From the NCBI GenBank assembly GCA_027310185.1, contig DAIDBH010000014.1, positions 128,001 to 192,000 on the forward strand: 64,000 nucleotides of DNA, read 5' to 3'. Position numbers and translations under genes: made by a program. Below, in pieces: positions 1 through 64,000 of the stretch (position 1 is the stretch's first letter; each line of letters begins with the position of its first letter). The notes beneath the pieces are model-generated. The model searched no databases and had not been told where the DNA came from. It saw only the letters and a list, made by a program, of their open reading frames with translations. The stretch is from Thermoplasmatales archaeon. GTDB taxonomy: Archaea > Thermoplasmatota > Thermoplasmata > Thermoplasmatales > Thermoplasmataceae.

Positions 1-72
1 TGCAGGATTAGACTTGGTAAACTTTGTTACCCCTCCTGATACCATATATACATCTCTTCCGCCATTTTTCAT
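1..72 (-). CDS. Thiolase-family protein, N-terminus (runs off the window edge)
   Basis: Manual translation from ATG at 72 gives MKNGGRDVYMVSGGVTKFTKSNPA, resembling the thiolase N-terminal motif R.VY.V..G.TKF. Confidence 0.6.
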   Translation of the reverse strand, partial: MKNGGRDVYMVSGGVTKFTKSNPA

Positions 73-245
73 ATTTTCACTGTTCTTCCATGATATCGTT
101 CTATTAAAAAGTTAGTTTGATTTAATTAGCATATCCTATTGATATGGGTTGCTTATATTCATATTGCTTTATATTTAGGTGCTTTGGGACAATATTCTAC
201 ATAGAAAAAGGTTAAGTTATGAACTAGATATAGTTTTGAGTCAAA

Positions 246-1685
246 ATGCAAAGCTCAAAAAAAGGTAGCTCCGTTAAGTGGATTGCCGCCATTGTGGTGG
301 TTATAGTTATTGTTGCAGGCTTAGGCGTTTTATTATTTGATAAGCCTGCAAAGAAGCAAACGATTAATGTTATGGTAGATAGTGGGAGTATGACTGAATC
401 ATATCTGAAGGCTGTTGCACTACAGTTTGAGAAAAAGAATCCTGATGTGAGTGTGCAGATTAATTCTGTCGGATATTCAGACATGACAACTACAGCACTG
501 GCTGCTCTTCAGGGAAAGACATCTCCTCCAAATATATTCATGTATTATGCATCGCAGGCTCCTGCTCTTGCACCATATCTGTATAACCTGAACAGCACTA
601 CAGGACAGAAATACCTAAACTCAGCAAATTATCTCTCCGGTGACCTGGCGTCTGGTTCATATGCCCCAAATGCAACTGGTAATGGGTATAATTTCATAGG
701 AATACCAATTCATACAGTTGTCGGTTATATCCTGGTTTACAACAAGACTGTGTTCAATAATGGAACACTCGAAAGAGGATTCTATGATCAGTATCACTAT
801 AATATAACGCCATCAAAACTGGACAACTGGTCAGCCCTGAATGCCGTATCAAGCTACGTTTCCACTCATACTAAATTCGATGGAAGCAGTAATAAGTATG
901 CACTCATGTTTCCAGACAGCGCTTCACACTCCATCATAGATACTTTCTACAACCTCTTCTATCCATACGGTCAGGGACAGAGCAAGACCGGGATACCTGC
1001 AGACAGTTCACCCAATTACTGGACCTATTTCGGTTTTCAGAACGGCAAAGTTGTGCCTTCCTATAATAACAGTTATGGTGTACAGGCACTGACTATGTAC
1101 AAGAACCTTACAAGTTACGAGCCAAGTGTAAGTTCACAGCCCATAGGATATGACCAGCAGGAACTATTCTTTGGAACTGGTGATTACGCAATGGGTCTCG
1201 CCTGGTCAAGCTTCATTCCTACATATGAAAACTCATCATCCCTGGTGAGAAATGATCTGGGAATAACTCTCCTTCCTGGAGGTTACACAGGATATTCACC
1301 AACATTCCTTGGCGTAAACCCTTACAGCAAGAACATTACCCTGGATCTAAAATTCCTCCAGTTTGCATCATCATCTTCAGAGTTCTCAATGGGAATAAAG
1401 AACTATTCATACGTTCCGTCCACATACTCCGGCCTATCGTCAGCATCGAAACTATCAAACTTCACCTGGCTCTCACAGGTAAATAACTATTCAAGCACAA
1501 TAAAGGTGGATAAAACATACTCTCAGGTATTCCTTAAGGCATCTCCACTGTTCTCAACACTGATTCCAGATTTCAACGATCAGGTCCTTAACTACCTGGA
1601 AGACAAGACAACAGCTAAAACAGCTTTAAGTACCGCGGCATCAGAATGGGTAAAGGAATTAAACAATCAAGGAATTACCCTGTAA
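246..1685 (+). CDS. Sugar ABC transporter substrate-binding protein
   Basis: N-terminal TM anchor, SBP_bac_1-like segments (FEKKNPDVSVQI, FGTGDYAMGLAWS), first gene of an ABC operon. Confidence 0.85.
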   Translation: MQSSKKGSSVKWIAAIVVVIVIVAGLGVLLFDKPAKKQTINVMVDSGSMTESYLKAVALQFEKKNPDVSVQINSVGYSDMTTTALAALQGKTSPPNIFMYYASQAPALAPYLYNLNSTTGQKYLNSANYLSGDLASGSYAPNATGNGYNFIGIPIHTVVGYILVYNKTVFNNGTLERGFYDQYHYNITPSKLDNWSALNAVSSYVSTHTKFDGSSNKYALMFPDSASHSIIDTFYNLFYPYGQGQSKTGIPADSSPNYWTYFGFQNGKVVPSYNNSYGVQALTMYKNLTSYEPSVSSQPIGYDQQELFFGTGDYAMGLAWSSFIPTYENSSSLVRNDLGITLLPGGYTGYSPTFLGVNPYSKNITLDLKFLQFASSSSEFSMGIKNYSYVPSTYSGLSSASKLSNFTWLSQVNNYSSTIKVDKTYSQVFLKASPLFSTLIPDFNDQVLNYLEDKTTAKTALSTAASEWVKELNNQGITL

Positions 1686-1686
1686 C

Positions 1687-3399
1687 ATGTCAAAGTCTTC
1701 GATTAGAAAGCAGGCAATAATTGTTACTTTGCCTGCTCTCATCTATTTTTTTATTTTTGTTCTGTATCCTATTTTTGATAATGTAATAATTTCCTTTGAG
1801 TCTTTCAATTTTGCAGAAGTGGCAACTTTTGTTGGGATTAAGAATTATATAATATTGATTGAAACCCCCCACATGAACCAGCTGGTTGAGAATACAATAA
1901 TTTATACTCTGGCAGTTCCTGTGATAGATGTTTTGCTTGCCATTCCTCTGGCAACGCTGATTAAAAGACTGAATAAGCCATATTTGATTCCACTGATCCT
2001 GCTTCCGTCATTCATTCCGCAGGTGACTTCAGCCAACATATGGCTACTGATGATGAACCCATCCTATGGTATCCCTTACTATATCGGACATCAAAATATC
2101 TTCCTTTCAGCCTGGAGTGTTGTTCTTGTTGATGTTTGGTCCAGCCTTCCACTGGCAACGCTTATAATTTATTCGGGGCTCAAGTCAGTTCCTCCTTCCA
2201 TAGAAGAGGCAACGTCAATGGATGGAATCAGGGGTACAAGGAAACTGATAAACATAGAACTACCATACATCAAGTCAAACATACTTTCTGCCTTTGTTCT
2301 GATGCTTATGTATGGCTCCTTCACTTTCGATCCCATTTATGTGCTCAATACATATTCAAGTCCCTTTGGTATAAACGATCTATCATACTTTGCATACCAG
2401 AATTACTATGGACAGGATATAGGACTCGCTGCTGTTATTATAATAATAGTTTCCGTGCTTTCCTCGCTATTTACAGTAGCATTTGTTTATTTCACCCTGA
2501 GAAAATCCAAGGTAAAAACTTCGAGAGTATGGAAATCTGGCATGAAATACCTGCCAAACATGGAAATTCCAAAAATCCTTGTTTATATCGGGATGGCACT
2601 TTTTATCATATTCCTTATTGGACCTATAGTATTCCTTGGTCTTGACTCCATAAAGCCGTTGTCTGAGATAATAAGTATACCACCAATGTTTTATCCAAAA
2701 CACCTCACCCTATCAAATTATAGAATTGCCATAAATACCGGTATACCTTATTTTACTTCCAGCATTATTGCCTCACTAGTCGCCTCGGCCATAGTTGTAC
2801 TCATAGGTCTTCCTGCAGCATACGTAGCTGCAAGATATAAGCTAGGTGGACTGAAATTCATAGGATTTGTCCTTTTTATTTATTCACTTCCAACAATAAT
2901 TTTCCTGATACCAATGCATAATATTATAGCATCACTTGGACAGCTGAATGAGATAAGTGGACTGATCATTTCCTATCCAGTTTTCATACTGCCGCTGTCC
3001 ATCTGGATGATGTATAACTTTTACCAAAATTTCCCTAAACATGTTGAGGAAGCTGCCAACATGGATGGCATGAATCTCTTCCGAACTCTGAGAAAGATAA
3101 TTGTGCCCTTGAGTTATGATGGGATGTTTGTTACATTCCTCTATGCCTTCATACTGGCATGGGGAGCACTTATATTTCCACTGGCCCTCACATACTCCCC
3201 ATTTAATCTGAGTATCTATTACCCAAATGGCGCACAGACAATTACGATACTTATAGGGGGAGCAATAGGCCACGAAGCAGTCGGATATGGAATGCTTGCA
3301 GCTTCAAGTATATTGAGCATTATTCCCTCTATTATACTGGTTATAATTGTCAGGAACAGAGTGGATAAATTGTGGAGAACCGGAGGTAATGTTAATTGA
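1687..3399 (+). CDS. Sugar ABC transporter permease, fused MalF/MalG-type double domain
   Basis: Two EAA loops (IEEATSMDG and VEEAANMDG) and about 12 TM segments. Confidence 0.9.
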   Translation: MSKSSIRKQAIIVTLPALIYFFIFVLYPIFDNVIISFESFNFAEVATFVGIKNYIILIETPHMNQLVENTIIYTLAVPVIDVLLAIPLATLIKRLNKPYLIPLILLPSFIPQVTSANIWLLMMNPSYGIPYYIGHQNIFLSAWSVVLVDVWSSLPLATLIIYSGLKSVPPSIEEATSMDGIRGTRKLINIELPYIKSNILSAFVLMLMYGSFTFDPIYVLNTYSSPFGINDLSYFAYQNYYGQDIGLAAVIIIIVSVLSSLFTVAFVYFTLRKSKVKTSRVWKSGMKYLPNMEIPKILVYIGMALFIIFLIGPIVFLGLDSIKPLSEIISIPPMFYPKHLTLSNYRIAINTGIPYFTSSIIASLVASAIVVLIGLPAAYVAARYKLGGLKFIGFVLFIYSLPTIIFLIPMHNIIASLGQLNEISGLIISYPVFILPLSIWMMYNFYQNFPKHVEEAANMDGMNLFRTLRKIIVPLSYDGMFVTFLYAFILAWGALIFPLALTYSPFNLSIYYPNGAQTITILIGGAIGHEAVGYGMLAASSILSIIPSIILVIIVRNRVDKLWRTGGNVN

Positions 3400-4400
3400 G
3401 CGAAATAACGATTGAGAACCTGAAAAAGACGTTTGGAAATTTTACTGCCCTTGATGTTCCAGAGCTTACATTCAATGAGAAGAGTTATCTTACCATACTA
3501 GGTCCGTCAGGATCAGGCAAGACAACTCTTCTCAGGATAATTGCAGGCCTGGAAACCGCTGATAGGGGAACGATGATAGTGGAAGGAAAGGATATATTGA
3601 ACAGTCCACCCTGGAAGAGAAGTATAGGTCTCGTATTCCAGAATTACGCCCTTTATCCCCACCTCAGCGTTTACCAGAATATAGCCACGCCACTCATACA
3701 GCTGAAGATGGATCAGGGAGAAATAGAAAGGAAAATTTCCGAGATCTCAAACATTATGGGGCTTGACGACAAACTGACCAAGTTGCCCAGAGAACTGAGT
3801 GGAGGTCAACAACAGAGGGTTGCTCTAGCGAGAGCAGTCATCAAGAGACCGAATATTCTTCTTCTGGATGAGCCACTTTCCAATCTGGATGCGAAGGTAA
3901 GGGTGGATCTGAGAGATTATCTAAAGAGAATCCAGAGAGAATTTGAACTTACTGCCATACATGTAACACATGATCAGGTCGAGGGAATGGCACTCGGAGA
4001 TAGCATGGTCATAATTCATAAAGGGAAGATTGAACAGACTGGGAATCCAGAGGAGCTTTACAGGCACCCAAAAACAAGGTTTGTTTCTGGCTTTGTAGGA
4101 GAGATCAATATCATTGATGGCAAGACAGCATCCATGCTTACAGGAATGAATATTGACACGGACACGGGAATTAGGTATGAGGATATATTGCCTGACCTTG
4201 CAGGTCCATTTACAGGTAAGGTGGTAGAGAACCAGTTCATGGGATCTAGAAGGATGATAACCTTTCTGTATAACAATGTAAGAATGAGGTGTTTTACTGA
4301 GAGAGATCATCTCAGCAAGCTTCAGGGTGAGATCAAGTTCAGGGTCGCAGGTGAACACCTGATTATCTTCAAGGAACTTGAAGAGGATGAGGAAAATTAA
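3396..4400 (+). CDS. Sugar ABC transporter ATP-binding protein (MalK-like)
   Basis: Walker A GPSGSGKT, signature LSGGQQQRVALARA, LLLDEPLSNLD, HVTHDQ. Confidence 0.95.
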   Translation: MSEITIENLKKTFGNFTALDVPELTFNEKSYLTILGPSGSGKTTLLRIIAGLETADRGTMIVEGKDILNSPPWKRSIGLVFQNYALYPHLSVYQNIATPLIQLKMDQGEIERKISEISNIMGLDDKLTKLPRELSGGQQQRVALARAVIKRPNILLLDEPLSNLDAKVRVDLRDYLKRIQREFELTAIHVTHDQVEGMALGDSMVIIHKGKIEQTGNPEELYRHPKTRFVSGFVGEINIIDGKTASMLTGMNIDTDTGIRYEDILPDLAGPFTGKVVENQFMGSRRMITFLYNNVRMRCFTERDHLSKLQGEIKFRVAGEHLIIFKELEEDEEN

Positions 4401-5059
4401 CCTCTCACGAAATTTTCTATGAACGGGATGGCTTCATCCAGCTTCCTGACTGTGAGATCGGCTCTTGAACTCCTCTGGTAATTCTGGATGAAAACTGTTT
4501 TGAAACCCATTTCCATTGATGGCAGTATATCATTCCTGTAATTATCTCCAATACTCAATACGTCTTCTGGCAATGTATCTTCATCCCTAAGCAGATCATT
4601 CACTATGTTTTTGAACGAATCCGGTTTTTTTGCAGAACAAACTATTCTGTAAAATAGATTTTTTATCCCGAAGTTTTCAAGAAGAGGAATCGCATATTTC
4701 TCTGGAGTATTGGTCAGGAGGATATGCCTTACGTCCCTGAAGTTGAGGATCCTAACGGCAGTGCTCTGCAGGTTAACTGCGATCTTCCCATCATTCATCT
4801 TCTCCCTTGTTCTTGCAAAGCACATGTCCATCTCTTCCTTAGTTACATATCCGCTAGCAAGATTTGCTATAATCGCCCATCCATCATCTCCAATTTCATT
4901 CTTTTTATCGTTGATCACCTGCATGGATTTATCTGCAAACGATTCGTTATCCTTCATCAGGCTTCCAATGCATTTCGCATATTCCCTGTATGACTCTTCT
5001 GAATGATAGATAGTCCCATCAAAGTCCCAGATTATGACTTTTGCAGACTTACTAGACAT
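4397..5059 (-). CDS. HAD-superfamily hydrolase
   Basis: DFDGT motif I, LTN, KKP, IGDNYRNDI. Confidence 0.9.
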   Translation of the reverse strand: MSSKSAKVIIWDFDGTIYHSEESYREYAKCIGSLMKDNESFADKSMQVINDKKNEIGDDGWAIIANLASGYVTKEEMDMCFARTREKMNDGKIAVNLQSTAVRILNFRDVRHILLTNTPEKYAIPLLENFGIKNLFYRIVCSAKKPDSFKNIVNDLLRDEDTLPEDVLSIGDNYRNDILPSMEMGFKTVFIQNYQRSSRADLTVRKLDEAIPFIENFVRG

Positions 5060-5522
5060 AATTTACCATCAACTCTTCCAGTTTTTCCCTTATGTCCATT
5101 GGTATCTCCTTTTTCTTCAGGTTTTCGTCAATCCACACAACAACGGTCTTTCCTTCTGAAAATATTCTTTTGTAATCTTCAGAAATAATCTTGTGACTGA
5201 ATACGCAACTCGTCCTCCCGATCTGTGAGATCCATGTCAGCACTACCGGATCATCCTCAAAATGAATAGGTGCTTTAAAGTCTATCTCAGCGTGATTCAC
5301 AACAAAATTTACATCCCTGGAAATGAAACCTCCCAAATACTGCATGAAGAAATTTGTTCTTCCAAGTTCATAGTAAGTCAGGAATACTGCATTGTTCACG
5401 TGACCCAATGCATCTAAATCGCCGTATCTCATCTGTATCCTGGTGGATTGAATATTCTCCATAATCCTGAATTTTCTTAAGCAATATAAGGTAAATGTTC
5501 GAATTGGCTCACTTAAAAACAT
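5052..5522 (-). CDS. Acyl-CoA thioesterase (4HBT/FcbC hot-dog family); true start probably further downstream
   Basis: RYGDLDALGHVNNAVFLTYYELGR motif. Confidence 0.9.
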   Translation of the reverse strand: MFLSEPIRTFTLYCLRKFRIMENIQSTRIQMRYGDLDALGHVNNAVFLTYYELGRTNFFMQYLGGFISRDVNFVVNHAEIDFKAPIHFEDDPVVLTWISQIGRTSCVFSHKIISEDYKRIFSEGKTVVVWIDENLKKKEIPMDIREKLEELMVNYV

Positions 5523-5643
5523 GCGTACTAATATGGAATAGAAGTGATATTCCTTAAATACCTAACATTTTACTAATAAACATTTTATACAGTAGTGTAA
5601 TCATTCAATAAATAAAATGGATGGAATTTATAAATATTAAGAA

Positions 5644-6159
5644 ATGAACTCAGATGAATTTCAGAGTGTGATGCTTAATTTGGTAACGGGTGAGAAAATG
5701 AAGGATGATAATACTCAGGTTGATGATTATACAAGAATATGGAGAAGCCTTGGAACAATATACAAGCTTATGTACAATGGAATGGACAAGAAATTTGATG
5801 AGGTTGGAAGCAATGTTTTAGAATACAGGATATTAAGGATCCTTGTTGAAACCGGGAAGAAAACCATGGCAAACCTTGCTGATCTGAACTTTGTAACTCA
5901 GGCATGGATTACAGGAATGACTGACAAGATGGAAGAGAAGGGATATGTAAAAAGAGTGAGGTCATCTGATGATAGGAGAGTTATATATGTGGAACTCACT
6001 GAGAAAGGGAAGGAATTCATTGAGAAGATGAGGAAGGTACACGATGATTTCCTGAAGAGTCTTCTTTCCTTTATACCTCCGGAAGATACATCCAAGATGG
6101 CAGATATTATAGAGACCTTCTCTGATGAATTGGGAAAGAGAGTCATCACTTCTTTATAA
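5644..6159 (+). CDS. MarR-family transcriptional regulator
   Basis: wHTH with RVRSSDDRRVIYVELTEKG. Confidence 0.9.
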   Translation: MNSDEFQSVMLNLVTGEKMKDDNTQVDDYTRIWRSLGTIYKLMYNGMDKKFDEVGSNVLEYRILRILVETGKKTMANLADLNFVTQAWITGMTDKMEEKGYVKRVRSSDDRRVIYVELTEKGKEFIEKMRKVHDDFLKSLLSFIPPEDTSKMADIIETFSDELGKRVITSL

Positions 6160-6380
6160 GAAATTTCATATATCCAAGGAACAGGAGAATCACAACGAAG
6201 AAGTTGATGGTGAACTTCTTCTTACTTTTCTTTTCAGGACTTCCTGCAAATGACTCGAGACCGCAACCAATCACCGGCATATGATTATGATCATCTCATC
6301 CTTTAATAAGGAAAAGCCTTAAATGTTAGGTTGCAACACAAATCAAAAGTAATAAATCTCAATTTACAATAGCCATTTAA

Positions 6381-6455
6381 GCTCCAGTAGTGTAGCCAGG
6401 CCAAGCATAAGAGGCTCTCAATCTCTCGACTCGGGTTCAAATCCCGACTGGAGCA
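6381..6455 (+). tRNA. tRNA-Glu(CTC)
   Basis: Acceptor stem GCTCCAG/CTGGAGC+A, anticodon arm AGAGG-CTCTCAA-TCTCT, T-loop GGTTCAAATCC; CCA not encoded. Confidence 0.95.
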
Positions 6456-6512
6456 TGTTTTAAAAAGATACAATTTTCTATGTAGTCAAGATTAAGAAGA
6501 TTCTTGAAGCTC

Positions 6513-7508
6513 TTAAATTGCTTCGTGGTTGTCTGGAACAGATTGCTTGTAGAATTCACCCAACCCAATTGCAGATACAACAAGATTTTTGTGATTCGAT
6601 CTCTTAGGGAGGCTCCAGTGTCTCTTCAACCCTGCAAGAAAGACGGAAGAAAGATTTCTGTCCACAATATAAAAATTTGTGACGATATCATTTCTGACCT
6701 CCGCTTCATAAAAGAGCGCGCCGTAGTAATTGCTTACAACCTCTGTATTAAAATCATGAAAAAAGTTTGTTTCTGTGTCAATTTCCATCACCATATTTGA
6801 ATCATTAAAATTCATTAATTTATATTTGCCCTTTATTTCTGTCCTGGCCAATTTGAAGATGAGGGTGTCATGTGGGCCATTGGTGAAATAATTTGGTATA
6901 AACTTTCCCTCGTTCTGGAAGACTCCACTATTCTCAATTTGAACGTTTTGTGAATTCATATGCCATTCTGTTTTTATAACGAAAAGATCATTTAAGTTCC
7001 CTCCAAAATCCAGGAAAAGTTTCAGTATATATGGAATGCTTTCGTTCTGTCCGCCAAGGTATACTAATTCCACATCCTGCACATGAGATTCAATGAATTC
7101 AAGAATAAGCCTGGAAAAGGCTTCCCTGTCATCATTAATAAATTCAACATGAATGTATGCATCCTGAGAGTGTGATAGTATACATGGATTTACCCTGGAC
7201 CATTTCAGTTCATTCAGCTTGTTTAACACAGGAAGGAGATCATCTTCAACCCTTATCTGCAAAAAAGTATCGTCTATGATCTTCATCCCTCTTCTCTTAA
7301 ACTCAGGATCTTTTTCAAGATTTAACTTATCAATGTCTGTTAATTTTCTTTCCAGATTCCTGTATACAAAGTATTCCTCGTTTTCCTTGCTGAGGAAGAA
7401 GAACGAGTTTTCCAGCATCATTTTCCTGTTCATCAATGGCAATTCACGTGGGAACCTGCCCTTAATTCTTATTATAGCGCACTGATCAAGGACTTCTGAA
7501 CTCCACAT
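6513..7508 (-). CDS. Hypothetical protein (331 aa, soluble)
   Basis: Long ORF with an upstream AT-rich TATA-like element; no motif recognised. Confidence 0.7.
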   Translation of the reverse strand: MWSSEVLDQCAIIRIKGRFPRELPLMNRKMMLENSFFFLSKENEEYFVYRNLERKLTDIDKLNLEKDPEFKRRGMKIIDDTFLQIRVEDDLLPVLNKLNELKWSRVNPCILSHSQDAYIHVEFINDDREAFSRLILEFIESHVQDVELVYLGGQNESIPYILKLFLDFGGNLNDLFVIKTEWHMNSQNVQIENSGVFQNEGKFIPNYFTNGPHDTLIFKLARTEIKGKYKLMNFNDSNMVMEIDTETNFFHDFNTEVVSNYYGALFYEAEVRNDIVTNFYIVDRNLSSVFLAGLKRHWSLPKRSNHKNLVVSAIGLGEFYKQSVPDNHEAI

Positions 7509-7745
7509 GGGAAAGGCATTTGCTAGTCAGTATAAAAATTTTAGTATATTTTTTTAAATCATAATATAGTATATAGTTTTGGGGAAGACGACTTTTTAAT
7601 GAATGTTGAAAAAGCATGTGAAATCAATTGCTGCTGAGGACAGTTTGGCGATTATAGGTGATCATTGCTATTTATTCTGTTTAGTCTTTTTCATGGTGGT
7701 GACTCTACAATTTACAGAACCGTCTTAAAATTGGCACAGTTAATG

Positions 7746-7784
7746 AAACGTTCCATTTCCAAAAAATAAAACGATCCATTTTCC
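7746..7784. repeat. Imperfect direct repeat AAACG(T/A)TCCATTT with 23-bp period
   Basis: AAACGTTCCATTTCC at 7746 and AAACGATCCATTTTCC at 7769. Confidence 0.5.
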
Positions 7785-7998
7785 CACCCCATATAACCCG
7801 TTTCCGAACTTATGCACCTGGATATGTGGATTTATTCTCTTAAGTTTTTCAAGTTGTCCTGAATTTAATGTATCACCAAAGTTGAATATAAAATGCCATT
7901 GATGCCCATAGCGTTTCTTTCAGGCTATATTATACTCACTGTATAGAGGTAGCATCAAGGTTTTCCATTCATTAAATATGAATTCAGAGATTTTTTTC

Positions 7999-8325
7999 TT
8001 ATTTATTATTCTTTGTTGTTTTCCCTTTTGTGCCACTTGCAGGTTTCTTCATTGGCGTGCTTCCCTTGGCCACCTTCCTCGCAACTACTCTTTTGATGCC
8101 AAGCTGTTTCATCAATTCATCTACAGTCTTTGCGTCAGAGATTTTGTTAGCGGCATCAGGTTCTCCGATATAGAGAAGCCAGCTTTTAAGGTGCCCTTCC
8201 TTCAGATGATATTCCACACATAGTGGATCCTCTTTAGACAGTCTAGCTATTTCGCTCTTGAGTTCATTTAAATTTGAAGCAGAGCCAACTTCAACTCCGT
8301 AACTCTTGAAGTAAAACTTATCCAT
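7999..8325 (-). CDS. Small DUF5752-like protein with a Lys-rich C-terminal tail
   Basis: A.NL.EL...I......VEYHL..GHL.SWL pattern; tail KRVVARKVAKGSTPMKKPASGTKGKTTKNNK. Confidence 0.65.
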   Translation of the reverse strand: MDKFYFKSYGVEVGSASNLNELKSEIARLSKEDPLCVEYHLKEGHLKSWLLYIGEPDAANKISDAKTVDELMKQLGIKRVVARKVAKGSTPMKKPASGTKGKTTKNNK

Positions 8326-8343
8326 ATATAATAAATGATGGAA

Positions 8344-8371
8344 AGCATTTAAACGTTAGCATTTAAACGTT
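8344..8371. repeat. Perfect 14-bp tandem duplication AGCATTTAAACGTT x2 containing a TATA-like TTTAAA
   Basis: Seen directly in the divergent intergenic region. Confidence 0.9.
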
Positions 8372-8452
8372 ACTACCAGCAATGAAGCAATATTATCAGT
8401 AATGGTCTAAGGTTTGAGAGAATATAAATAATGAGATTGATTATTTATAATC

Positions 8453-9259
8453 GTGTATGATGATGACATCCATTTAGGCTGTTCTGGATGGAGTTACAGG
8501 AAATGGATTGGAAAATTTTATCCCGATGGTTCTCAGATGAATAAACTCCTCGCAATGTACTCAAAAACTTTTGATTGCGTGGAAGTTGATTCAACATTTT
8601 ACGGTACCCCAACAGTAGATACATTGTTATCATGGTATGAAACCACTGTTAAGAATTTTAAATTCTGTCCAAAACTTGACAGAACCATAACACATGTCAA
8701 TCTTCTTACTAATATTGATGATAAGCTTAGTTTATTCACTAGCAGGATAAAGATGCTTTCAGATAAATTAGGTCCGGTATTGATACAGCTTCCACCGTTT
8801 CTTAAGTCTGATCCTGAACTACTTCAGAATTTTATAGAAGTTCTGCCCCGCCATATTGAATTTGCATTTGAATTCAGGGATAATTCATGGCTGAATGATA
8901 GAACGGAATCTATTCTTCAAAGCTATAACATTACAACTGCGTGGTCAGATTCCCCCTTCACGAGGAAACTGTTCTGGGACACGGGCAATTTTATCTACCT
9001 GAGACTTGTTGGAGATAGAAGTATCCCGGAAGATTCATTTGGAACAATTCAAAGGATTAAAGATAGTGATATAACAGGATGGGCTGAGATAATAAGGAAA
9101 AGCGAAGGAAAAACAGCATATATATTTGCAAATAATCATTATGAAGGCTTCTCTCCCCACACAGTGGATCTGTTTAAAGAAAAATTGGGTATAAACAGCT
9201 CAGGATGGCCAATATATCATAAAGACGATAGAAAAGACAGACAGACTACTCTTTTTTAA
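8453..9259 (+). CDS. DUF72 family protein
   Basis: GCSGWSY, VEVDSTFY, LIQLPP, FEFR, YLRL, FANNHYEG motifs. Confidence 0.95.
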   Translation: MYDDDIHLGCSGWSYRKWIGKFYPDGSQMNKLLAMYSKTFDCVEVDSTFYGTPTVDTLLSWYETTVKNFKFCPKLDRTITHVNLLTNIDDKLSLFTSRIKMLSDKLGPVLIQLPPFLKSDPELLQNFIEVLPRHIEFAFEFRDNSWLNDRTESILQSYNITTAWSDSPFTRKLFWDTGNFIYLRLVGDRSIPEDSFGTIQRIKDSDITGWAEIIRKSEGKTAYIFANNHYEGFSPHTVDLFKEKLGINSSGWPIYHKDDRKDRQTTLF

Positions 9260-9410
9260 TCCGATTTGAAGATAAAAACTATGTGAAAAAACATCCTGGG
9301 TCTGATGTCACTTAATCCATATTAATTATATTAGGTAATTTCCTTTTAAAAGCAAGTAATATTTTATTTTAAGACTCTAAAATTATATAGTGATTTGTCC
9401 TTATAGAAAT

Positions 9411-11654
9411 ATGTCAGGTTCTAATACAGAAGGAATCACCTTAAGGGTTGCAGAGGCTAATTCTACGGATCCTGGAATGTCCAGAGTAAGACTGGACGAG
9501 GACTCAAGATTCCAGTTAAATGTGGAAATTGGGGATGTAGTAGAGATTGAAAAGTCCAAGAGGACTGTCGGAAGAGTGTTCAGAGCAAGACCTGAAGATG
9601 AAAACAAGATGATTGTGAGGATAGACAGTGTAATGAGAAATAACTGTGGTGCCTCAATCGGTGATAAGGTAAAAGTCAAAAAAGTAAAGACGGATATAGC
9701 TACAAGAGTTGTTCTTGCACCAATTATAAGAAAGGAACAGAGACTGAAATTTGGTGAAGGAATCGATGATTTTGTTCAGAGAGCCCTCATAAGAAGGCCA
9801 ATGATAGAACAGGATAATATAAGTGTTCCAGGCCTTACACTTGCTGGACATTCTGGCCTGTTATTCAAGGTTGTTAAGACAGTCCCTCCAAAGGTTCCAA
9901 TAGAAATTGGGGAAACTACCAAGATTGAAATAAGAGAGGAACCTGCGTCTGAAGTACTTGAGGATGTTTCAAGAATAAGTTATGAAGATATTGGTGGATT
10001 ATCAGACCAGCTTGGGAAAGTCAGAGAAATAATAGAATTACCACTCAAGCATCCTGAGCTATTTGAAAGGCTCGGCATAAGACCTCCGAAAGGAGTGCTG
10101 CTGTTCGGACCTCCTGGAACAGGAAAGACTTTGATTGCAAGGGCAGTTGCAAATGAATCAGGGGCGAATTTCTTCTCAATAAATGGACCGGAGATAATGA
10201 GCAAATACTACGGGCAGAGTGAACAGAAGCTTCGTGAAATATTTACAAATGCAGAGGAGAAGGAACCTTCCATAATCTTCATAGATGAAATCGACTCCAT
10301 AGCGCCAAAGAGGGAAGAGGTACAGGGTGAGGTGGAAAGAAGGGTTGTTGCCCAGTTGCTGACGCTTATGGATGGCCTGAAGGAAAGGGGACATGTAATC
10401 GTGATAGGAGCAACCAACAGGATAGATGCTGTTGATCCTGCCCTAAGGAGACCTGGAAGATTTGACAGGGAGATAAATATCGGTGTTCCGGACAAGAAGG
10501 GAAGAAAGGAGATCCTCACAATTCACTCGAGGGCAATGCCTCTGAACATGGATGAGGATTCAAAATCAAAATTCCTGGATGAAATTGCAGACATGACCTA
10601 CGGCTTTGTTGGAGCTGATCTTGCGGCACTGGCAAGAGAATCTGCCATGAATGCCCTCAGGAGATATCTTCCAGATATAGATCTTGATAAGCCAATACCA
10701 ACTGATATACTGGAAAGAATGGCGGTAGTTGAGGATGACTTCAGGGAAGCATTGAAACTCATAGAACCCAGCAGTCTTAGGGAAGTTATGGCCGAAATTC
10801 CAGATATTCACTGGGATGATATTGGCGGAATGGAAGATGTGAAGAGAGAATTGAGGGAAAGTGTTGAGCTTCCACTTCTAAAACCGGAAGTTTTCAAGAA
10901 ACTTGGTATCAGGGCACCAAAGGGCTTCCTGCTTTACGGACCACCTGGGGTTGGAAAGACCCTGCTTGCAAAGGCTGTGGCCAACGAGAGTAATGCAAAC
11001 TTCATTTCAGTCAAGGGACCTGAAGTGCTAAGCAAGTGGGTAGGAGAAAGTGAAAAAGCGGTCAGGGAGATATTCAAGAAGGCAAAACAGGTTGCACCCT
11101 CAATTGTTTTTCTTGACGAAATCGATTCCATTGCCCCTAGAAGAGGGGGTGGAGGAGATTCAGGAGTTACAGAAAGAATCGTCAATCAGCTGCTCACCTC
11201 CATGGATGGTGTTGAGGTACTGCAGGGAGTGGTTGTGATTGGCGCAACGAACAGGCCGGATATTCTGGACAGTGCACTCATAAGGGCAGGCAGGTTTGAT
11301 AAGATGATATACATACCTCCACCTGACAAGGAGGCAAGATTGAAGATCCTTCTTGTGCATACAAGGAATATGCCCCTAGATAAGGATATCAATCTACAGA
11401 AGATCGCAGAAGCAACTGAAGGGTATGTTGGTGCTGATCTTGAGAATCTCTGCCGTGAAGCGGGAATGATGGCATACAGGAACGATCCTGAGGCATCTCT
11501 GGTTTCAAACAGTGATTTCACGAAGGCAATGAAGGTCATAAAGCCCTCAGTGGACCAGGAAGTGATCAATTTCTATGAGAACCTGGCTAAGAATATTGGA
11601 AAGAGTGTCAAGGAAAGAAGAAAACAGGTAGAGGAATCCGGACTCTACAATTAA
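9411..11654 (+). CDS. vat: VAT / Cdc48-family AAA+ ATPase
   Basis: N-domain plus two AAA modules ([16 protein letters not shown]), C-terminal GLYN; ATG at 9411 preferred over GTG at 9390. Confidence 0.95.
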
Positions 11655-11668
11655 ATTTTTAAGGGTTA

Positions 11669-11941
11669 ATGAATTATATTGCTATGACACTGAAAAGGTT
11701 GAAAAAGGTCTCAGGAAAATCCATAGCGACCAGTGATGGCAGGATAGTTGGAAGAATCGTTGATTTTATAACAGATGAGGGAACAGGAAGCATAATGGAA
11801 ATCCTCGCCGTTCCTGCACCCGGTAAGATTGAGAATCTGAAAAAGGACATGGATGGTAGATACATAATCCCATATTCCATTGTCAGGCCAGGACAGGATT
11901 TTCTTGTTGTGGATGCTGAAAAGCTTAGAAGATTAAAGTGA
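11669..11941 (+). CDS. PRC-barrel domain protein
   Basis: [17 protein letters not shown]...IPYSIV..G.DFLVV. Confidence 0.85.
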
Positions 11942-13171
11942 AGATGCAGTCGGGGCATACCTGAGGATCCCGGCAACTCCACCGAATGCCTTCTTGAGTG
12001 TACTGCCCTCATCACTTTCATCCCCGATTATTTCCACTGTTGCACCAGACTCTTCAGCCATTTTATATAGTTTTGTTATGTAGTCCTCCTCGTGATCCAT
12101 TTCCATGGGACCTCCACATTTAGGACATGTGTTATCTTCCGGTCTCTGCATGAATTCCTGTTCATAGCCACAGTTTGGACATTTGTAGAAGTACTTGGTC
12201 TTCCTTACACCATCAGATAGTAGGAGGAGATCAAGAGCCTTCCTCTCTAGTGCACTCTGGATCTGTGCTTCACCGTATACTGCCAGACCCTCATCACCCT
12301 TCCTCAGTTCCTTCATGAATCGGTTTACCAGGTCCTTTTCCCTTGTAATCTGAAGATCCTTCATGGATTCTGATGCTTTTTCCACCAGTTCCCTCAACCC
12401 TGATTCATCAGTGTATCCAACATCAAATAGATCAACCACCTTCCTTGTTATATCCTTGAACATATATTCGTTTTCAAAGAAGAAGTTCTTTGTTGAACCG
12501 GGTCCACCAATAAAAATACCTTTCATATCCCTGATTATGGGCATGAAAGTATTGTTGACTATGTCCCCAATCTTCTTGAAGTATTCATTGGCTGCTATCT
12601 CAATTAATCTTTCATATCGTCGCGATGACTGTCCACCCTGATGATGCTTGCTTGGAACGAGAGATTGCTCATTAGTTACGACCTGGATGTTGGTACCATT
12701 TAGGAATCCTATGGTTGCCTCCTTCCTGTCTATCACAATCAGTCCATATACCTCCTTGGCCTTCAACTGTGCCATTAGAGGCTCAGTATAGAACTGGGAA
12801 TCGCACTTATAGATGAATGTCTGTATGGGTTCTGGAGGTTCCACTATCTGGCTGTACATTTCGGTCTGGTCACCTCGCTTCTGAACATGTCCAACGAAGA
12901 ATACAAGACCGGTTTCAGGCGGCTGCTTGAAATATTTTAACTTTGACATTATGGACTCGATTGCACCCAGAACATTCTTTCTTGTTGATTTTGACTTAAT
13001 ATTGCTTGAAGTTGAGTATTCCTCCCTTAGATACTGTACTACATCATATATCATCTTGTCTGGTGGGATGTATAATGATATTAGCTCTGTTCCCCGTCCC
13101 TTTAGACCATCGAGTTCCTCCAGTGCTTTTTTGAATTCATATCTCCTTAACTGCTTTTCATCCGATGGCAT
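11933..13171 (-). CDS. prf1: Peptide chain release factor aRF1
   Basis: NIKS, YKCD and GGQ motifs; zinc-ribbon insertion CPNC/CPKC. Confidence 0.97.
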
Positions 13172-13208
13172 GTATGAGAAAATTTATAATACTATATAAC
13201 TTTGATGA

Positions 13209-13898
13209 ATGAATTTCATGGAATCGTTTGTTGTTTCTGTTGGAGGGTCAATGATTAACCCTTCATCAGTTGATGTTGAATACATCAAGGAATTTTCAAA
13301 AATAATAAAAAGTGTGGATGCACCAAAGATAGGTATTGTTGTTGGAGGAGGTCAGACCGCAAGGACTTATGTTAATTCAATGAAGAATTTCACTGATAAT
13401 GATTTCTTCCTGGATGAGATAGGCATAATGGCTACCAGGCTAAACGCAAAAATAGTTAAATCGTCCATAGGCAAGCTGGAATTAAATATTCCTGAGGACG
13501 TTAACGAGGCAGTGAAACAGCTGCTTATAGAGGACCGCATAGTTATGGGTGGAACTGTTCCAGGACATACAACTGATACAGTTTCAGTACTCCTTGCAGA
13601 GGCTGTCGGGATTAAAAAGGTGTACAACCTTACTTCAGTGGACATGGTTTATGAGGATGATCCAAAGAAGAATCCTCATGCGAAGGCGATTGAAAGAATG
13701 AACTATAAGGAGGCATTCTCAATCTCCCTAAAGAGTTATACGGGGGCCGGAAGTAACCAGTTCATGGATTCTGTTGCACTGCTGATTGCAATGAGGTCTG
13801 GCATAGAAATAGATCTGATGCACGGAAAAGATCTTAATAATTTTAAAAATGCGTTAAAGGGTGAAAAATTCAGGGGAACAAGAATATTGGCTGATTAA
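13209..13898 (+). CDS. pyrH: UMP kinase
   Basis: SVGGS, VVGGGQTAR, MGGTVPGHTTD, DPKKNP. Confidence 0.95.
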   Translation: MNFMESFVVSVGGSMINPSSVDVEYIKEFSKIIKSVDAPKIGIVVGGGQTARTYVNSMKNFTDNDFFLDEIGIMATRLNAKIVKSSIGKLELNIPEDVNEAVKQLLIEDRIVMGGTVPGHTTDTVSVLLAEAVGIKKVYNLTSVDMVYEDDPKKNPHAKAIERMNYKEAFSISLKSYTGAGSNQFMDSVALLIAMRSGIEIDLMHGKDLNNFKNALKGEKFRGTRILAD

Positions 13899-14821
13899 CC
13901 GATCAGCCTGTCAGCAAATGTTTTCTCAGCATCTACTACTGTATACCCATCCGCTGTTGATATTCTCTGCTCTGCAGGAACGATTTCAAGGTAGTTTGGA
14001 ACGTTTTTGCTGATCCTTACAGGGAAGGATTCTATGGCAGTATTCTGGTAGAATATACCTGTAGGAATCCTGTCTCCCCACTCCTGAGCTCTCGCCATTG
14101 ATCTTGCAAATATCTGATCGGCATCCTTCACATTGTCCTTTGTTACAACAGGGTTCCAGTCCTTTTCATCTTCCATCTTATAGACTCTATCCTTGTACCA
14201 CTCCATGGAGTTTATGTTGTTGTAGGTTGGGCATGGCTGAAGAATATCAATTACAGCTGAGCCTGGATGACTCATTGCCTTCTTTATGATTTCCTTCAAC
14301 TGCTTCATGTCAAATGAGAAACCTCTTGCAACGAAGCTGTATCCTGCACTCAATGCAAGTGAGATTGGATTCAATCTTGTGAAAATATTGGGTCTTGAAA
14401 GACTCTTTGTCTTTTCCCCAAGTGGCATGGTTGGTGCCGCCTGTCCCTTAGTCAGTCCGTATACCTCATTGTCATATATCATGATTGTGAGTCCGGTGTT
14501 CCTTCTGCCTTCTGCTACCAGATGGCCTGCTCCGATACCCATTAAATCACCATCACCACCGGTTACAAGCACTTTCAGGTTTGGGTTCGACAGCTTGACA
14601 CCCGTAGCAAATGGAATGGCTCTTCCGTGCAGTGTATGCACTCCACCCACATTGATATAGTGAGGTGTCTTTCCAGAACATCCAATTCCCGATACCATAA
14701 CTACCCCAAGGGGGTCCAAGTTCAATTCTGCCATTGACTGCTGTATGGATGTGAGTATACCGAAGTCACCACATCCCGGGCACCAGTCCACGGTCAGGTC
14801 TGTTTTAAAATTATGCGCCAT
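13895..14821 (-). CDS. 2-oxoacid:ferredoxin oxidoreductase beta subunit
   Basis: WCPGCGDFG, SGIGCS, HTLHGRA, GGDGD, YGLTKGQ, QPCPTYN. Confidence 0.95.
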   Translation of the reverse strand: MAHNFKTDLTVDWCPGCGDFGILTSIQQSMAELNLDPLGVVMVSGIGCSGKTPHYINVGGVHTLHGRAIPFATGVKLSNPNLKVLVTGGDGDLMGIGAGHLVAEGRRNTGLTIMIYDNEVYGLTKGQAAPTMPLGEKTKSLSRPNIFTRLNPISLALSAGYSFVARGFSFDMKQLKEIIKKAMSHPGSAVIDILQPCPTYNNINSMEWYKDRVYKMEDEKDWNPVVTKDNVKDADQIFARSMARAQEWGDRIPTGIFYQNTAIESFPVRISKNVPNYLEIVPAEQRISTADGYTVVDAEKTFADRLIG

Positions 14822-16715
14822 GTTTCAACACCTTCTCAACTTTTGTCTCCTTATTATTAATTATCTCCCTGGAGGCTGATAGAATTTCGTCCTCTGTCAT
14901 ATGCCTCCCATTATATTTCAATATCCTGTTTTCTATCTTTATTCCCGTCTTTGACATTACTACCTCTGCAAGCTGCCCGAGGAAATTGCTTTCCACATCT
15001 ATTATTATCCTTGCTTTTGAAAGTGTGTCCTTAACGAAATTCGTCGGGAATGGGATGAACATTTTTATGTATAGCAGGTTTGCCTTGATTCCCTCTTCTG
15101 CAAGCAGGTCAATGACATCCAGTATAGGTCCTTTCTGGCTTCCCCAGGTAACAAATGTTACGTCTGCGTTCTTGTCTCCATACAGGATTGCCTTATCTTC
15201 AAGCGGAATTTCCGAATCAGCTGTCTGCAGTTTGGTGAAACGTTTCACCATCATCTTGTCTCTCACGTCTGAGTCTTCAGTAACGTGTCCCAGTTCATCG
15301 TGCTCATCGCCGGTCATCCAGAATATATCCTTACCGAATGCACCGAGATTTGAAATTCCATTTTTTGTGTCCAGATTGTATCTCTTGAAATCCAGCCCAT
15401 GCACATCAAATTTCATAGCATTCACCGGTACCTTCTTTCCGTCTATATGTGTGATGAAGTCAGACGTGTTTGCGAGATTCTTGTCTATGAGATGGATAAC
15501 AGGCATCTGGTATCTCTGTGCATAATTCAATGCGTTCATTGAATCGTATATGCATTCTTCCACATCGCCTGATGCAAGTACTATTCTTGGAAATTCACCG
15601 TGACCTGTATTCATTGCAAATAGAAGATCAGACTGTCCGTTCCTTGTTGGAAGACCGGTGCTCGGTCCGCCTCTCTGATACAGTGTTACAACAAGAGGGA
15701 CTTCATCCGTGCCTGCAAATGAGAAACCTTCTGCCATAAGTGAAAAACCAGGTCCACTGGTTGCAGTAGAGGTTCTGGTTCCTGTCAGGGCAGCCCCGAT
15801 GGCCATGGTAATTGCTGCAATTTCATCTTCTGTCTGAACTACAACAATTCCGCCTTCCTTCAGTTTGGTAGCTTCTGTATCTATCCATTTTATGTAGTTG
15901 TGCTCTTCCATTATGGTGCTCTCATCACTTGCTGGTGTAATCGGGTAGTAGGTCTGAAGCCTGAGACCGCCCATCATCTTACCGATGGCGGCTCCATCAT
16001 TTCCAGTCAGCATGAATCTTTTTGGGTGATCAAGATCTGGAAGCGTTTCGCCTGCAAGCTTATTTTCGCTGCAATATTCATATGCTGCCTTTACCACAGC
16101 TATGTTTTCCTCAATTATGCTGTCCTTTCCTGCGAAGACGATTCTAATGCTATCGTTCATATGTTTTATGTTAACTCCAGAAATAGCAAGTGTAAGGGCT
16201 GCTCCAAGTGTGTTGAAGTATCTTGAAGGAACTCCACCTGATATGGCTTTCTGAACAACTGAATTAAATGGTACCGGGATGGGAATTGCTCCTCTAGCTT
16301 TCATCCATGAAATCGCACCAGCGATGGTGTTTGGGAAACTTTCATCTGTCAGAGTCTCCTGGATTTTCTTGGCTGTATCCCTCATTATCATCCTTGCCTG
16401 TGACAGTTCTGCCTTTTCTATTGCATTGTCATATATGATTTTCGTTCCCTGGCCAACATCTTCAAGATGCTCAAATATGCTATCCGGATCAAGAGCAACT
16501 AGAAAATCAATAGGATATTTCAGCGATCGTGGCCTTTCGGCCTTTATTCTTACGTGGGTATAACTGTGCCTTCCCTTGATGTTTGAGTGGTATTCTCTTA
16601 CACCAAAAACATAATAACCTGACTGTGCGAAGGCCCTGCTTATCATATTGGAGGATGTATCTATACCGCCACCCTGAGGGCCACCAACTGTTATGTTGAT
16701 GTCAACTTTTGTCAT
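14811..16715 (-). CDS. 2-oxoacid:ferredoxin oxidoreductase alpha(+gamma) subunit
   Basis: GGPQGGGI, YYPITPAS, EDEIAA, TSGPGFSLM, RGGPSTGLPT. Confidence 0.95.
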   Translation of the reverse strand: MTKVDINITVGGPQGGGIDTSSNMISRAFAQSGYYVFGVREYHSNIKGRHSYTHVRIKAERPRSLKYPIDFLVALDPDSIFEHLEDVGQGTKIIYDNAIEKAELSQARMIMRDTAKKIQETLTDESFPNTIAGAISWMKARGAIPIPVPFNSVVQKAISGGVPSRYFNTLGAALTLAISGVNIKHMNDSIRIVFAGKDSIIEENIAVVKAAYEYCSENKLAGETLPDLDHPKRFMLTGNDGAAIGKMMGGLRLQTYYPITPASDESTIMEEHNYIKWIDTEATKLKEGGIVVVQTEDEIAAITMAIGAALTGTRTSTATSGPGFSLMAEGFSFAGTDEVPLVVTLYQRGGPSTGLPTRNGQSDLLFAMNTGHGEFPRIVLASGDVEECIYDSMNALNYAQRYQMPVIHLIDKNLANTSDFITHIDGKKVPVNAMKFDVHGLDFKRYNLDTKNGISNLGAFGKDIFWMTGDEHDELGHVTEDSDVRDKMMVKRFTKLQTADSEIPLEDKAILYGDKNADVTFVTWGSQKGPILDVIDLLAEEGIKANLLYIKMFIPFPTNFVKDTLSKARIIIDVESNFLGQLAEVVMSKTGIKIENRILKYNGRHMTEDEILSASREIINNKETKVEKVLKHGA

Positions 16716-16837
16716 CTGTATAGGTATCGATTCTTAATTAAAATAGTTAATTAGAGTAGTTAAGAAATATGGTTTTCAGAATTTTTTTTATTTTCCCAGA
16801 TATAATTACCTGATTCATAAATTAATTATTCGTTGAT

Positions 16838-17395
16838 GTGATAGGCTTTTTCATGCTTATTGTTACTGGCATGCCCGGATCAGGGAAGGATGAATTTATA
16901 AAAGTCGCCAAAAGTATGGGTTGGAAGGATTATCATATGGGTGATGTGGTAAGAAGATATGCAGGCATGAATAATATTGGGAACACTGATAAGGAAATTG
17001 GAACGTTTGCAAACAGGGAACGGGAATTGCATGGAAAGGATATCTGGGCTGTTCGCCTCTCAGAAGACATAAAGGATTATAAGAAGGTCATTGTTGATGG
17101 ATTGAGAAATATGGAAGAATTTGATTATTTCAAATCAAGATTTCCTGACCTTGTATTGATCGGTATTCACACCGACAGGGAGGAAAGACTCAAAAGAATT
17201 CAGAAAAGAGGGAGACCCGATGATGCAAAGGTTCTTGACCAGCTTGTAAGCAGGGATGACAGGGAGTTATCTTGGGGTATAGGAAATGCCATATCTCTGG
17301 CTGAGTACATGATCGTGAATGATTCTACTCTTGAAGAATTTAAGGAGAATGCAAGAAAGCTTTTAATGCGCATAGAGAGTGAAAGGTATCAATAA
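16838..17395 (+). CDS. UPF0200 / dephospho-CoA kinase-like P-loop kinase
   Basis: VTGMPGSGK, MGDVVR, DGLRN, RGRPDD, RDDREL. Confidence 0.85.
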   Translation: MIGFFMLIVTGMPGSGKDEFIKVAKSMGWKDYHMGDVVRRYAGMNNIGNTDKEIGTFANRERELHGKDIWAVRLSEDIKDYKKVIVDGLRNMEEFDYFKSRFPDLVLIGIHTDREERLKRIQKRGRPDDAKVLDQLVSRDDRELSWGIGNAISLAEYMIVNDSTLEEFKENARKLLMRIESERYQ

Positions 17396-18181
17396 TTATA
17401 TTCTCCTTGCATAGTCAGAAATTGCACCAAAAAATATCTTTCCTACTGGCTCGTTGTTCTCTCTCTTTCCCTTGGTGGAGAGCTGATACCTGTAAAATAT
17501 TCTTTCGGGATGGGGCATCAATCCCAGCACATTATCATAATGACCTGAAAGGCCAGCAATATTATCAGGAGAGCCATTTGGGTTCCATGGATAACCTGAT
17601 ATTTCCCCTTTAGGATCTACGTAAGTAAATATTGCCCTGCCGTTTTCCACATAATCTTTCTCAGTGGATTCTGTCCTGAATCTTATTCTTCCTTCCTTGT
17701 GCGCAACCGGAATCTCGAATACCTGATCACGTGAAATCTTTCCATCAAATATTTTATTCTTCCCGGAGTATTTCACCAACACAGTTCTGCATTCAAATCT
17801 GCCACTTTCATTCACATCCAGGGCAAGTTCCCTCTTCCCTATTTCAGATGATGTAAGACCCATCTCGGATATCACCTGGAACCCGTTGCATGTACCAAGG
17901 ACGGGCTTACCCTGTTCTATCATGCTTTCTATCTTCTTTCCTGCGGCAGTCTTCAGCCTGATGGCAAAAATAACACCTGCCCTCACATAATCTCCTGCTG
18001 AAAATCCTCCGGGGATAAATAATACCTGAAAGTCTTCCAGATCGACCTTGTTTTTTTCTATTTCGTGAATATGTACATAACTTGGATCAAGATTTGATTC
18101 CCTTAATGACCGGAGGGCTTCTGAGTCATTGTTTGTTCCCTCCATCCTCAAAACTGCTGCTTTGGGGAGATTACTGTCCAA
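17396..18181 (-). CDS. purQ: Phosphoribosylformylglycinamidine synthase subunit PurQ
   Basis: GTNND, PGGFSAGD, LGTCNGFQ, AHKEG, NPNGS, MPHPER. Confidence 0.95.
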   Translation of the reverse strand: MDSNLPKAAVLRMEGTNNDSEALRSLRESNLDPSYVHIHEIEKNKVDLEDFQVLFIPGGFSAGDYVRAGVIFAIRLKTAAGKKIESMIEQGKPVLGTCNGFQVISEMGLTSSEIGKRELALDVNESGRFECRTVLVKYSGKNKIFDGKISRDQVFEIPVAHKEGRIRFRTESTEKDYVENGRAIFTYVDPKGEISGYPWNPNGSPDNIAGLSGHYDNVLGLMPHPERIFYRYQLSTKGKRENNEPVGKIFFGAISDYARRI

Positions 18182-18185
18182 GTGC

Positions 18186-18335
18186 CTACTGGCCTCCCCT
18201 TCTTTCTTTAGCTTTCATCCTCAGTCCTGTGTATCCACACTTCCTGCATTTTGTAGCTTTTACTGAGTTTCTTGCATCACATCTCATGCAAATTTTCTTG
18301 TTGAGTCTTCTCTCTATTGATTCTGCAAACGGCAT
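18186..18335 (-). CDS. rpl40e: 50S ribosomal protein L40e (49 aa; missed by the ORF track)
   Basis: Manual translation [49 protein letters not shown]. Confidence 0.95.
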
Positions 18336-18479
18336 TTTTATAACCTGATATTACCCCTATTGAATTCAACTTATAAACTCTTTGCGAACAGTGTGTTAGT
18401 TTTAGTGTCCCCCATGAGTAAATGGAATGGATACTTCAATCCATTTACCCTGAAGAATGAAGATCCTTTTATGTAGCAC

Positions 18480-20039
18480 CTATATGATCCTTGGAACAAT
18501 TATTTCTATCATCAGCATCAGAAGGATCAGTGTTGTAGTGAGTGAAAGAACTGCTGCTATATTCTTTTCATCGCGGAAGTATTTGAAACGTTCGTGTTTT
18601 GATGCTATCATTAGGGTATCTCTGAGGAATTGAGCACCGTCAAATATTGCAAGTGGCAGGGCGTTTGTTATTGCGAGCAGTATATTTACCCAGAATAGCC
18701 AGTATATTGTGTTCGTTGAAAACCAGAATGCTTCATATCCCAGTGGGACTGAATACAGGTGTGCAAAACTTGATGGCACAGGGGAAAGGCCATCAAACGG
18801 TAATGCAATTGATTCTATAGCTCCGTCAGGTCCTGATGTATACACCGAAGAACCGAAAACAAGAGATTTGTAATAGCTCATGGAAACAAGTCCAAGACCA
18901 CTATAAGTTATTCCAACACCGATGAAACTCTCATTTTTCATGGCGGATGTCAGCAACGCTGGGTCCTCTACCTGGTAGAATGAGTAAGTTGATCTTGTCT
19001 TGAACGATACTGTACTTACTATTCCACTGTGAGTGGAGGTGGTAAAATTTTCAAGCCCTACAGTTATTTCTGTTCCCGGACTTATTTTGTCAAGTATATT
19101 TCCAAGTACTGTTTCATTGTAAACTGTCTTGTTGTCTACAGAAATTATATAGTCACCAAGGCTTATGTTCTTGTAGGCAGGATATCCTTTATAAGTTGAC
19201 ACTACCTGAATTCCGGCGGGTATGGAGTAATTGAAAATTTTATGACCATTGTAAAAAGACGCATTTAACAGCGAACCGGGGGTGACTGAGCATGATGTTG
19301 TCAGATTGATCAGGCCGTTGCCTTTCATGTTGCCAGCGGATATAAGCTCACTTCCTGTGATATTATGAGGTGTTACGGTGTTTCCAGGATATGCTGCATC
19401 AACATATACACCAGGATATGTTTGAACAGCTGCATGAGACATGGCCAGAGACAGAAACAGGAAGCAGATGATTGCAATAACAAAGTTTACCGCAATTCCT
19501 GCAGCAACTATTCTTCTCCTGATTACAGGTGTCGTTTCAGTTATCTCTTTTTCATCGGGTTCAACAAATGCCCCAATCGGGACAACAAAGAGCATTAGGC
19601 CTACTGAATTGACCTTTATTCCGTGCTTTCTTGCAACAATTCCGTGGAACATTTCATGAATTACCAGAGAGATTGCAAAGGCTATGAGTCCATAAACAAT
19701 AGGTATTTCCGGATCTATTCCTGGAAGCGCAAGATATTCGGTAACAGGTATGTTTTCCTTGACCCTTGTTGTCAGTGATAATACTGTGCCCAGAACAAGC
19801 AGAACAATACCCATCCCAAATAATATGTAAACCAGTGGAATTGAAAGTCGTGAAAACAGTTTTGATTTTGAACTTCCCGCTATCTTGTCAAGTATGCCCC
19901 TGTTTTTCTTGACTTTAATGAGCAGTAATATACCACCCATTGTTTGAAAATGCTTACTCTTGTTTATTTTTGGTCGGAGAGCGATCATCGCTATGATCCA
20001 TATCAAAACTATGAGCAACCCTATCTCTAGATACGACAT
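18480..20039 (-). CDS. Site-2 protease (M50) with PDZ-like domain
   Basis: HEMFHG, GAFVEPDE, AAGIAVN, NALPLAIFDG. Confidence 0.92.
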   Translation of the reverse strand: MSYLEIGLLIVLIWIIAMIALRPKINKSKHFQTMGGILLLIKVKKNRGILDKIAGSSKSKLFSRLSIPLVYILFGMGIVLLVLGTVLSLTTRVKENIPVTEYLALPGIDPEIPIVYGLIAFAISLVIHEMFHGIVARKHGIKVNSVGLMLFVVPIGAFVEPDEKEITETTPVIRRRIVAAGIAVNFVIAIICFLFLSLAMSHAAVQTYPGVYVDAAYPGNTVTPHNITGSELISAGNMKGNGLINLTTSCSVTPGSLLNASFYNGHKIFNYSIPAGIQVVSTYKGYPAYKNISLGDYIISVDNKTVYNETVLGNILDKISPGTEITVGLENFTTSTHSGIVSTVSFKTRSTYSFYQVEDPALLTSAMKNESFIGVGITYSGLGLVSMSYYKSLVFGSSVYTSGPDGAIESIALPFDGLSPVPSSFAHLYSVPLGYEAFWFSTNTIYWLFWVNILLAITNALPLAIFDGAQFLRDTLMIASKHERFKYFRDEKNIAAVLSLTTTLILLMLMIEIIVPRII

Positions 20040-20199
20040 ACTTAAACTTCCGTATCCATGATGACAATCATTTCTAAATTACTTTTCCAAAAAGCGGGGT
20101 AAAGTTTTGTATATATTCCAAATTGCTCTTATACTATGGATTATATTTTTCACTAATGAATGTCCGAATTATTTTAATATGTCATTGTCATGAATCTTT

Positions 20200-21357
20200 A
20201 TGAAGGTTACATTGACCCATATTAAGGCAGACATTGGTAGTTTGCCAGGGCATACAACAGTCCATGAGGATGTTTTGAACGAGGTTAAGAGATTTTTAAA
20301 GGAACAGTCGAAGGGTATTATATGGGATCATTTTGTGGGTTATGTTGGAGATGATATCCAGATAACGATGGTTCATGATAATGGAGTTAATGCCTCAGAA
20401 GTTCACAAGCTTGCATGGGATGCATTCAAGTCTGGAACAGAAGTGGCTAAAAAACTTGGGCTTTATGGAGCAGGACAGGATCTTCTAAAGGATTCATTCT
20501 CTGGAAATATCAAAGGCATGGGGCCTGGCATTGCAGAAATGGACATAACGCCCAGAAGAAGTGAGCCATTTATTGTGTATATGATGGATAAAACAGAACC
20601 GGGTGCATTCAATTACCCAATATTCAAGATGTTTGCTGATCCGTTCAATACTCCAGGCCTTGTGATAGATCAGAGCATGCATGAAGGTTTTAAATTTGAG
20701 GTTTGGGACATTCAGGAAGCAAAGGCCATAATGCTTGATGCTCCGGAAGAAATGTACGATATAATATCCCTCATAGGAACAAAGGGCAGATATGTTATAA
20801 AGAGGGTCTACACGAAGAAAGAACATGCAAAGTTACCTGATGAAAATGTTGCGGTTATTACAACTGACAAACTGTCATTCATAGCAGGAGAATACGTTGG
20901 AAAGGATGATCCAGCAGCAATTGTAAGAATCCAATCTGGTTTGCCTGCCTCTGGTGAGGCAATGGAAGCATTTTCACATCCATATCTTGTTTCAGGATGG
21001 ATGAGAGGCTCATTCAATGGTCCCCTAATGCCAGTGGCAATGAAAAATTCCAAGATGACCAGATTTGATGGGCCACCAAGGGTAGTTGCACTTGGTTTTG
21101 TTTATAAGGATAAGAAACTTACTGGCCCCGTCGATATGTTTGATGACCCGGCATATGATAATGCCAGGAAACTCGCTAACGATATTACTGATTATATCAG
21201 GAGAATGGGACCGTTTGAGCCACACAGGCTTCCGGAGGAAGAAATGGAATACACAACACTCCCAAAGGTTATGGAAAAACTCAAGGGAAGATTTGTGCAT
21301 GTTGATGCAATTGAAAAAGGCAAAAGCAAGAATTCCACTGGCAGGGATTCGGATTAA
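20200..21357 (+). CDS. fbp: Fructose-1,6-bisphosphate aldolase/phosphatase
   Basis: [47 protein letters not shown]. Confidence 0.97.
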
Positions 21358-21362
21358 TCAAG

Positions 21363-21821
21363 ATGGAAAAGGAAAAACACCCTTCGTGGGATCAGTACTT
21401 CATGAAAATGGCCTATATGGCAGCCTCCAGGGCAAATTGTGTTAGGAGGCAGGTAGGGGCCCTCATAGTGAGGGACAAATCAATTCTTGCTACCGGGTAC
21501 AACGGGCCACCGACCGGTGCTCAGCACTGTGATGTGGTTGGCTGCATAAGGATCGACATGGACATTCCATCAGGTGAAAGACATGAGCTATGCAGGGGGT
21601 TGCATGCTGAACAGAATGCAATAATACAGGCTGCAGTGAATGGTGTCAGCATCAGGGATGGGGTGATATATACTACAACTTTTCCCTGTGTAGTGTGTGC
21701 CAAAATGATAGTCAATGCGAGACTTAAGGAGATAATTTACACTGAAGGCTATCCAGACGAACTTTCAGAGCTTATGCTCCTCGAAAGCGATGTCAAGAAA
21801 AGAAAACTAGAAATGGAATAG
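21363..21821 (+). CDS. dCMP deaminase family protein
   Basis: TGYNG, HAEQNA, PCVVC. Confidence 0.92.
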
Positions 21822-21855
21822 TTTTTTAAGTTGGACTGTATAAGCGAGTAAATAA

Positions 21856-22521
21856 ATGAGTTCCATAATTTCTGGTTTGATTGAGTACATAATTAATTTG
21901 GTTATATACGTGATTCAGGTATCAAATTACCCCGGTATATTCTTCCTGATGTTTCTGGAAGGTCTGTTGCTACCTGTACCCTCAGAGGTTGTCATGGCAT
22001 TTTCCGGTTACCTGGCCCTCTCAAATCAATTGCCGGTATATCTAAGCATACCTTCATATTTGCTTGTACTTATTGCTGGAACACTGGGAAATGCAGTTGG
22101 TGCAAGTGCTGCGTATGCCATTGGGCTCTATGGTGGAAGGCCAGCCATAATGCGCTTCGGCAAATACATCAGGCTTGATGAGAAATCACTTGACAGAACA
22201 GAAAAATGGTTCAGTAAATATGGAGAAATTTCTGTTTTTGTCACCAGGCTGATCCCGATTTTCAGGACATTTATATCAATACCGGCCGGCCTTGCGGAGA
22301 TGAAGTTCACCAAATTCCTTTCGTTTACTCTTCTGGGCACCGTTATTTGGGATTCAGTTCTGATATATGTTGGATATCTGCTTGGCAACGGCTGGAAAAA
22401 TATTCTGGGTCTATTCAATGATTATACATATATAGCCATAGTCCTCGCTCTAGTCGTTCTCTTCTATGTGTACAGAGTGCTGTCAAGAGGGACCTCGAAA
22501 AAGCTCACTGATAACCAATAA
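21856..22521 (+). CDS. DedA family membrane protein
   Basis: LEG...PVPSE, FSKYG...VF.TRLIP.FRTFISIPAG. Confidence 0.93.
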   Translation: MSSIISGLIEYIINLVIYVIQVSNYPGIFFLMFLEGLLLPVPSEVVMAFSGYLALSNQLPVYLSIPSYLLVLIAGTLGNAVGASAAYAIGLYGGRPAIMRFGKYIRLDEKSLDRTEKWFSKYGEISVFVTRLIPIFRTFISIPAGLAEMKFTKFLSFTLLGTVIWDSVLIYVGYLLGNGWKNILGLFNDYTYIAIVLALVVLFYVYRVLSRGTSKKLTDNQ

Positions 22522-22639
22522 CTGAATCTTTATCCTTAATTTTTTAATAGCTCCACCCTTGATTTTACGTTGTTTTTCTACATGTTTGAAATTATGGTAG
22601 TTAGTTCAAAAAACTTAAATATGTGTAAGTAATACATAG

Positions 22640-22660
22640 TTGTCAACTAATGGTTGACAA
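22640..22660. promoter_or_regulatory. Palindromic operator TTGTCAAC-N5-GTTGACAA upstream of hsp20
   Basis: Perfect 8-bp inverted repeat between the TATA-like CTTAAATA (~22614) and the GAGGT RBS. Confidence 0.75.
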
Positions 22661-22672
22661 GAGGTAATTAAA

Positions 22673-23221
22673 ATGGTTACGAGAAGAAGAAAAGACGATG
22701 ACTGGGATGACGACTTCTTCGGGGATTTCTTCGAGGATTTCGGCTTTGACTTTGATAAGGTGAACGATAGGATGAGGAGAATAATGGAAAGGATGATAAA
22801 AAATTCCGATGAGACCACGATTGGCCCCTATGTATATGGATTCAGCTATAAGGTTGGTCCAGACGGCAAGCCTTCTTTCCAGGAGTTTGGCAATATTCCT
22901 AACAGGCCCTCCCTGAGTGATAAAAGCAGTGAGCCTGAAGCAAGAGAACCACTTACAGACATCAATTACGACAAGGAGAAAGTTTACCTGACTTTTGAAC
23001 TTCCCGGGATATCCAAGGAGAACATAGACCTTAAAGTTTCAGAGAATGAGGTAACAATAAATGTTGCTGAAGGTCCAAGAAAGTATTTCAGGAATGTGCC
23101 CCTGGAAGAACCCATAAAGCCAGAGACTGCCGTTGCAAAATTCACCAATGGAATACTGGATCTGACTCTGGACCTTGCCAGGAAGGGAAACGAAAAGGGA
23201 AAATCAGTAAAGATAGAGTAA
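22673..23221 (+). CDS. hsp20: Archaeal small heat shock protein Hsp20
   Basis: GPYVYGFS, GPDGKP.FQEFGN, REPLTD, ELPGI, AKFTNGIL. Confidence 0.95.
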   Translation: MVTRRRKDDDWDDDFFGDFFEDFGFDFDKVNDRMRRIMERMIKNSDETTIGPYVYGFSYKVGPDGKPSFQEFGNIPNRPSLSDKSSEPEAREPLTDINYDKEKVYLTFELPGISKENIDLKVSENEVTINVAEGPRKYFRNVPLEEPIKPETAVAKFTNGILDLTLDLARKGNEKGKSVKIE

Positions 23222-23222
23222 G

Positions 23223-23801
23223 ATGGATGACATAGATACCCTCCTGTCCATAATGGAAAATTCAACCAGGAGGGCTATTTTAAAAAAGCTCCTTCTGGAA
23301 GAATCTTATGGCCTGGAAATAAGCAAGAGCCTTGGAATTTCGCAGCAGGCAATCAATAAGCAACTGGAGGTACTTGAACGGGCAAACCTCATATTTTCAA
23401 TGGGAGTGACTCCCAGCTCCATTGGACCGCCACGAAAGGTCTACAGGCCAACGGGCTTTTCTACACTTGTCATTGACTACACACCGACTTTCATCCAGGT
23501 TTCAAAATTTGACCTGACGGAAAAAAATGAACATGAGAACCATGAAGGGATTTCCATAGAAAGAATCAGGGAGTTGAATGAAAAGATGGATGCCCTTATG
23601 AAAGAGAGGCAGGGTCTTGTTGAGGAAAAGAATTACATAATTCAGACATTGAGAAAAAATGTTGTGGAGCGGGTAAAGGAAGGATTCATCAGGCAGATAT
23701 TAATGGAATACCTGGAAACACTGAACGAGGACGAGGTTTCTAGAACCACGGGCATCCCGGTTGAGATAATCAGGAAGATTGTCGATGACTTCCTGGGATG
23801 A
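23223..23801 (+). CDS. ArsR-type heat-shock regulator (HSR1/Phr-like)
   Basis: ENSTRRAIL, ISQQAINKQL, GPPRKVY, coiled-coil C-terminal part; coupled to hsp20. Confidence 0.8.
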   Translation: MDDIDTLLSIMENSTRRAILKKLLLEESYGLEISKSLGISQQAINKQLEVLERANLIFSMGVTPSSIGPPRKVYRPTGFSTLVIDYTPTFIQVSKFDLTEKNEHENHEGISIERIRELNEKMDALMKERQGLVEEKNYIIQTLRKNVVERVKEGFIRQILMEYLETLNEDEVSRTTGIPVEIIRKIVDDFLG

Positions 23802-23805
23802 TTGC

Positions 23806-24774
23806 TTATTTTTTTATCATTCTTGTGAAGTACCTTGTTAGTGATTTATGCACTTTCTGAGGTAATATTATATCTATATCAAAGAAATTTCTGAAATAAT
23901 CAAGATTTTCCGTATTATCTGTAACGATACATGCCCTGCTTCCCCTTTGTAATAAATTTGACATCTTTTGGGCAGCCCTGAAATAGAATTCGGATCTTTC
24001 TAATGAAATGTGAGAGTTCTTCCCATATGGGAAATCTGTTACTATGCCGTCAAACTTCCTGTCAGATTGAAACTCCAGAAAATCTGTCTTAATTATGCTG
24101 AAGCCCCTGATTCCAAAATACTTCAGGTTCATTCTGGCTCCGATTACCATCTCGTTGAGGATATCTATGCCTTCTACCCTGTATCCCTTCAGACCTGCTT
24201 CCATAAGAATTCCCCCACCGCCGCAGAATGGATCTAGCAGTGTGGAACCATCCGGGAAATAACCAATATTAATGAGGAAAGATGCAAAGGCTGGATCCAT
24301 AGATACCGGAGAGAAAAATGGTCTCAGGGGAGCCTTTCTTTTGGTCTTTTCAATGTTGTTTCTTGAGTACTTCTGTGCGCATATGTACCATTTATCCAGA
24401 TGATAGGCAAGGACCACGAAATCAGGAGCTGAAAAAGATACACGTCCCGTTCCGCCAAGTAGTTGCCCTATTTCTCTCTCCTCTGATGTTCCATGGCATT
24501 TATGTGCGTCAATGATCCTGACATAAAATTTACCTTCAGGTAGTAAAACATCAGAAATATCTGAAAACTGTTCTGCAGTGCCTAAAACTTCTCCTGCCCT
24601 CTTCACGAAGGCAAGTCCATCCAGATCATGAAAACCATTTGCAATAAATATGCCCTGACCCATATCTCTTATTGAAATGGATGATGCTCTTTCAAATGTA
24701 CATAAAAGTTCTTCCCTGGCAAAACTGTATCGCCCTATCTCTGTCTCTATAATTAAAAAATTATTTGATTCCAA
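23806..24774 (-). CDS. tRNA (guanine(10)-N2)-dimethyltransferase-like (Trm11/TrmG10)
   Basis: RPFFSPVSMDP, LLDPFCGGGGIL.EA, VTDFPYG, VHKSLTR. Confidence 0.85.
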   Translation of the reverse strand: MESNNFLIIETEIGRYSFAREELLCTFERASSISIRDMGQGIFIANGFHDLDGLAFVKRAGEVLGTAEQFSDISDVLLPEGKFYVRIIDAHKCHGTSEEREIGQLLGGTGRVSFSAPDFVVLAYHLDKWYICAQKYSRNNIEKTKRKAPLRPFFSPVSMDPAFASFLINIGYFPDGSTLLDPFCGGGGILMEAGLKGYRVEGIDILNEMVIGARMNLKYFGIRGFSIIKTDFLEFQSDRKFDGIVTDFPYGKNSHISLERSEFYFRAAQKMSNLLQRGSRACIVTDNTENLDYFRNFFDIDIILPQKVHKSLTRYFTRMIKK

Positions 24775-24789
24775 CCTGGAACCACTGAC

Positions 24790-25137
24790 TTAGTTATCGC
24801 TTGGTTTATTCTTGTTCAGTTCTGGTACTCCTATTTGGGAATCATCATTTTTCTTAAGTTCCTTATTTAATTCATTGGAAAGATTTTCAAAAACCTTGCT
24901 TAATCTCTTAATCGATCTTTTAACCGCGGCTTGCGGCTTTCCAGATTTCACCTTAACATACACTCTAGGATTATCTATTACAGGGTGTTTTATGTAATAT
25001 CTTGATTCTGTAACCTGTTCATCTTTTTGAATTTCCTCAACAAGAGGTCTTAGTAGTGTATTGTCATAGTTCATTATTTCAAATGTTATTGAATCTTTCT
25101 GCTTTTCAACAATACTTATTTTGCTTTCCATCGACAT
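24790..25137 (-). CDS. rpoL: DNA-directed RNA polymerase subunit L (Rpo11)
   Basis: FEI.NYDNTL, YYIKHPVIDNP. Confidence 0.9.
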   Translation of the reverse strand: MSMESKISIVEKQKDSITFEIMNYDNTLLRPLVEEIQKDEQVTESRYYIKHPVIDNPRVYVKVKSGKPQAAVKRSIKRLSKVFENLSNELNKELKKNDDSQIGVPELNKNKPSDN

Positions 25138-25190
25138 GATATTAAAAACGCCGTATTAAAAATTAGCATTTGCTTATTACTATAAGTAGA

Positions 25191-26081
25191 TTAATTTTTT
25201 GGTTTATTCTTTATTTCCCAATAAGAGTCTTCGACCTCAGTGTTTATTCTGTCCATGTATCCATTTAGGTTCATAATTTCCTCTAACTGAATGATGAACG
25301 ATATTGTGTTTGTTGTTCCATTTTTCTGGGTGAAATAGCTGTTTATTTCATCAATCTTAAGATCCGCCATAAGTTTCTCTTTTTTTTGCGTAAAATTAGC
25401 AATAACCTCCCGGGCATTCACATCAGCGGGAATTACTGAATTGAACTCGTATTTTACCTTTCTTCCTTCATTAAGCTTGGTGAATATTGAACTTCCAAAA
25501 AGGATGGTGTTGGGAATGAGTACACTCCTTGAATTTGTCAATTTCACTCTGGTGTAGAGGGTCTTTACGTCTTCCACTTTTCCGGTTAATGTTTCAGGGA
25601 ACATCCAGGAAAATATGGAGATGGATTCATCTGGCTTTAGGAACCCGCCTGCAGTTACCAGCAGTCCTGAGAGAAGACTGGAAACAACGGACTGCACTGC
25701 AAAACCTATTACAACACCACCAATTGCTCCACCAACCAGCGCTCCTTCAAGATTAACCCCCGCATAGATGAGGAATACAGTTATTGCCAGTGCATAAATC
25801 AGTATACGTAAAATGATATAGATGCCGTTGAGGTTCCTTTCACCGTTGCTTCTTAATGTGAGTTGATTGAGTAATTTTCTTGTGATCCTCAGTAAAATAA
25901 ATGCTACTATGATTATTATCAGTGCTACAAAAGCATCCTTTACGTAGATGTCATATTTGTCGGGTATGTTCAAGAAATTAGCTATTGTAAGGTAAAAATA
26001 TTCGAATGTATATACTATAATCACTGCTATTACTATGGAAATAACTGATTTGGTCAGTGACCTTCTTTCCTGGGAATTCAC
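25191..26081 (-). CDS. Small-conductance mechanosensitive channel (MscS family)
   Basis: GVVIGFAVQSVVSSLLSG, G.VEDV..LYT, IPNT. Confidence 0.9.
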   Translation of the reverse strand: MNSQERRSLTKSVISIVIAVIIVYTFEYFYLTIANFLNIPDKYDIYVKDAFVALIIIIVAFILLRITRKLLNQLTLRSNGERNLNGIYIILRILIYALAITVFLIYAGVNLEGALVGGAIGGVVIGFAVQSVVSSLLSGLLVTAGGFLKPDESISIFSWMFPETLTGKVEDVKTLYTRVKLTNSRSVLIPNTILFGSSIFTKLNEGRKVKYEFNSVIPADVNAREVIANFTQKKEKLMADLKIDEINSYFTQKNGTTNTISFIIQLEEIMNLNGYMDRINTEVEDSYWEIKNKPKN

Positions 26082-26154
26082 ATTACTTTAAATTTGTCTT
26101 TATAGATAGTCTTTTTTGATCTTTTTCCCTTTTTCATCCAATTTTCATGATTTC

Positions 26155-26856
26155 CTATTGACCCAGAAACTTCATGGCAAATCTTAGTAAAAATGGTAAC
26201 TTTCTCCTCATGGTTACCGGATCAGACGTTTCTCCCATATCATTTTTTATAGACTCGATGATCTTCCTGTAACTGTCTACACGATCTATGAGATTCAATT
26301 TCTCCGCTTCTTTTGCGGCGTAAATTCCGCTGTTGCCAACCTCAACTATTTGTTCGTCTGTGAGGTGCCTCCTCTCTTTTACTATTTCCAGGAAGAAATC
26401 ATATATCTCTGATAAAATTGCATTCTGCCTTAGTAGATCTTCTTCAGTAGATTTCTGAAACGGGTTCATTGATGCTTTCTCCTTTCCCATGCTGAGCACA
26501 TTTACCTTCACACCTATTTTGCCAAGGAGTTCGCTCACGTCCGGTGACATTGATATCACTCCCACGGATCCAACCAATCCGGTGTGAATAGAGTATATCT
26601 TTCGTGTTGCGCATGCAATCATATATGCTCCTGATGCCGCTGTCCCCGTAACCATTGAAAAGACAGGCTTACTTTCATTAAGATGGCTAACAGCTTCGTA
26701 GATGAGTTCAGATGCACTTGCACTCCCACCCCCAGAGTTTATGTCGAGTATCACTCCTTTTATTTTTTTATTTCTAAGAGAAGTTTCTAGCTGGGGTTTT
26801 ATTGTACTAAAGGTATTTTCTCCGATGTTTCCATGTAAATTTATGGTTATGATCAT
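26155..26856 (-). CDS. Signal peptide peptidase SppA (S49)
   Basis: INSGGGS, AASGAYMIA, GSVGV. Confidence 0.92.
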   Translation of the reverse strand: MIITINLHGNIGENTFSTIKPQLETSLRNKKIKGVILDINSGGGSASASELIYEAVSHLNESKPVFSMVTGTAASGAYMIACATRKIYSIHTGLVGSVGVISMSPDVSELLGKIGVKVNVLSMGKEKASMNPFQKSTEEDLLRQNAILSEIYDFFLEIVKERRHLTDEQIVEVGNSGIYAAKEAEKLNLIDRVDSYRKIIESIKNDMGETSDPVTMRRKLPFLLRFAMKFLGQ

Positions 26857-27060
26857 CCTATAATGATCGGTATTACACTATTAATATTCTCTTGATGCAA
26901 AGCTTAAAAAATATTAATCCTGGAAAATAAGAGATCTTTTTCATTTTATCTCAAAGAAAATCCTAAATTTTCTTAAATAATTGAGGCAAGTAATTCTAAA
27001 AATTATAATACAAAGAAATTATTTCTAACCGTAGAACAGATTAATATAATAGGTGATTAA

Positions 27061-28206
27061 ATGAAAATTCCTGATAGAGTTGTGATTCTTGGTGACAAGG
27101 AATCAGCCGTAATGGCTGCAAATAAGCTTGCAAATCGGACAAACAAGAAAGAAATCGAAATAATAGTAATTGGAAAACAGGTTAATGTTGAATTCAGCGA
27201 TTCCAACATATTCGTTCCATCCTCTCTTGTTGATCACCACTTGCTGAAGAGAAGCATGAATTCAATGTTACATACTAATATTGAGTATATTCAGGATGAC
27301 ATCGTCTCACTGAACTTAAAGGATAAAAGCTTGAATACACGAGGCGGAAAGGTTGTGAGATACGATTATCTTCTTATTACTAATCCGGTGGAAGGGGACC
27401 ACACCACCATTACCGGTTTTTCAGAAGATGCGAGAACACTTGACACAATTCAGGATTCACTGAGACTGAAAGAAGATCTCCAGAACATAAAGAGTGGAGA
27501 GATCGTTATTTACCAGGACGGGTCGCATTCCAGGAGTCCACTTATAGGGGCAAACCTGTGCGTATTGCTCGCAAGTCATTTCAGAAGGAATGGAACAGAT
27601 AAAAACATGAAGATAACCTATCTTAATTCATCCAAAACAATTATAGAAAGTAAGAGTTTTCATGCAAAGGTTGATCAGGTCCTTCAAGAGAATGGGATTA
27701 AAACGGTTTACGGATTCAAACTGGATCAGCTTAATGTGAAAAATAAGGAGCTTCAAACGAGCGATGGCACTGCTGTGAAATATGATGTTCCGGTTATATT
27801 TGCACCTTCCAGGATGAAGGAGTATCTTGCTGGTGCTGGTTTTCCGAAGACCGATAGCTCACTTATAGAGCTAAACTTCAAAAATCTCAATGTGAAGAAC
27901 TTTCCTGAGGTCTATGTATCATCAATGGAACCATTGTACATATCAAACTACTGGAATATAAACCACGTCGAGCTGGATTATATTACAGCTAAAATTGCAC
28001 ACCATATCAGTGGCTATCCAGACCCTGAAGACTATAAGGGTGCAACATATATAGATTACCTGATAACCGAGGAGGAGAGGGCTACGAATATAGTAATTGA
28101 CTACAATGGAGAATATAGTGAGGGAAAGCAGAGCAAGACAGATTACCTGCTGAAGTTATACTCCTACCATTCGTTCTTTGGTAGTTATTCACAGGGATTT
28201 TTGTGA
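27061..28206 (+). CDS. Sulfide:quinone oxidoreductase-like protein with degenerate motifs
   Basis: Overall SQR layout (RVVILG, ANKL, YDYLLI, YD.PV.F.P, NFPEVY), but it lacks GxGxxG and the CPxAP cysteine. Confidence 0.7.
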   Translation: MKIPDRVVILGDKESAVMAANKLANRTNKKEIEIIVIGKQVNVEFSDSNIFVPSSLVDHHLLKRSMNSMLHTNIEYIQDDIVSLNLKDKSLNTRGGKVVRYDYLLITNPVEGDHTTITGFSEDARTLDTIQDSLRLKEDLQNIKSGEIVIYQDGSHSRSPLIGANLCVLLASHFRRNGTDKNMKITYLNSSKTIIESKSFHAKVDQVLQENGIKTVYGFKLDQLNVKNKELQTSDGTAVKYDVPVIFAPSRMKEYLAGAGFPKTDSSLIELNFKNLNVKNFPEVYVSSMEPLYISNYWNINHVELDYITAKIAHHISGYPDPEDYKGATYIDYLITEEERATNIVIDYNGEYSEGKQSKTDYLLKLYSYHSFFGSYSQGFL

Positions 28207-28216
28207 GGTGTTAAAC

Positions 28217-28690
28217 ATGGAAAATGAAAAAAATGAAAAGGATCAGGTTGAAATTGCACTGTCAGAATTAATGGGTGATGACCAGACATTGCTTGGAGTT
28301 CTTAATCTTGTTAAGATGTTCAAAGACTCCGGCAACCTGGAGGTACTGGAGAAGTTGCTGACAGAGAATATGCCAGGTAATACAAAGGCTTATACATCTC
28401 TCATAGACAAGAGGGAACTTCATATGGGTGGTATTTCCCTTGTGAACAGTCTTCTAGCTCTTATGGCCTCAGTATCAGGTAAAACGTCACAATCCGTACT
28501 CAACGTATTGATGTATAACAGCGAAGATATATGGGACTCAATGATTGATGGTGCAAAACAGCCAGAAAATTTCTCTCTGCTCAGATTAATGGGCATGCTT
28601 AAGGATCCTGAGGTTGCGGCAGGATTGAGTGCTGTGATGAATGCCCTCAAGACATTGGGGTCACTCCTGAAGAAGGTAGACACTGAATGA
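28217..28690 (+). CDS. DUF1641 family protein
   Basis: C-terminal LLRLMGMLKDPEVAAGL...LKTLG; GAGGTG RBS before ATG 28217. Confidence 0.85.
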   Translation: MENEKNEKDQVEIALSELMGDDQTLLGVLNLVKMFKDSGNLEVLEKLLTENMPGNTKAYTSLIDKRELHMGGISLVNSLLALMASVSGKTSQSVLNVLMYNSEDIWDSMIDGAKQPENFSLLRLMGMLKDPEVAAGLSAVMNALKTLGSLLKKVDTE

Positions 28691-29136
28691 CCCTGTCCGT
28701 ATCTTTCCATTATGACAAAGATGTTGGATTCAGAAGTGATTCCAGTGATATGGAAACAGTATACCTCAGAGATCCCATAATAAATAACCAGAAGATTTAT
28801 TCTCCAACTGAAACCATGCTTTTTGCAATGTCCGGGTGCTCCTCGTATGATGTGCTCCTGATAATTTCCAGAATGAGGAAGGAAATAAAGAACTACGGAA
28901 TGGAAGTGGAAGCAGAGCGGGAGACAGAAGAACCTAAAGTTCTTAAGAGTGCTCACTTCATATATACAATAGATGCAGATATAACAGAAGAACAGGCTCT
29001 GAGAGCTATCAATTTGTCCCTTGAGAAATATTGCAGCGTTACCATACTTGCAAGGAGAGGAGGAGTTGACGTGACTTACTCACTTGTCCTGAATGGAAAG
29101 AAAGTATGCGAGAAACAGGAACCCAAATTAGACTAG
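28687..29136 (+). CDS. OsmC family protein
   Basis: SPTETML.AMSGCS, LSLEKYCSV. Confidence 0.9.
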   Translation: MTLSVSFHYDKDVGFRSDSSDMETVYLRDPIINNQKIYSPTETMLFAMSGCSSYDVLLIISRMRKEIKNYGMEVEAERETEEPKVLKSAHFIYTIDADITEEQALRAINLSLEKYCSVTILARRGGVDVTYSLVLNGKKVCEKQEPKLD

Positions 29137-30152
29137 ATATTTTTAATTCCGTGTCCAGTAAGTATTAGAAGGGAATTTTTTCCCAAATTGAATTTCTTCA
29201 TTGTGGCATACGTTATGGCTGAACTGTATTCACAGTCTATGCCAAGGTTTAGGAGAGATTGTTTTGCCCTGATAATTTCATCTTCTGCCAGTACCTCGCA
29301 TCTACCATATGTTTTGATTACGGAATTCAAAAGGGAATACCTGAGTGGTACGATCCCAGTCAGGGCATCAGCAACTGATGGTTCAGGTTCCCTGTTGATA
29401 TTATTCATTTTGTTGAACATCCCACTGGCTATTTCTGGTTGAATAGCCCATAAAGTTGGAATGGAATCTATAAGTCCATTCTGGAGCAGATGTGAAAATC
29501 CCTCAAAAATTCCCAGGTATAAGGTTCCTGTTGAGAATGGAATGAGTATATTTTCTGGAAGATGATCCATCTGTTCGAATATTTCGTATGCAATTACCCT
29601 GAACCCATCGTAAAATTCAGGCCAGTACTGATGACCAAGATATATGAGTCCACTGTTTTTTGCGCTATTTTCAACATCCTTTCTTGATCCATTTATTCTC
29701 TCGATCCTGGACCCATATCCCTGGATCTGCCTAATCTTATTAGGATTGGCTGAAACCGATGTGTAGACTGTTGCCTTAAGATTTAACATTTGAGAAAACA
29801 TTGCAAAAGATGCCCCGGCATTGCCTGACGAATCCTCACTAACTTCATCCCCCTTCTTGAGGAATTTTTTCTCGCTTAAGAATGAAAATAGAGTATTCAT
29901 TCCTCTATCCTTGTACGAAAGTGTGGGGTTGTAAAATTCAAGCTTAGCCATAAATTCTGGGGTCTCAATTACTGGTGTCTTCGAACTTAGGGGAATGAGA
30001 GGGTGCTCAAAATAATCAAAGTTACCATCCATATTTTTTTCGTATGGTCCAGATACCTTTATAATGAACGGCGAGCCGCAGGAATTACATACAAGTTCAT
30101 AATTTTCCCTTGATGCACCACACTTACTACAAAAAACCTTTGTTAAAACCAT
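29133..30152 (-). CDS. Threonine synthase-like PLP-dependent enzyme
   Basis: N-terminal zinc ribbon, NPTLSYKDRG, DSSGNAGAS, LILTGHG. Confidence 0.85.
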   Translation of the reverse strand: MVLTKVFCSKCGASRENYELVCNSCGSPFIIKVSGPYEKNMDGNFDYFEHPLIPLSSKTPVIETPEFMAKLEFYNPTLSYKDRGMNTLFSFLSEKKFLKKGDEVSEDSSGNAGASFAMFSQMLNLKATVYTSVSANPNKIRQIQGYGSRIERINGSRKDVENSAKNSGLIYLGHQYWPEFYDGFRVIAYEIFEQMDHLPENILIPFSTGTLYLGIFEGFSHLLQNGLIDSIPTLWAIQPEIASGMFNKMNNINREPEPSVADALTGIVPLRYSLLNSVIKTYGRCEVLAEDEIIRAKQSLLNLGIDCEYSSAITYATMKKFNLGKNSLLILTGHGIKNI

Positions 30153-30192
30153 AGGGGTACATGATAAGTAATTTTAAAAATTTATATAAAAA

Positions 30193-32394
30193 TTAGAGGG
30201 AAGAGTAGTAATCTTCGTTGTATGGTTCTGGTTTCAGTCCCTTCCTTGTTCTGATCTTTGCAACAACTTCCTTCTGTATTTCTGGAGGTACCTTCTGATA
30301 ACCTGAGTTCTCTGAGCTCCAGAGAACTTTACCACCAGTGGCACTCCTGATAGCAGATGCAAAACCAAACATTCCGGAAACTGGAACTCTGGCAACGATT
30401 ACTATATCATCGCCTTCAATGTTCATTTCATCAACGACTCCTCTTCTCTGCTGGATTTCGTTTGTGACTGATCCCATTATGTCCTGTGGTACATTTATGT
30501 AAACTTTCTGGATGGGCTCCATCAATACCCTTCTGGCCTGGCATATTGCTCCGTAAAGTGAGTTCCTACCTGCTGGGATTACCTGTGCAGGGCCTCTATG
30601 GATACTGTCCTCGTGGAGCTTTGCATCAACCAGAGATGCTTTTATGTGCGTCATTCCTTCGTTTGCCAGAGGTCCTCTTTCTACAACCTCCTTGAATGAT
30701 TCCAGCAGGAGCTCCATAGTTTCGTCAAGATACTGGATTCCTTTTGTCACATCAAACATTACATTTTCTCCCATAACTGCGGTTATTCCCCTTGCAGTAT
30801 CTCTGTCAATTCCGGCATTCTGCAACTGTTCTATCGTGGTTCTCTTATCCTTGAACTTTGACCCCTGTGGCAAAACTCCATCCTTAATTAACTGAACTAC
30901 ACTCTCTTCTAATGGTTCCACCTTGAAGTAGAACTTATTGTGTTTATTTGGAGATTTACCTTCAAAAGGACCGCCAGTTCTTTCTACTGTTTCCCTGTAT
31001 ACAACTATTGGATCGGATGTTGTAACCTCGATCTTATAATCGTTCTTGATTCTGTAAAGCGTAACTTCAAGATGCAATTCACCCATTCCAGAAATAAGAT
31101 GTTCACCTGTTTCCTGGTTTATATTGATCTGTATGGAAGGATCAGCTTTTGAAACTGTTTTAAGTACATCAATTAATTTTGGCAGATCTGAGGTATGTTT
31201 TGCTTCAATTGCAAGTGTAACCACTGGATCGGTATAATGCGTCATCGGTTCAAAGGGTTCCATATCTACAACAGCTGAAACAGTTGAGCCTGCTATGGCG
31301 CTCTTAAGACCTATGACCGCTGCAATGTTCCCTGCTGGGATTGTGTCTACCTGGATCCTGTCTGGACCAACCATCATTGCAATTGTCTGAATCTTGAATT
31401 TCCCTGAGGCACTGCTTATGTATAATTCCTGCCCCTTGGTTAGACTACCGCTGAAAACTCTTCCGACTGCGATTTCACCTGCATGCGGATCTACGATAAT
31501 TTTTGTAATCATCATTGCTAGTGGACCTTTGGTATCACATACCATCATTGATTTACCAACCTGCGACTCAAGGTCTCCATGCCAAACGTTGGGTATCCTG
31601 TAATGTTGGGCCTGCTTAGGATCTGGCAAATGATGAACCACCATGTTTAAAATGATCTTATGCAACGGAGCTTTTTTAGCAAGTTCTTTCTGCTTGCCTT
31701 CCCTCACCATATTTACAATGTCATTGAAGTTAACGTTGAAAACTTTCATTGCGGGCACAGAAATTGCCCAGTTATTATATGCTGATCCGAATGATACTTT
31801 ACCATCCTGAACGCTGAGTTCCCAGTCCTTCTTGAAGTTCTCAGGTGCGTATTTCGAAATTAATTTATTAACATCATTAATTATTTTTATGAACTTCTTC
31901 TGCATTTCTTCTGAATTTAACTTTAATTCGTTGATCAATCTATCAACTTTGTTTATGAACATCGTTGGTTTAACATATTCTCTTAATGCCTGTCTTATTA
32001 CAGTTTCAGTCTGTGGCATCACGCCCTCCACAGAATCAACAACGATAATACAGCCATCTACAGCCCTCATTGCTCTTGTAACGTCCCCACCAAAATCAAC
32101 ATGTCCTGGGGTATCGATCAGGTTGATCAAATAATCCTTACCATCTACCTGATGAACCATTGAAGCATTTGCTGCATTTATTGTAATTCCTCTTGCCTGT
32201 TCCTGCTCATCATAATCCAGCATCAACTGCTTTCCAGCAAGATCCTCACTCATCATTCCTGCTCCAGCAATCAGATTATCACTGAGTGTTGTTTTACCAT
32301 GATCTATATGTGCAGCTATATCTATATTTCTTATACTTTCTGCCTTATTAACTAATGTTGCAGCCTTTGCAATATTATCTTCTTTTCGACCCAT
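30193..32394 (-). CDS. fusA: Elongation factor EF-2
   Basis: AHIDHGKTT, RGITI, DTPGH, NKVD, diphthamide loop LHEDSIHRG. Confidence 0.98.
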   Translation of the reverse strand: MGRKEDNIAKAATLVNKAESIRNIDIAAHIDHGKTTLSDNLIAGAGMMSEDLAGKQLMLDYDEQEQARGITINAANASMVHQVDGKDYLINLIDTPGHVDFGGDVTRAMRAVDGCIIVVDSVEGVMPQTETVIRQALREYVKPTMFINKVDRLINELKLNSEEMQKKFIKIINDVNKLISKYAPENFKKDWELSVQDGKVSFGSAYNNWAISVPAMKVFNVNFNDIVNMVREGKQKELAKKAPLHKIILNMVVHHLPDPKQAQHYRIPNVWHGDLESQVGKSMMVCDTKGPLAMMITKIIVDPHAGEIAVGRVFSGSLTKGQELYISSASGKFKIQTIAMMVGPDRIQVDTIPAGNIAAVIGLKSAIAGSTVSAVVDMEPFEPMTHYTDPVVTLAIEAKHTSDLPKLIDVLKTVSKADPSIQININQETGEHLISGMGELHLEVTLYRIKNDYKIEVTTSDPIVVYRETVERTGGPFEGKSPNKHNKFYFKVEPLEESVVQLIKDGVLPQGSKFKDKRTTIEQLQNAGIDRDTARGITAVMGENVMFDVTKGIQYLDETMELLLESFKEVVERGPLANEGMTHIKASLVDAKLHEDSIHRGPAQVIPAGRNSLYGAICQARRVLMEPIQKVYINVPQDIMGSVTNEIQQRRGVVDEMNIEGDDIVIVARVPVSGMFGFASAIRSATGGKVLWSSENSGYQKVPPEIQKEVVAKIRTRKGLKPEPYNEDYYSSL

Positions 32395-32423
32395 AAAAAC
32401 ACCTTTAAAATATTTAAAAAAAA

Positions 32424-32747
32424 TTAATTTTTCATTTGAATTTCTATTTGGACTCCATCTGGTATTGAGATTTTCATTACCTGCTTAAGTGTCCTTTCGT
32501 CTCCGTCAATATCGATCAGTCTCTTGTGAACCCTCATTTCCCATCTGTCCCAAGTTGGTGAACCTTCTCCATCCGGGCTCTTCCTGACAGGAACTGTTAA
32601 CCTCTTTGTTGGTAATGGAACAGGACCGTGAATATCGACTCCTGTCCTCTGGGCTATACCTTTGATCTCTCTGCAGACTTCATCTACGATCCTGTGATCA
32701 GTTCCACTCAGTGAAATCCTAGCTCTATATGATACCATATTATTCAC
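32424..32747 (-). CDS. rps10: 30S ribosomal protein S10 (uS10)
   Basis: [26 protein letters not shown]. Confidence 0.97.
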
Positions 32748-32748
32748 T

Positions 32749-34023
32749 TTACTTAGTTTCTACTTCCTGGCAGAGACCGGCGGCAACAGTTTGCCCCATA
32801 TCCCTAATTGCAAATCTACCAAGTTGAGGGAACTCCGCAACCTTTTCAATCACGAGTGGTTTGTCTGGCACTACCTTAACAACTGCTATATCTCCTGTCT
32901 TTATGAACTGCGGGTTGTTTTCCTTTGTTGTACCATCCTTAGGATTAATTGTCTTTATAAGCTCTTCAAACCTGCAAGCAACCTGAGTTGTATGCACGTG
33001 GAAGACTGGCTTGTAACCAACTGCAATAACACTTGGATGGTTTAGAACTACTATCTGTGCTGTGAATGATTTAGCTACGGTTGGTGGTGCATTAAGTGGT
33101 CCACAAACATCTCCTCTCTTTACATCGTTTTTAGCTATTCCTCTTACGTTGAACCCGACATTGTCTCCTGGTTCTGCCTGAGGTAGTGACTCATGATGCA
33201 TTTCCACGGATTTTACTTCACCCTGCTTGTTGGCTGGCATGAATATAACCTTGTCTCCTGGTTTTATAATTCCAGTTTCAACTCTTCCTACAGGAACAGT
33301 TCCTATTCCAGTTATAGAATAAACATCCTGTACTGGAAGTCTCAGAGGCTTGTTTGTTGGCTTCTCTGGAACCTTTAATGATTCGAGTGCCTCCAATAGT
33401 GTGGGTCCACTGTACCATTTCATATTTTCTGATTTTTTCGTGATGTTGTCTCCCTTATAACCGCTGATTGGGATTATTGGGAAATTCCTGTAACCAACAG
33501 ATGCCATGAACTTCTCTATCTCGCCCTTAACTTCTGTAAATCTCTTTTCACTGTAAGGTGGCTGTACAGAGTCCATCTTGTTTGCAAGTACTATGATCTG
33601 CTGTACTCCAAGAGTCTTTGCAAGGAATGCATGTTCTCTTGTCTGTGCCATTATACCTTCTCCTTCCCTTGCAGATATTACAAGCATAGCTGCATCTGCC
33701 TGGCTTGTCCCGGTAATCATGTTCTTGACAAAGTCTCTGTGCCCGGGTGCATCAATGATAGTGAAGTAGTACTTATCTGTCTCAAATTTTCTATGAGATA
33801 GATCAATCGTAACTCCCCTTTCTCTTTCCTCTTTGTACCTGTCCATTACCCAGGCAAACTCGAACGTAGCTTTTCCCTTTTCATCGGCCTGTTTCTTGTA
33901 ATCATCGATTATATGCTGTGGAATTTCACCGTGCTCGAACAGCAGTCTTCCTACTAAAGTCGACTTTCCATGATCAACATGCCCTATCGTTACCAAATTT
34001 ATGTGTGGTTTTTGTCCTGCCAT
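32749..34023 (-). CDS. tuf: Elongation factor 1-alpha
   Basis: [39 protein letters not shown]. Confidence 0.98.
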
Positions 34024-34310
34024 TTATTCACCTTTTACTTATTTGAGTTATCCCGTTAGAGGATTTTATTTATTAAACTCTTCGTACGGTAATTTATAAT
34101 AGTTATAATAGGTTTTCCAATTGCTTTCACTTTTAGTTATCACTAAATCAGTTTCACTAATCAGGTGCTGGAATATGATAACTGTGTATGTCCTATACAT
34201 GAAGAAAGTTCTCAGGTGGCTTTTGAAAATAGTACAACCTTAATAATCGAAACATTTAATTTCACTGTTATTATTTCGTAAAGTTTAAAGTACACCTTTA
34301 GAGGGATTGA

Positions 34311-34955
34311 ATGGCCGGAGAAAGATCAAATAAGAGAACAAAGGATAAGTGGAAAGAGAAAAAGTGGTACAGGATTATGGCTCCAAGTCAGCTTGGAGGT
34401 AAGGAAATAGCAATGACAGTGGGTACTGGACCCGAGGGCATAAAGGGAAGAGTAGTTGAGATTCCCATATCAGATTTTTCTGGGAACTTTAAGAAATCAA
34501 ACGCCAAGCTTGAGTTTAAGGTTTTAGACTGTGTTGGAACAAAATGCAGTACGATTTTTGTTGGTCATTCTGTTAATGACGATTATATAAGAAGAATGGT
34601 TAGAAGAAGAAAGGAGAGAATAGATATCGTAAAGGACGTGAAAACCACCGATGGTTACGAGTTCGTTCTTAAGGTTGTTGCAGTCACAGAAAACAAGCTC
34701 ACATCAGCTAAAAGTGTTGAGCTAAGGAATGCAATTACTCAACTGGTTGCTGATAAAGTTAAGAATATGGATTACTTTGAATTTGCGAGATTTATAATAG
34801 AAGACGAATCAGTATCAGAAATACTCAATGGAGTCAAAGATATATATCCACTTAAAAAACTTGAATTTAGGAAGTCAGAGCTTACAAGCACTGGGGAGAA
34901 ATACAACTTTTCAGTTCCTGAAGATGCTCCGGCAGAGGAAGTTCCAGCTCAATAA
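34311..34955 (+). CDS. rps3ae: 30S ribosomal protein S3ae (eS1)
   Basis: KDKWKEKKWY, DYIRRMVRRR, IYPLKKLEFRK. Confidence 0.95.
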   Translation: MAGERSNKRTKDKWKEKKWYRIMAPSQLGGKEIAMTVGTGPEGIKGRVVEIPISDFSGNFKKSNAKLEFKVLDCVGTKCSTIFVGHSVNDDYIRRMVRRRKERIDIVKDVKTTDGYEFVLKVVAVTENKLTSAKSVELRNAITQLVADKVKNMDYFEFARFIIEDESVSEILNGVKDIYPLKKLEFRKSELTSTGEKYNFSVPEDAPAEEVPAQ

Positions 34956-34973
34956 TCTAAAACCATTTTTAGC

Positions 34974-35062
34974 GCCGGGGTGGCTTAGTAGGTGGAGCGC
35001 CGGACTCATAAGAATTTTTCTGAGAAATCCGGAGGTCTCGGGTTCGATCCCCGATCCCGGCA
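34974..35062 (+). tRNA. tRNA-Met(CAT), probably elongator, with a 16-nt intron (35011-35026)
   Basis: Acceptor GCCGGGG/TCCCGGC+A; CCGGA-CTCATA|intron|A-TCCGG; intron AGAATTTTTCTGAGAA forms a canonical bulge-helix-bulge (CTCA/TGAG) at position 37/38. Confidence 0.93.
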
Positions 35063-35196
35063 TACAGTTAAAGGTTCAATGTCTCGTTAGCATTTTTTGA
35101 ATGATTCTGTTTTTAATGTCTTGGTAAGATTTGAACTTACAAAGAATGATTGGAATCATAATTGGTGAAATAGAAAACAAATATTTATCTCAATAT

Positions 35197-35820
35197 CTAT
35201 GTCCTGGATAATCTGGAAAAATTAGATTTCAAGATCTCATCTGCTGTGTCTTTTGCATTCTGTTCATTTATTCTATTCAGGTTTTCCACTACATTCCTGA
35301 TATCTTCAACTGGTCTGTTTTGACTCATTTTCCACTTTGCATATATCGCTGAAGCTTTTATTCTAAAACCCACAATTTCTTCTATCATTTTTTGATAGTA
35401 AACTTCTTTTTCCTTTTTCTGTGCTTTCCACTCTGGATCAAATTCAGCACTGAGTTCCTTTAGTAATGTTTCTGTTTGACTTCGGCTCAATAATTCGAAT
35501 ATGCCTTGGATTTTTACAGTTGCATAATCCCAGGTTGGGACTGATGACTCTACGATATACCATCTGGGTGAGATATAATGATGAGGACCAAGAAAAAGAA
35601 TTGTCACCTTCTTATTCTGAGAGACTTTCCACTGATCGTTATTCCTGGAAAGATGACCGTAAAGAACTAATGAATCTTCCTCATGCTTGATGATGAATGG
35701 AATCTGTGAATTATAAATTTCATCATTGTATGCGGTTAGTAGTATTCCAAAACTGTTGTTCTGAATGAATTTATTGATCTTCTCTTGATCTTTCTCCTCA
35801 AATTCATCTGGTATATACAC
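35197..35820 (-). CDS. PaiB-like FMN-binding negative transcriptional regulator
   Basis: MYIP..F, GHLSRNN.QW, GPHHYISPRWY, VPTWDY, KMSQNR. Confidence 0.92.
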   Translation of the reverse strand: MYIPDEFEEKDQEKINKFIQNNSFGILLTAYNDEIYNSQIPFIIKHEEDSLVLYGHLSRNNDQWKVSQNKKVTILFLGPHHYISPRWYIVESSVPTWDYATVKIQGIFELLSRSQTETLLKELSAEFDPEWKAQKKEKEVYYQKMIEEIVGFRIKASAIYAKWKMSQNRPVEDIRNVVENLNRINEQNAKDTADEILKSNFSRLSRT

Positions 35821-35881
35821 AGTGGAACATGATGATTTGATATATTATCTTATGAATATGACTACTACTATTTATATGGAT

Positions 35882-37054
35882 TTATGAGATATATTTGCTG
35901 AAACGTTCTCTGTAATTTTTTATAGTCCTGTAAAAGAATACTAGGAGTATTGTAGCAATAAATCCCGGGAGAGTGACGTAGATCCAGAAAAGCGTGTGAC
36001 TGGAAATAATGGGCAAAAATGCCCCTCCTAGAAGTGGACCAAAGGCACGTCCAGCTGAACAGAATGCGTTATAAATTCCAATATTGGTGCCAATTTTTTC
36101 CTTTCGCGAAATGCTTGCAACTATGGAGTAACCATTTGGGAATGAAAGATTTTCCCCCATTGTAAATATTGCCGTGGAAATTAGCATCTGTATAAGGTTT
36201 GAGTCCAGCCCGTAAGATGCAAAACCTATTGTGTATATCAGTCCTCCCATAATCAACGCCTGAAATTCTCCTATTTTTCTTGAAATCCTGTAGAAAAAAG
36301 GCTGTGTGAATGCGACCAAGAGCCCATTTAGCATGTAGACTATTCCTGTCTCATAATACTGACCGGAGAATATTCCGTCTGAATATAGTGACAGGGATAT
36401 TGTTTCCTGGGCCTGGACCATAAATATCAGGAGCGCTGAAACAGATATGACTATGAGGGCCAGGTTGCTGGTGTTGAACTTCAGATGTTTTTCCTCGATA
36501 GTTACTGGTATGTTCTTCACTCTTAGGGAGATTAAAAACGAAATCATGGCGGTTACAGTGAAAAAATAGAAGATGCCAGGAAATCCAAAGTATGATAGTA
36601 TGAATCCTCCCATAGCAGGACCGAACCCCCATCCAAGATTGTTTCCTACCCTCATTATGGAGAATCCCTTCAGCTGGACATTGCTTGACCTGGAAACAAG
36701 AGCGTTTGAAGATGGGGACTGAAAGCCGTTAAGTATCATTATAGCTCCGAAACTCAGTGAAAAGAGAATTGGCGAGCCATTGATTTCCTTGCTTACTGCA
36801 AGAATAAGACTCATTAGAAAGACCCCCGATAGGAATAGAGTGAAGACTCTTTTGTGCCCGATCCGGTCACCAATCCTTCCGCCACCATACTGGGCAAATG
36901 AGGAAATAATCCCTCCAGACATGAATACGAGGGCCGCAAAGAAGGTTGAAAGGCCAAGAAATTTGGTCATGTAAATAGAACTGTAAATCCATACAGAAGA
37001 GTATCCAAGGCCCCTTATTGCAGAGGAAACAGTCACTATTTTCACATTGTCCAT
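35882..37054 (-). CDS. MFS transporter
   Basis: About 12 TM segments, GGRIGDRIGHK, NLGWGFGPAMGG. Confidence 0.9.
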   Translation of the reverse strand: MDNVKIVTVSSAIRGLGYSSVWIYSSIYMTKFLGLSTFFAALVFMSGGIISSFAQYGGGRIGDRIGHKRVFTLFLSGVFLMSLILAVSKEINGSPILFSLSFGAIMILNGFQSPSSNALVSRSSNVQLKGFSIMRVGNNLGWGFGPAMGGFILSYFGFPGIFYFFTVTAMISFLISLRVKNIPVTIEEKHLKFNTSNLALIVISVSALLIFMVQAQETISLSLYSDGIFSGQYYETGIVYMLNGLLVAFTQPFFYRISRKIGEFQALIMGGLIYTIGFASYGLDSNLIQMLISTAIFTMGENLSFPNGYSIVASISRKEKIGTNIGIYNAFCSAGRAFGPLLGGAFLPIISSHTLFWIYVTLPGFIATILLVFFYRTIKNYRERFSKYIS

Positions 37055-37170
37055 TGAGGAGGAGACGTTGAAATTGTCTATTTAGAAATATTCTCTAATT
37101 TTTCAGACATTACTCCTAAAGATTAACACTTTTAAAAAAATTATAAGATATTGTAGTGGAAAATTCCGGT

Positions 37171-37608
37171 TTACTTTATTGACGAAAAGACTGAGATTGT
37201 TTCCGTTCTTTCAACTCCTGCTACAGACCTGAGTTTATCAAGAACAAAGTCACCGATTTCTTCGATGCTTTTTCCTCTCACTTTGATAATTAAATCCCAC
37301 TGTCCGGCCACAATGCTTACTTCGTAAACCTGTGGGAAATTCCCTATGATTCTTGCCATTTCCCTCTGCTGTACATTTGCCTTAGGATCAAAGGATACAA
37401 AGACATAAGCCATTGCACCCAGTCCAATCTGTGAATAATCGGGAATTGCAGTAAACCCTTTTATTACTCCCTGGGAGATCATGTTCTGCATCCTTTCATA
37501 AATGGTAATTCTTGGAATATCCAGATTTCTTGAAATGTCTGCAATTTTGTCCCTCCCCTTTTCTATCAGGTATTCCAGTATTATCCTATCCTTGTCATCC
37601 ATTAGCAC
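37171..37608 (-). CDS. Lrp/AsnC family transcriptional regulator
   Basis: MDDKDRIIL, GVIKGF, VAGQWDLI; divergent from asnA. Confidence 0.93.
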   Translation of the reverse strand: MLMDDKDRIILEYLIEKGRDKIADISRNLDIPRITIYERMQNMISQGVIKGFTAIPDYSQIGLGAMAYVFVSFDPKANVQQREMARIIGNFPQVYEVSIVAGQWDLIIKVRGKSIEEIGDFVLDKLRSVAGVERTETISVFSSIK

Positions 37609-37732
37609 TGTATAGTTTTTTACTATTTAAGATTTTAAAACGTCTGATAAAATTTGTAATTAATTTCAAATGACTACAAAATGTCTAAAATATGCAACGA
37701 AATGTTATATTAAGATACATAATTACCATATC

Positions 37733-38665
37733 ATGCAGGAAATTGTAACTACTGAACTGAGAGAACATCTCAGGGGAGAGAAGTTAAAGATAGCCCTTGA
37801 AGTGAACACGGTAATTAGGAGAAAAATGTCAGATATTCTGGTTGACCATGGATTCCTTGAGATTCCACCAGTAATATTCTCATCTGTAACAGACCCACTG
37901 AACCATCCGGTTTATGATCCAACATTCGAATATGAGGGATCAAGATATTCACTTACAAAAAGCATGATCTTCCATAAGCAGATGATTGTGCAGGAAATAC
38001 CTAAAATATATACATTTTCACCAAATGTGAGACTTGAGACCGCAGATAAGGCGAAGAGCGGCAGACACCTGCTTGAGTTCACCCAGCTTGATCTGGAAAT
38101 GCTTAACGCATCAAGGGAGGATGCAATGAAGCTTGGGGAAGAGCTCATAAAAGGTGCCATAGAGGAAGTAGTGAAGAAGCTTCCTGATGAATTGAAAGCT
38201 CTGAACAGAAAACTGAGAATTCCAGAGACTCCGTTTAAGACGTACAGGTATACCGAAGCAAAGGAGAAATATGGTGATGACTTTGAACAGAAATTGTCAG
38301 AGAAAGAAAGTGACCCATTCTGGATAATAGATATTCCACTGAAGGAAAGAGAGTTCTATGACAGGGAGAAGGATGATGAAAAGGGAATTCTCAGGGACAT
38401 GGACCTGATGTATCCGGAGGGATTCAATGAGGCTATTTCAGGTGGAGAAAGGGAATATGAGATCGAGAGGATAAAGGAAAGAATACTGGCCAAGGGACAG
38501 ACCTTTGAGCAATTCAAGTGGTTCCTTGATTATGCTGAGGAGGGTCTGCAGCTTTCATCAGGGTTCGGGATAGGAATTGAGAGACTGGTAAGGTATATAT
38601 GTGGATTCAAGCGTATTGAGGATGTGCATCCATTTCCAAAAACACCGGGTAAATTTTCTATCTGA
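37733..38665 (+). CDS. asnA: Archaeal asparagine synthetase A (AsnRS catalytic-core paralog lacking the anticodon domain)
   Basis: SSVTDPL, LTKSMIFHKQ, SPNVRLE, HLLEFTQLDLE, SGGEREY, GFGIGIERL; ATG at 37733 preferred. Confidence 0.9.
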   Translation: MQEIVTTELREHLRGEKLKIALEVNTVIRRKMSDILVDHGFLEIPPVIFSSVTDPLNHPVYDPTFEYEGSRYSLTKSMIFHKQMIVQEIPKIYTFSPNVRLETADKAKSGRHLLEFTQLDLEMLNASREDAMKLGEELIKGAIEEVVKKLPDELKALNRKLRIPETPFKTYRYTEAKEKYGDDFEQKLSEKESDPFWIIDIPLKEREFYDREKDDEKGILRDMDLMYPEGFNEAISGGEREYEIERIKERILAKGQTFEQFKWFLDYAEEGLQLSSGFGIGIERLVRYICGFKRIEDVHPFPKTPGKFSI

Positions 38666-38714
38666 ATCCAATCCGCCACAGGTTCAATTTTTCTTAATTT
38701 TTAAAAATTAGGAC

Positions 38715-40502
38715 TCAGGACTGGAGGGAGTAGGTTATTGCCCTTCCTGATTTCATTGCCTTTTCCAGGTTGATTCCAGCCTCACTATCAACCTTTATTC
38801 GTATTATTCCCTTGCTGGAAGTTCTTCCCTGTATTGCCATTACCTCGTCAATATATATGTTCACAAGGCTGTTTTTCTCGTTGCAGTGCAGATAGATTAT
38901 CCTGTTCTTCACCTCCACAGCAACGCTTCTCCTTTTCCTGTCTTCCTCGGAAACTACATCGATGGATACTCCAAGACTCTTTTCAAGCTCACTTATATTT
39001 GATCCTTTTCTTCCAAGCAATTTTGGGCGCAGGGACTCCGGGATCGTGACCCTGTACTTCCTTCTTCCTTTTGGTGACACCTCAACCTGGTCGTATCCAA
39101 GATATTCTGAAATCGTTGACCTGACCATTTCTGTTTTTGCCTCATCTATCTGTGATGTGCCTTCACTTTCATCTATGGGAACTACAACTATCTGCTCCCC
39201 GAATGAATAAATCTCATAGAGTTCCTGCCTGGTTAAGGCATCCTTTACCTGGATCACGGGCCTGGAGAGATCTTCCTGAACCATTCCGAAAGGTACCTTA
39301 ACAGTGTGTGAAATGGACAGGTATTTTGAAATCCTTCCATCCCTTACAAACAGGATCGTATCTATAACCTGTGGTATAAGTCCAAGTTCTATACGGCCGA
39401 TAAACCTGTGCAATGCATCCACTGGCTTTGTTGCATGAACTACACCGATCATTCCAACTCCAGCCATTCGAAGATCTGAGAATACCTTGAAATCTGAAGT
39501 GACCCTCATCTCATCGAAAACGGTATAATCGTTCCTCACGAGAAGCAATATATTTCCTGTCTGTTCCATAGATCCTTCAAGAGATGTATACTGTGTGATC
39601 TCCTTGTTCACCTGAAGGTCCCTTGGTTTTTCCATGGTTTTAACTATCATCCCCTGATCGTTTAGATGATCAGCCAGTGCCTGGACAAATGTACTTTTAC
39701 CTGCTCCAGGGCTACCTGCAACAAGAATGCCTGCCGACCCAGAGGTAATGTGATTCATGATTTCGTCTGGAAGTTCGTAATACGCTAGTTCTTTCTTGAT
39801 TACCGGCCTTACTGCTGTTATTTCTGCAGTGCTGGAAAATGGTGGCCTTGCAATCACGATTCTGTAAACATTCAGTTGAAGTACCGTGGCTCCAGCCATA
39901 TCCATTTCAACAAAGGAATCCTTCTCATTTCCGGCTCTCTTGATCAGGTTGTTTATAAGCGCATCCACCTCTGAACTTTTTAGGAAATGCCCGGTACGCA
40001 CTGTTTCAACCTTTCCCGGGACCCCTTTCTTTACTTTCACATATGTATCCGCCTTTATGTGAACTGAGATGGTATCACTGTCAAAAAACTCTTCCAGTTT
40101 CACGGATATCTTGTCATCAGGTTCCAGATACTGGCACTGGATGCCCTTGAGAACCGCTATGTTCTTCTGAACAATATCACCGGTAACAAGAATTCCATTG
40201 AGATCCATTGCCTCTGATCGAATTATCTCATCTATTTCTCCGTTGTGCCCATTTACTTTCTGCCACTGAGTGGGACGCTTGCCGAAAAATTCAATAATTA
40301 TCCCCTTCTTTTCACATATTTCCTTGACCTTCTTCAATTCATCAAGTGCAGCAAATCCTATGGACCTGCTCTGATTCGCCTGGTGCTCAACTTCTGCAAT
40401 AAGCGCTTCACTTATAATGATCCTGGAATCACTCTTTATCTTTGCAATGTATTTTGTAAATCTTCCATCTACTATGACAGATGTGTCTGGGATATAATCC
40501 AC
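38715..40502 (-). CDS. PIN-domain/VirB11-type ATPase with KH domain (PINA, Holliday-junction ATPase)
   Basis: PDTSVIVDG PIN domain, GSPGAGKST, KTMEKPRDL, FDEMR, GVVHA, C-terminal KH (LLGRKG). Confidence 0.92.
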   Translation of the reverse strand: MDYIPDTSVIVDGRFTKYIAKIKSDSRIIISEALIAEVEHQANQSRSIGFAALDELKKVKEICEKKGIIIEFFGKRPTQWQKVNGHNGEIDEIIRSEAMDLNGILVTGDIVQKNIAVLKGIQCQYLEPDDKISVKLEEFFDSDTISVHIKADTYVKVKKGVPGKVETVRTGHFLKSSEVDALINNLIKRAGNEKDSFVEMDMAGATVLQLNVYRIVIARPPFSSTAEITAVRPVIKKELAYYELPDEIMNHITSGSAGILVAGSPGAGKSTFVQALADHLNDQGMIVKTMEKPRDLQVNKEITQYTSLEGSMEQTGNILLLVRNDYTVFDEMRVTSDFKVFSDLRMAGVGMIGVVHATKPVDALHRFIGRIELGLIPQVIDTILFVRDGRISKYLSISHTVKVPFGMVQEDLSRPVIQVKDALTRQELYEIYSFGEQIVVVPIDESEGTSQIDEAKTEMVRSTISEYLGYDQVEVSPKGRRKYRVTIPESLRPKLLGRKGSNISELEKSLGVSIDVVSEEDRKRRSVAVEVKNRIIYLHCNEKNSLVNIYIDEVMAIQGRTSSKGIIRIKVDSEAGINLEKAMKSGRAITYSLQS

Positions 40503-40528
40503 ATATGGTTAATCCTTAAGATTATTTA

Positions 40529-41263
40529 TTGGTTATGATATCGGATTTCATGGGGTCAGAAAATTTATCTCTTCACCTAATCACTATGCTGAAGGAACAG
40601 GAAGAATTAATAGATGACTCTGCTTTCGCTCTTTCCGGTGGAATTGACAGCTCCCTTTTGTATTCAGTTCTTGGGAAGGGCAGGCATGCTTACTGTGCTG
40701 GCACAGAAGGGTCCCTAGATTTTATCTACGCAGAGGAATTATGCAGGATATCAGGGACAACCCTTTCAAGAATAAATGTTGAAGAGGATGATGTTCTGGA
40801 GTTCACAAATATCGTGAAAAGCATTGATCCTGGGATATCATTTCTGGACCTTGGATTTGAGACTGTTCTGGCAATTGTTCTGTCAAGAATAAATGAAGAT
40901 GCACTCGTTACAGGTCAGGGTGCAGATGAAATCTTTTACGGATACAGGAAATTTTCGGATGGCAGGGAGGAAGATAATAAAAGGAGTCTTGACAAACTAT
41001 TCAGATTAACACTTCCAAGAGAGAGCAAGATTGCGGAATATTTTGGGAAGAAACTCATCACCCCTTACCTGGAAAATGGCATTCCTGAATATTTCAGCAA
41101 GATGGATCGTGGGGTTCACCTTGATGAGGTAAATAATAAATTAATACTGAGGGAAGCGGGCAGGATTTCTGGACTCCCGGATTCCATATACCTCAGAGGA
41201 AAGAAAGCGGCACAGTATGGAACAGGCATCAAGAAGGTTCAGGAAAGACTCGGATTGAAATAA
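40529..41263 (+). CDS. Stand-alone asparagine synthase C-terminal (ATP pyrophosphatase) domain protein
   Basis: LSGGIDSS, TGQGADEIFYGY, TPYL, KLILR, R.KKAAQYGTG; no glutaminase domain. Confidence 0.88.
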   Translation: MVMISDFMGSENLSLHLITMLKEQEELIDDSAFALSGGIDSSLLYSVLGKGRHAYCAGTEGSLDFIYAEELCRISGTTLSRINVEEDDVLEFTNIVKSIDPGISFLDLGFETVLAIVLSRINEDALVTGQGADEIFYGYRKFSDGREEDNKRSLDKLFRLTLPRESKIAEYFGKKLITPYLENGIPEYFSKMDRGVHLDEVNNKLILREAGRISGLPDSIYLRGKKAAQYGTGIKKVQERLGLK

Positions 41264-41269
41264 GGGTGA

Positions 41270-42427
41270 ATGAAGCTGTATAAGTTGAGTGGAAGGAATA
41301 GCATTATTCTGCTTCTAGGTCTCAGGGCACTGTACTCGATGAACTGGTACAATGTATCCCCGATGCTATTCAATATAACCACAACCTATGGTGTCAGTTC
41401 CTCACTTTCTGGCCTTATTCTTTCTGCATTTCTCATAGGTACAGGTCTCTTCCAGATTCCATCAGGACTTGTAGCCTCAAAAATAGGCTCAAAAAACACA
41501 GCCCTGACAGGAATGGCAATCATGTCCATAGCTGCCACAACGTCCCTTGTTTCTCCTGATTTCACAATTTTCCTGGTAACAAGATTCGTTGTAGGCCTGG
41601 GATCTGCATTCTTCTTTTCATCCGGTATAGCCGTTCTCAATGATATCGATGAAAGAAATGTAAGCAGGAATATTGCAGCATTCAACACGGCGTTTTCCAT
41701 TGGAGGAGGTTTCGGCGTGGTCGGATTTGCATACTTCCTACAGTTTACCTCCTGGCAGAACCTCCTTGCAGCTGGAGGTATTATAACACTTGTTCTCACC
41801 ATAGTCTCATTCGTACTTATCCCGGATATGAGTGCAAAGAGCGATAAAAAGAAGGAATTCGGGAGGAACGTATATCGGAGGCTCACATCGAGGCCATTAC
41901 TGCTTCTTTCAATGTCCCTTGCGGGCTACTGGGGATTGAATTTTACATTTGAAGAATACCTGCAGCCCTTCGCAGAGAAACTTGGTTTCAGTGGACCAGT
42001 CTCAGGATTCATAGGATCATTGTCCCTATTTGCAGGTATTCTTGGAATGCTGCTCTTCGCCTATTTTTCAAGCAAGAAGGCATCTGTTGTACTCCCTTCA
42101 CTTGTCATATTTATCTCAGCAATACTGGCCCTTCAATTCTTCGGGCTGTCATACTACCTGTTCCTTACGGCAATACTTGGTGGAAGCATAAGCGTAATAA
42201 TATTTTCACTTGAATATTCCTATGTCGTGAAGTTAGAAACGGAAAGGCAGTTTGTGGCCCTTGGAATATCAATTATGAATGCACTTCAAATTGCAACCGG
42301 GTCTGCCATTACATTCCTGTTCGGCTACCTGTTCTCGGTGAACGCAGATCTTTCCTGGATAATTCTTGGAATAATCGCCCTGGTCTTCCTTCCAATGGGA
42401 TTTTCTGTCATGAAGCAGAGAGGTTAA
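41270..42427 (+). CDS. MFS transporter
   Basis: About 12 TM segments, QIPSGLVASKIG, RFVVGLG. Confidence 0.9.
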   Translation: MKLYKLSGRNSIILLLGLRALYSMNWYNVSPMLFNITTTYGVSSSLSGLILSAFLIGTGLFQIPSGLVASKIGSKNTALTGMAIMSIAATTSLVSPDFTIFLVTRFVVGLGSAFFFSSGIAVLNDIDERNVSRNIAAFNTAFSIGGGFGVVGFAYFLQFTSWQNLLAAGGIITLVLTIVSFVLIPDMSAKSDKKKEFGRNVYRRLTSRPLLLLSMSLAGYWGLNFTFEEYLQPFAEKLGFSGPVSGFIGSLSLFAGILGMLLFAYFSSKKASVVLPSLVIFISAILALQFFGLSYYLFLTAILGGSISVIIFSLEYSYVVKLETERQFVALGISIMNALQIATGSAITFLFGYLFSVNADLSWIILGIIALVFLPMGFSVMKQRG

Positions 42428-43656
42428 TTATTGTGCTCCCTCATGTTAACTTTCTTCCACAGTGGTATGAATGACAGGAAGAAAATTGTACCTATTATGG
42501 TGAAAGGATACCATATCAGGCCAAGATCAGCTGAGAATATGGTGAGGAAGAATGTCCCCAGCACAGGTGCAATTGGTGTAACCATTCCTGAAAGTACCTG
42601 AAATGATGTGAAATACTGCCCCCTTTTATTAACAGGTGCAATCCTGCTTATGACTGTATTGATTGATGGTGAAACAATATTTTCACCCATAGTTATCAGA
42701 ATTGTGTCCAGTACCAGGAAGGTGAATCCCCTGAAGAAAGGCAGTAAGGAGAATGAAAAGAGATACACAATATAGCCAAGATTGATCCTGGTGATATCTT
42801 CCATCTTCTTCAGCAGCCTGTTTATGGGAAGCTGGCCTAAAGTCACAACAACCCCGTTAACAGAATAGAGCAAGCCTATGTCAAAATCCGTCATGCTGTC
42901 AAATCCCTTCCAGAAGAATGTGAGTGTTGTTCCCCATTGACCTAAAATCAGGTAAAATAATGAAATCAGAATGGCAACTATGAAGAATGGCCTGTCCTTG
43001 AAAGCCTTGAAGATATCCGGTTTCATGTTCACTGAGTCTTCCTTTTCATTCTCCCTTTTTATCTGCTGCTTTTTCAGGAATTTTGCATAGATAAACAGTT
43101 CCGAGAATGAGAAAACGGTCGTTAGGAGGAATATATAGCCATAGCCTATTCCTGCGATGAAACCTCCAATGGCTGGACCCAGTGAAAACCCAAGATTCTG
43201 AAGTATTCTGACAATACTGAACGCTGAGTTTCTCTCTGATACTGTTGAATTGTCTGAAACAATTACATTATCTGCGGCGCCAATTATGTTCATAAGCGGC
43301 TCGCTCAGGATGAGTACGAGATAGATCAGATAGAGGTTGCTGTTTTCAAAGATCAGCAATGTCAGGGAAAGAAGGAGGAGACCAAGAAATATATTTGATA
43401 TGATGATTACAGATCTGGCACCTCTCTTATCGATGAGACCGCCTGCCACCAGTGTTAAAGGAAGTGAGGATATTGCCATTAGAAATACTACAAAACCGAT
43501 GATGAGGTAAGGGACATGCCTTATTACAAGAAGGTAGAGAGGCAGGAAAATCCACATTTGCGATCTGGCAAATACTCTTATGAACTGGTTTGAGGCTACA
43601 ACGGCAATACCGTTCCTCCTGAAAATACTTATAGTTTGGTTACCTGATTGTTCCAA
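42424..43656 (-). CDS. MFS transporter
   Basis: About 12 TM segments, GGLIDKRGAR, NLGFSLGPAIGG, IAPVNKRGQY. Confidence 0.9.
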   Translation of the reverse strand: MEQSGNQTISIFRRNGIAVVASNQFIRVFARSQMWIFLPLYLLVIRHVPYLIIGFVVFLMAISSLPLTLVAGGLIDKRGARSVIIISNIFLGLLLLSLTLLIFENSNLYLIYLVLILSEPLMNIIGAADNVIVSDNSTVSERNSAFSIVRILQNLGFSLGPAIGGFIAGIGYGYIFLLTTVFSFSELFIYAKFLKKQQIKRENEKEDSVNMKPDIFKAFKDRPFFIVAILISLFYLILGQWGTTLTFFWKGFDSMTDFDIGLLYSVNGVVVTLGQLPINRLLKKMEDITRINLGYIVYLFSFSLLPFFRGFTFLVLDTILITMGENIVSPSINTVISRIAPVNKRGQYFTSFQVLSGMVTPIAPVLGTFFLTIFSADLGLIWYPFTIIGTIFFLSFIPLWKKVNMREHNN

Positions 43657-43734
43657 GCGATTCAGAGCCTCATATCAGTGAAGCATATAAGCCTGATTTC
43701 AAAGTTAGAACGTAGTAATAAGTTAATTCTGTTT

Positions 43735-43749
43735 CGTGACTTTACATCT
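43735..43749 (+). repeat. Terminal inverted repeat CGTGACTTTACATCT (transposase-distal end, IRR)
   Basis: Exact reverse complement of 47807-47821; preceded by CTGTTT. Confidence 0.9.
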
Positions 43750-43806
43750 ATTTTAATTTTGTAGACTTCCCAATATGATTTTCAGGCTGTTTTTCTAAAC
43801 CACTAT

Positions 43807-43819
43807 TGTGGGTGCACTA
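43807..43819 (+). repeat. Subterminal repeat TGTGGGTGCACTA
   Basis: Inverted copies at 47680-47692 (exact) and 47740-47750 (TGTGGGTACAC). Confidence 0.8.
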
Positions 43820-44233
43820 CTATTTCAATACCTGATCAAGTTTCATGATCATTCCAATCTTCCTTCCCGTTTCTGACTTGAAATCCAATCTCTCGCTCAC
43901 CTTTTTTCCCCTGGCAGCATATACAACCATTATATCTTTCATAACATCAACTGTTGATGGAAGAGATACGCTCTTCTCTGTCCTGTGCATTTCATTATAT
44001 ATCAGTGAAAGGAAAAGATAGGCAAGAAGAGACATAAACATGTGAACCCTAATCTTCTGTGGAGTTCTGTGATATACTGGAAATGCAATGCCCATGCTGT
44101 TTATTGTGCGGAAGCAGTGTTCCACCCTGTTTCTTTTCTTGTAGAGATCAATTATCCCAGCAGGATCCATATCCATGATGTTTGTGAATATGGCATTCTT
44201 TCCCATCATGGATAAACGTTCGAAGAGATCCAA
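43820..44233 (-). pseudogene. IS1634-family transposase, C-terminal fragment
   Basis: GKNAIFTN...IIDLYKKRNRVEHCFR...PVYHRTPQKIRVHMFMSLLAYL matches the Y-x2-R-x3-E-x2-F-R and P.YH....I..H motifs; the N-terminal majority is missing. Confidence 0.88.
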
Positions 44234-44515
44234 AAAGCCTATTTCAGGATGAAGACTGATAATCCATCACTTTACAAATTCCTGGAACGAGCGACGGACG
44301 ACCTCAAGCAAAACCCTTTCTGTGGTATTCAGATGCCAAAACGGCAAATACCGAAAACCTACGTGAGCAAATATGAGGTCAACAACCTGTGGAAATACAA
44401 CTTACCCAACGCCTGAAGGTTAGTTTATTCAGTTGCCGGGAGCGAAGTGGAAATAATTGCAATTCTGCTGGAGTGGTTTCCTCACAAGGAATATGAGAAG
44501 AGATTCAATTATTGA
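44219..44515 (+). pseudogene. RelE/ParE-like toxin pseudogene (5'-truncated, internal TGA at 44414-44416)
   Basis: Manual translation FEEIQKAYFRMKTDNPSLYKFLERATDDLKQNPFCGIQMPKRQIPKTYVSKYEVNNLWKYNLPNA*RLVYSVAGSEVEIIAILLEWFPHKEYEKRFNY*. Confidence 0.75.
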
Positions 44516-44753
44516 AATTTGATGACGATTCTCTGGATTAACCACAGTCTAAATTGATTTTACAAAAATAAACGTGATATACTTTGAGATTGTTTTTCCA
44601 AAGGCGACGCTAACGTTTCCGAGGTACAGATAGTACCCACTTAATTGATTAAGGGAATAATTAACTTTAGGGTTCAGGTCTATCCTTCTTATGTGAAAAT
44701 GATGTTTCATTCACTAAATTAGCACTTTGATTGACACTGATTAACCTCACTTT

Positions 44754-45060
44754 TTACAACTTCCAGGATGTGAGTGAAAGTCCCAACGCAATAATTACGC
44801 TGACTCCCGAAACTAATGGCAGCATTGATAGGGAAAAGTAGCCGAATAGACTTCCGCCCAAAACGATTCCCAGAGCTATACCTATGTACAACATTGAGTT
44901 GTTAATAGCAAGGGCAGTTTGATGAGAATTTTTCGGCGAAAAATAGACCACCCTTCGTAACTGGGAAGGCATAAAGCCCAAAAGCAATCCATAGTGGAAG
45001 GGGTACACTTTCTATGAGCAAATACACGCCAAGTAGAATACCATAAACCGAAAACACGGG
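44754..45060 (-). pseudogene. MFS transporter C-terminal fragment (apparently frameshifted)
   Basis: ALAINNSMLYIGIALGIVLGG is an MFS TM11-like motif; a hydrophobic segment continues upstream in another frame. Confidence 0.65.
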
Positions 45061-45061
45061 A

Positions 45062-45451
45062 TCACGAACGCAATTGGCGTGTCATAGAATCTTTGCTTCT
45101 CATTAAAATGAGATATTTCATGTGGGTAAACGAAGCTAATAGAATCAGAGGAAAATAGGAAGCAATAAAAACCCATTGAGCTTGCTCTACTGAAGGCACG
45201 TAAACCGTCTCCAAGAGTACATGTCTGAAAATATAGAGCTCAAGCACGGTGACTATTGTAGCTACAACCATAATTGAAAGAGTCATTTTTTCGTAAAACG
45301 CTGCCCTAATAGGAACCGAAGTACGAAAATATCTGAAAGCGAGGCAAAAAGCCGCTCCTCCCTCGATTGCGAGAAGTAAAATCCAAAAATAAAGAAGTTG
45401 GATAATAATTGTCACCTTCTTAACTAAACCAAACCCAGTTTCCGCTACCAT
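45062..45451 (-). CDS. Small multi-TM membrane protein; putative immunity protein
   Basis: 3 hydrophobic helices; overlaps or abuts the stop of the 376-aa gene, with AAGGTGA RBS. Confidence 0.65.
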   Translation of the reverse strand: MVAETGFGLVKKVTIIIQLLYFWILLLAIEGGAAFCLAFRYFRTSVPIRAAFYEKMTLSIMVVATIVTVLELYIFRHVLLETVYVPSVEQAQWVFIASYFPLILLASFTHMKYLILMRSKDSMTRQLRS

Positions 45452-46550
45452 AATCGCTTACAAACTGATTATTAACGCTGGAAACCTCAGCACTGAAAGT
45501 GACTCCCATGATACCCCCATAGGCTACAAATGGTACGTTATACCAAAAAGTATAAGAGTTTCCATTGGAGTTCAAACCATATAGACCAACAGATGATGCA
45601 AACGTACCTACAAGTGTAATCCATGGATAAAAGTAATCATTAACGAAATCCAGATGGATATAAGAAAAGCCAGTGCTTTCATAGTAGCTAAGCATTGTTG
45701 AAGCCTCATACAATAATCCCACGCCTACAATTATCAGAGCAGCTCCAATTGCTTGTGCCAAGACCGGAACCGGTATGAAAAGTGCGACCAGCCCTGCAGC
45801 AGCCAATCCATATCCAGCGTATGTAGTTGTACTTTCCCAATTATTGAAAAACGATTGAGCAGCAGAACCTGTAAATTCCACATTGTAGTTATCATTTTCA
45901 CCATACGTTAGAGACCATCCCCCAAGGTACCACGGGGCGTGATAAACATAATAATTAATGTTGACCCATACCCACGGGTCTATCACGCTACCAGTAGGCG
46001 TAGTAACGTTCACTGCCCATACTTCATACTGGGTTCCATTAAAGTTCGCTTCGTATAACACGCTATGGTCATGAAATGTTCCCTGAGAAGTGACAGTAGA
46101 AGTATTTATTTCGTTAATCGGTGTTCCAGAATAAACAACCTGCTCCTTTAACTGCAAGGATTGCTGGGCACTTTGAGCATTTGAATAGTTATTTTGTTCC
46201 TCACTGGTAAGAATCTGAAGATACATTTCCGCCGTCTGATTTTGACTTACAAATTCTTGAAACAATGCGATTGATGCATTCGTGTTTTGAATGCCTTGTG
46301 CTTGTCCATTAGACTGCAACCAATTTAAAAACAGAGTGGCTATCGAATTTTCTGTTCCACTCTGATTTTGTGTAGTAAATGTGGCAGCTTCAAAGTTAGG
46401 CGAATATCCGTTAACAACATGAGAATTGGAAGTTTGAACCAAATCTGAATTGCTTGTAACAGGAGAGAACCACAAAGCAGAAAGAGCAACCACTACAATC
46501 AGAGAAATAGATATTATAAGTTTTCCTCGGAGGCCATTTTTTAAGTTCAT
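45420..46550 (-). CDS. Secreted protein with an internal hydrophobic hairpin; putative archaeocin precursor
   Basis: Signal/anchor at residues 1-30, hydrophobic Gly/Ala hairpin at residues ~245-281, one Lys and no Arg after residue 10. Confidence 0.75.
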   Translation of the reverse strand: MNLKNGLRGKLIISISLIVVVALSALWFSPVTSNSDLVQTSNSHVVNGYSPNFEAATFTTQNQSGTENSIATLFLNWLQSNGQAQGIQNTNASIALFQEFVSQNQTAEMYLQILTSEEQNNYSNAQSAQQSLQLKEQVVYSGTPINEINTSTVTSQGTFHDHSVLYEANFNGTQYEVWAVNVTTPTGSVIDPWVWVNINYYVYHAPWYLGGWSLTYGENDNYNVEFTGSAAQSFFNNWESTTTYAGYGLAAAGLVALFIPVPVLAQAIGAALIIVGVGLLYEASTMLSYYESTGFSYIHLDFVNDYFYPWITLVGTFASSVGLYGLNSNGNSYTFWYNVPFVAYGGIMGVTFSAEVSSVNNQFVSDYGSGNWVWFS

Positions 46551-46568
46551 AAATTATTATCACAATAC

Positions 46569-46592
46569 AACGTATATAGTTATGGATACGTT
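46569..46592. promoter_or_regulatory. Palindrome AACGTAT-N10-ATACGTT overlapping the TATA box of the 376-aa gene
   Basis: 7-bp perfect inverted repeat; TATATA at 46573-46578, 23-28 nt before ATG 46550. Confidence 0.55.
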
Positions 46593-46780
46593 ATGAAGCG
46601 TTCCAGCCTGGGAGAGTTCGGTGTCATACAATGCAACACCAAAAAATAATAGATATTTATTTCGTTTATGGCGTTTTCCTTTTCTTTTTGCCTACTTTTT
46701 CGGGAAAAATTATGGTCGAAGAAATCCGCTAATCTGCATTAATCAAAAATGCGGGTCTCTGAGAATCCCCTTTCTTGGTG

Positions 46781-46801
46781 AAACTTCTTTCTAAGAAGTT
46801 T
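46781..46801 (-). terminator. Hairpin AAACTTCTT-TCT-AAGAAGTTT downstream of the 130-aa gene
   Basis: 9-bp perfect inverted repeat about 17 nt past the stop codon; could instead be a protein-binding site. Confidence 0.4.
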
Positions 46802-46817
46802 GAACAAGAAATAGAAA

Positions 46818-47210
46818 TTAACTATTATGAGAAGGATGATTTAAATATGCTAACCTAACTGCGATTAAAACTACTATAATCAGGAACGCTTGAAGTATCA
46901 CAACTGCAACTATATCTGTGAAGCCTCTTAGATAAAGATATAGTTCTATCTCTGATAACATTATAAAGAGTAAAGTTAGTAACGAGGTGATATTAACAAA
47001 ACTTGAGAAACCATATCCATGTTTTTTACCACCGAAATAACCCAGACTATTCATAAACAAAAGCAAGAAAAGCCCAATCAGTAAAAAGAATAGAACAATG
47101 CTTTCCAAATTTAAGTTCTTAAATATGGTGAATAATACCGATAGTAATGAAATACTTGCGAGAGCCTCTGATATTGTGTAAAATTTATTAAAGAATTTAG
47201 CATTTTTCAA
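46818..47210 (-). CDS. Four-TM membrane protein; putative immunity protein
   Basis: 4 hydrophobic helices; TTG start 10 nt after the upstream stop, with GGTGG RBS. Confidence 0.7.
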   Translation of the reverse strand: MKNAKFFNKFYTISEALASISLLSVLFTIFKNLNLESIVLFFLLIGLFLLLFMNSLGYFGGKKHGYGFSSFVNITSLLTLLFIMLSEIELYLYLRGFTDIVAVVILQAFLIIVVLIAVRLAYLNHPSHNS

Positions 47211-47220
47211 GTAAGACCAC

Positions 47221-47691
47221 CTAACAATCCTGCGTTAGTAGAATGGCCTCTGCTATTGGCAGAATATTGATAATCGCATACAGAGCAATACACCCAAATA
47301 TGTCTCCAGAAAAACAAGCGACTGCAGCAGCAACAAGACCTATGCCTGTGACGCCTAATGATGCAATTTCTGCGAGGCAAGCAGCCAAGTTTCCATCAAT
47401 AAGGTATACCCCTGTCATAACTACTTTTTGTTTCAGAATGTGGTCTGGTGTAATTTTTATAAAAGAAGTCAACGATTGCGCTGTAAGTAGATAATAGATG
47501 CCAAGGGTTGTTAATGTTTTATTTCCACTTTCTAGATATTTCATGGATAGTGAATATATACCGGACTGTATGCTTAGAAGCTGCCCATACAAGTCGGAAC
47601 TGAAATTGGTGATGAGTACGTCCCCTAAATGTAAATCTCTCCCTTGATTTGGTTGAAAGGCAATTGCCATCACAGATAATAGTGCACCCAC
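47221..47691 (-). CDS. Protein with a hydrophobic Cys-containing C-terminal peptide; probably a 5'-truncated precursor fused to the IS end
   Basis: C-terminus NLAACLAEIASLGVTGIGLVAAAVACFSGDIFGCIALYAIINILPIAEAILLTQDC; the start lies within the IS subterminal region. Confidence 0.6.
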   Translation of the reverse strand: MGALLSVMAIAFQPNQGRDLHLGDVLITNFSSDLYGQLLSIQSGIYSLSMKYLESGNKTLTTLGIYYLLTAQSLTSFIKITPDHILKQKVVMTGVYLIDGNLAACLAEIASLGVTGIGLVAAAVACFSGDIFGCIALYAIINILPIAEAILLTQDC

Positions 47692-47806
47692 ACTAACAAA
47701 CTCTTCTCTCTAAATACATTGTGTACATATGAAAATACTGTGTACCCACAGACAGATTTACAGAAAATAGCTAAATTGCGTGTTCCATGATATACTAATA
47801 AAAAGA

Positions 47807-47821
47807 AGATGTAAAGTCACG
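47807..47821 (-). repeat. Terminal inverted repeat AGATGTAAAGTCACG (IRL)
   Basis: Exact reverse complement of 43735-43749; followed by CTGTTT. Confidence 0.9.
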
Positions 47822-47834
47822 CTGTTTTCTTAAA

Positions 47835-48947
47835 TTATCTGATTTCCTTTATGGTATTTGGAGGTAGATATGCACATGATGGATCTGATTCAAGGAAATT
47901 GCCTGTTTCTACATATGCCCTTGCCCTTGATCCTCCACACACTCCATTGAACTCACATGATGCACATTTCCCCATAAGCCGCCCCGTATCACTGATCTCT
48001 TTTAGAACATGGCTCGCCCTTATGATGTCCTTCAGGTTCTGTTCCCTGACATTTCCAATGGACAGGTTGAAGAGGCCTGATACTGAGACTTCACCGGTAG
48101 AAGAAACGAAGAGTGTCCTGATTCTTCTTCTGGGATTGTACTGCTCCGGAATTTCCAGATCGAATATATCAATGCCAGTGAGCTTCCTGGTTTCCACTGC
48201 CAGGGCATTGAGAAGCGTTCCACCTTCCATGTATCCCTTTCGTATGGTCTCGATCTCTATCCTGCTTATTTCAGGCGCCTCTACAGTTCTTATGGAACAG
48301 CCTGCTACCTTCAACATGTACAGGTATTTGAGCACATCTTCCATTTCCTGTGATGAAATTGGTTCCTCTGAAATGCCTCTTCCTGTCTTTATCAGGAAGA
48401 ACAGTTCCCATATGTTTATGCCAAGTTCCCTCAGGGTATGAAAGATGAATGGCAGGTCCATTATATTTCTCTCCATTACAGTGGTATTTATCTGTGTCTT
48501 GATCCCCTCTGATTTGATCAGGCTTGCCAGTTCTACAGTTTTCTTGAACGAACCCCTCCTGTTCCTTATATGGTCGTGAGTTGACGGAATACCATCAAGA
48601 GAAAGAGATATGGAACTTACACCGTATTCCTCCATCTGGAATATCTGATCCACTGTCATAAAGTCTCCAGCTGAGGGGCTCACGGAAAAACTCAATCGCA
48701 GTCTGGATGCATCCAGCAGGATGCTTGCGAAATCCGGATGAAGCAATGGGTTACCACCTGTAAAGATGATGTGTGGTATTCGATCCATTGAGGAAGAGAG
48801 GTTTTCCAGCAATTTCCTGATTTCATAACCTTTCATCTCTTCCGGACTGACTTCAGTGATGGAAGAGGCCCTGCAATGTACACAACTATAATCGCACGCT
48901 TTTGTTAATTCAATAAACAGTAAGTCCGGTGAATACTCTCTTTCCAT
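47835..48947 (-). CDS. Radical SAM/SPASM protein (NirJ/AhbD-like, TIGR04053-like)
   Basis: ELTKACDYSCVHCRA, FTGGNP, SLSLDG...HD, GKCASCEF..VCGGSRARAY, DPSC. Confidence 0.88.
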   Translation of the reverse strand: MEREYSPDLLFIELTKACDYSCVHCRASSITEVSPEEMKGYEIRKLLENLSSSMDRIPHIIFTGGNPLLHPDFASILLDASRLRLSFSVSPSAGDFMTVDQIFQMEEYGVSSISLSLDGIPSTHDHIRNRRGSFKKTVELASLIKSEGIKTQINTTVMERNIMDLPFIFHTLRELGINIWELFFLIKTGRGISEEPISSQEMEDVLKYLYMLKVAGCSIRTVEAPEISRIEIETIRKGYMEGGTLLNALAVETRKLTGIDIFDLEIPEQYNPRRRIRTLFVSSTGEVSVSGLFNLSIGNVREQNLKDIIRASHVLKEISDTGRLMGKCASCEFNGVCGGSRARAYVETGNFLESDPSCAYLPPNTIKEIR

Positions 48948-49093
48948 AATCTCTCTATAAGCCGTATAAATAAATAGTAATACCCCAATATGTTAAGGTA
49001 AATTATTTCTAGCAGACAATATAGAAATAGCAAAACTCAATTTATACGGACATAGTATTGTTTCCGGAGTCCGTTGAATAGATAATAATTTAA

Positions 49094-50296
49094 ATGTCAT
49101 ACACATGTCATACCATGGATTTGCTGGTGGTTTTCATCACTGGATTTGGTTCAGGTGCCATTGTTTCATCTGTACTTTTCTATCTCCATTTCAGGAAAAA
49201 ACCCAGCCTTTCAGTGGATCGGGATATAATTAAGTCAATTTCTGTAGATGTCCTGAAGGAGGCCAGTGAGCAGAATATAAAAATGACAGAAAATCTGCTG
49301 AAGAGTGTTTCATACAATACCGCATCCATATTTGATGAAAAGAAATCCGAAATTGATTCGCTGGTCATCCCACTGAGGGATGAACTTAAACATTACAGGG
49401 AACAGATAGAGAAGATAGAGAATATCAGGAGAGAAGATTACGGAAATATAAGGAATTTCCTGGACACAATTGGTGAGACAACATCCAGGATAAGACAGGA
49501 GACACTTGCGCTGAACCAGATGTTGAAAAATTCCCAGTCCAGAGGTAGATGGGGAGAGATAACACTGAGGAAGATTGTGGAAAATGCTGGACTCACAGAG
49601 CACATAGATTTTGAGGAACAGGTACAGGGTACCGGAGGTGAGAGACCAGACATGATAATACACCTACCGGGTTCCAAGGAAGTTATCGTGGATTCTAAGG
49701 CCCCATACAAGAAATTCATAGAAGCATTCGAAGAGGAGAATCCTGAAAAAAAATCTGAAATAATGAAGGAATTTGCAGCGGATCTGAAAAAACAGATAAA
49801 GAACCTGAGCTCTAAGCAATATTATGAGAAGGTGCCAGGCTCATTCCAGTTCACAGTAATGTTCCTGCCCCATGAAAGCATGCTCAACGGTGCCATTGGA
49901 ACAGATCCAGAAATTCTGGATTATGCACTATGGAACAACATAGTACTGGCCACCCCACTTACCTTCTTTGCACTCATGAAGGTGATCCAGATGTCATGGA
50001 AGGAAGATTCAATGCTGAGAAATTCTGGAGAACTGGTGAAAATATCCGGGAATATCTATGAGAGAATGAACGGGATGTATGAACGGGTTGAAAGGATTGG
50101 GAAAAATATAAATTCTCTCGTAAAGGATTATAATTCGCTTATTTCATTCAGTGAAAGCAGGGTCCTGCCATCACTTAGAAGAATGAACCAGATAGGCGAG
50201 CTTGGGAAAACTGAAACAATGTCTGGCAAGGAATTGGAAGAATTAACAAGGGAGCCCGTTGCTGAAAAGTGGAACGCAACAGAAAGAACAGATTAA
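49094..50296 (+). CDS. rmuC: DNA recombination protein RmuC
   Basis: N-terminal TM, RGRWGEITL, RPDMII.LP, VIVDSKAP, FTVMFLPHE. Confidence 0.92.
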   Translation: MSYTCHTMDLLVVFITGFGSGAIVSSVLFYLHFRKKPSLSVDRDIIKSISVDVLKEASEQNIKMTENLLKSVSYNTASIFDEKKSEIDSLVIPLRDELKHYREQIEKIENIRREDYGNIRNFLDTIGETTSRIRQETLALNQMLKNSQSRGRWGEITLRKIVENAGLTEHIDFEEQVQGTGGERPDMIIHLPGSKEVIVDSKAPYKKFIEAFEEENPEKKSEIMKEFAADLKKQIKNLSSKQYYEKVPGSFQFTVMFLPHESMLNGAIGTDPEILDYALWNNIVLATPLTFFALMKVIQMSWKEDSMLRNSGELVKISGNIYERMNGMYERVERIGKNINSLVKDYNSLISFSESRVLPSLRRMNQIGELGKTETMSGKELEELTREPVAEKWNATERTD

Positions 50297-50356
50297 CTCA
50301 TACGGCTCCAGCCTTGCATGAGAGAATATTGGTTTGGACATCTACCTCATTTAAAA

Positions 50357-51148
50357 TTAAAGTTCAGTATCCATGAAGATGGTTACTGGAGCGTGATCTG
50401 AACCTTTCACATTATCCATTATGTCTGCTGAAATCATCTTTCCCTTAAGGGCAGCGGAAATAATGAAATAATCTATTCTCCATCCTATATTCTTTTCCCT
50501 TGCCCTTCCCATATAAGACCACCATGAGTACTTTACCTCATTCTGGTGAGTTATCCTGAAACTATCGATGAAACCATCACCAAGAAAATTGTCCATCCAT
50601 GTTCTCTCCTCAATTGTGAATCCTGCGTTCTTCTGGTTTTCCTTTGGCCTTGCAATATCTATCTCGGTGTGCGCAACGTTGAAATCCCCACATATTATGA
50701 CCGGCTTCCTCTTCTCCAGATCCTTTATCCATTCCTGAAATTCCCGGTTGAAATCAAGTTTATACTGAAGTCTTTCAAGATTCCTCCTTGAATTGGGGAA
50801 ATATGAGTTTACAAGGAAGAATTCCCTGAATTCCAGTGTAAGCAGCCTCCCTTCCCCATCATATTTCTGGCTTCCCATGCCTTTCATTACACTCAGTGGT
50901 TCCACCTTTGTCAGTGTGATCGTGCCGCTGTATCCCTTTTTTTCTGCTTCATTGATATACAATTTATATCCTGCCGAAAGTAGTTCAACGGGAAGGGATG
51001 ATCCCATTATCTTTGTTTCCTGCATACAGAGAACATCCGGTTTCACCGATTCTACAAAATCCATTAAACCATGGTCCATTGAAGCTCTAAGTCCATTTAC
51101 ATTCCATGAATATAATTTAACTACCATATTATCAGTTCCATTTTTCAA
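50357..51148 (-). CDS. xth: Exodeoxyribonuclease III / AP endonuclease
   Basis: SWNVNGLRA, QETK, GYSG, GDFNVAH, GWRIDY, SDHAP. Confidence 0.96.
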   Translation of the reverse strand: MKNGTDNMVVKLYSWNVNGLRASMDHGLMDFVESVKPDVLCMQETKIMGSSLPVELLSAGYKLYINEAEKKGYSGTITLTKVEPLSVMKGMGSQKYDGEGRLLTLEFREFFLVNSYFPNSRRNLERLQYKLDFNREFQEWIKDLEKRKPVIICGDFNVAHTEIDIARPKENQKNAGFTIEERTWMDNFLGDGFIDSFRITHQNEVKYSWWSYMGRAREKNIGWRIDYFIISAALKGKMISADIMDNVKGSDHAPVTIFMDTEL

Positions 51149-51226
51149 ATATATACTTCAGGAGGTATTAATAATATAACTTTTTAACCATCCTAGTCCT
51201 TCCCCAGAATCTGGTGTCGGGGTTAA

Positions 51227-52075
51227 ATGGATCTGTTTATTTTTTCTCTACCATTCCTTGTCCTTCTTCTCTGGACAGGCTCAAATTCGCTGATCAAGAA
51301 GGGCCTCAATGATCTTGGACCTGACAGAATATCTGTTTTTGTTGTGGGAATGGGACTGTTGCCTATCCTTGTTTTCGTTTTCCTTGATGGTGGCTGGCCA
51401 TTCAGTCCCGACGTTATATTATTAGGCGTATTTTCCGGTGTGTTTCTTGGCACAGGTTATTTACTGTTCTATCGTGGACTCGGTGTGGAATCTTTATCGA
51501 GTACGGGTGTAACTCTTAACGTACAGCAGATCATTGTTATTTTCATAGGAATTTTTTTCCTGAAGGAGGAGGTGAATTATTTTGAGTATGCAGGTATCCT
51601 GCTTATAATTCTTGGAGCTGTACTTGTTACGATTCAGAATGCTCCAGCCAAGAGAAAATTTTTGATAATAGCCGGGATTGCAAACGTATCATGGGGAATA
51701 TACTATCTACCACTTTCTGAATCTATCCTCCTGATTCACTACAGTGCCCTTCCCCTGTTTTTGGGGCGTTTAATTGGCTTTGCCTTTGTCCTGATCATAA
51801 GTTTGAATCTCAAGCATCCGCCTGAGAAAGCCCGGTTGAAAATTTCATCCATTTATGCTGGACTTCTGGCAGGGCTACTCGATGGACTGGGGAATGTGTT
51901 TTATTCATATTCTATCCAGCTTGGGGTATTCATCGTATCAGGTGCAATAGTTGCAATGATTCCTGCTACGCTTGCTGTTATAGGTTTCCTGTATTTCAAG
52001 GATAGAATGACTTCGTTGAAGCTGTCCGGCATTATTCTATCAGTTACCGGTGCACTGCTTATTTCTTTGCTCTAA
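51227..52075 (+). CDS. EamA/DMT family transporter
   Basis: About 10 TM segments in two repeats, FFLKEEV / YFKDRM. Confidence 0.88.
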   Translation: MDLFIFSLPFLVLLLWTGSNSLIKKGLNDLGPDRISVFVVGMGLLPILVFVFLDGGWPFSPDVILLGVFSGVFLGTGYLLFYRGLGVESLSSTGVTLNVQQIIVIFIGIFFLKEEVNYFEYAGILLIILGAVLVTIQNAPAKRKFLIIAGIANVSWGIYYLPLSESILLIHYSALPLFLGRLIGFAFVLIISLNLKHPPEKARLKISSIYAGLLAGLLDGLGNVFYSYSIQLGVFIVSGAIVAMIPATLAVIGFLYFKDRMTSLKLSGIILSVTGALLISLL

Positions 52076-52120
52076 ATTTTTCAGGAAAAAATTTATTTTC
52101 GATGTTATGCATGTGGCAAC

Positions 52121-52492
52121 ATGGAAAGGACAGTGATTGATTATAACAAGAATGATCATAAAATAACGGTAAAAACCATTGAAAAACATATCAAGGTGTC
52201 ATCTGATGGCGTGGTAATTGCAGAAACTGATGATGCTTTGATGTTGAGTGAGCAGGGACACGGAGATACTGTGTACATACCTGTAAGGGATGCAAAACTC
52301 AAGTATTTTAAGGAATCGCCAACAAAATCAAAGTGCCCATATAAGGGAACGGCTGATTACTATTCACTGAACATAAATGGAAATGAGAAGAAAGATGCCG
52401 TATGGCGATACATCAAGCCATCACTCGATTTTATCCCCATAAAAGATTACATGGCATTTGACCAGAACTCAATTGATAAGATAGAAATGTGA
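52121..52492 (+). CDS. DUF427 family protein
   Basis: IAET..AL.L.E, YIP..D, CPYKGTADYY, AVWRY..P. Confidence 0.92.
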   Translation: MERTVIDYNKNDHKITVKTIEKHIKVSSDGVVIAETDDALMLSEQGHGDTVYIPVRDAKLKYFKESPTKSKCPYKGTADYYSLNINGNEKKDAVWRYIKPSLDFIPIKDYMAFDQNSIDKIEM

Positions 52493-52517
52493 GAAAACAA
52501 AAACAAAATTTTAATTT

Positions 52518-53111
52518 TTAATTATTAGCGTATTTCTGTTTCCTGATCTCGTCAATGAGCCTGTTCAGGAGTTGCTTTATCAGATTTATGGCCATTTCAT
52601 CGACTAGATGACCATTTTCATCAAATTTTGTATGAGCAAAACTTATGAAGACCTCGGGCCTGTTTATGACCCTTGCATCCATGAACCCCATTACCTGTCT
52701 CAGGTGGTACTGTGCCCTTGAACCTCCCAGCATGCTTGGAGATGCACTCATTATTGCTCCAATCTTTTCTGTGAAGGGATTATCCTGTGGTGGTCTTGAG
52801 ATATAGTCCAGTGTGTTCTTGAGAAAACCCGGAATTGAAAAGTCATACTCTGGCGTTGCAATTATGAATCCATCTGCGTTCTTGATCTGGTTTCTGAATT
52901 TCCCGACAGGTTCTGGCTGGTTTTCATCAAGGTCCTGATTGTATAATGGGATATCCTTAATACTTACAATTTCCAGTTCGGCACCTTCTGGCATCAATCT
53001 CTGGCATTCCTTTAAAAGCTTCATGTTAAAGGAATCCTTCCTGAGACTACCACCGAATCCTGTTATCCTGACTGTCTGGCTACCTGTGACCATAAGCCCT
53101 GAAAGTAACAA
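52518..53111 (-). CDS. NAD(P)H-dependent FMN reductase (ChrR-like)
   Basis: GSLRKDSFN, IPLYNQD, TPEYD.SIPG.LKN.LD, GGSRAQYHLRQ. Confidence 0.93.
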   Translation of the reverse strand: MLLSGLMVTGSQTVRITGFGGSLRKDSFNMKLLKECQRLMPEGAELEIVSIKDIPLYNQDLDENQPEPVGKFRNQIKNADGFIIATPEYDFSIPGFLKNTLDYISRPPQDNPFTEKIGAIMSASPSMLGGSRAQYHLRQVMGFMDARVINRPEVFISFAHTKFDENGHLVDEMAINLIKQLLNRLIDEIRKQKYANN

Positions 53112-53209
53112 CCCTATACAACGTTTTTTAATTTTTCAGAATGGTAAACCGGAAAATGATAAATTATCAAAACCACTTTATATGTTATAATATTTACTTA
53201 TTGATTATC

Positions 53210-54994
53210 ATGGTAAAGTACAAGTGGGTTGCCCTGTCAAACACAACCCTGGGCGTACTGATGGCCAGCATAAACGGTACGATAATTCTGATTTCACTAC
53301 CTGCAATCCTAGGACCTAAAGGAATAGATGTAAACCCTTTTGCTCCTGGAACTTTTATCTACCTCATCTGGCTCATAATGGGCTATAACATCATAACTGC
53401 TGTAATACTCCTGACAATAGGTAGGTTTTCAGATATATACGGGAGAACAAGATTGTTCAACTGGGGATTTGTAATTTTCACTGTTGGTTCTATTCTGTTG
53501 TTCCTGACTCCGGGTAAAGGCAATACCGGTGCCATAGAACTTATTGCCTTCAGGCTTGTTCAGGGCCTGGGTGCGGCTTTCCTCTTTGCAAATAGCACTG
53601 CAATTCTCACAGATGCCTTCCCTGTGAAAGAGAGGGGAAAGGCACTTGGCTTGAATCAGGTTGCAGCGCTGGGAGGATCATTCATAGGTCTCATACTTGG
53701 TGGAATTCTTTCAGTCTTCAACTGGAGATATGTGTTCCTTGTCAGTGTACCGGTGGGTATCTTCGGAAGTGTATGGTCTCTCCTCAAACTGAAAGATAAC
53801 TCCATAAGGGATAAAACACAGAGAGTTGACTATGTGGGCAACATAGTTTTTGGAAGTGGTCTGACCATATTTCTGCTGGCATTGACCTATGGTCTTCTTC
53901 CCTATGGAACGAGTGTAATGGGATGGGGTAATCCATGGGTCATAGCAGGGATGATTTCAGGTGCAATTCTCCTCATAGCGTTTCCATTTGTTGAGATCAA
54001 GGTCAGCCAGCCTATGTTCAGGATGTCACTTTTCAGGATAAGGGCCTTTGTTTTTGGAAACTTTGCATCATTTCTGGGTTCTCTTGGAAGGGGTGGTCTT
54101 ATGTTCATGCTGATCATTCTCCTTCAGGGGGTCTGGCTTCCCCTGCATGGGTACTCATATTCATCTACACCTTTCTGGGCAGGTATTTACATGATTCCAA
54201 TGACACTGGGGTTCCTTACAATGGGACCCCTTGGTGGTGCTCTTTCTGACAGGTACGGAGCAAGAGGTATTGCAACCATAGGAATGAGCATAGTTGCAGT
54301 ATCCTTCCTGATCCTCACCTTCTTCTCCTATAACTTCACGTACCTCCCATTTGGGGCCACAATATACATGCTTGGTTTCGGGAGTGGCATGTTTGCAGCA
54401 CCTAACACTGCAGCCATCATGAACTCTGTTTCAGCAGAAAACAGGGGAATTTCATCAGGAATGGTGGCTACCGTGAGAAATGTTGCCCAGACAGCAAGTA
54501 TGGGAATATTTTTCACAATAGTCATACTTGCACTCTCTACCAATCTACCTCATTATTTCAATATCGCTCTCACATCAGCCAACGCCTCCGGACTATCCAC
54601 CTATTTAGACAAAATACCCCCAACCTCTGCCATTTTTTCGGCGTTCCTTGGTTACAACCCAATGCAGACAATTCTCAGCCAGATTCCATCTTCCTATCTG
54701 AGCTCACTTAACCTGAGCAGCACTACTATTGCAACACTTGAAAGTAACACATGGTTCCCGCTTGCCCTTGCTCCAGCGGTGATGAACTCGCTCAGAGACT
54801 CGTTCTATATAGGCGCAGCCCTTTCAGTGGTTGCAGCAATTTTATCTTTATTAAGGGGAAAGAAATATTACCACCCGGGTGGAGAAAGTCATAATGACCC
54901 TGATAGCGAAAATGTCCAGAAAGGGAAGCAGGAAATGAATATAGAAATTGACAAGGGAGAAATGAAAGGGAAAGAGGTATCAAAAAATGAGTGA
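53210..54994 (+). CDS. 14-TM MFS transporter (DHA2/EmrB-like)
   Basis: GRFSDIYGR, FRLVQGLG, FPVKERGKALG, WRYVF; ATG at 53210 preferred. Confidence 0.92.
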   Translation: MVKYKWVALSNTTLGVLMASINGTIILISLPAILGPKGIDVNPFAPGTFIYLIWLIMGYNIITAVILLTIGRFSDIYGRTRLFNWGFVIFTVGSILLFLTPGKGNTGAIELIAFRLVQGLGAAFLFANSTAILTDAFPVKERGKALGLNQVAALGGSFIGLILGGILSVFNWRYVFLVSVPVGIFGSVWSLLKLKDNSIRDKTQRVDYVGNIVFGSGLTIFLLALTYGLLPYGTSVMGWGNPWVIAGMISGAILLIAFPFVEIKVSQPMFRMSLFRIRAFVFGNFASFLGSLGRGGLMFMLIILLQGVWLPLHGYSYSSTPFWAGIYMIPMTLGFLTMGPLGGALSDRYGARGIATIGMSIVAVSFLILTFFSYNFTYLPFGATIYMLGFGSGMFAAPNTAAIMNSVSAENRGISSGMVATVRNVAQTASMGIFFTIVILALSTNLPHYFNIALTSANASGLSTYLDKIPPTSAIFSAFLGYNPMQTILSQIPSSYLSSLNLSSTTIATLESNTWFPLALAPAVMNSLRDSFYIGAALSVVAAILSLLRGKKYYHPGGESHNDPDSENVQKGKQEMNIEIDKGEMKGKEVSKNE

Positions 54995-55445
54995 AGAGAG
55001 AGAACCGATAGAAGTATGGAGAGCTATGGTTGAAACCTGGAAGGTCTGGAAGAAGGGCGTGGACAAGAATCTGGAAAGGATAAATCTTGGAAGCACTGAA
55101 TATTCAATACTCAGGTATCTTACTGAGGAGGGGAGCATGCCCATGGTTCAGATGGCCAACAATATAATGGTCACCCAGGGATGGATCACAGGCCTCATCG
55201 ATTCAATGGAGGGCCGAAAACTCGTTGAGAGAACAAGAAGCAGGGATGACAGGAGAGTCATAGAACTCAATATAACGAAAGAGGGCAGCAAGGTGTTTGA
55301 AAGAGCTAAAAAGGTTCATCTTGAATATATAGAGAACTGCATCAAGCACATGGACGATGAGACTGTAAACTCTACGGTTAAATTATTAAAGGACCTGAGA
55401 ACAAATGTAGAGAATGCAGAAATGCCAGAAATTAAATTAGAGTAA
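54987..55445 (+). CDS. MarR-family transcriptional regulator
   Basis: VERTRSRDDRRVIELNITKEG; overlaps the end of the MFS gene. Confidence 0.92.
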   Translation: MSEEREPIEVWRAMVETWKVWKKGVDKNLERINLGSTEYSILRYLTEEGSMPMVQMANNIMVTQGWITGLIDSMEGRKLVERTRSRDDRRVIELNITKEGSKVFERAKKVHLEYIENCIKHMDDETVNSTVKLLKDLRTNVENAEMPEIKLE

Positions 55446-55539
55446 ACAGAACCACCATTCTGCCAAGGCATGTTCCAGATAGAGAATCTCTAATTCAGTA
55501 ATATTTATATTTGAACTCTCGATCATATAACTGGTACCC

Positions 55540-55878
55540 ATGGGCTTATTATCACTTCGCAGGAACAGGACAAAAAGCGCGGTTATCAATCTTGAGTCTG
55601 AGAATGACAGAATAGAGCCCTACATGGTTAGGGTTCTTGAAAGAGATCAGGAAAGGAGGGCCATGGATTATGAAAAGCACAGTTCAATGGCATATGAGTA
55701 TGTCTCCAGCAGCCTTATTCTGGCCGAAGTGTATGCCAAAACAGGAAGAATAGATGAGGCAAGGAAACTTGCTGAATCTTCTAAAAGTGAGATTGACAAA
55801 ATTGAAAACATGGACAAGAAGAACACCATGGAGACCCTGTATGGAAAAGTGATCCAGAGAATTGAACGGGTTGACTGA
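55540..55878 (+). CDS. Hypothetical helical (TPR-like) protein
   Basis: LAEVYAKTGRIDEARKL; TATA-like TTTATA about 30 nt upstream. Confidence 0.65.
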   Translation: MGLLSLRRNRTKSAVINLESENDRIEPYMVRVLERDQERRAMDYEKHSSMAYEYVSSSLILAEVYAKTGRIDEARKLAESSKSEIDKIENMDKKNTMETLYGKVIQRIERVD

Positions 55879-56152
55879 TTTTTAATGCTCAAATTTTGCT
55901 GAATTCTCACGCAATTATTTGTAAGGCTGATTTCCATTACGTTGTATATCTGTTGATAAAAATATATTCCGGGAATATGACAGAACTGACTGAAAATATA
56001 ATTGTATATCTTTACAGGTGGTAAAATATGAAAATTCTTATTCGCTTTAGCAGCCATAATTTGCTCCTGATCCAGATTTTTTCTCATCGATACCAAGGCG
56101 AATAATTAAGTAAAATGATTCATATATTACATGTATAAAAAAGAGTGAAGAA

Positions 56153-57547
56153 ATGGTATCTAAAAAAGTTGTAAATCAGAAAGTAAGGGCACATAACATG
56201 CAATATGGAAGGGGTCACAACAGATTTCTTGATAATGATGTTCCAAAATATGTATTTCCAGAAGGAAAAATGGAACCAAGAGCGGCATATCAGCTGATTC
56301 ATGATGAACTGAATCTTGATGGAAATCCAGATCTAAACCTGGCAACGTTTGTCACCACCTGGATGGAACCTGAGGCTGATAAATTGATAATGGAAAATCT
56401 GCATAAGAATTTCATCGATCACTTTGAATACCCACAAGTAAAGGATATAGAAGAGAGGATTGTGAACATAATGGCCAATCTATATAACGTTCCAGATAAG
56501 GACGATTTTATCGGGACTTCAACAATAGGTTCATCAGAGGCAATAATGCTGGGATTACTTGCCCACAAGTGGAACTGGAAGCAGAAGAGAATGAAGGAAA
56601 ATAAGCCCACTGACAGGCCAAATATAGTGTTTGGTGGTGATACCCATGTTTCATGGGACAAATTTGCACGATATTTTGATGTTGAACCCAGGGTAGTTCC
56701 AATTGCCAGGGATCATTTCACCATAAGACCTGAAGATGTTAGGGAAAAGATAGACGAGAATACAATAGCCGTTGGAGTTGTCCTTGGTACCACCTTTACT
56801 GGGGAATTTGATCCTGTTGTCGAAATAAACCAGATGCTGCTTGACCTGAAAAAGACTAAAGGACTGGATATACCCATACATGTTGATGCAGCAAGTGCAG
56901 GATATATCACGCCGTTCTATGAACCGGATTTCAAATGGGATTTCAGGCTTGAGCAGGTTAAATCTATCAACACATCAGGTCATAAATTCGGTCTTGTGTA
57001 TCCTGGACTGGGATGGCTCATCTTCAGGAATGAGCACCTCCTGCCTGAGGAGCTAAAGTTTTATGTGAACTATCTTGGTGACGAGATGCCTACCTACACA
57101 CTCAATTTCTCGGAAGGAAGTTCAATGGTAGTTGCTCAGTATTACAACATTCTGAGACTTGGCAGGAAAGGTTATGGCGAAATCGTAAGGAAGATGATGA
57201 ACAATGCAAACTATCTTGCAGAAAGACTTACAGCTAGTGGTGAATTTGAGGTTATAAATGGAGCAAAACATATTCCTGTGGTTACATTTAAGCTAAAGAA
57301 CATGGATAGTTCGAAGGCATTTGACCTCTCTTACAAGATAAGGGAGAGAGGATGGATTGTTCCTGCTTATTCCCTGCCGCCAAATGCACAAGATACAACA
57401 ATAATGAGGGTTGTTGTGAGGGAAAACTTCACTGCCGACATGGTGGATATATTTGTTGAGGATATCCTAAATGCAAAGAAAGCGATCACCAACGGGCTAT
57501 CCATTGGAAAACAGACAGATCCGAGAAAGGGTCATTCAGTTTCATGA
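56153..57547 (+). CDS. gadB: Glutamate decarboxylase
   Basis: LDGNP.LNLATFVTTWME, STIGSSEA, HVDAASAG, SINTSGHKFGLVYPG. Confidence 0.95.
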   Translation: MVSKKVVNQKVRAHNMQYGRGHNRFLDNDVPKYVFPEGKMEPRAAYQLIHDELNLDGNPDLNLATFVTTWMEPEADKLIMENLHKNFIDHFEYPQVKDIEERIVNIMANLYNVPDKDDFIGTSTIGSSEAIMLGLLAHKWNWKQKRMKENKPTDRPNIVFGGDTHVSWDKFARYFDVEPRVVPIARDHFTIRPEDVREKIDENTIAVGVVLGTTFTGEFDPVVEINQMLLDLKKTKGLDIPIHVDAASAGYITPFYEPDFKWDFRLEQVKSINTSGHKFGLVYPGLGWLIFRNEHLLPEELKFYVNYLGDEMPTYTLNFSEGSSMVVAQYYNILRLGRKGYGEIVRKMMNNANYLAERLTASGEFEVINGAKHIPVVTFKLKNMDSSKAFDLSYKIRERGWIVPAYSLPPNAQDTTIMRVVVRENFTADMVDIFVEDILNAKKAITNGLSIGKQTDPRKGHSVS

Positions 57548-57575
57548 TCTGTGTAATAAGTCCCTAATCCTATTT

Positions 57576-57794
57576 TCAGTTCATTAATTTTCTAACATAA
57601 TAATTATTGAACAGGTACACAATGCCAAAAATGACCGCGGTCATTATGGTTGCTATTATGCCACCATCAATTAAGGATGAATCCACTGGCCTGTTGAACA
57701 GGAAGTAAGCTGCAGGGCCAAAGGCAATGAAGTAGCATACCCACATAACTGCTATCATTTTTATGCTCTTTTTTCTGCTGAGTGAGGGTGACAT
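57576..57794 (-). CDS. Small two-TM membrane protein
   Basis: 72 aa with two hydrophobic helices and an upstream TTATAA. Confidence 0.6.
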   Translation of the reverse strand: MSPSLSRKKSIKMIAVMWVCYFIAFGPAAYFLFNRPVDSSLIDGGIIATIMTAVIFGIVYLFNNYYVRKLMN

Positions 57795-57896
57795 CTACAG
57801 CCTGAGTATTGGAGAGTTTTACTTATAACTTTCCTGGACATGTGTGTAAAATATTATTTGACAATATGTTTTAATAAACACAGGATATACTTACTT

Positions 57897-58361
57897 ATGA
57901 CATTAAACGTTGGAGAAACAGCTCCTGATTTTGAAGGAATCACAGACAGTGGCGAAAAGGTTAAATTCTCGGATATTGGAGGAAAGGGCAATGTTGTCCT
58001 GTACTTCTATCCGAAGGATGAAACACCTGGATGCACTGCTGAGGCATGCGCATTCAGGGATGAATGGGACGAATTCGAGAAAATGAATGCGAAGGTAATA
58101 GGTATTAGTTCGGACTCTCCTGAATCCCACAAAAAGTTCAAGGAACACAGGAAATTACCATTCATGCTAATAAGTGACCCTGGCCAGAAAATCAGGGAAA
58201 TGTATGGTGCAAAGGGAAGGTTCATACCACCGAGGATATCGTTCGTCATAATTGATGGGAAGATAGTTAATGTTTATAATTCACAGATGAACGCAACCAA
58301 TCATGTAAAAATTGCAAGGGAAGTCCTTTCAAAAATTGGTAATGAGAAAACCAATCAGTGA
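57897..58361 (+). CDS. bcp: Peroxiredoxin Bcp/PrxQ
   Basis: APDF, YFYPKDETPGCTAEACAFRD; ATG at 57897 preferred. Confidence 0.95.
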   Translation: MTLNVGETAPDFEGITDSGEKVKFSDIGGKGNVVLYFYPKDETPGCTAEACAFRDEWDEFEKMNAKVIGISSDSPESHKKFKEHRKLPFMLISDPGQKIREMYGAKGRFIPPRISFVIIDGKIVNVYNSQMNATNHVKIAREVLSKIGNEKTNQ

Positions 58362-60121
58362 TTCAGAAGGTACCTATCAAACCATTCCTTCTTTCTCTGC
58401 AGTCTGTCGATCATGTTATCGGGCTTTCCTGCCCTTGCATGTTCATGACTGTCTCCCTGGTACCTGATCAGTTCCGTGTCAATACCATTCATTTTCAGGC
58501 CAACAAACATCTGCTCTGACTGCTCTATTGGGCATCTATAATCATTCTCTCCATGTATGAACATTGTTGGGGTCCTTGCCTTTTTTATGCCGGTTATTGG
58601 CGAGTTTTCCAGTAGTTTTGTAATGGATTCGGGTGCCCATGGATCTTCCACCTTCATATACATGGCGTTGAACCAGAACCCAATGTCACTTGTTCCGCAC
58701 ATGCTCATGAGGTTTGAAACACATCTTTCACTGATGCCCACCTTGAAGAAGTCTGAGTGCGTGATCATCCAGTTTGTCATGTACCCGCCGTATGATCCAC
58801 CTGTTATGCCAAACTGCCCGGTAAGATCATATTTCTTCTTAGCAGCCTCGATGAAGTTGAAAATGTCCTCTGCCGGTCCCTTTCCCCAGTCCTCCACGCA
58901 TGCCGCAGCGAATTCTGAGCCATAGCTTGAACTTCCCCTGGGATTGCAGAACAGTATATTATATCCGTTTCTCAAGAAGTACTGAAATTCAATCATGTAT
59001 GACTCTCCATATGCATCATGTGGGCCACCGTGAACAAACACCAGGTTGGGGCTATTTCTTCCTGCAATCATGCACCATCCCTCCACTTCACCAACCTTCA
59101 TTTCTTCAGCTGCCTCTCCGGACATTCCACCATTAGGATCATATTCCTTGCCATCGAATACCAGAATCGATGGCTTAGTCTGGGAACTATAAATATACGC
59201 AATTTTCTTATCCCTTACATCAAAGCACTGAACTACGAACTTCCCTTTTACAACCTCCCTTACACTGGAATCCTCTATGGAATATATGGATGATATGCCT
59301 CCATTTTCCCCAGGGGCGTATACTGTACCATATTCACATATTAGATTTTCATCTGTACCCTGAAAGTGATCTGATATGGATGAGCCATTCCCTGAATGCT
59401 TTCCTAGAAGTACATGTTTATTCACTGGTAAATACAGATATTTTGTTGCCCATGGAGTCCTTCCTTCACTGTGGCCAATGTATACAACTTCATCATTTCC
59501 ATCAAATGCCATGGTTGACACCTGATCTTCGTTTATCTTGCTTAGGTGACCGTCCTTGACATCAACTTCGTACATATTTGTCAGGCCCTCGTCATTATTC
59601 ATGAATGAAATCATGGCAATTACCCTGTCATTGTTGGAAATGACATCCGATACGTCAAAATCTCCCGATACAATCTTTGTTAACTTTTCATTGAATAGAT
59701 AGAGATTTTTTCTCTGCCTGATGAAGCCTCTTGTGTCGAATCTGTAGTTCAGCCTCTTTGCGACAACTGGAAGATCATTATTTGATTCCTCTGAACCTAT
59801 AACTAGGAATCCATCTCCGTGCCTGACAACCTTGTTGATTTTTGCCATGCTGAATAAAGTAAATGGTTCGGTGTTGCCCTTAATCCGGACAAAATGATTG
59901 ATCTTTTCTTCCGATTTTACATAATACAGGTTATCATCAATAATCATTGGGTGGCTTTCCTTCCCTTCGAAAGTTGCTCTTTCCACTTTTCCATTTTCAA
60001 ACTTAAAAATTGATGTCTTATATTCATTGCCCTCGATCCACTTTTCCGTAAAGTATACCGTATCTCTGTAAATCACTGGCTCTGACAAAAACTTCACACC
60101 ATATGCTTCTCTGGCATCCAT
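58355..60121 (-). CDS. S9 family acylaminoacyl/prolyl oligopeptidase
   Basis: VHGGPH, NPRGS, GGSYGG, HGENDYRCP, DSHE. Confidence 0.94.
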   Translation of the reverse strand: MDAREAYGVKFLSEPVIYRDTVYFTEKWIEGNEYKTSIFKFENGKVERATFEGKESHPMIIDDNLYYVKSEEKINHFVRIKGNTEPFTLFSMAKINKVVRHGDGFLVIGSEESNNDLPVVAKRLNYRFDTRGFIRQRKNLYLFNEKLTKIVSGDFDVSDVISNNDRVIAMISFMNNDEGLTNMYEVDVKDGHLSKINEDQVSTMAFDGNDEVVYIGHSEGRTPWATKYLYLPVNKHVLLGKHSGNGSSISDHFQGTDENLICEYGTVYAPGENGGISSIYSIEDSSVREVVKGKFVVQCFDVRDKKIAYIYSSQTKPSILVFDGKEYDPNGGMSGEAAEEMKVGEVEGWCMIAGRNSPNLVFVHGGPHDAYGESYMIEFQYFLRNGYNILFCNPRGSSSYGSEFAAACVEDWGKGPAEDIFNFIEAAKKKYDLTGQFGITGGSYGGYMTNWMITHSDFFKVGISERCVSNLMSMCGTSDIGFWFNAMYMKVEDPWAPESITKLLENSPITGIKKARTPTMFIHGENDYRCPIEQSEQMFVGLKMNGIDTELIRYQGDSHEHARAGKPDNMIDRLQRKKEWFDRYLLNH

Positions 60122-60416
60122 TTTGCAATAGCGAAATCTACCTTAAGAAATTTACTGAAACTATGGCACTGTCCACTGGCAGGCAGGAGTGAACGGGATC
60201 AGATCTCATACAGCTATATTTGCACATATTCCAGCAGGACAGATGACGTTTACGCATCACGGAAAGTCATCAGATCTGAAAGAACTAAAGTTAGTTAAGG
60301 CTATACCAGAAGATTATAAAAGCTGTAAGTTTCCCTGGAAAAATGCAATTGGAGGTTATCTCTTTCTAATCTTATAAGAAATTATCAATTACTGTAATTC
60401 CATTATGGAATTGCAA

Positions 60417-60746
60417 CTAATGTGTTGCAACTGTCAGTTCATTCAGCTTTCCGTTGATAAAATTGCTGAGACCCCCCTCAACTGTTAATCCTTCTCCAAG
60501 ATAAAGCTTGATCCTGCCATTTGTGTATGTAAATGCATGAGCTCCAACACCAGATACTATAACTGATGTAACACCACGATCGACAATGGATTTCAGCATC
60601 ATAATTCCTTTTGCAGATTTCGCTGTTAATGCTGGATTGGCATATGATTCTACCAGTTCATTGTTATCAGTATTGTAAATTCTTATCTCTTCAGCTTCTC
60701 CAGGACCGCTGATCATTCCCCTGTCAACTGCTATTGCGAGTTTCAT
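60417..60746 (-). CDS. NifB/NifX-family (FeMo-cofactor-binding fold) protein
   Basis: MKLAIAVD, ANPA, VIVSGVGAHA. Confidence 0.8.
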   Translation of the reverse strand: MKLAIAVDRGMISGPGEAEEIRIYNTDNNELVESYANPALTAKSAKGIMMLKSIVDRGVTSVIVSGVGAHAFTYTNGRIKLYLGEGLTVEGGLSNFINGKLNELTVATH

Positions 60747-60832
60747 TTATGTATATTGCCAGAGAAGTCATAAATTTTTGTAAAATATGAGAAAACCTGA
60801 TATTTATAGTTACAGGATGAGTTTTTTATCAA

Positions 60833-61852
60833 TCATGCGGACGTTGTTCTTGAGTGGATATAATCTATCAACCCATCTATGATTCTTTCTTTTATCATGG
60901 TGGGATTTTTCCAGGAGAATAAAGAGGGTTCAAGATAGCATGATAGCGCACATTTATTACAGCTTTCAAATTCTGCCCAGTTATAGTTGTTCCAAACCTT
61001 TACAATATCCACATCCCAGACCTTGGAGGTCCCCTTGTATTCATTCAGAACGTAACACGGCATGACAAGATTCCCAATGGGATCAACGTTCATTGTAAGC
61101 CAAGGCTTGCACTTCCACTCAATTCCGTTGAACCATGAATTTGTGACCGCCTGGAAATATTCCCTGGAGTTTACAATCCTGTAACCTTTTTCTTTCATTG
61201 CTGACAGTGTTTCAATGGCTTCCTTCAGCTTTCCCATTCCAGGAGATTCCTTTTCTGCAGTTGTATAATTGTAAGCGATCTGGAAATTAATTGGCACTCC
61301 CAGCTTTTCTGCCATGAGTACCAGATCTTTCGCCTGGAAGTAATTTTCTTCGGTAATAGTAGAGCTGAGTGAAAGAGAGATATGCCCCCGGGCAGCTTTA
61401 ATTCCTTCCATAGCCTTGTTGAATGATCCGCTGACTCCCCTCATTTTGTCGTGCAGTTCACCTACTCCGTCTATGGAAACAAACATGTAGTCAACATAGT
61501 CTTCAATACTCTTCAATTTGGTCTTTAAAAGCCATCCATTGGTAACCATGGATGTGTGAAAGCGATTATGGGATTCAGCAAGAATATCCTGCACATCATT
61601 CCTCAACAATGGTTCACCTCCCTCGAAACCAAGGAATGAAACTCCCGCTCTTTTCAATGCTTCCATCATCCTTACTTCATCCTCCACGGATAGAAGTTCC
61701 TCATCTTTCCTTCTCCAGAACGGACACATCTTGCACTCAAGGTTACATGTGTAGAGTAATTTATGGCCGGCGATCAACGGTGCCTTGCTGCCATTGAACC
61801 CTTTCATCTTCCGCTCTATCGTCCTCCATAGAACGGGTTTTATCATTGCCAT
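60833..61852 (-). CDS. Radical SAM protein, PTO1314 family-like
   Basis: GHKLLYTCNLECKMCPFW, FEGGEPLLR, VSIDG, CKPW...PCY, CNKCALSCYLE. Confidence 0.85.
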   Translation of the reverse strand: MAMIKPVLWRTIERKMKGFNGSKAPLIAGHKLLYTCNLECKMCPFWRRKDEELLSVEDEVRMMEALKRAGVSFLGFEGGEPLLRNDVQDILAESHNRFHTSMVTNGWLLKTKLKSIEDYVDYMFVSIDGVGELHDKMRGVSGSFNKAMEGIKAARGHISLSLSSTITEENYFQAKDLVLMAEKLGVPINFQIAYNYTTAEKESPGMGKLKEAIETLSAMKEKGYRIVNSREYFQAVTNSWFNGIEWKCKPWLTMNVDPIGNLVMPCYVLNEYKGTSKVWDVDIVKVWNNYNWAEFESCNKCALSCYLEPSLFSWKNPTMIKERIIDGLIDYIHSRTTSA

Positions 61853-62211
61853 AATTATATAGCATCATACAGTACTTAAACCTGAGTGGCATCATATTTT
61901 AACTTTTATATTGATGCAAAATTCTGCCAGTACGTATCTTGAATTGCAACAATAAGAAATATTCCATATATAATACAATAATTGCAAATTAATGAAATGG
62001 ATGATGATACTTTTCTGTAAGGATTCAGATTCTGCGGTAAAATTACGAAATTATAAAGATATATGTTTAATGTATTTTGGAAAACCTCCCAAAAAATAAC
62101 AGTAAGATAACCTGAACTGGAAAAGGGTGTCTAAATTTAATAAAATATGATGGGAACATTTAAAGATATCAGCCCTGAAATCAGAACGCGATAAATAGAA
62201 ATGATATAGAA

Positions 62212-62550
62212 CTAATTTCGTGGTACAAGCTGTATTGCTCTCTCTGGACATGCCGTTACACAATCACTGCAGGAGTGGCATCTGTCAATACCCGGTGTGC
62301 GAGCAATCATGTTTCCATGTGCCCTTGCCTTTATGCGGCTGAAAAATCCCAGACCTGCGATTTCATCGGGTGTTCTTGGGGTGACTTCAAATACATCATA
62401 TGGACAGACCTTCACGCACTCACCCTTCGCCTCGCATTTTTCTGGATCAACCATTGGAACGACTCCTGAAGAGTCAGGCTTGCAATGGGTACCATTCATA
62501 AGGACTTTATCACCACTCATTTCCTTTCCATGGCTTTGATGATCGGCCAA
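62212..62550 (-). CDS. Dicluster ferredoxin (CxxKxxCxxxCP + CxxCxxCxxxCP)
   Basis: CEAKGECVKVCP and CHSCSDCVTACP; start uncertain. Confidence 0.85.
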   Translation of the reverse strand: MADHQSHGKEMSGDKVLMNGTHCKPDSSGVVPMVDPEKCEAKGECVKVCPYDVFEVTPRTPDEIAGLGFFSRIKARAHGNMIARTPGIDRCHSCSDCVTACPERAIQLVPRN

Positions 62551-63077
62551 TACATAACCTTTAGCATCATTTCATTATACATCAGCAACTTTTACTTTAG
62601 CAGTTAGTGGTGTTGACCCCCACTAATAGTTTTGTCCTTTTTTATCAGATCTAACGAGTGGAAAATAGAGACTTTGCAAGGAAACCAAAAACAAACCTTT
62701 GACCTCATCCCATTGAGTTATGTAATAATCTACTCCTGAACTCTTAAGGATCGCTTCGGAAGATTGAAGGTTAACTTTTTCATTTCAGCTCAAGCTTGTC
62801 GGGCATGAACAGAGTGCGAAAATAAAATTTAAAAACCTGTTAGATTGAAAAACTAGTTCCCTAAGCTTGTTGAGTTGGCAACTTAGCCAATCAGGATTTA
62901 TTGCATATGCCTATGAATTCATCGTTATTTCTATCATACCATATTTATATACTAAGGGCTTAAAATATAGTTATTGAATTAATTCTTAGAAGTACAAACA
63001 CCTTTGGATGTTGTTTAAAAGAGGCCTGTTTTACCTAATTTATGAATTTTATGAAACAAATTTAAGATGGTCAATAG

Positions 63078-63150
63078 TGGGTCTGCCCGGATTTGAACCG
63101 GGGTTTCCAACTCCCGAAGCTGGAAGGATACCAGGCTACCCCACAAACCC
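63078..63150 (-). tRNA. tRNA-Pro(CGG)
   Basis: Reverse complement GGGTTTGTGGGGTAGCCTGGTATCCTTCCAGCTTCGGGAGTTGGAAACCCCGGTTCAAATCCGGGCAGACCCA. Confidence 0.95.
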
Positions 63151-63196
63151 TTCGTTATTTTCCGTATATTTCATGGTTATATTTAATTTGATCTTA

Positions 63197-64000
63197 TTAT
63201 GAAACAGAAACACTTTGGACTGATTCTCTTTTGTTTATTTTGTTGTTAACTTGAAGTCCTATTTCCATCAATATGACAAGCAAAAGTAATAGCGGAAGAC
63301 CAGTGTTAGGATCCGTTGCAGGGAGTATATAGATACCCATATCCTGGAATAGAACCCATGTGATCCCTGTAAAAACCATGGCAAGTACCAATCCAGCTTT
63401 ATGATATAATATGATCAGTATAGCTGCAGCAAGCATAAGTAGAAACATGAACACGTTGATATAGCTCTCCCTGAATAGCAAATATACATATGTATGATTC
63501 AATATATAATAAACAACGGGATTTTCTCCCTGCTGGTTAATATTCATGTAAATATCGTATGAGAGTTGTCCTTTTGTCCAGAAGGTGTTTCCCGGTACGA
63601 GTTGAAGCACTGCCCCAATGAAGAAAATAACGGATACAGAATATATAAAGTATTTCTGAAGGAAATTTATGTTGTTGAACTTTGCTGAGACGTAAGGCAC
63701 TGCCAGAATAATATAAATGAGTGCTGAACCGGGGAAACCTGTCAAAAGAGATACACCACTCTCCGGTATTCCTCCAAAGCCTTCACCGAATATCCAGATG
63801 ACTATAGCCCAGATGATGGAAATGATGCTGATGTATTTCAGGGCTTTTGCACTCCTGTTTGATAAATATGATGCACCAATAAATATCTGGAGAGCACCAC
63901 TTAAGGCATCAAACTGAAATGGGTGCAGCAGCCATGTATTATATGCTATCATCAAGAATCTCTCAATTCCTGCATTATTAATTGCCTGAATTGATGGACC
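63197..64000 (-). CDS. Multi-TM membrane protein; 5' end probably beyond the window
   Basis: Hydrophobic ORF with IWIFGEGFGG, LTGFPGSAL and Q.MG...ATDPNTG motifs. Confidence 0.7.
   Translation of the reverse strand, partial: GPSIQAINNAGIERFLMIAYNTWLLHPFQFDALSGALQIFIGASYLSNRSAKALKYISIISIIWAIVIWIFGEGFGGIPESGVSLLTGFPGSALIYIILAVPYVSAKFNNINFLQKYFIYSVSVIFFIGAVLQLVPGNTFWTKGQLSYDIYMNINQQGENPVVYYILNHTYVYLLFRESYINVFMFLLMLAAAILIILYHKAGLVLAMVFTGITWVLFQDMGIYILPATDPNTGLPLLLLLVILMEIGLQVNNKINKRESVQSVSVS

Follow-up and report, generated by a model that had tools for sequence, protein, structure and literature searches.

An IS1634-derived transposon of a Thermoplasmatales archaeon carries two unrelated hairpin protein/membrane partner modules, one a probable relic of a candidate polymorphic membrane-toxin family

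The 64,000-nucleotide stretch of Thermoplasmatales DNA analysed here (hereafter, the window) contains four co-oriented minus-strand ORFs of 156, 130, 376 and 129 aa, in which a large ORF is twice followed by a small one encoding a membrane protein. A preliminary description, which located these ORFs correctly, took them for a putative tandem archaeocin-immunity cassette carried as transposon cargo, and this raises the question of whether the two pairs serve antagonism between archaea or have another role. Almost nothing is known about competition among Thermoplasmatales in acid mine drainage communities, and our literature search found no characterised archaeocin for this group. The explanation that we favour, with a probability of roughly 0.55, is that the interval is the cargo of a 4,087-bp IS1634-derived transposon and comprises two modules of two genes each, which are unrelated but laid out alike: first comes the gene of a protein that is exported or anchored and bears a helical hairpin rich in Gly and Ala, then that of a small polytopic membrane protein. 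The first module (47691-46818) would be the relic of a family of polymorphic membrane-targeting toxins with cognate membrane immunity proteins, and the second (46550-45062) would be an intact member of a separate family that forms a surface complex. The sequence comparisons partly support the archaeocin reading of the pairs: the mobile cargo, the constant partner and the polymorphic architecture of the pair-1 family agree with it, whereas the truncation of the large pair-1 gene and the absence of a toxin signature from pair 2 do not.

That the pairs are transposon cargo is borne out by the terminal inverted repeats, the 6-bp target duplication, an IS1634-type transposase in truncated form, and a relative in which the site is empty (Table 1). 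The inverted repeat is 29 nt long and 79% complementary, with a perfect outermost 15 bp, and the same repeat search found a sub-terminal inverted repeat pair at 43804-43823 and 47676-47695. In a genome of the same genus (G091), the two genes that flank the transposon are only 21 bp apart; an identical copy of the transposon is present in G141. The match of the transposase remnant to the NCBIfam model transpos_IS1634 (NF033559; E 5.4e-22) covers profile positions 356-466 of 483; being partial, it scores 78.5 bits and falls short of the 100-bit cut-off. Pfam DDE_Tnp_1 also matches the remnant (E 1.2e-07). The terminal ~93-147 nt of the right end recur at several contig ends of another genome of the same genus (G083) with 92-99% identity, and a search of the window's own genome found no further copies of either end. 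The element thus resembles IS1634-family insertion sequences and the cargo transposons derived from them in its inverted repeats, in a DDE remnant for which IS1634 is the best model, in its 6-bp target duplication and in having ends that are multi-copy in a related genome. It differs from IS1634-family insertion sequences in that it lacks ~1 kb of the transposase gene, encloses 3.4 kb of foreign DNA, genes as well as gene fragments, between its ends, and has ends that are single-copy in its own genome. The transposon is no longer able to move by itself.

Table 1. Features of the transposon and its cargo (positions in the window)
Feature	Position	Strand	Basis or remark
Left target-site duplication, CTGTTT, 6-bp	43729..43734	.	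Sequence read at junction
IS1634-derived non-autonomous cargo transposon, 4,087 bp	43735..47821	.	Terminal inverted repeats, target duplication, empty site in relative
Left terminal inverted repeat	43735..43763	.	Outer 15 nt CGTGACTTTACATCT, perfect match to right end
Transposase remnant, C-terminal 137 aa only	43820..44233	-	transpos_IS1634 and DDE_Tnp_1 profile matches
MFS transporter fragment, 84 aa, inside transposon	44754..45008	-	Pfam MFS_1 (E 5e-05) over positions 101-166 of the 347-position profile
Pair 2 small partner, 129 aa, about 3 TM	45062..45451	-	Positional counterparts at homologue loci
Pair 2 large protein, 376 aa	45420..46550	-	Homologues, alignment, structure model
TATA-like CTATATA	46573..46579	-	Sequence read; 23-29 nt upstream of 376-aa ATG
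Pair 1 small partner, 130 aa, TTG start, about 4 TM	46818..47210	-	Candidate orphan immunity protein
Pair 1 large-gene remnant, 156 aa, GTG start	47221..47691	-	Homology to ~310-aa family
IS-derived right-end segment	47675..47821	.	Matches multi-copy G083 repeats
Right terminal inverted repeat	47793..47821	.	Repeat search and end sequences read
Right target-site duplication, CTGTTT, 6-bp	47822..47827	.	Sequence read at junction

Both pairs are real genes rather than chance ORFs: homologues of the 130-aa partner and of each large protein occur in other places, and every homologue of the 376-aa protein has a positional counterpart of the 129-aa ORF alongside it. The Gly/Ala-rich hydrophobic hairpin claimed for both large proteins is present: Gly plus Ala make up 29% of the 52 C-terminal residues of the 156-aa protein and 30% of residues 240-292 of the 376-aa protein, compared with 14% in the remainder of both and 11-12% in the small partners, and the two hairpins contain 9.6 and 13.2 small-xxx-small motifs per 100 aa, respectively, versus 3.8 and 2.3 in the partners. 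The 376-aa protein and the full-length relatives of pair 1 also have a hydrophobic N-terminal segment and, in structure models, a beta-rich ectodomain. The close spacing of the small ORFs was likewise described correctly: the 130-aa ORF starts 10 nt past the stop of the 156-aa ORF, and the 129-aa and 376-aa ORFs overlap by 32 nt. The three to four transmembrane segments attributed to the partners hold for the 130-aa protein, in which a Kyte-Doolittle scan detects about four hydrophobic segments, and less clearly for the 129-aa protein, with two above the threshold and a weaker third. A GGTG-type ribosome binding site is evident for the 130-aa ORF (AGGTGG, 7-12 nt upstream of the TTG start) but uncertain for the 129-aa ORF, whose sole GGTG (45416-45413) overlaps an alternative GTG start at 45415, 4 nt past the 376-aa stop. 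The tandem duplication of one cassette was rejected, since BLASTP finds the large proteins to be unrelated and the small proteins likewise; an hhalign comparison of the two family alignments gives a probability of 2.9%. The pairs being unrelated, "tandem" is therefore to be read only as adjacent and of the same layout.

In pair 1, the homology shows the 156-aa ORF to be the C-terminal half of a gene of ~310 aa that was cut at the IS junction. Its homology to the full-length family starts at 47679, and its GTG start and first codons come from the IS-derived right-end segment. The encoded protein corresponds to positions 149-301 of the ~305-position family HMM, and the window matches just residues 90-243 of the homologue P0013; the pre-hairpin core and the Cys-bracketed hairpin are kept and the signal/anchor is absent. 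Full-length relatives are 310-315 aa long and start with a hydrophobic segment, and the window's own genome contains a single match to the family (HMM positions 149-300) and no full-length copy. An intact toxin gene was rejected on account of the truncation at the IS junction and the missing signal/anchor. Because the large gene is cut at this junction, the export signal is absent and the genome has no full-length copy, pair 1 would be a relic; with no export signal on the large protein, at most the partner is functional, and orphan immunity conferred by the 130-aa protein is its one plausible activity. The identity of this partner to those that accompany full-length family members at four other loci is 55-72%. 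A contig from RNA libraries covers 47138-47669 in one run, and the three runs gave no cover over some stretches, e.g. 46540-47127.

The relatives of pair 1 are ~310-aa secreted proteins, the named members coming from Ferroplasma, Acidiplasma and Cuniculiplasma. As judged from the alignments, their architecture shows the polymorphic toxin/immunity type: a conserved carrier region of ~250 aa leads to a boundary cysteine (C257, invariant or nearly so), which is followed by a variable ~50-aa hairpin ending in a nearly invariant cysteine (C310). In three pairs consisting of a truncated copy and a full-length gene at the same locus, identity is 75-88% before the invariant Cys and 17-29% after it; the corresponding values for the window copy and the full-length relatives are 76-90% and 45-51%. 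The downstream membrane gene proposed for homologues is found, in that, across 27 loci, a TM ORF starts -70 to +150 nt from the stop of 41 of the 45 hairpin-bearing ORFs, and a partner ORF is present at all 12 intact loci of the pair-2 family. Promoterless spare cassettes, each a hairpin plus its partner, are positioned behind full-length pair-1 genes in arrays of up to four cassettes (examples are L028, L032, L046, L048, L054 and L059). The 28 truncated ORFs counted are an upper bound for orphans, because some of them are pieces of contig-edge or frameshifted genes. The same hairpin-partner type can form the end of a full-length gene in one genome and occur as a truncated cassette in a second genome. 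Hairpin identity and partner identity are correlated over 41 modules (r = 0.50; reached by none of 2000 permutations, adjacent genes being linked), with a median partner identity of 0.54 for 18 pairs with similar hairpins versus 0.26 for 749 pairs with dissimilar hairpins. It should be noted that this co-variation could reflect plain linkage of adjacent DNA. No co-variation was seen within the window's own clade, in which the hairpin is 79-94% identical among four full-length genes, above the identity of their carrier regions, and in which the 130-aa partner is no more diverged from the partners of the other hairpin type (55-72% identity).

This layout invites comparison with the bacterial polymorphic toxin loci that contain orphan cassettes, such as CdiA-CT/CdiI, Rhs and the LXG/T7SS toxins, which include glycine-zipper membrane toxins. 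In the pair-1 family, as in those loci, the exported N-terminal part is conserved and ends sharply at a boundary motif, the C-terminal modules are unrelated to one another and a small gene lies downstream of each, spare cassettes truncated at the 5' end have the pre-boundary sequence in common, and a module can be terminal in one genome and an orphan in another. The family is unlike them in that it has no sequence or fold relation to them, T5, T6 or T7 secretion genes were not seen beside its loci, the carrier has a plain signal/anchor and is only ~250 aa long, a hydrophobic, Cys-bracketed hairpin of ~50 aa takes the place of an enzyme domain as the variable module, and the hosts are wall-less archaea.

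We propose that the Sec-type exported carrier ends at the invariant Cys and is followed by a swappable hairpin which, closed by a disulfide with the second Cys, would act as a membrane-inserting peptide or tip that depolarises neighbouring cells, that the small partner would neutralise the hairpin within the membrane of the producer, and that spare cassettes may be recombined in via the shared pre-hairpin sequence. According to PMC12448462, such hosts have no paracrystalline S-layer that would have to be passed. On a broader view, which we put forward tentatively and with less than even confidence, the wall-less acidophilic Thermoplasmatales would possess a previously undescribed polymorphic membrane-toxin system in which a Sec-anchored carrier displays or releases the disulfide-closed ~50-aa Gly/Ala hairpin for direct insertion into the naked membrane of neighbours, cognate polytopic proteins provide immunity, arrays of spare cassettes are exchanged by recombination at the invariant Cys, and small IS-derived transposons such as the present one carry cassettes, stand-alone immunity genes among them, from strain to strain. 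A literature search found no paper on polymorphic toxins in Ferroplasma, and the genera of the pair-1 family are not mentioned in PMC4158269. If the pair-1 family is indeed a polymorphic membrane toxin, it would represent an archaeal cassette-swapping weapon without a specialised secretion machine, provide tractable natural hairpin/immunity pairs for studying the specificity of membrane peptides at a pH of about 1, and show that a small transposon can spread immunity.

The variable C-terminal hairpin could also be a mere membrane anchor. More generally, both families might be ordinary, possibly glycosylated surface proteins of wall-less archaea, held in the membrane by the N-terminal segment and the hairpin and assembled or stabilised by the small protein as a subunit, the truncated cassettes being decay products or a store of surface variation against viruses rather than weapons. 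The N-terminal segment and beta-rich ectodomain of both large proteins, the presence of four pair-2 family copies, with a conserved hairpin, in the genome of the window, the conservation of the pair-1 hairpin in the window's clade and the lack of detected toxin homology are consistent with this alternative. All seven N-x-S/T sequons of the 376-aa protein fall within residues 62-181, which fits a glycosylated ectodomain, but shuffling predicts 6.5 and there is hence no excess. Moreover, the alignment of the clade with Ferroplasma and Acidiplasma names places the variable part in the membrane-embedded hairpin rather than in an exposed domain, which reverses the pattern expected if a receptor or antigen were varying, and discrete hairpin types keep their matching partners as they move between full-length genes and truncated cassettes. 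We regard this alternative as unlikely.

The polymorphic-toxin reading of pair 1 finds no direct counterpart among known proteins. Class II and circular bacteriocins with small membrane immunity proteins, and the hairpin of colicin pore domains, likewise combine small Gly/Ala-rich hydrophobic helices with an adjacent small TM protein, which is the layout seen here; unlike them, the hairpin pairs have no leader-peptide architecture or cyclisation genes, the pair-1 hairpin forms the C-terminal end of a protein of ~310 aa, and no Pfam match to colicin or bacteriocin families was obtained. The likeness to halocins, sulfolobicins and colicin pore domains suggested in the preliminary description did not extend to homology. 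The hairpin and partner proteins of the window, including both small partners, and 12 pair-1 family members reached no cut-off in Pfam, NCBIfam or PHROGs. The S-layer, pilin and viral structural families, named earlier as the homologues that would speak against antagonism, gave no match at cut-off in Pfam or NCBIfam, nor did sorting-signal families; PHROGs yielded E-values of 0.014 and 0.046 at best, and two profile-derived pattern scans found no relatives of either family in viral contigs. PDB profile searches at E up to 1 returned 0 matches and 1 irrelevant match, and Foldseek against the PDB returned nothing at E up to 0.001 for the 376-aa or the 310-aa model, the hairpin regions of which are of low or mid confidence. 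With VIA-align, the 310-aa pair-1 model reached Z 4.9, with nothing at Z 5 or more, and the 376-aa model gave generic helical-hairpin matches over the hairpin length only (Z up to 8.9). In sum, the profile, PDB, Foldseek and VIA-align searches revealed no sequence or fold similarity of the hairpin proteins or their partners to a known toxin or immunity protein.

One weak lead comes from the ESM Atlas, in which the clusters nearest to a full-length 310-aa pair-1 relative are named halocin C8 precursor-like; their scores of 0.83-0.85 lie below the 0.9 bar and are not backed by HMM scans. As described in a preprint (bioRxiv 10.64898/2026.07.27.741052), the 283-aa precursor of halocin C8, ProC8, releases a hydrophobic, Cys-rich C-terminal peptide of 76 aa and holds immunity in its own N-terminal part. 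On that account, the pair-1 family would resemble ProC8 as a ~300-aa archaeal precursor with a short hydrophobic Cys-containing C-terminal peptide as its active part, and would differ from it in having a separate downstream membrane gene instead of immunity within the precursor. In addition, no twin-arginine motif was seen in the aligned pair-1 N-termini, no ABC transporter genes were seen near the pair-1 loci, no processing protease or dedicated exporter was found beside the loci examined, and the family falls outside every halocin model of Pfam and NCBIfam (0/12 members at E up to 10, with a Pfam copy that may predate PF27906, a family named by the ESM Atlas).

Pair 2 is intact and, as far as its alignment and models tell, without a toxin or polymorphic signature. 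The 376-aa protein is predicted to begin with a signal/anchor; its ectodomain is rich in beta structure, a Gly/Ala helical hairpin lies internally (about residues 228-292), and the C-terminal part is conserved and aromatic-rich. In the RNA libraries, contigs of about 1.53 kb cover the 376-aa and 129-aa genes together, in one piece, in three runs from two studies; they end at 46532 or 46496, near the 376-aa ATG, and the TATA-like sequence upstream of it is possibly a leaderless promoter. The window contributes a clear-cut case of a cargo transposon derived from an IS, together with a two-gene family that is expressed. We take pair 2 to be a membrane complex of a surface protein and its partner, which may also be antagonistic. 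A class III (pilin-type) signal was considered for the large protein and dropped, inspection of the alignment by eye revealing no typical K/R-G cleavage motif.

The antagonistic possibility can be stated more strongly, in that pair 2 itself could, as the preliminary description proposed, be a pore-forming toxin with a protective partner; like alpha-pore-forming toxins, it would change conformation and then insert its internal hairpin. The density of small-xxx-small motifs in its helical hairpin, the strict linkage to a fast-evolving small TM partner (counterparts of 110-136 aa), the patchy distribution and the location of one copy on a mobile element would all suit such a toxin. The pore chains AhlB and XaxA are among the VIA-align matches of the hairpin, with Z values of 8.2 and 7.2, but these lie inside the stated noise of the tool for helical matches and concern the hairpin only. 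The model is mediocre (pLDDT 63.9), Foldseek gave no match, ESM Atlas scores of up to 0.81 with TM up to 0.29 are uninformative, and the family alignment contains neither a polymorphism hot spot nor cassette arrays. We consider a pore-forming pair 2 rather unlikely, and the surface complex remains our preferred interpretation of this module.

Finally, the modules might not act against neighbours at all and might be cis-acting membrane toxin/antidote addiction cassettes that stabilise their mobile DNA. Their location on a transposon among decayed genes would agree with this, as would the candidate transposase ORFs adjoining pair-2 family copies elsewhere. We consider it very unlikely, however, given the export-type N-termini of the full-length large proteins and the occurrence of the pair-1 family in non-mobile settings as well, such as between translation-factor genes in L060; to our knowledge, arrays of spare cassettes are also not a feature of addiction modules. 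As to the wider pair-2 family, Pfam searches with 15 longer or weaker profile matches gave no informative domain; in one protein Big_1 matched below the cut-off.

Composition and ORF calls agree with the preliminary description of the region at 45062-47691 as four ORFs (see table), encoding two large proteins that each carry a Gly/Ala-rich hydrophobic segment, the hairpin, and two small membrane partners with multiple hydrophobic segments, about four in the 130-aa and about three in the 129-aa protein. Gly and Ala together account for 29-30% of the hairpin residues in both large proteins, versus 14% elsewhere in them and 11-12% in the partners, and small-xxx-small motifs are 2.5 to 5 times more frequent in the hairpins than in the partners. 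AGGTGG precedes the TTG start of the 130-aa ORF, and an alternative start of the 129-aa ORF, GTG, lies 4 nt past the stop of the 376-aa ORF. The large proteins of the two pairs are unrelated, as are the small ones, and profile-profile comparison of the two families gave a probability of 2.9%.

Table. Coordinates of the two gene pairs and of the element that carries them
Feature	Position	Strand	Remarks
156-aa ORF (pair 1, large)	47221-47691	-	GTG start
130-aa ORF (pair 1, partner)	46818-47210	-	TTG start, 10 nt past the stop of the 156-aa ORF
376-aa ORF (pair 2, large)	45420-46550	-	separated from pair 1 by a 267-nt spacer
129-aa ORF (pair 2, partner)	45062-45451	-	32-nt overlap with the 376-aa ORF
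Element	43735-47821		4,087 bp; inverted repeats, CTGTTT flanks, empty site in G091

The genes had also been described as transposon cargo, and this holds. In the complete genome G091, of the same genus, an MFS gene and a radical-SAM gene are only 21 bp apart and mark the empty site; in the window they flank the element on the left (up to 43710) and on the right (from 47825). Inverted repeats of 29 nt with 79% complementarity (43735-43763 and 47793-47821) bound the element; their outermost 15 nt (CGTGACTTTACATCT) match perfectly, and CTGTTT flanks the element on both sides. All that its left part encodes of an IS1634-type transposase is the C-terminal 137 aa (E 5.4e-22, covering 356-466 of the 483 profile positions). 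Sequences 92-99% identical to each end are present at several contig ends in G083, another same-genus genome, and no second copy of either end was found in the window's own genome. These features identify the element as a transposon derived from an IS, inserted at this site and no longer able to move alone. An identical copy occupies the same position in genome G141. The interior is a patchwork of an MFS fragment (44754-45008), pair 2 and pair 1, and this cargo may either have moved along with the element ends or have entered a resident IS by recombination.

Several other features were seen in and around the element. The radical SAM/SPASM protein on its right (47835-48947, minus strand) matches TIGR04053 best (E 3.4e-101; 339 bits, under the 395-bit cut-off); since its gene is a conserved neighbor in G091, it lies outside the cargo. 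A 55-aa ORF (44249-44416, plus strand), with the transposase remnant on one side and the MFS fragment on the other, had no family match at E up to 1, and a single 205-nt RNA-library contig maps at 44389-44593. A locus in G083 (L041, G083:C3:17000-24500, ~1700-5700) contains a different two-gene cargo, bracketed by a decayed version of this transposase fragment and by two copies of this ~80-180-nt end repeat; here a 347-aa ORF, whose product has a hydrophobic segment at its N-terminus, overlaps the 288-aa ORF after it. Such genes may be a recurrent cargo of this IS family.

Alignments place pair 1 in a larger family, of which the window contains a truncated cassette. The nearest database relative of the 156-aa ORF, P0013 (243 aa; from a Cuniculiplasma according to its NCBI name), aligns to it only over residues 90-243, and full relatives in three other genomes have 310-315 aa with a hydrophobic signal or anchor at the start. 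The window retains nothing of the lost N-terminal part, and no full-length large gene was found in the window's genome. The family match starts at 47679, exactly at the edge of the IS-derived right-end segment (47675-47821), and the ORF therefore takes its GTG start and initial codons from the IS. As the truncated protein cannot be exported, at most the 130-aa partner may be useful, as a candidate stand-alone immunity protein. At the P0013 locus (L018 in G083:C2, 1291-2232), a single TAA splits the full-length frame: a 69-aa ORF with the N-terminal signal part comes first, and P0013 corresponds to the portion downstream; thus, the G083 copy is broken too.

Alignments of 12 and 33 members of the pair-1 family revealed three parts: a well-conserved carrier of ~250 aa, a boundary Cys that is invariant or almost so (C257 in the numbering of the L019 protein), and 45-60 hydrophobic Gly/Ala-rich residues, highly variable in sequence and length, with a second near-invariant Cys at the end. 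At three loci, a 5'-truncated copy follows a full-length gene, to which it is 75-88% identical before the boundary Cys and 17-29% after it; the window copy and four full-length relatives share 76-90% and 45-51%, respectively. A survey of 27 loci with the family HMM yielded 45 hairpin-bearing ORFs: 17 begin close to the N-terminus, and the truncated ones number at most 28, since this count includes some ORFs cut off by contig edges and some fragments of frameshifted genes. The preliminary description had asked whether homologs are followed by a small membrane gene, and this is the rule: a small ORF with hydrophobic segments comes after 41 of the 45, as also at all 12 intact pair-2 loci. Cassettes form arrays of up to four (L048, L053), and a module type found as the end of a full-length gene can, in a different genome, occur as a truncated cassette. 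Hairpins of the window's clade (47224-47379 in the window, the last 52 codons of the 156-aa ORF) have four Cys, namely the boundary, two internal and the terminal one, and could form two disulfides rather than one; the Ferroplasma/Acidiplasma-named clade usually has two Cys.

A profile search of a large protein collection matched 63 proteins, the named ones all "hypothetical" and assigned to Ferroplasma, Acidiplasma, Cuniculiplasma or Thermoplasmatales/Thermoplasmatota MAGs. Counted, as for pair 2, in partial genome samples, the family occurs in 10 of 301 genomes of the phylum (E up to 1e-5), nine from the window's own family and one, a weaker match, outside it; a single-protein query found it in 19 of 151 genomes of the order (E up to 0.01). 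At L060 (G046:C1:1617000-1632000), a full-length pair-1-type gene with a 75-aa partner (10914-12122) is flanked by ORFs read by eye as elongation factor 2 and ribosomal protein S10/elongation factor 1-alpha, and a pair-2-type module lies ~6 kb off, beside a 321-aa ORF for a putative transposase.

We favor, with a probability of roughly 55%, the view that the pair-1 family consists of polymorphic membrane-targeting toxins with cognate membrane immunity proteins. The N-terminal signal or anchor would export the carrier, and the terminal hairpin between its two Cys, possibly disulfide-linked, would be released or presented and enter the membranes of neighbors; the abstract of PMC12448462 describes these organisms as lacking a paracrystalline S-layer. 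The small downstream protein would block the hairpin in the producer, and truncated cassettes may serve as a reserve that recombines in via the shared sequence before the boundary. The data establish the anatomy, the behavior of the cassettes and the linkage; toxicity, immunity, the disulfide and the route of delivery are inferred. Bacterial polymorphic toxin loci with orphan cassettes have the same layout, but sequence, fold and secretion machinery are not shared. Two points count against the toxin view. Hairpin and partner identities are correlated across 41 modules (r = 0.50, reached by 0 of 2000 permutations; median partner identity 0.54 with similar hairpins, 18 pairs, versus 0.26 with dissimilar ones, 749 pairs), but adjacent genes are co-inherited, so this correlation is no proof of functional matching. 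Moreover, conservation in the window's clade is higher in the hairpin (79-94%) than in the carrier (68-88%), and the 130-aa partner shares 55-72% identity with partners of the other hairpin type, no greater a divergence than these show among themselves.

Homology searches did not support the likeness to halocins and colicins proposed earlier. Neither the four proteins nor 12 pair-1 family members reached a curated cut-off in Pfam, NCBIfam or PHROGs, including the halocin, colicin, pilin, S-layer and sorting-signal models; PDB sequence-profile searches were empty or irrelevant, and Foldseek returned nothing for the 376-aa or the 310-aa model. The S-layer, pilin or viral relatives that had been named as contrary findings were likewise absent at curated cut-offs, and neither family was found in viral contigs. 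In the 310-aa model the carrier core is well predicted (residues 60-253, pLDDT mostly 70-92, pTM 0.63), with no VIA-align match at Z 5 or more; the hairpins in both models are of low or mid confidence. In the ESM Atlas, the 310-aa protein is nearest to "halocin C8 precursor-like" clusters (0.83-0.85), only a lead because the score is under the Atlas's own reliability bar and HMM scans give no confirmation. Halocin C8 also has an archaeal precursor of ~300 aa with a short hydrophobic Cys-containing C-terminus, according to bioRxiv 10.64898/2026.07.27.741052 on ProC8. However, the pair-1 family fails the sequence test, and its candidate immunity protein is encoded by a separate gene. Our literature search returned no paper tying these Thermoplasmatales genera to polymorphic toxins or archaeocins, although an earlier description may exist.

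Pair 2 behaves differently. Three more copies of the 376-aa protein are present in the window's own genome, and of 201 genomes sampled from the class, 7 have it, all from one family; its profile matched 87 cluster representatives among 1.84 billion proteins. At the 12 intact loci (9 distinct modules; a thirteenth locus is a pseudogene), an ORF of 110-136 aa with ~3 hydrophobic segments starts -56 to +15 nt from the stop. Partner sequences evolve more rapidly than those of the large proteins (e.g., 0.55 versus 0.79 identity). Unlike in pair 1, the hairpin and both its flanks are conserved among close relatives, and the N-terminal ectodomain varies most; no cassette arrays were seen in this family. 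In the mediocre AlphaFold model (pLDDT 63.9, pTM 0.47), a helix at the N-terminus is followed by a helical region, a sheet of five strands, a long helical hairpin (228-257, 263-292), further strands and a last helix. Its VIA-align matches are only hairpin-length and helical (up to Z 8.9, a range that the tool calls common for helices), and two alpha-pore-forming toxin chains are among them (Z 8.2 and 7.2, in that same range). We treat pair 2 as a membrane complex of a surface protein and its partner, and consider the toxin with immunity proposed in the preliminary description unlikely here.

Metatranscriptome contigs of 1.53-1.54 kb from three runs of two studies (44957, 45003 and 45008 to 46496, 46532 and 46532) take in the 376-aa and 129-aa genes together and stop near the 376-aa ATG, and a 532-nt contig from one run covers the 156-aa ORF (47138-47669); such contigs reflect presence in RNA libraries rather than a single transcript or its level. 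The 376-aa ATG is preceded, at a distance of 23-29 nt, by a CTATATA box, a position that would fit a leaderless mRNA.
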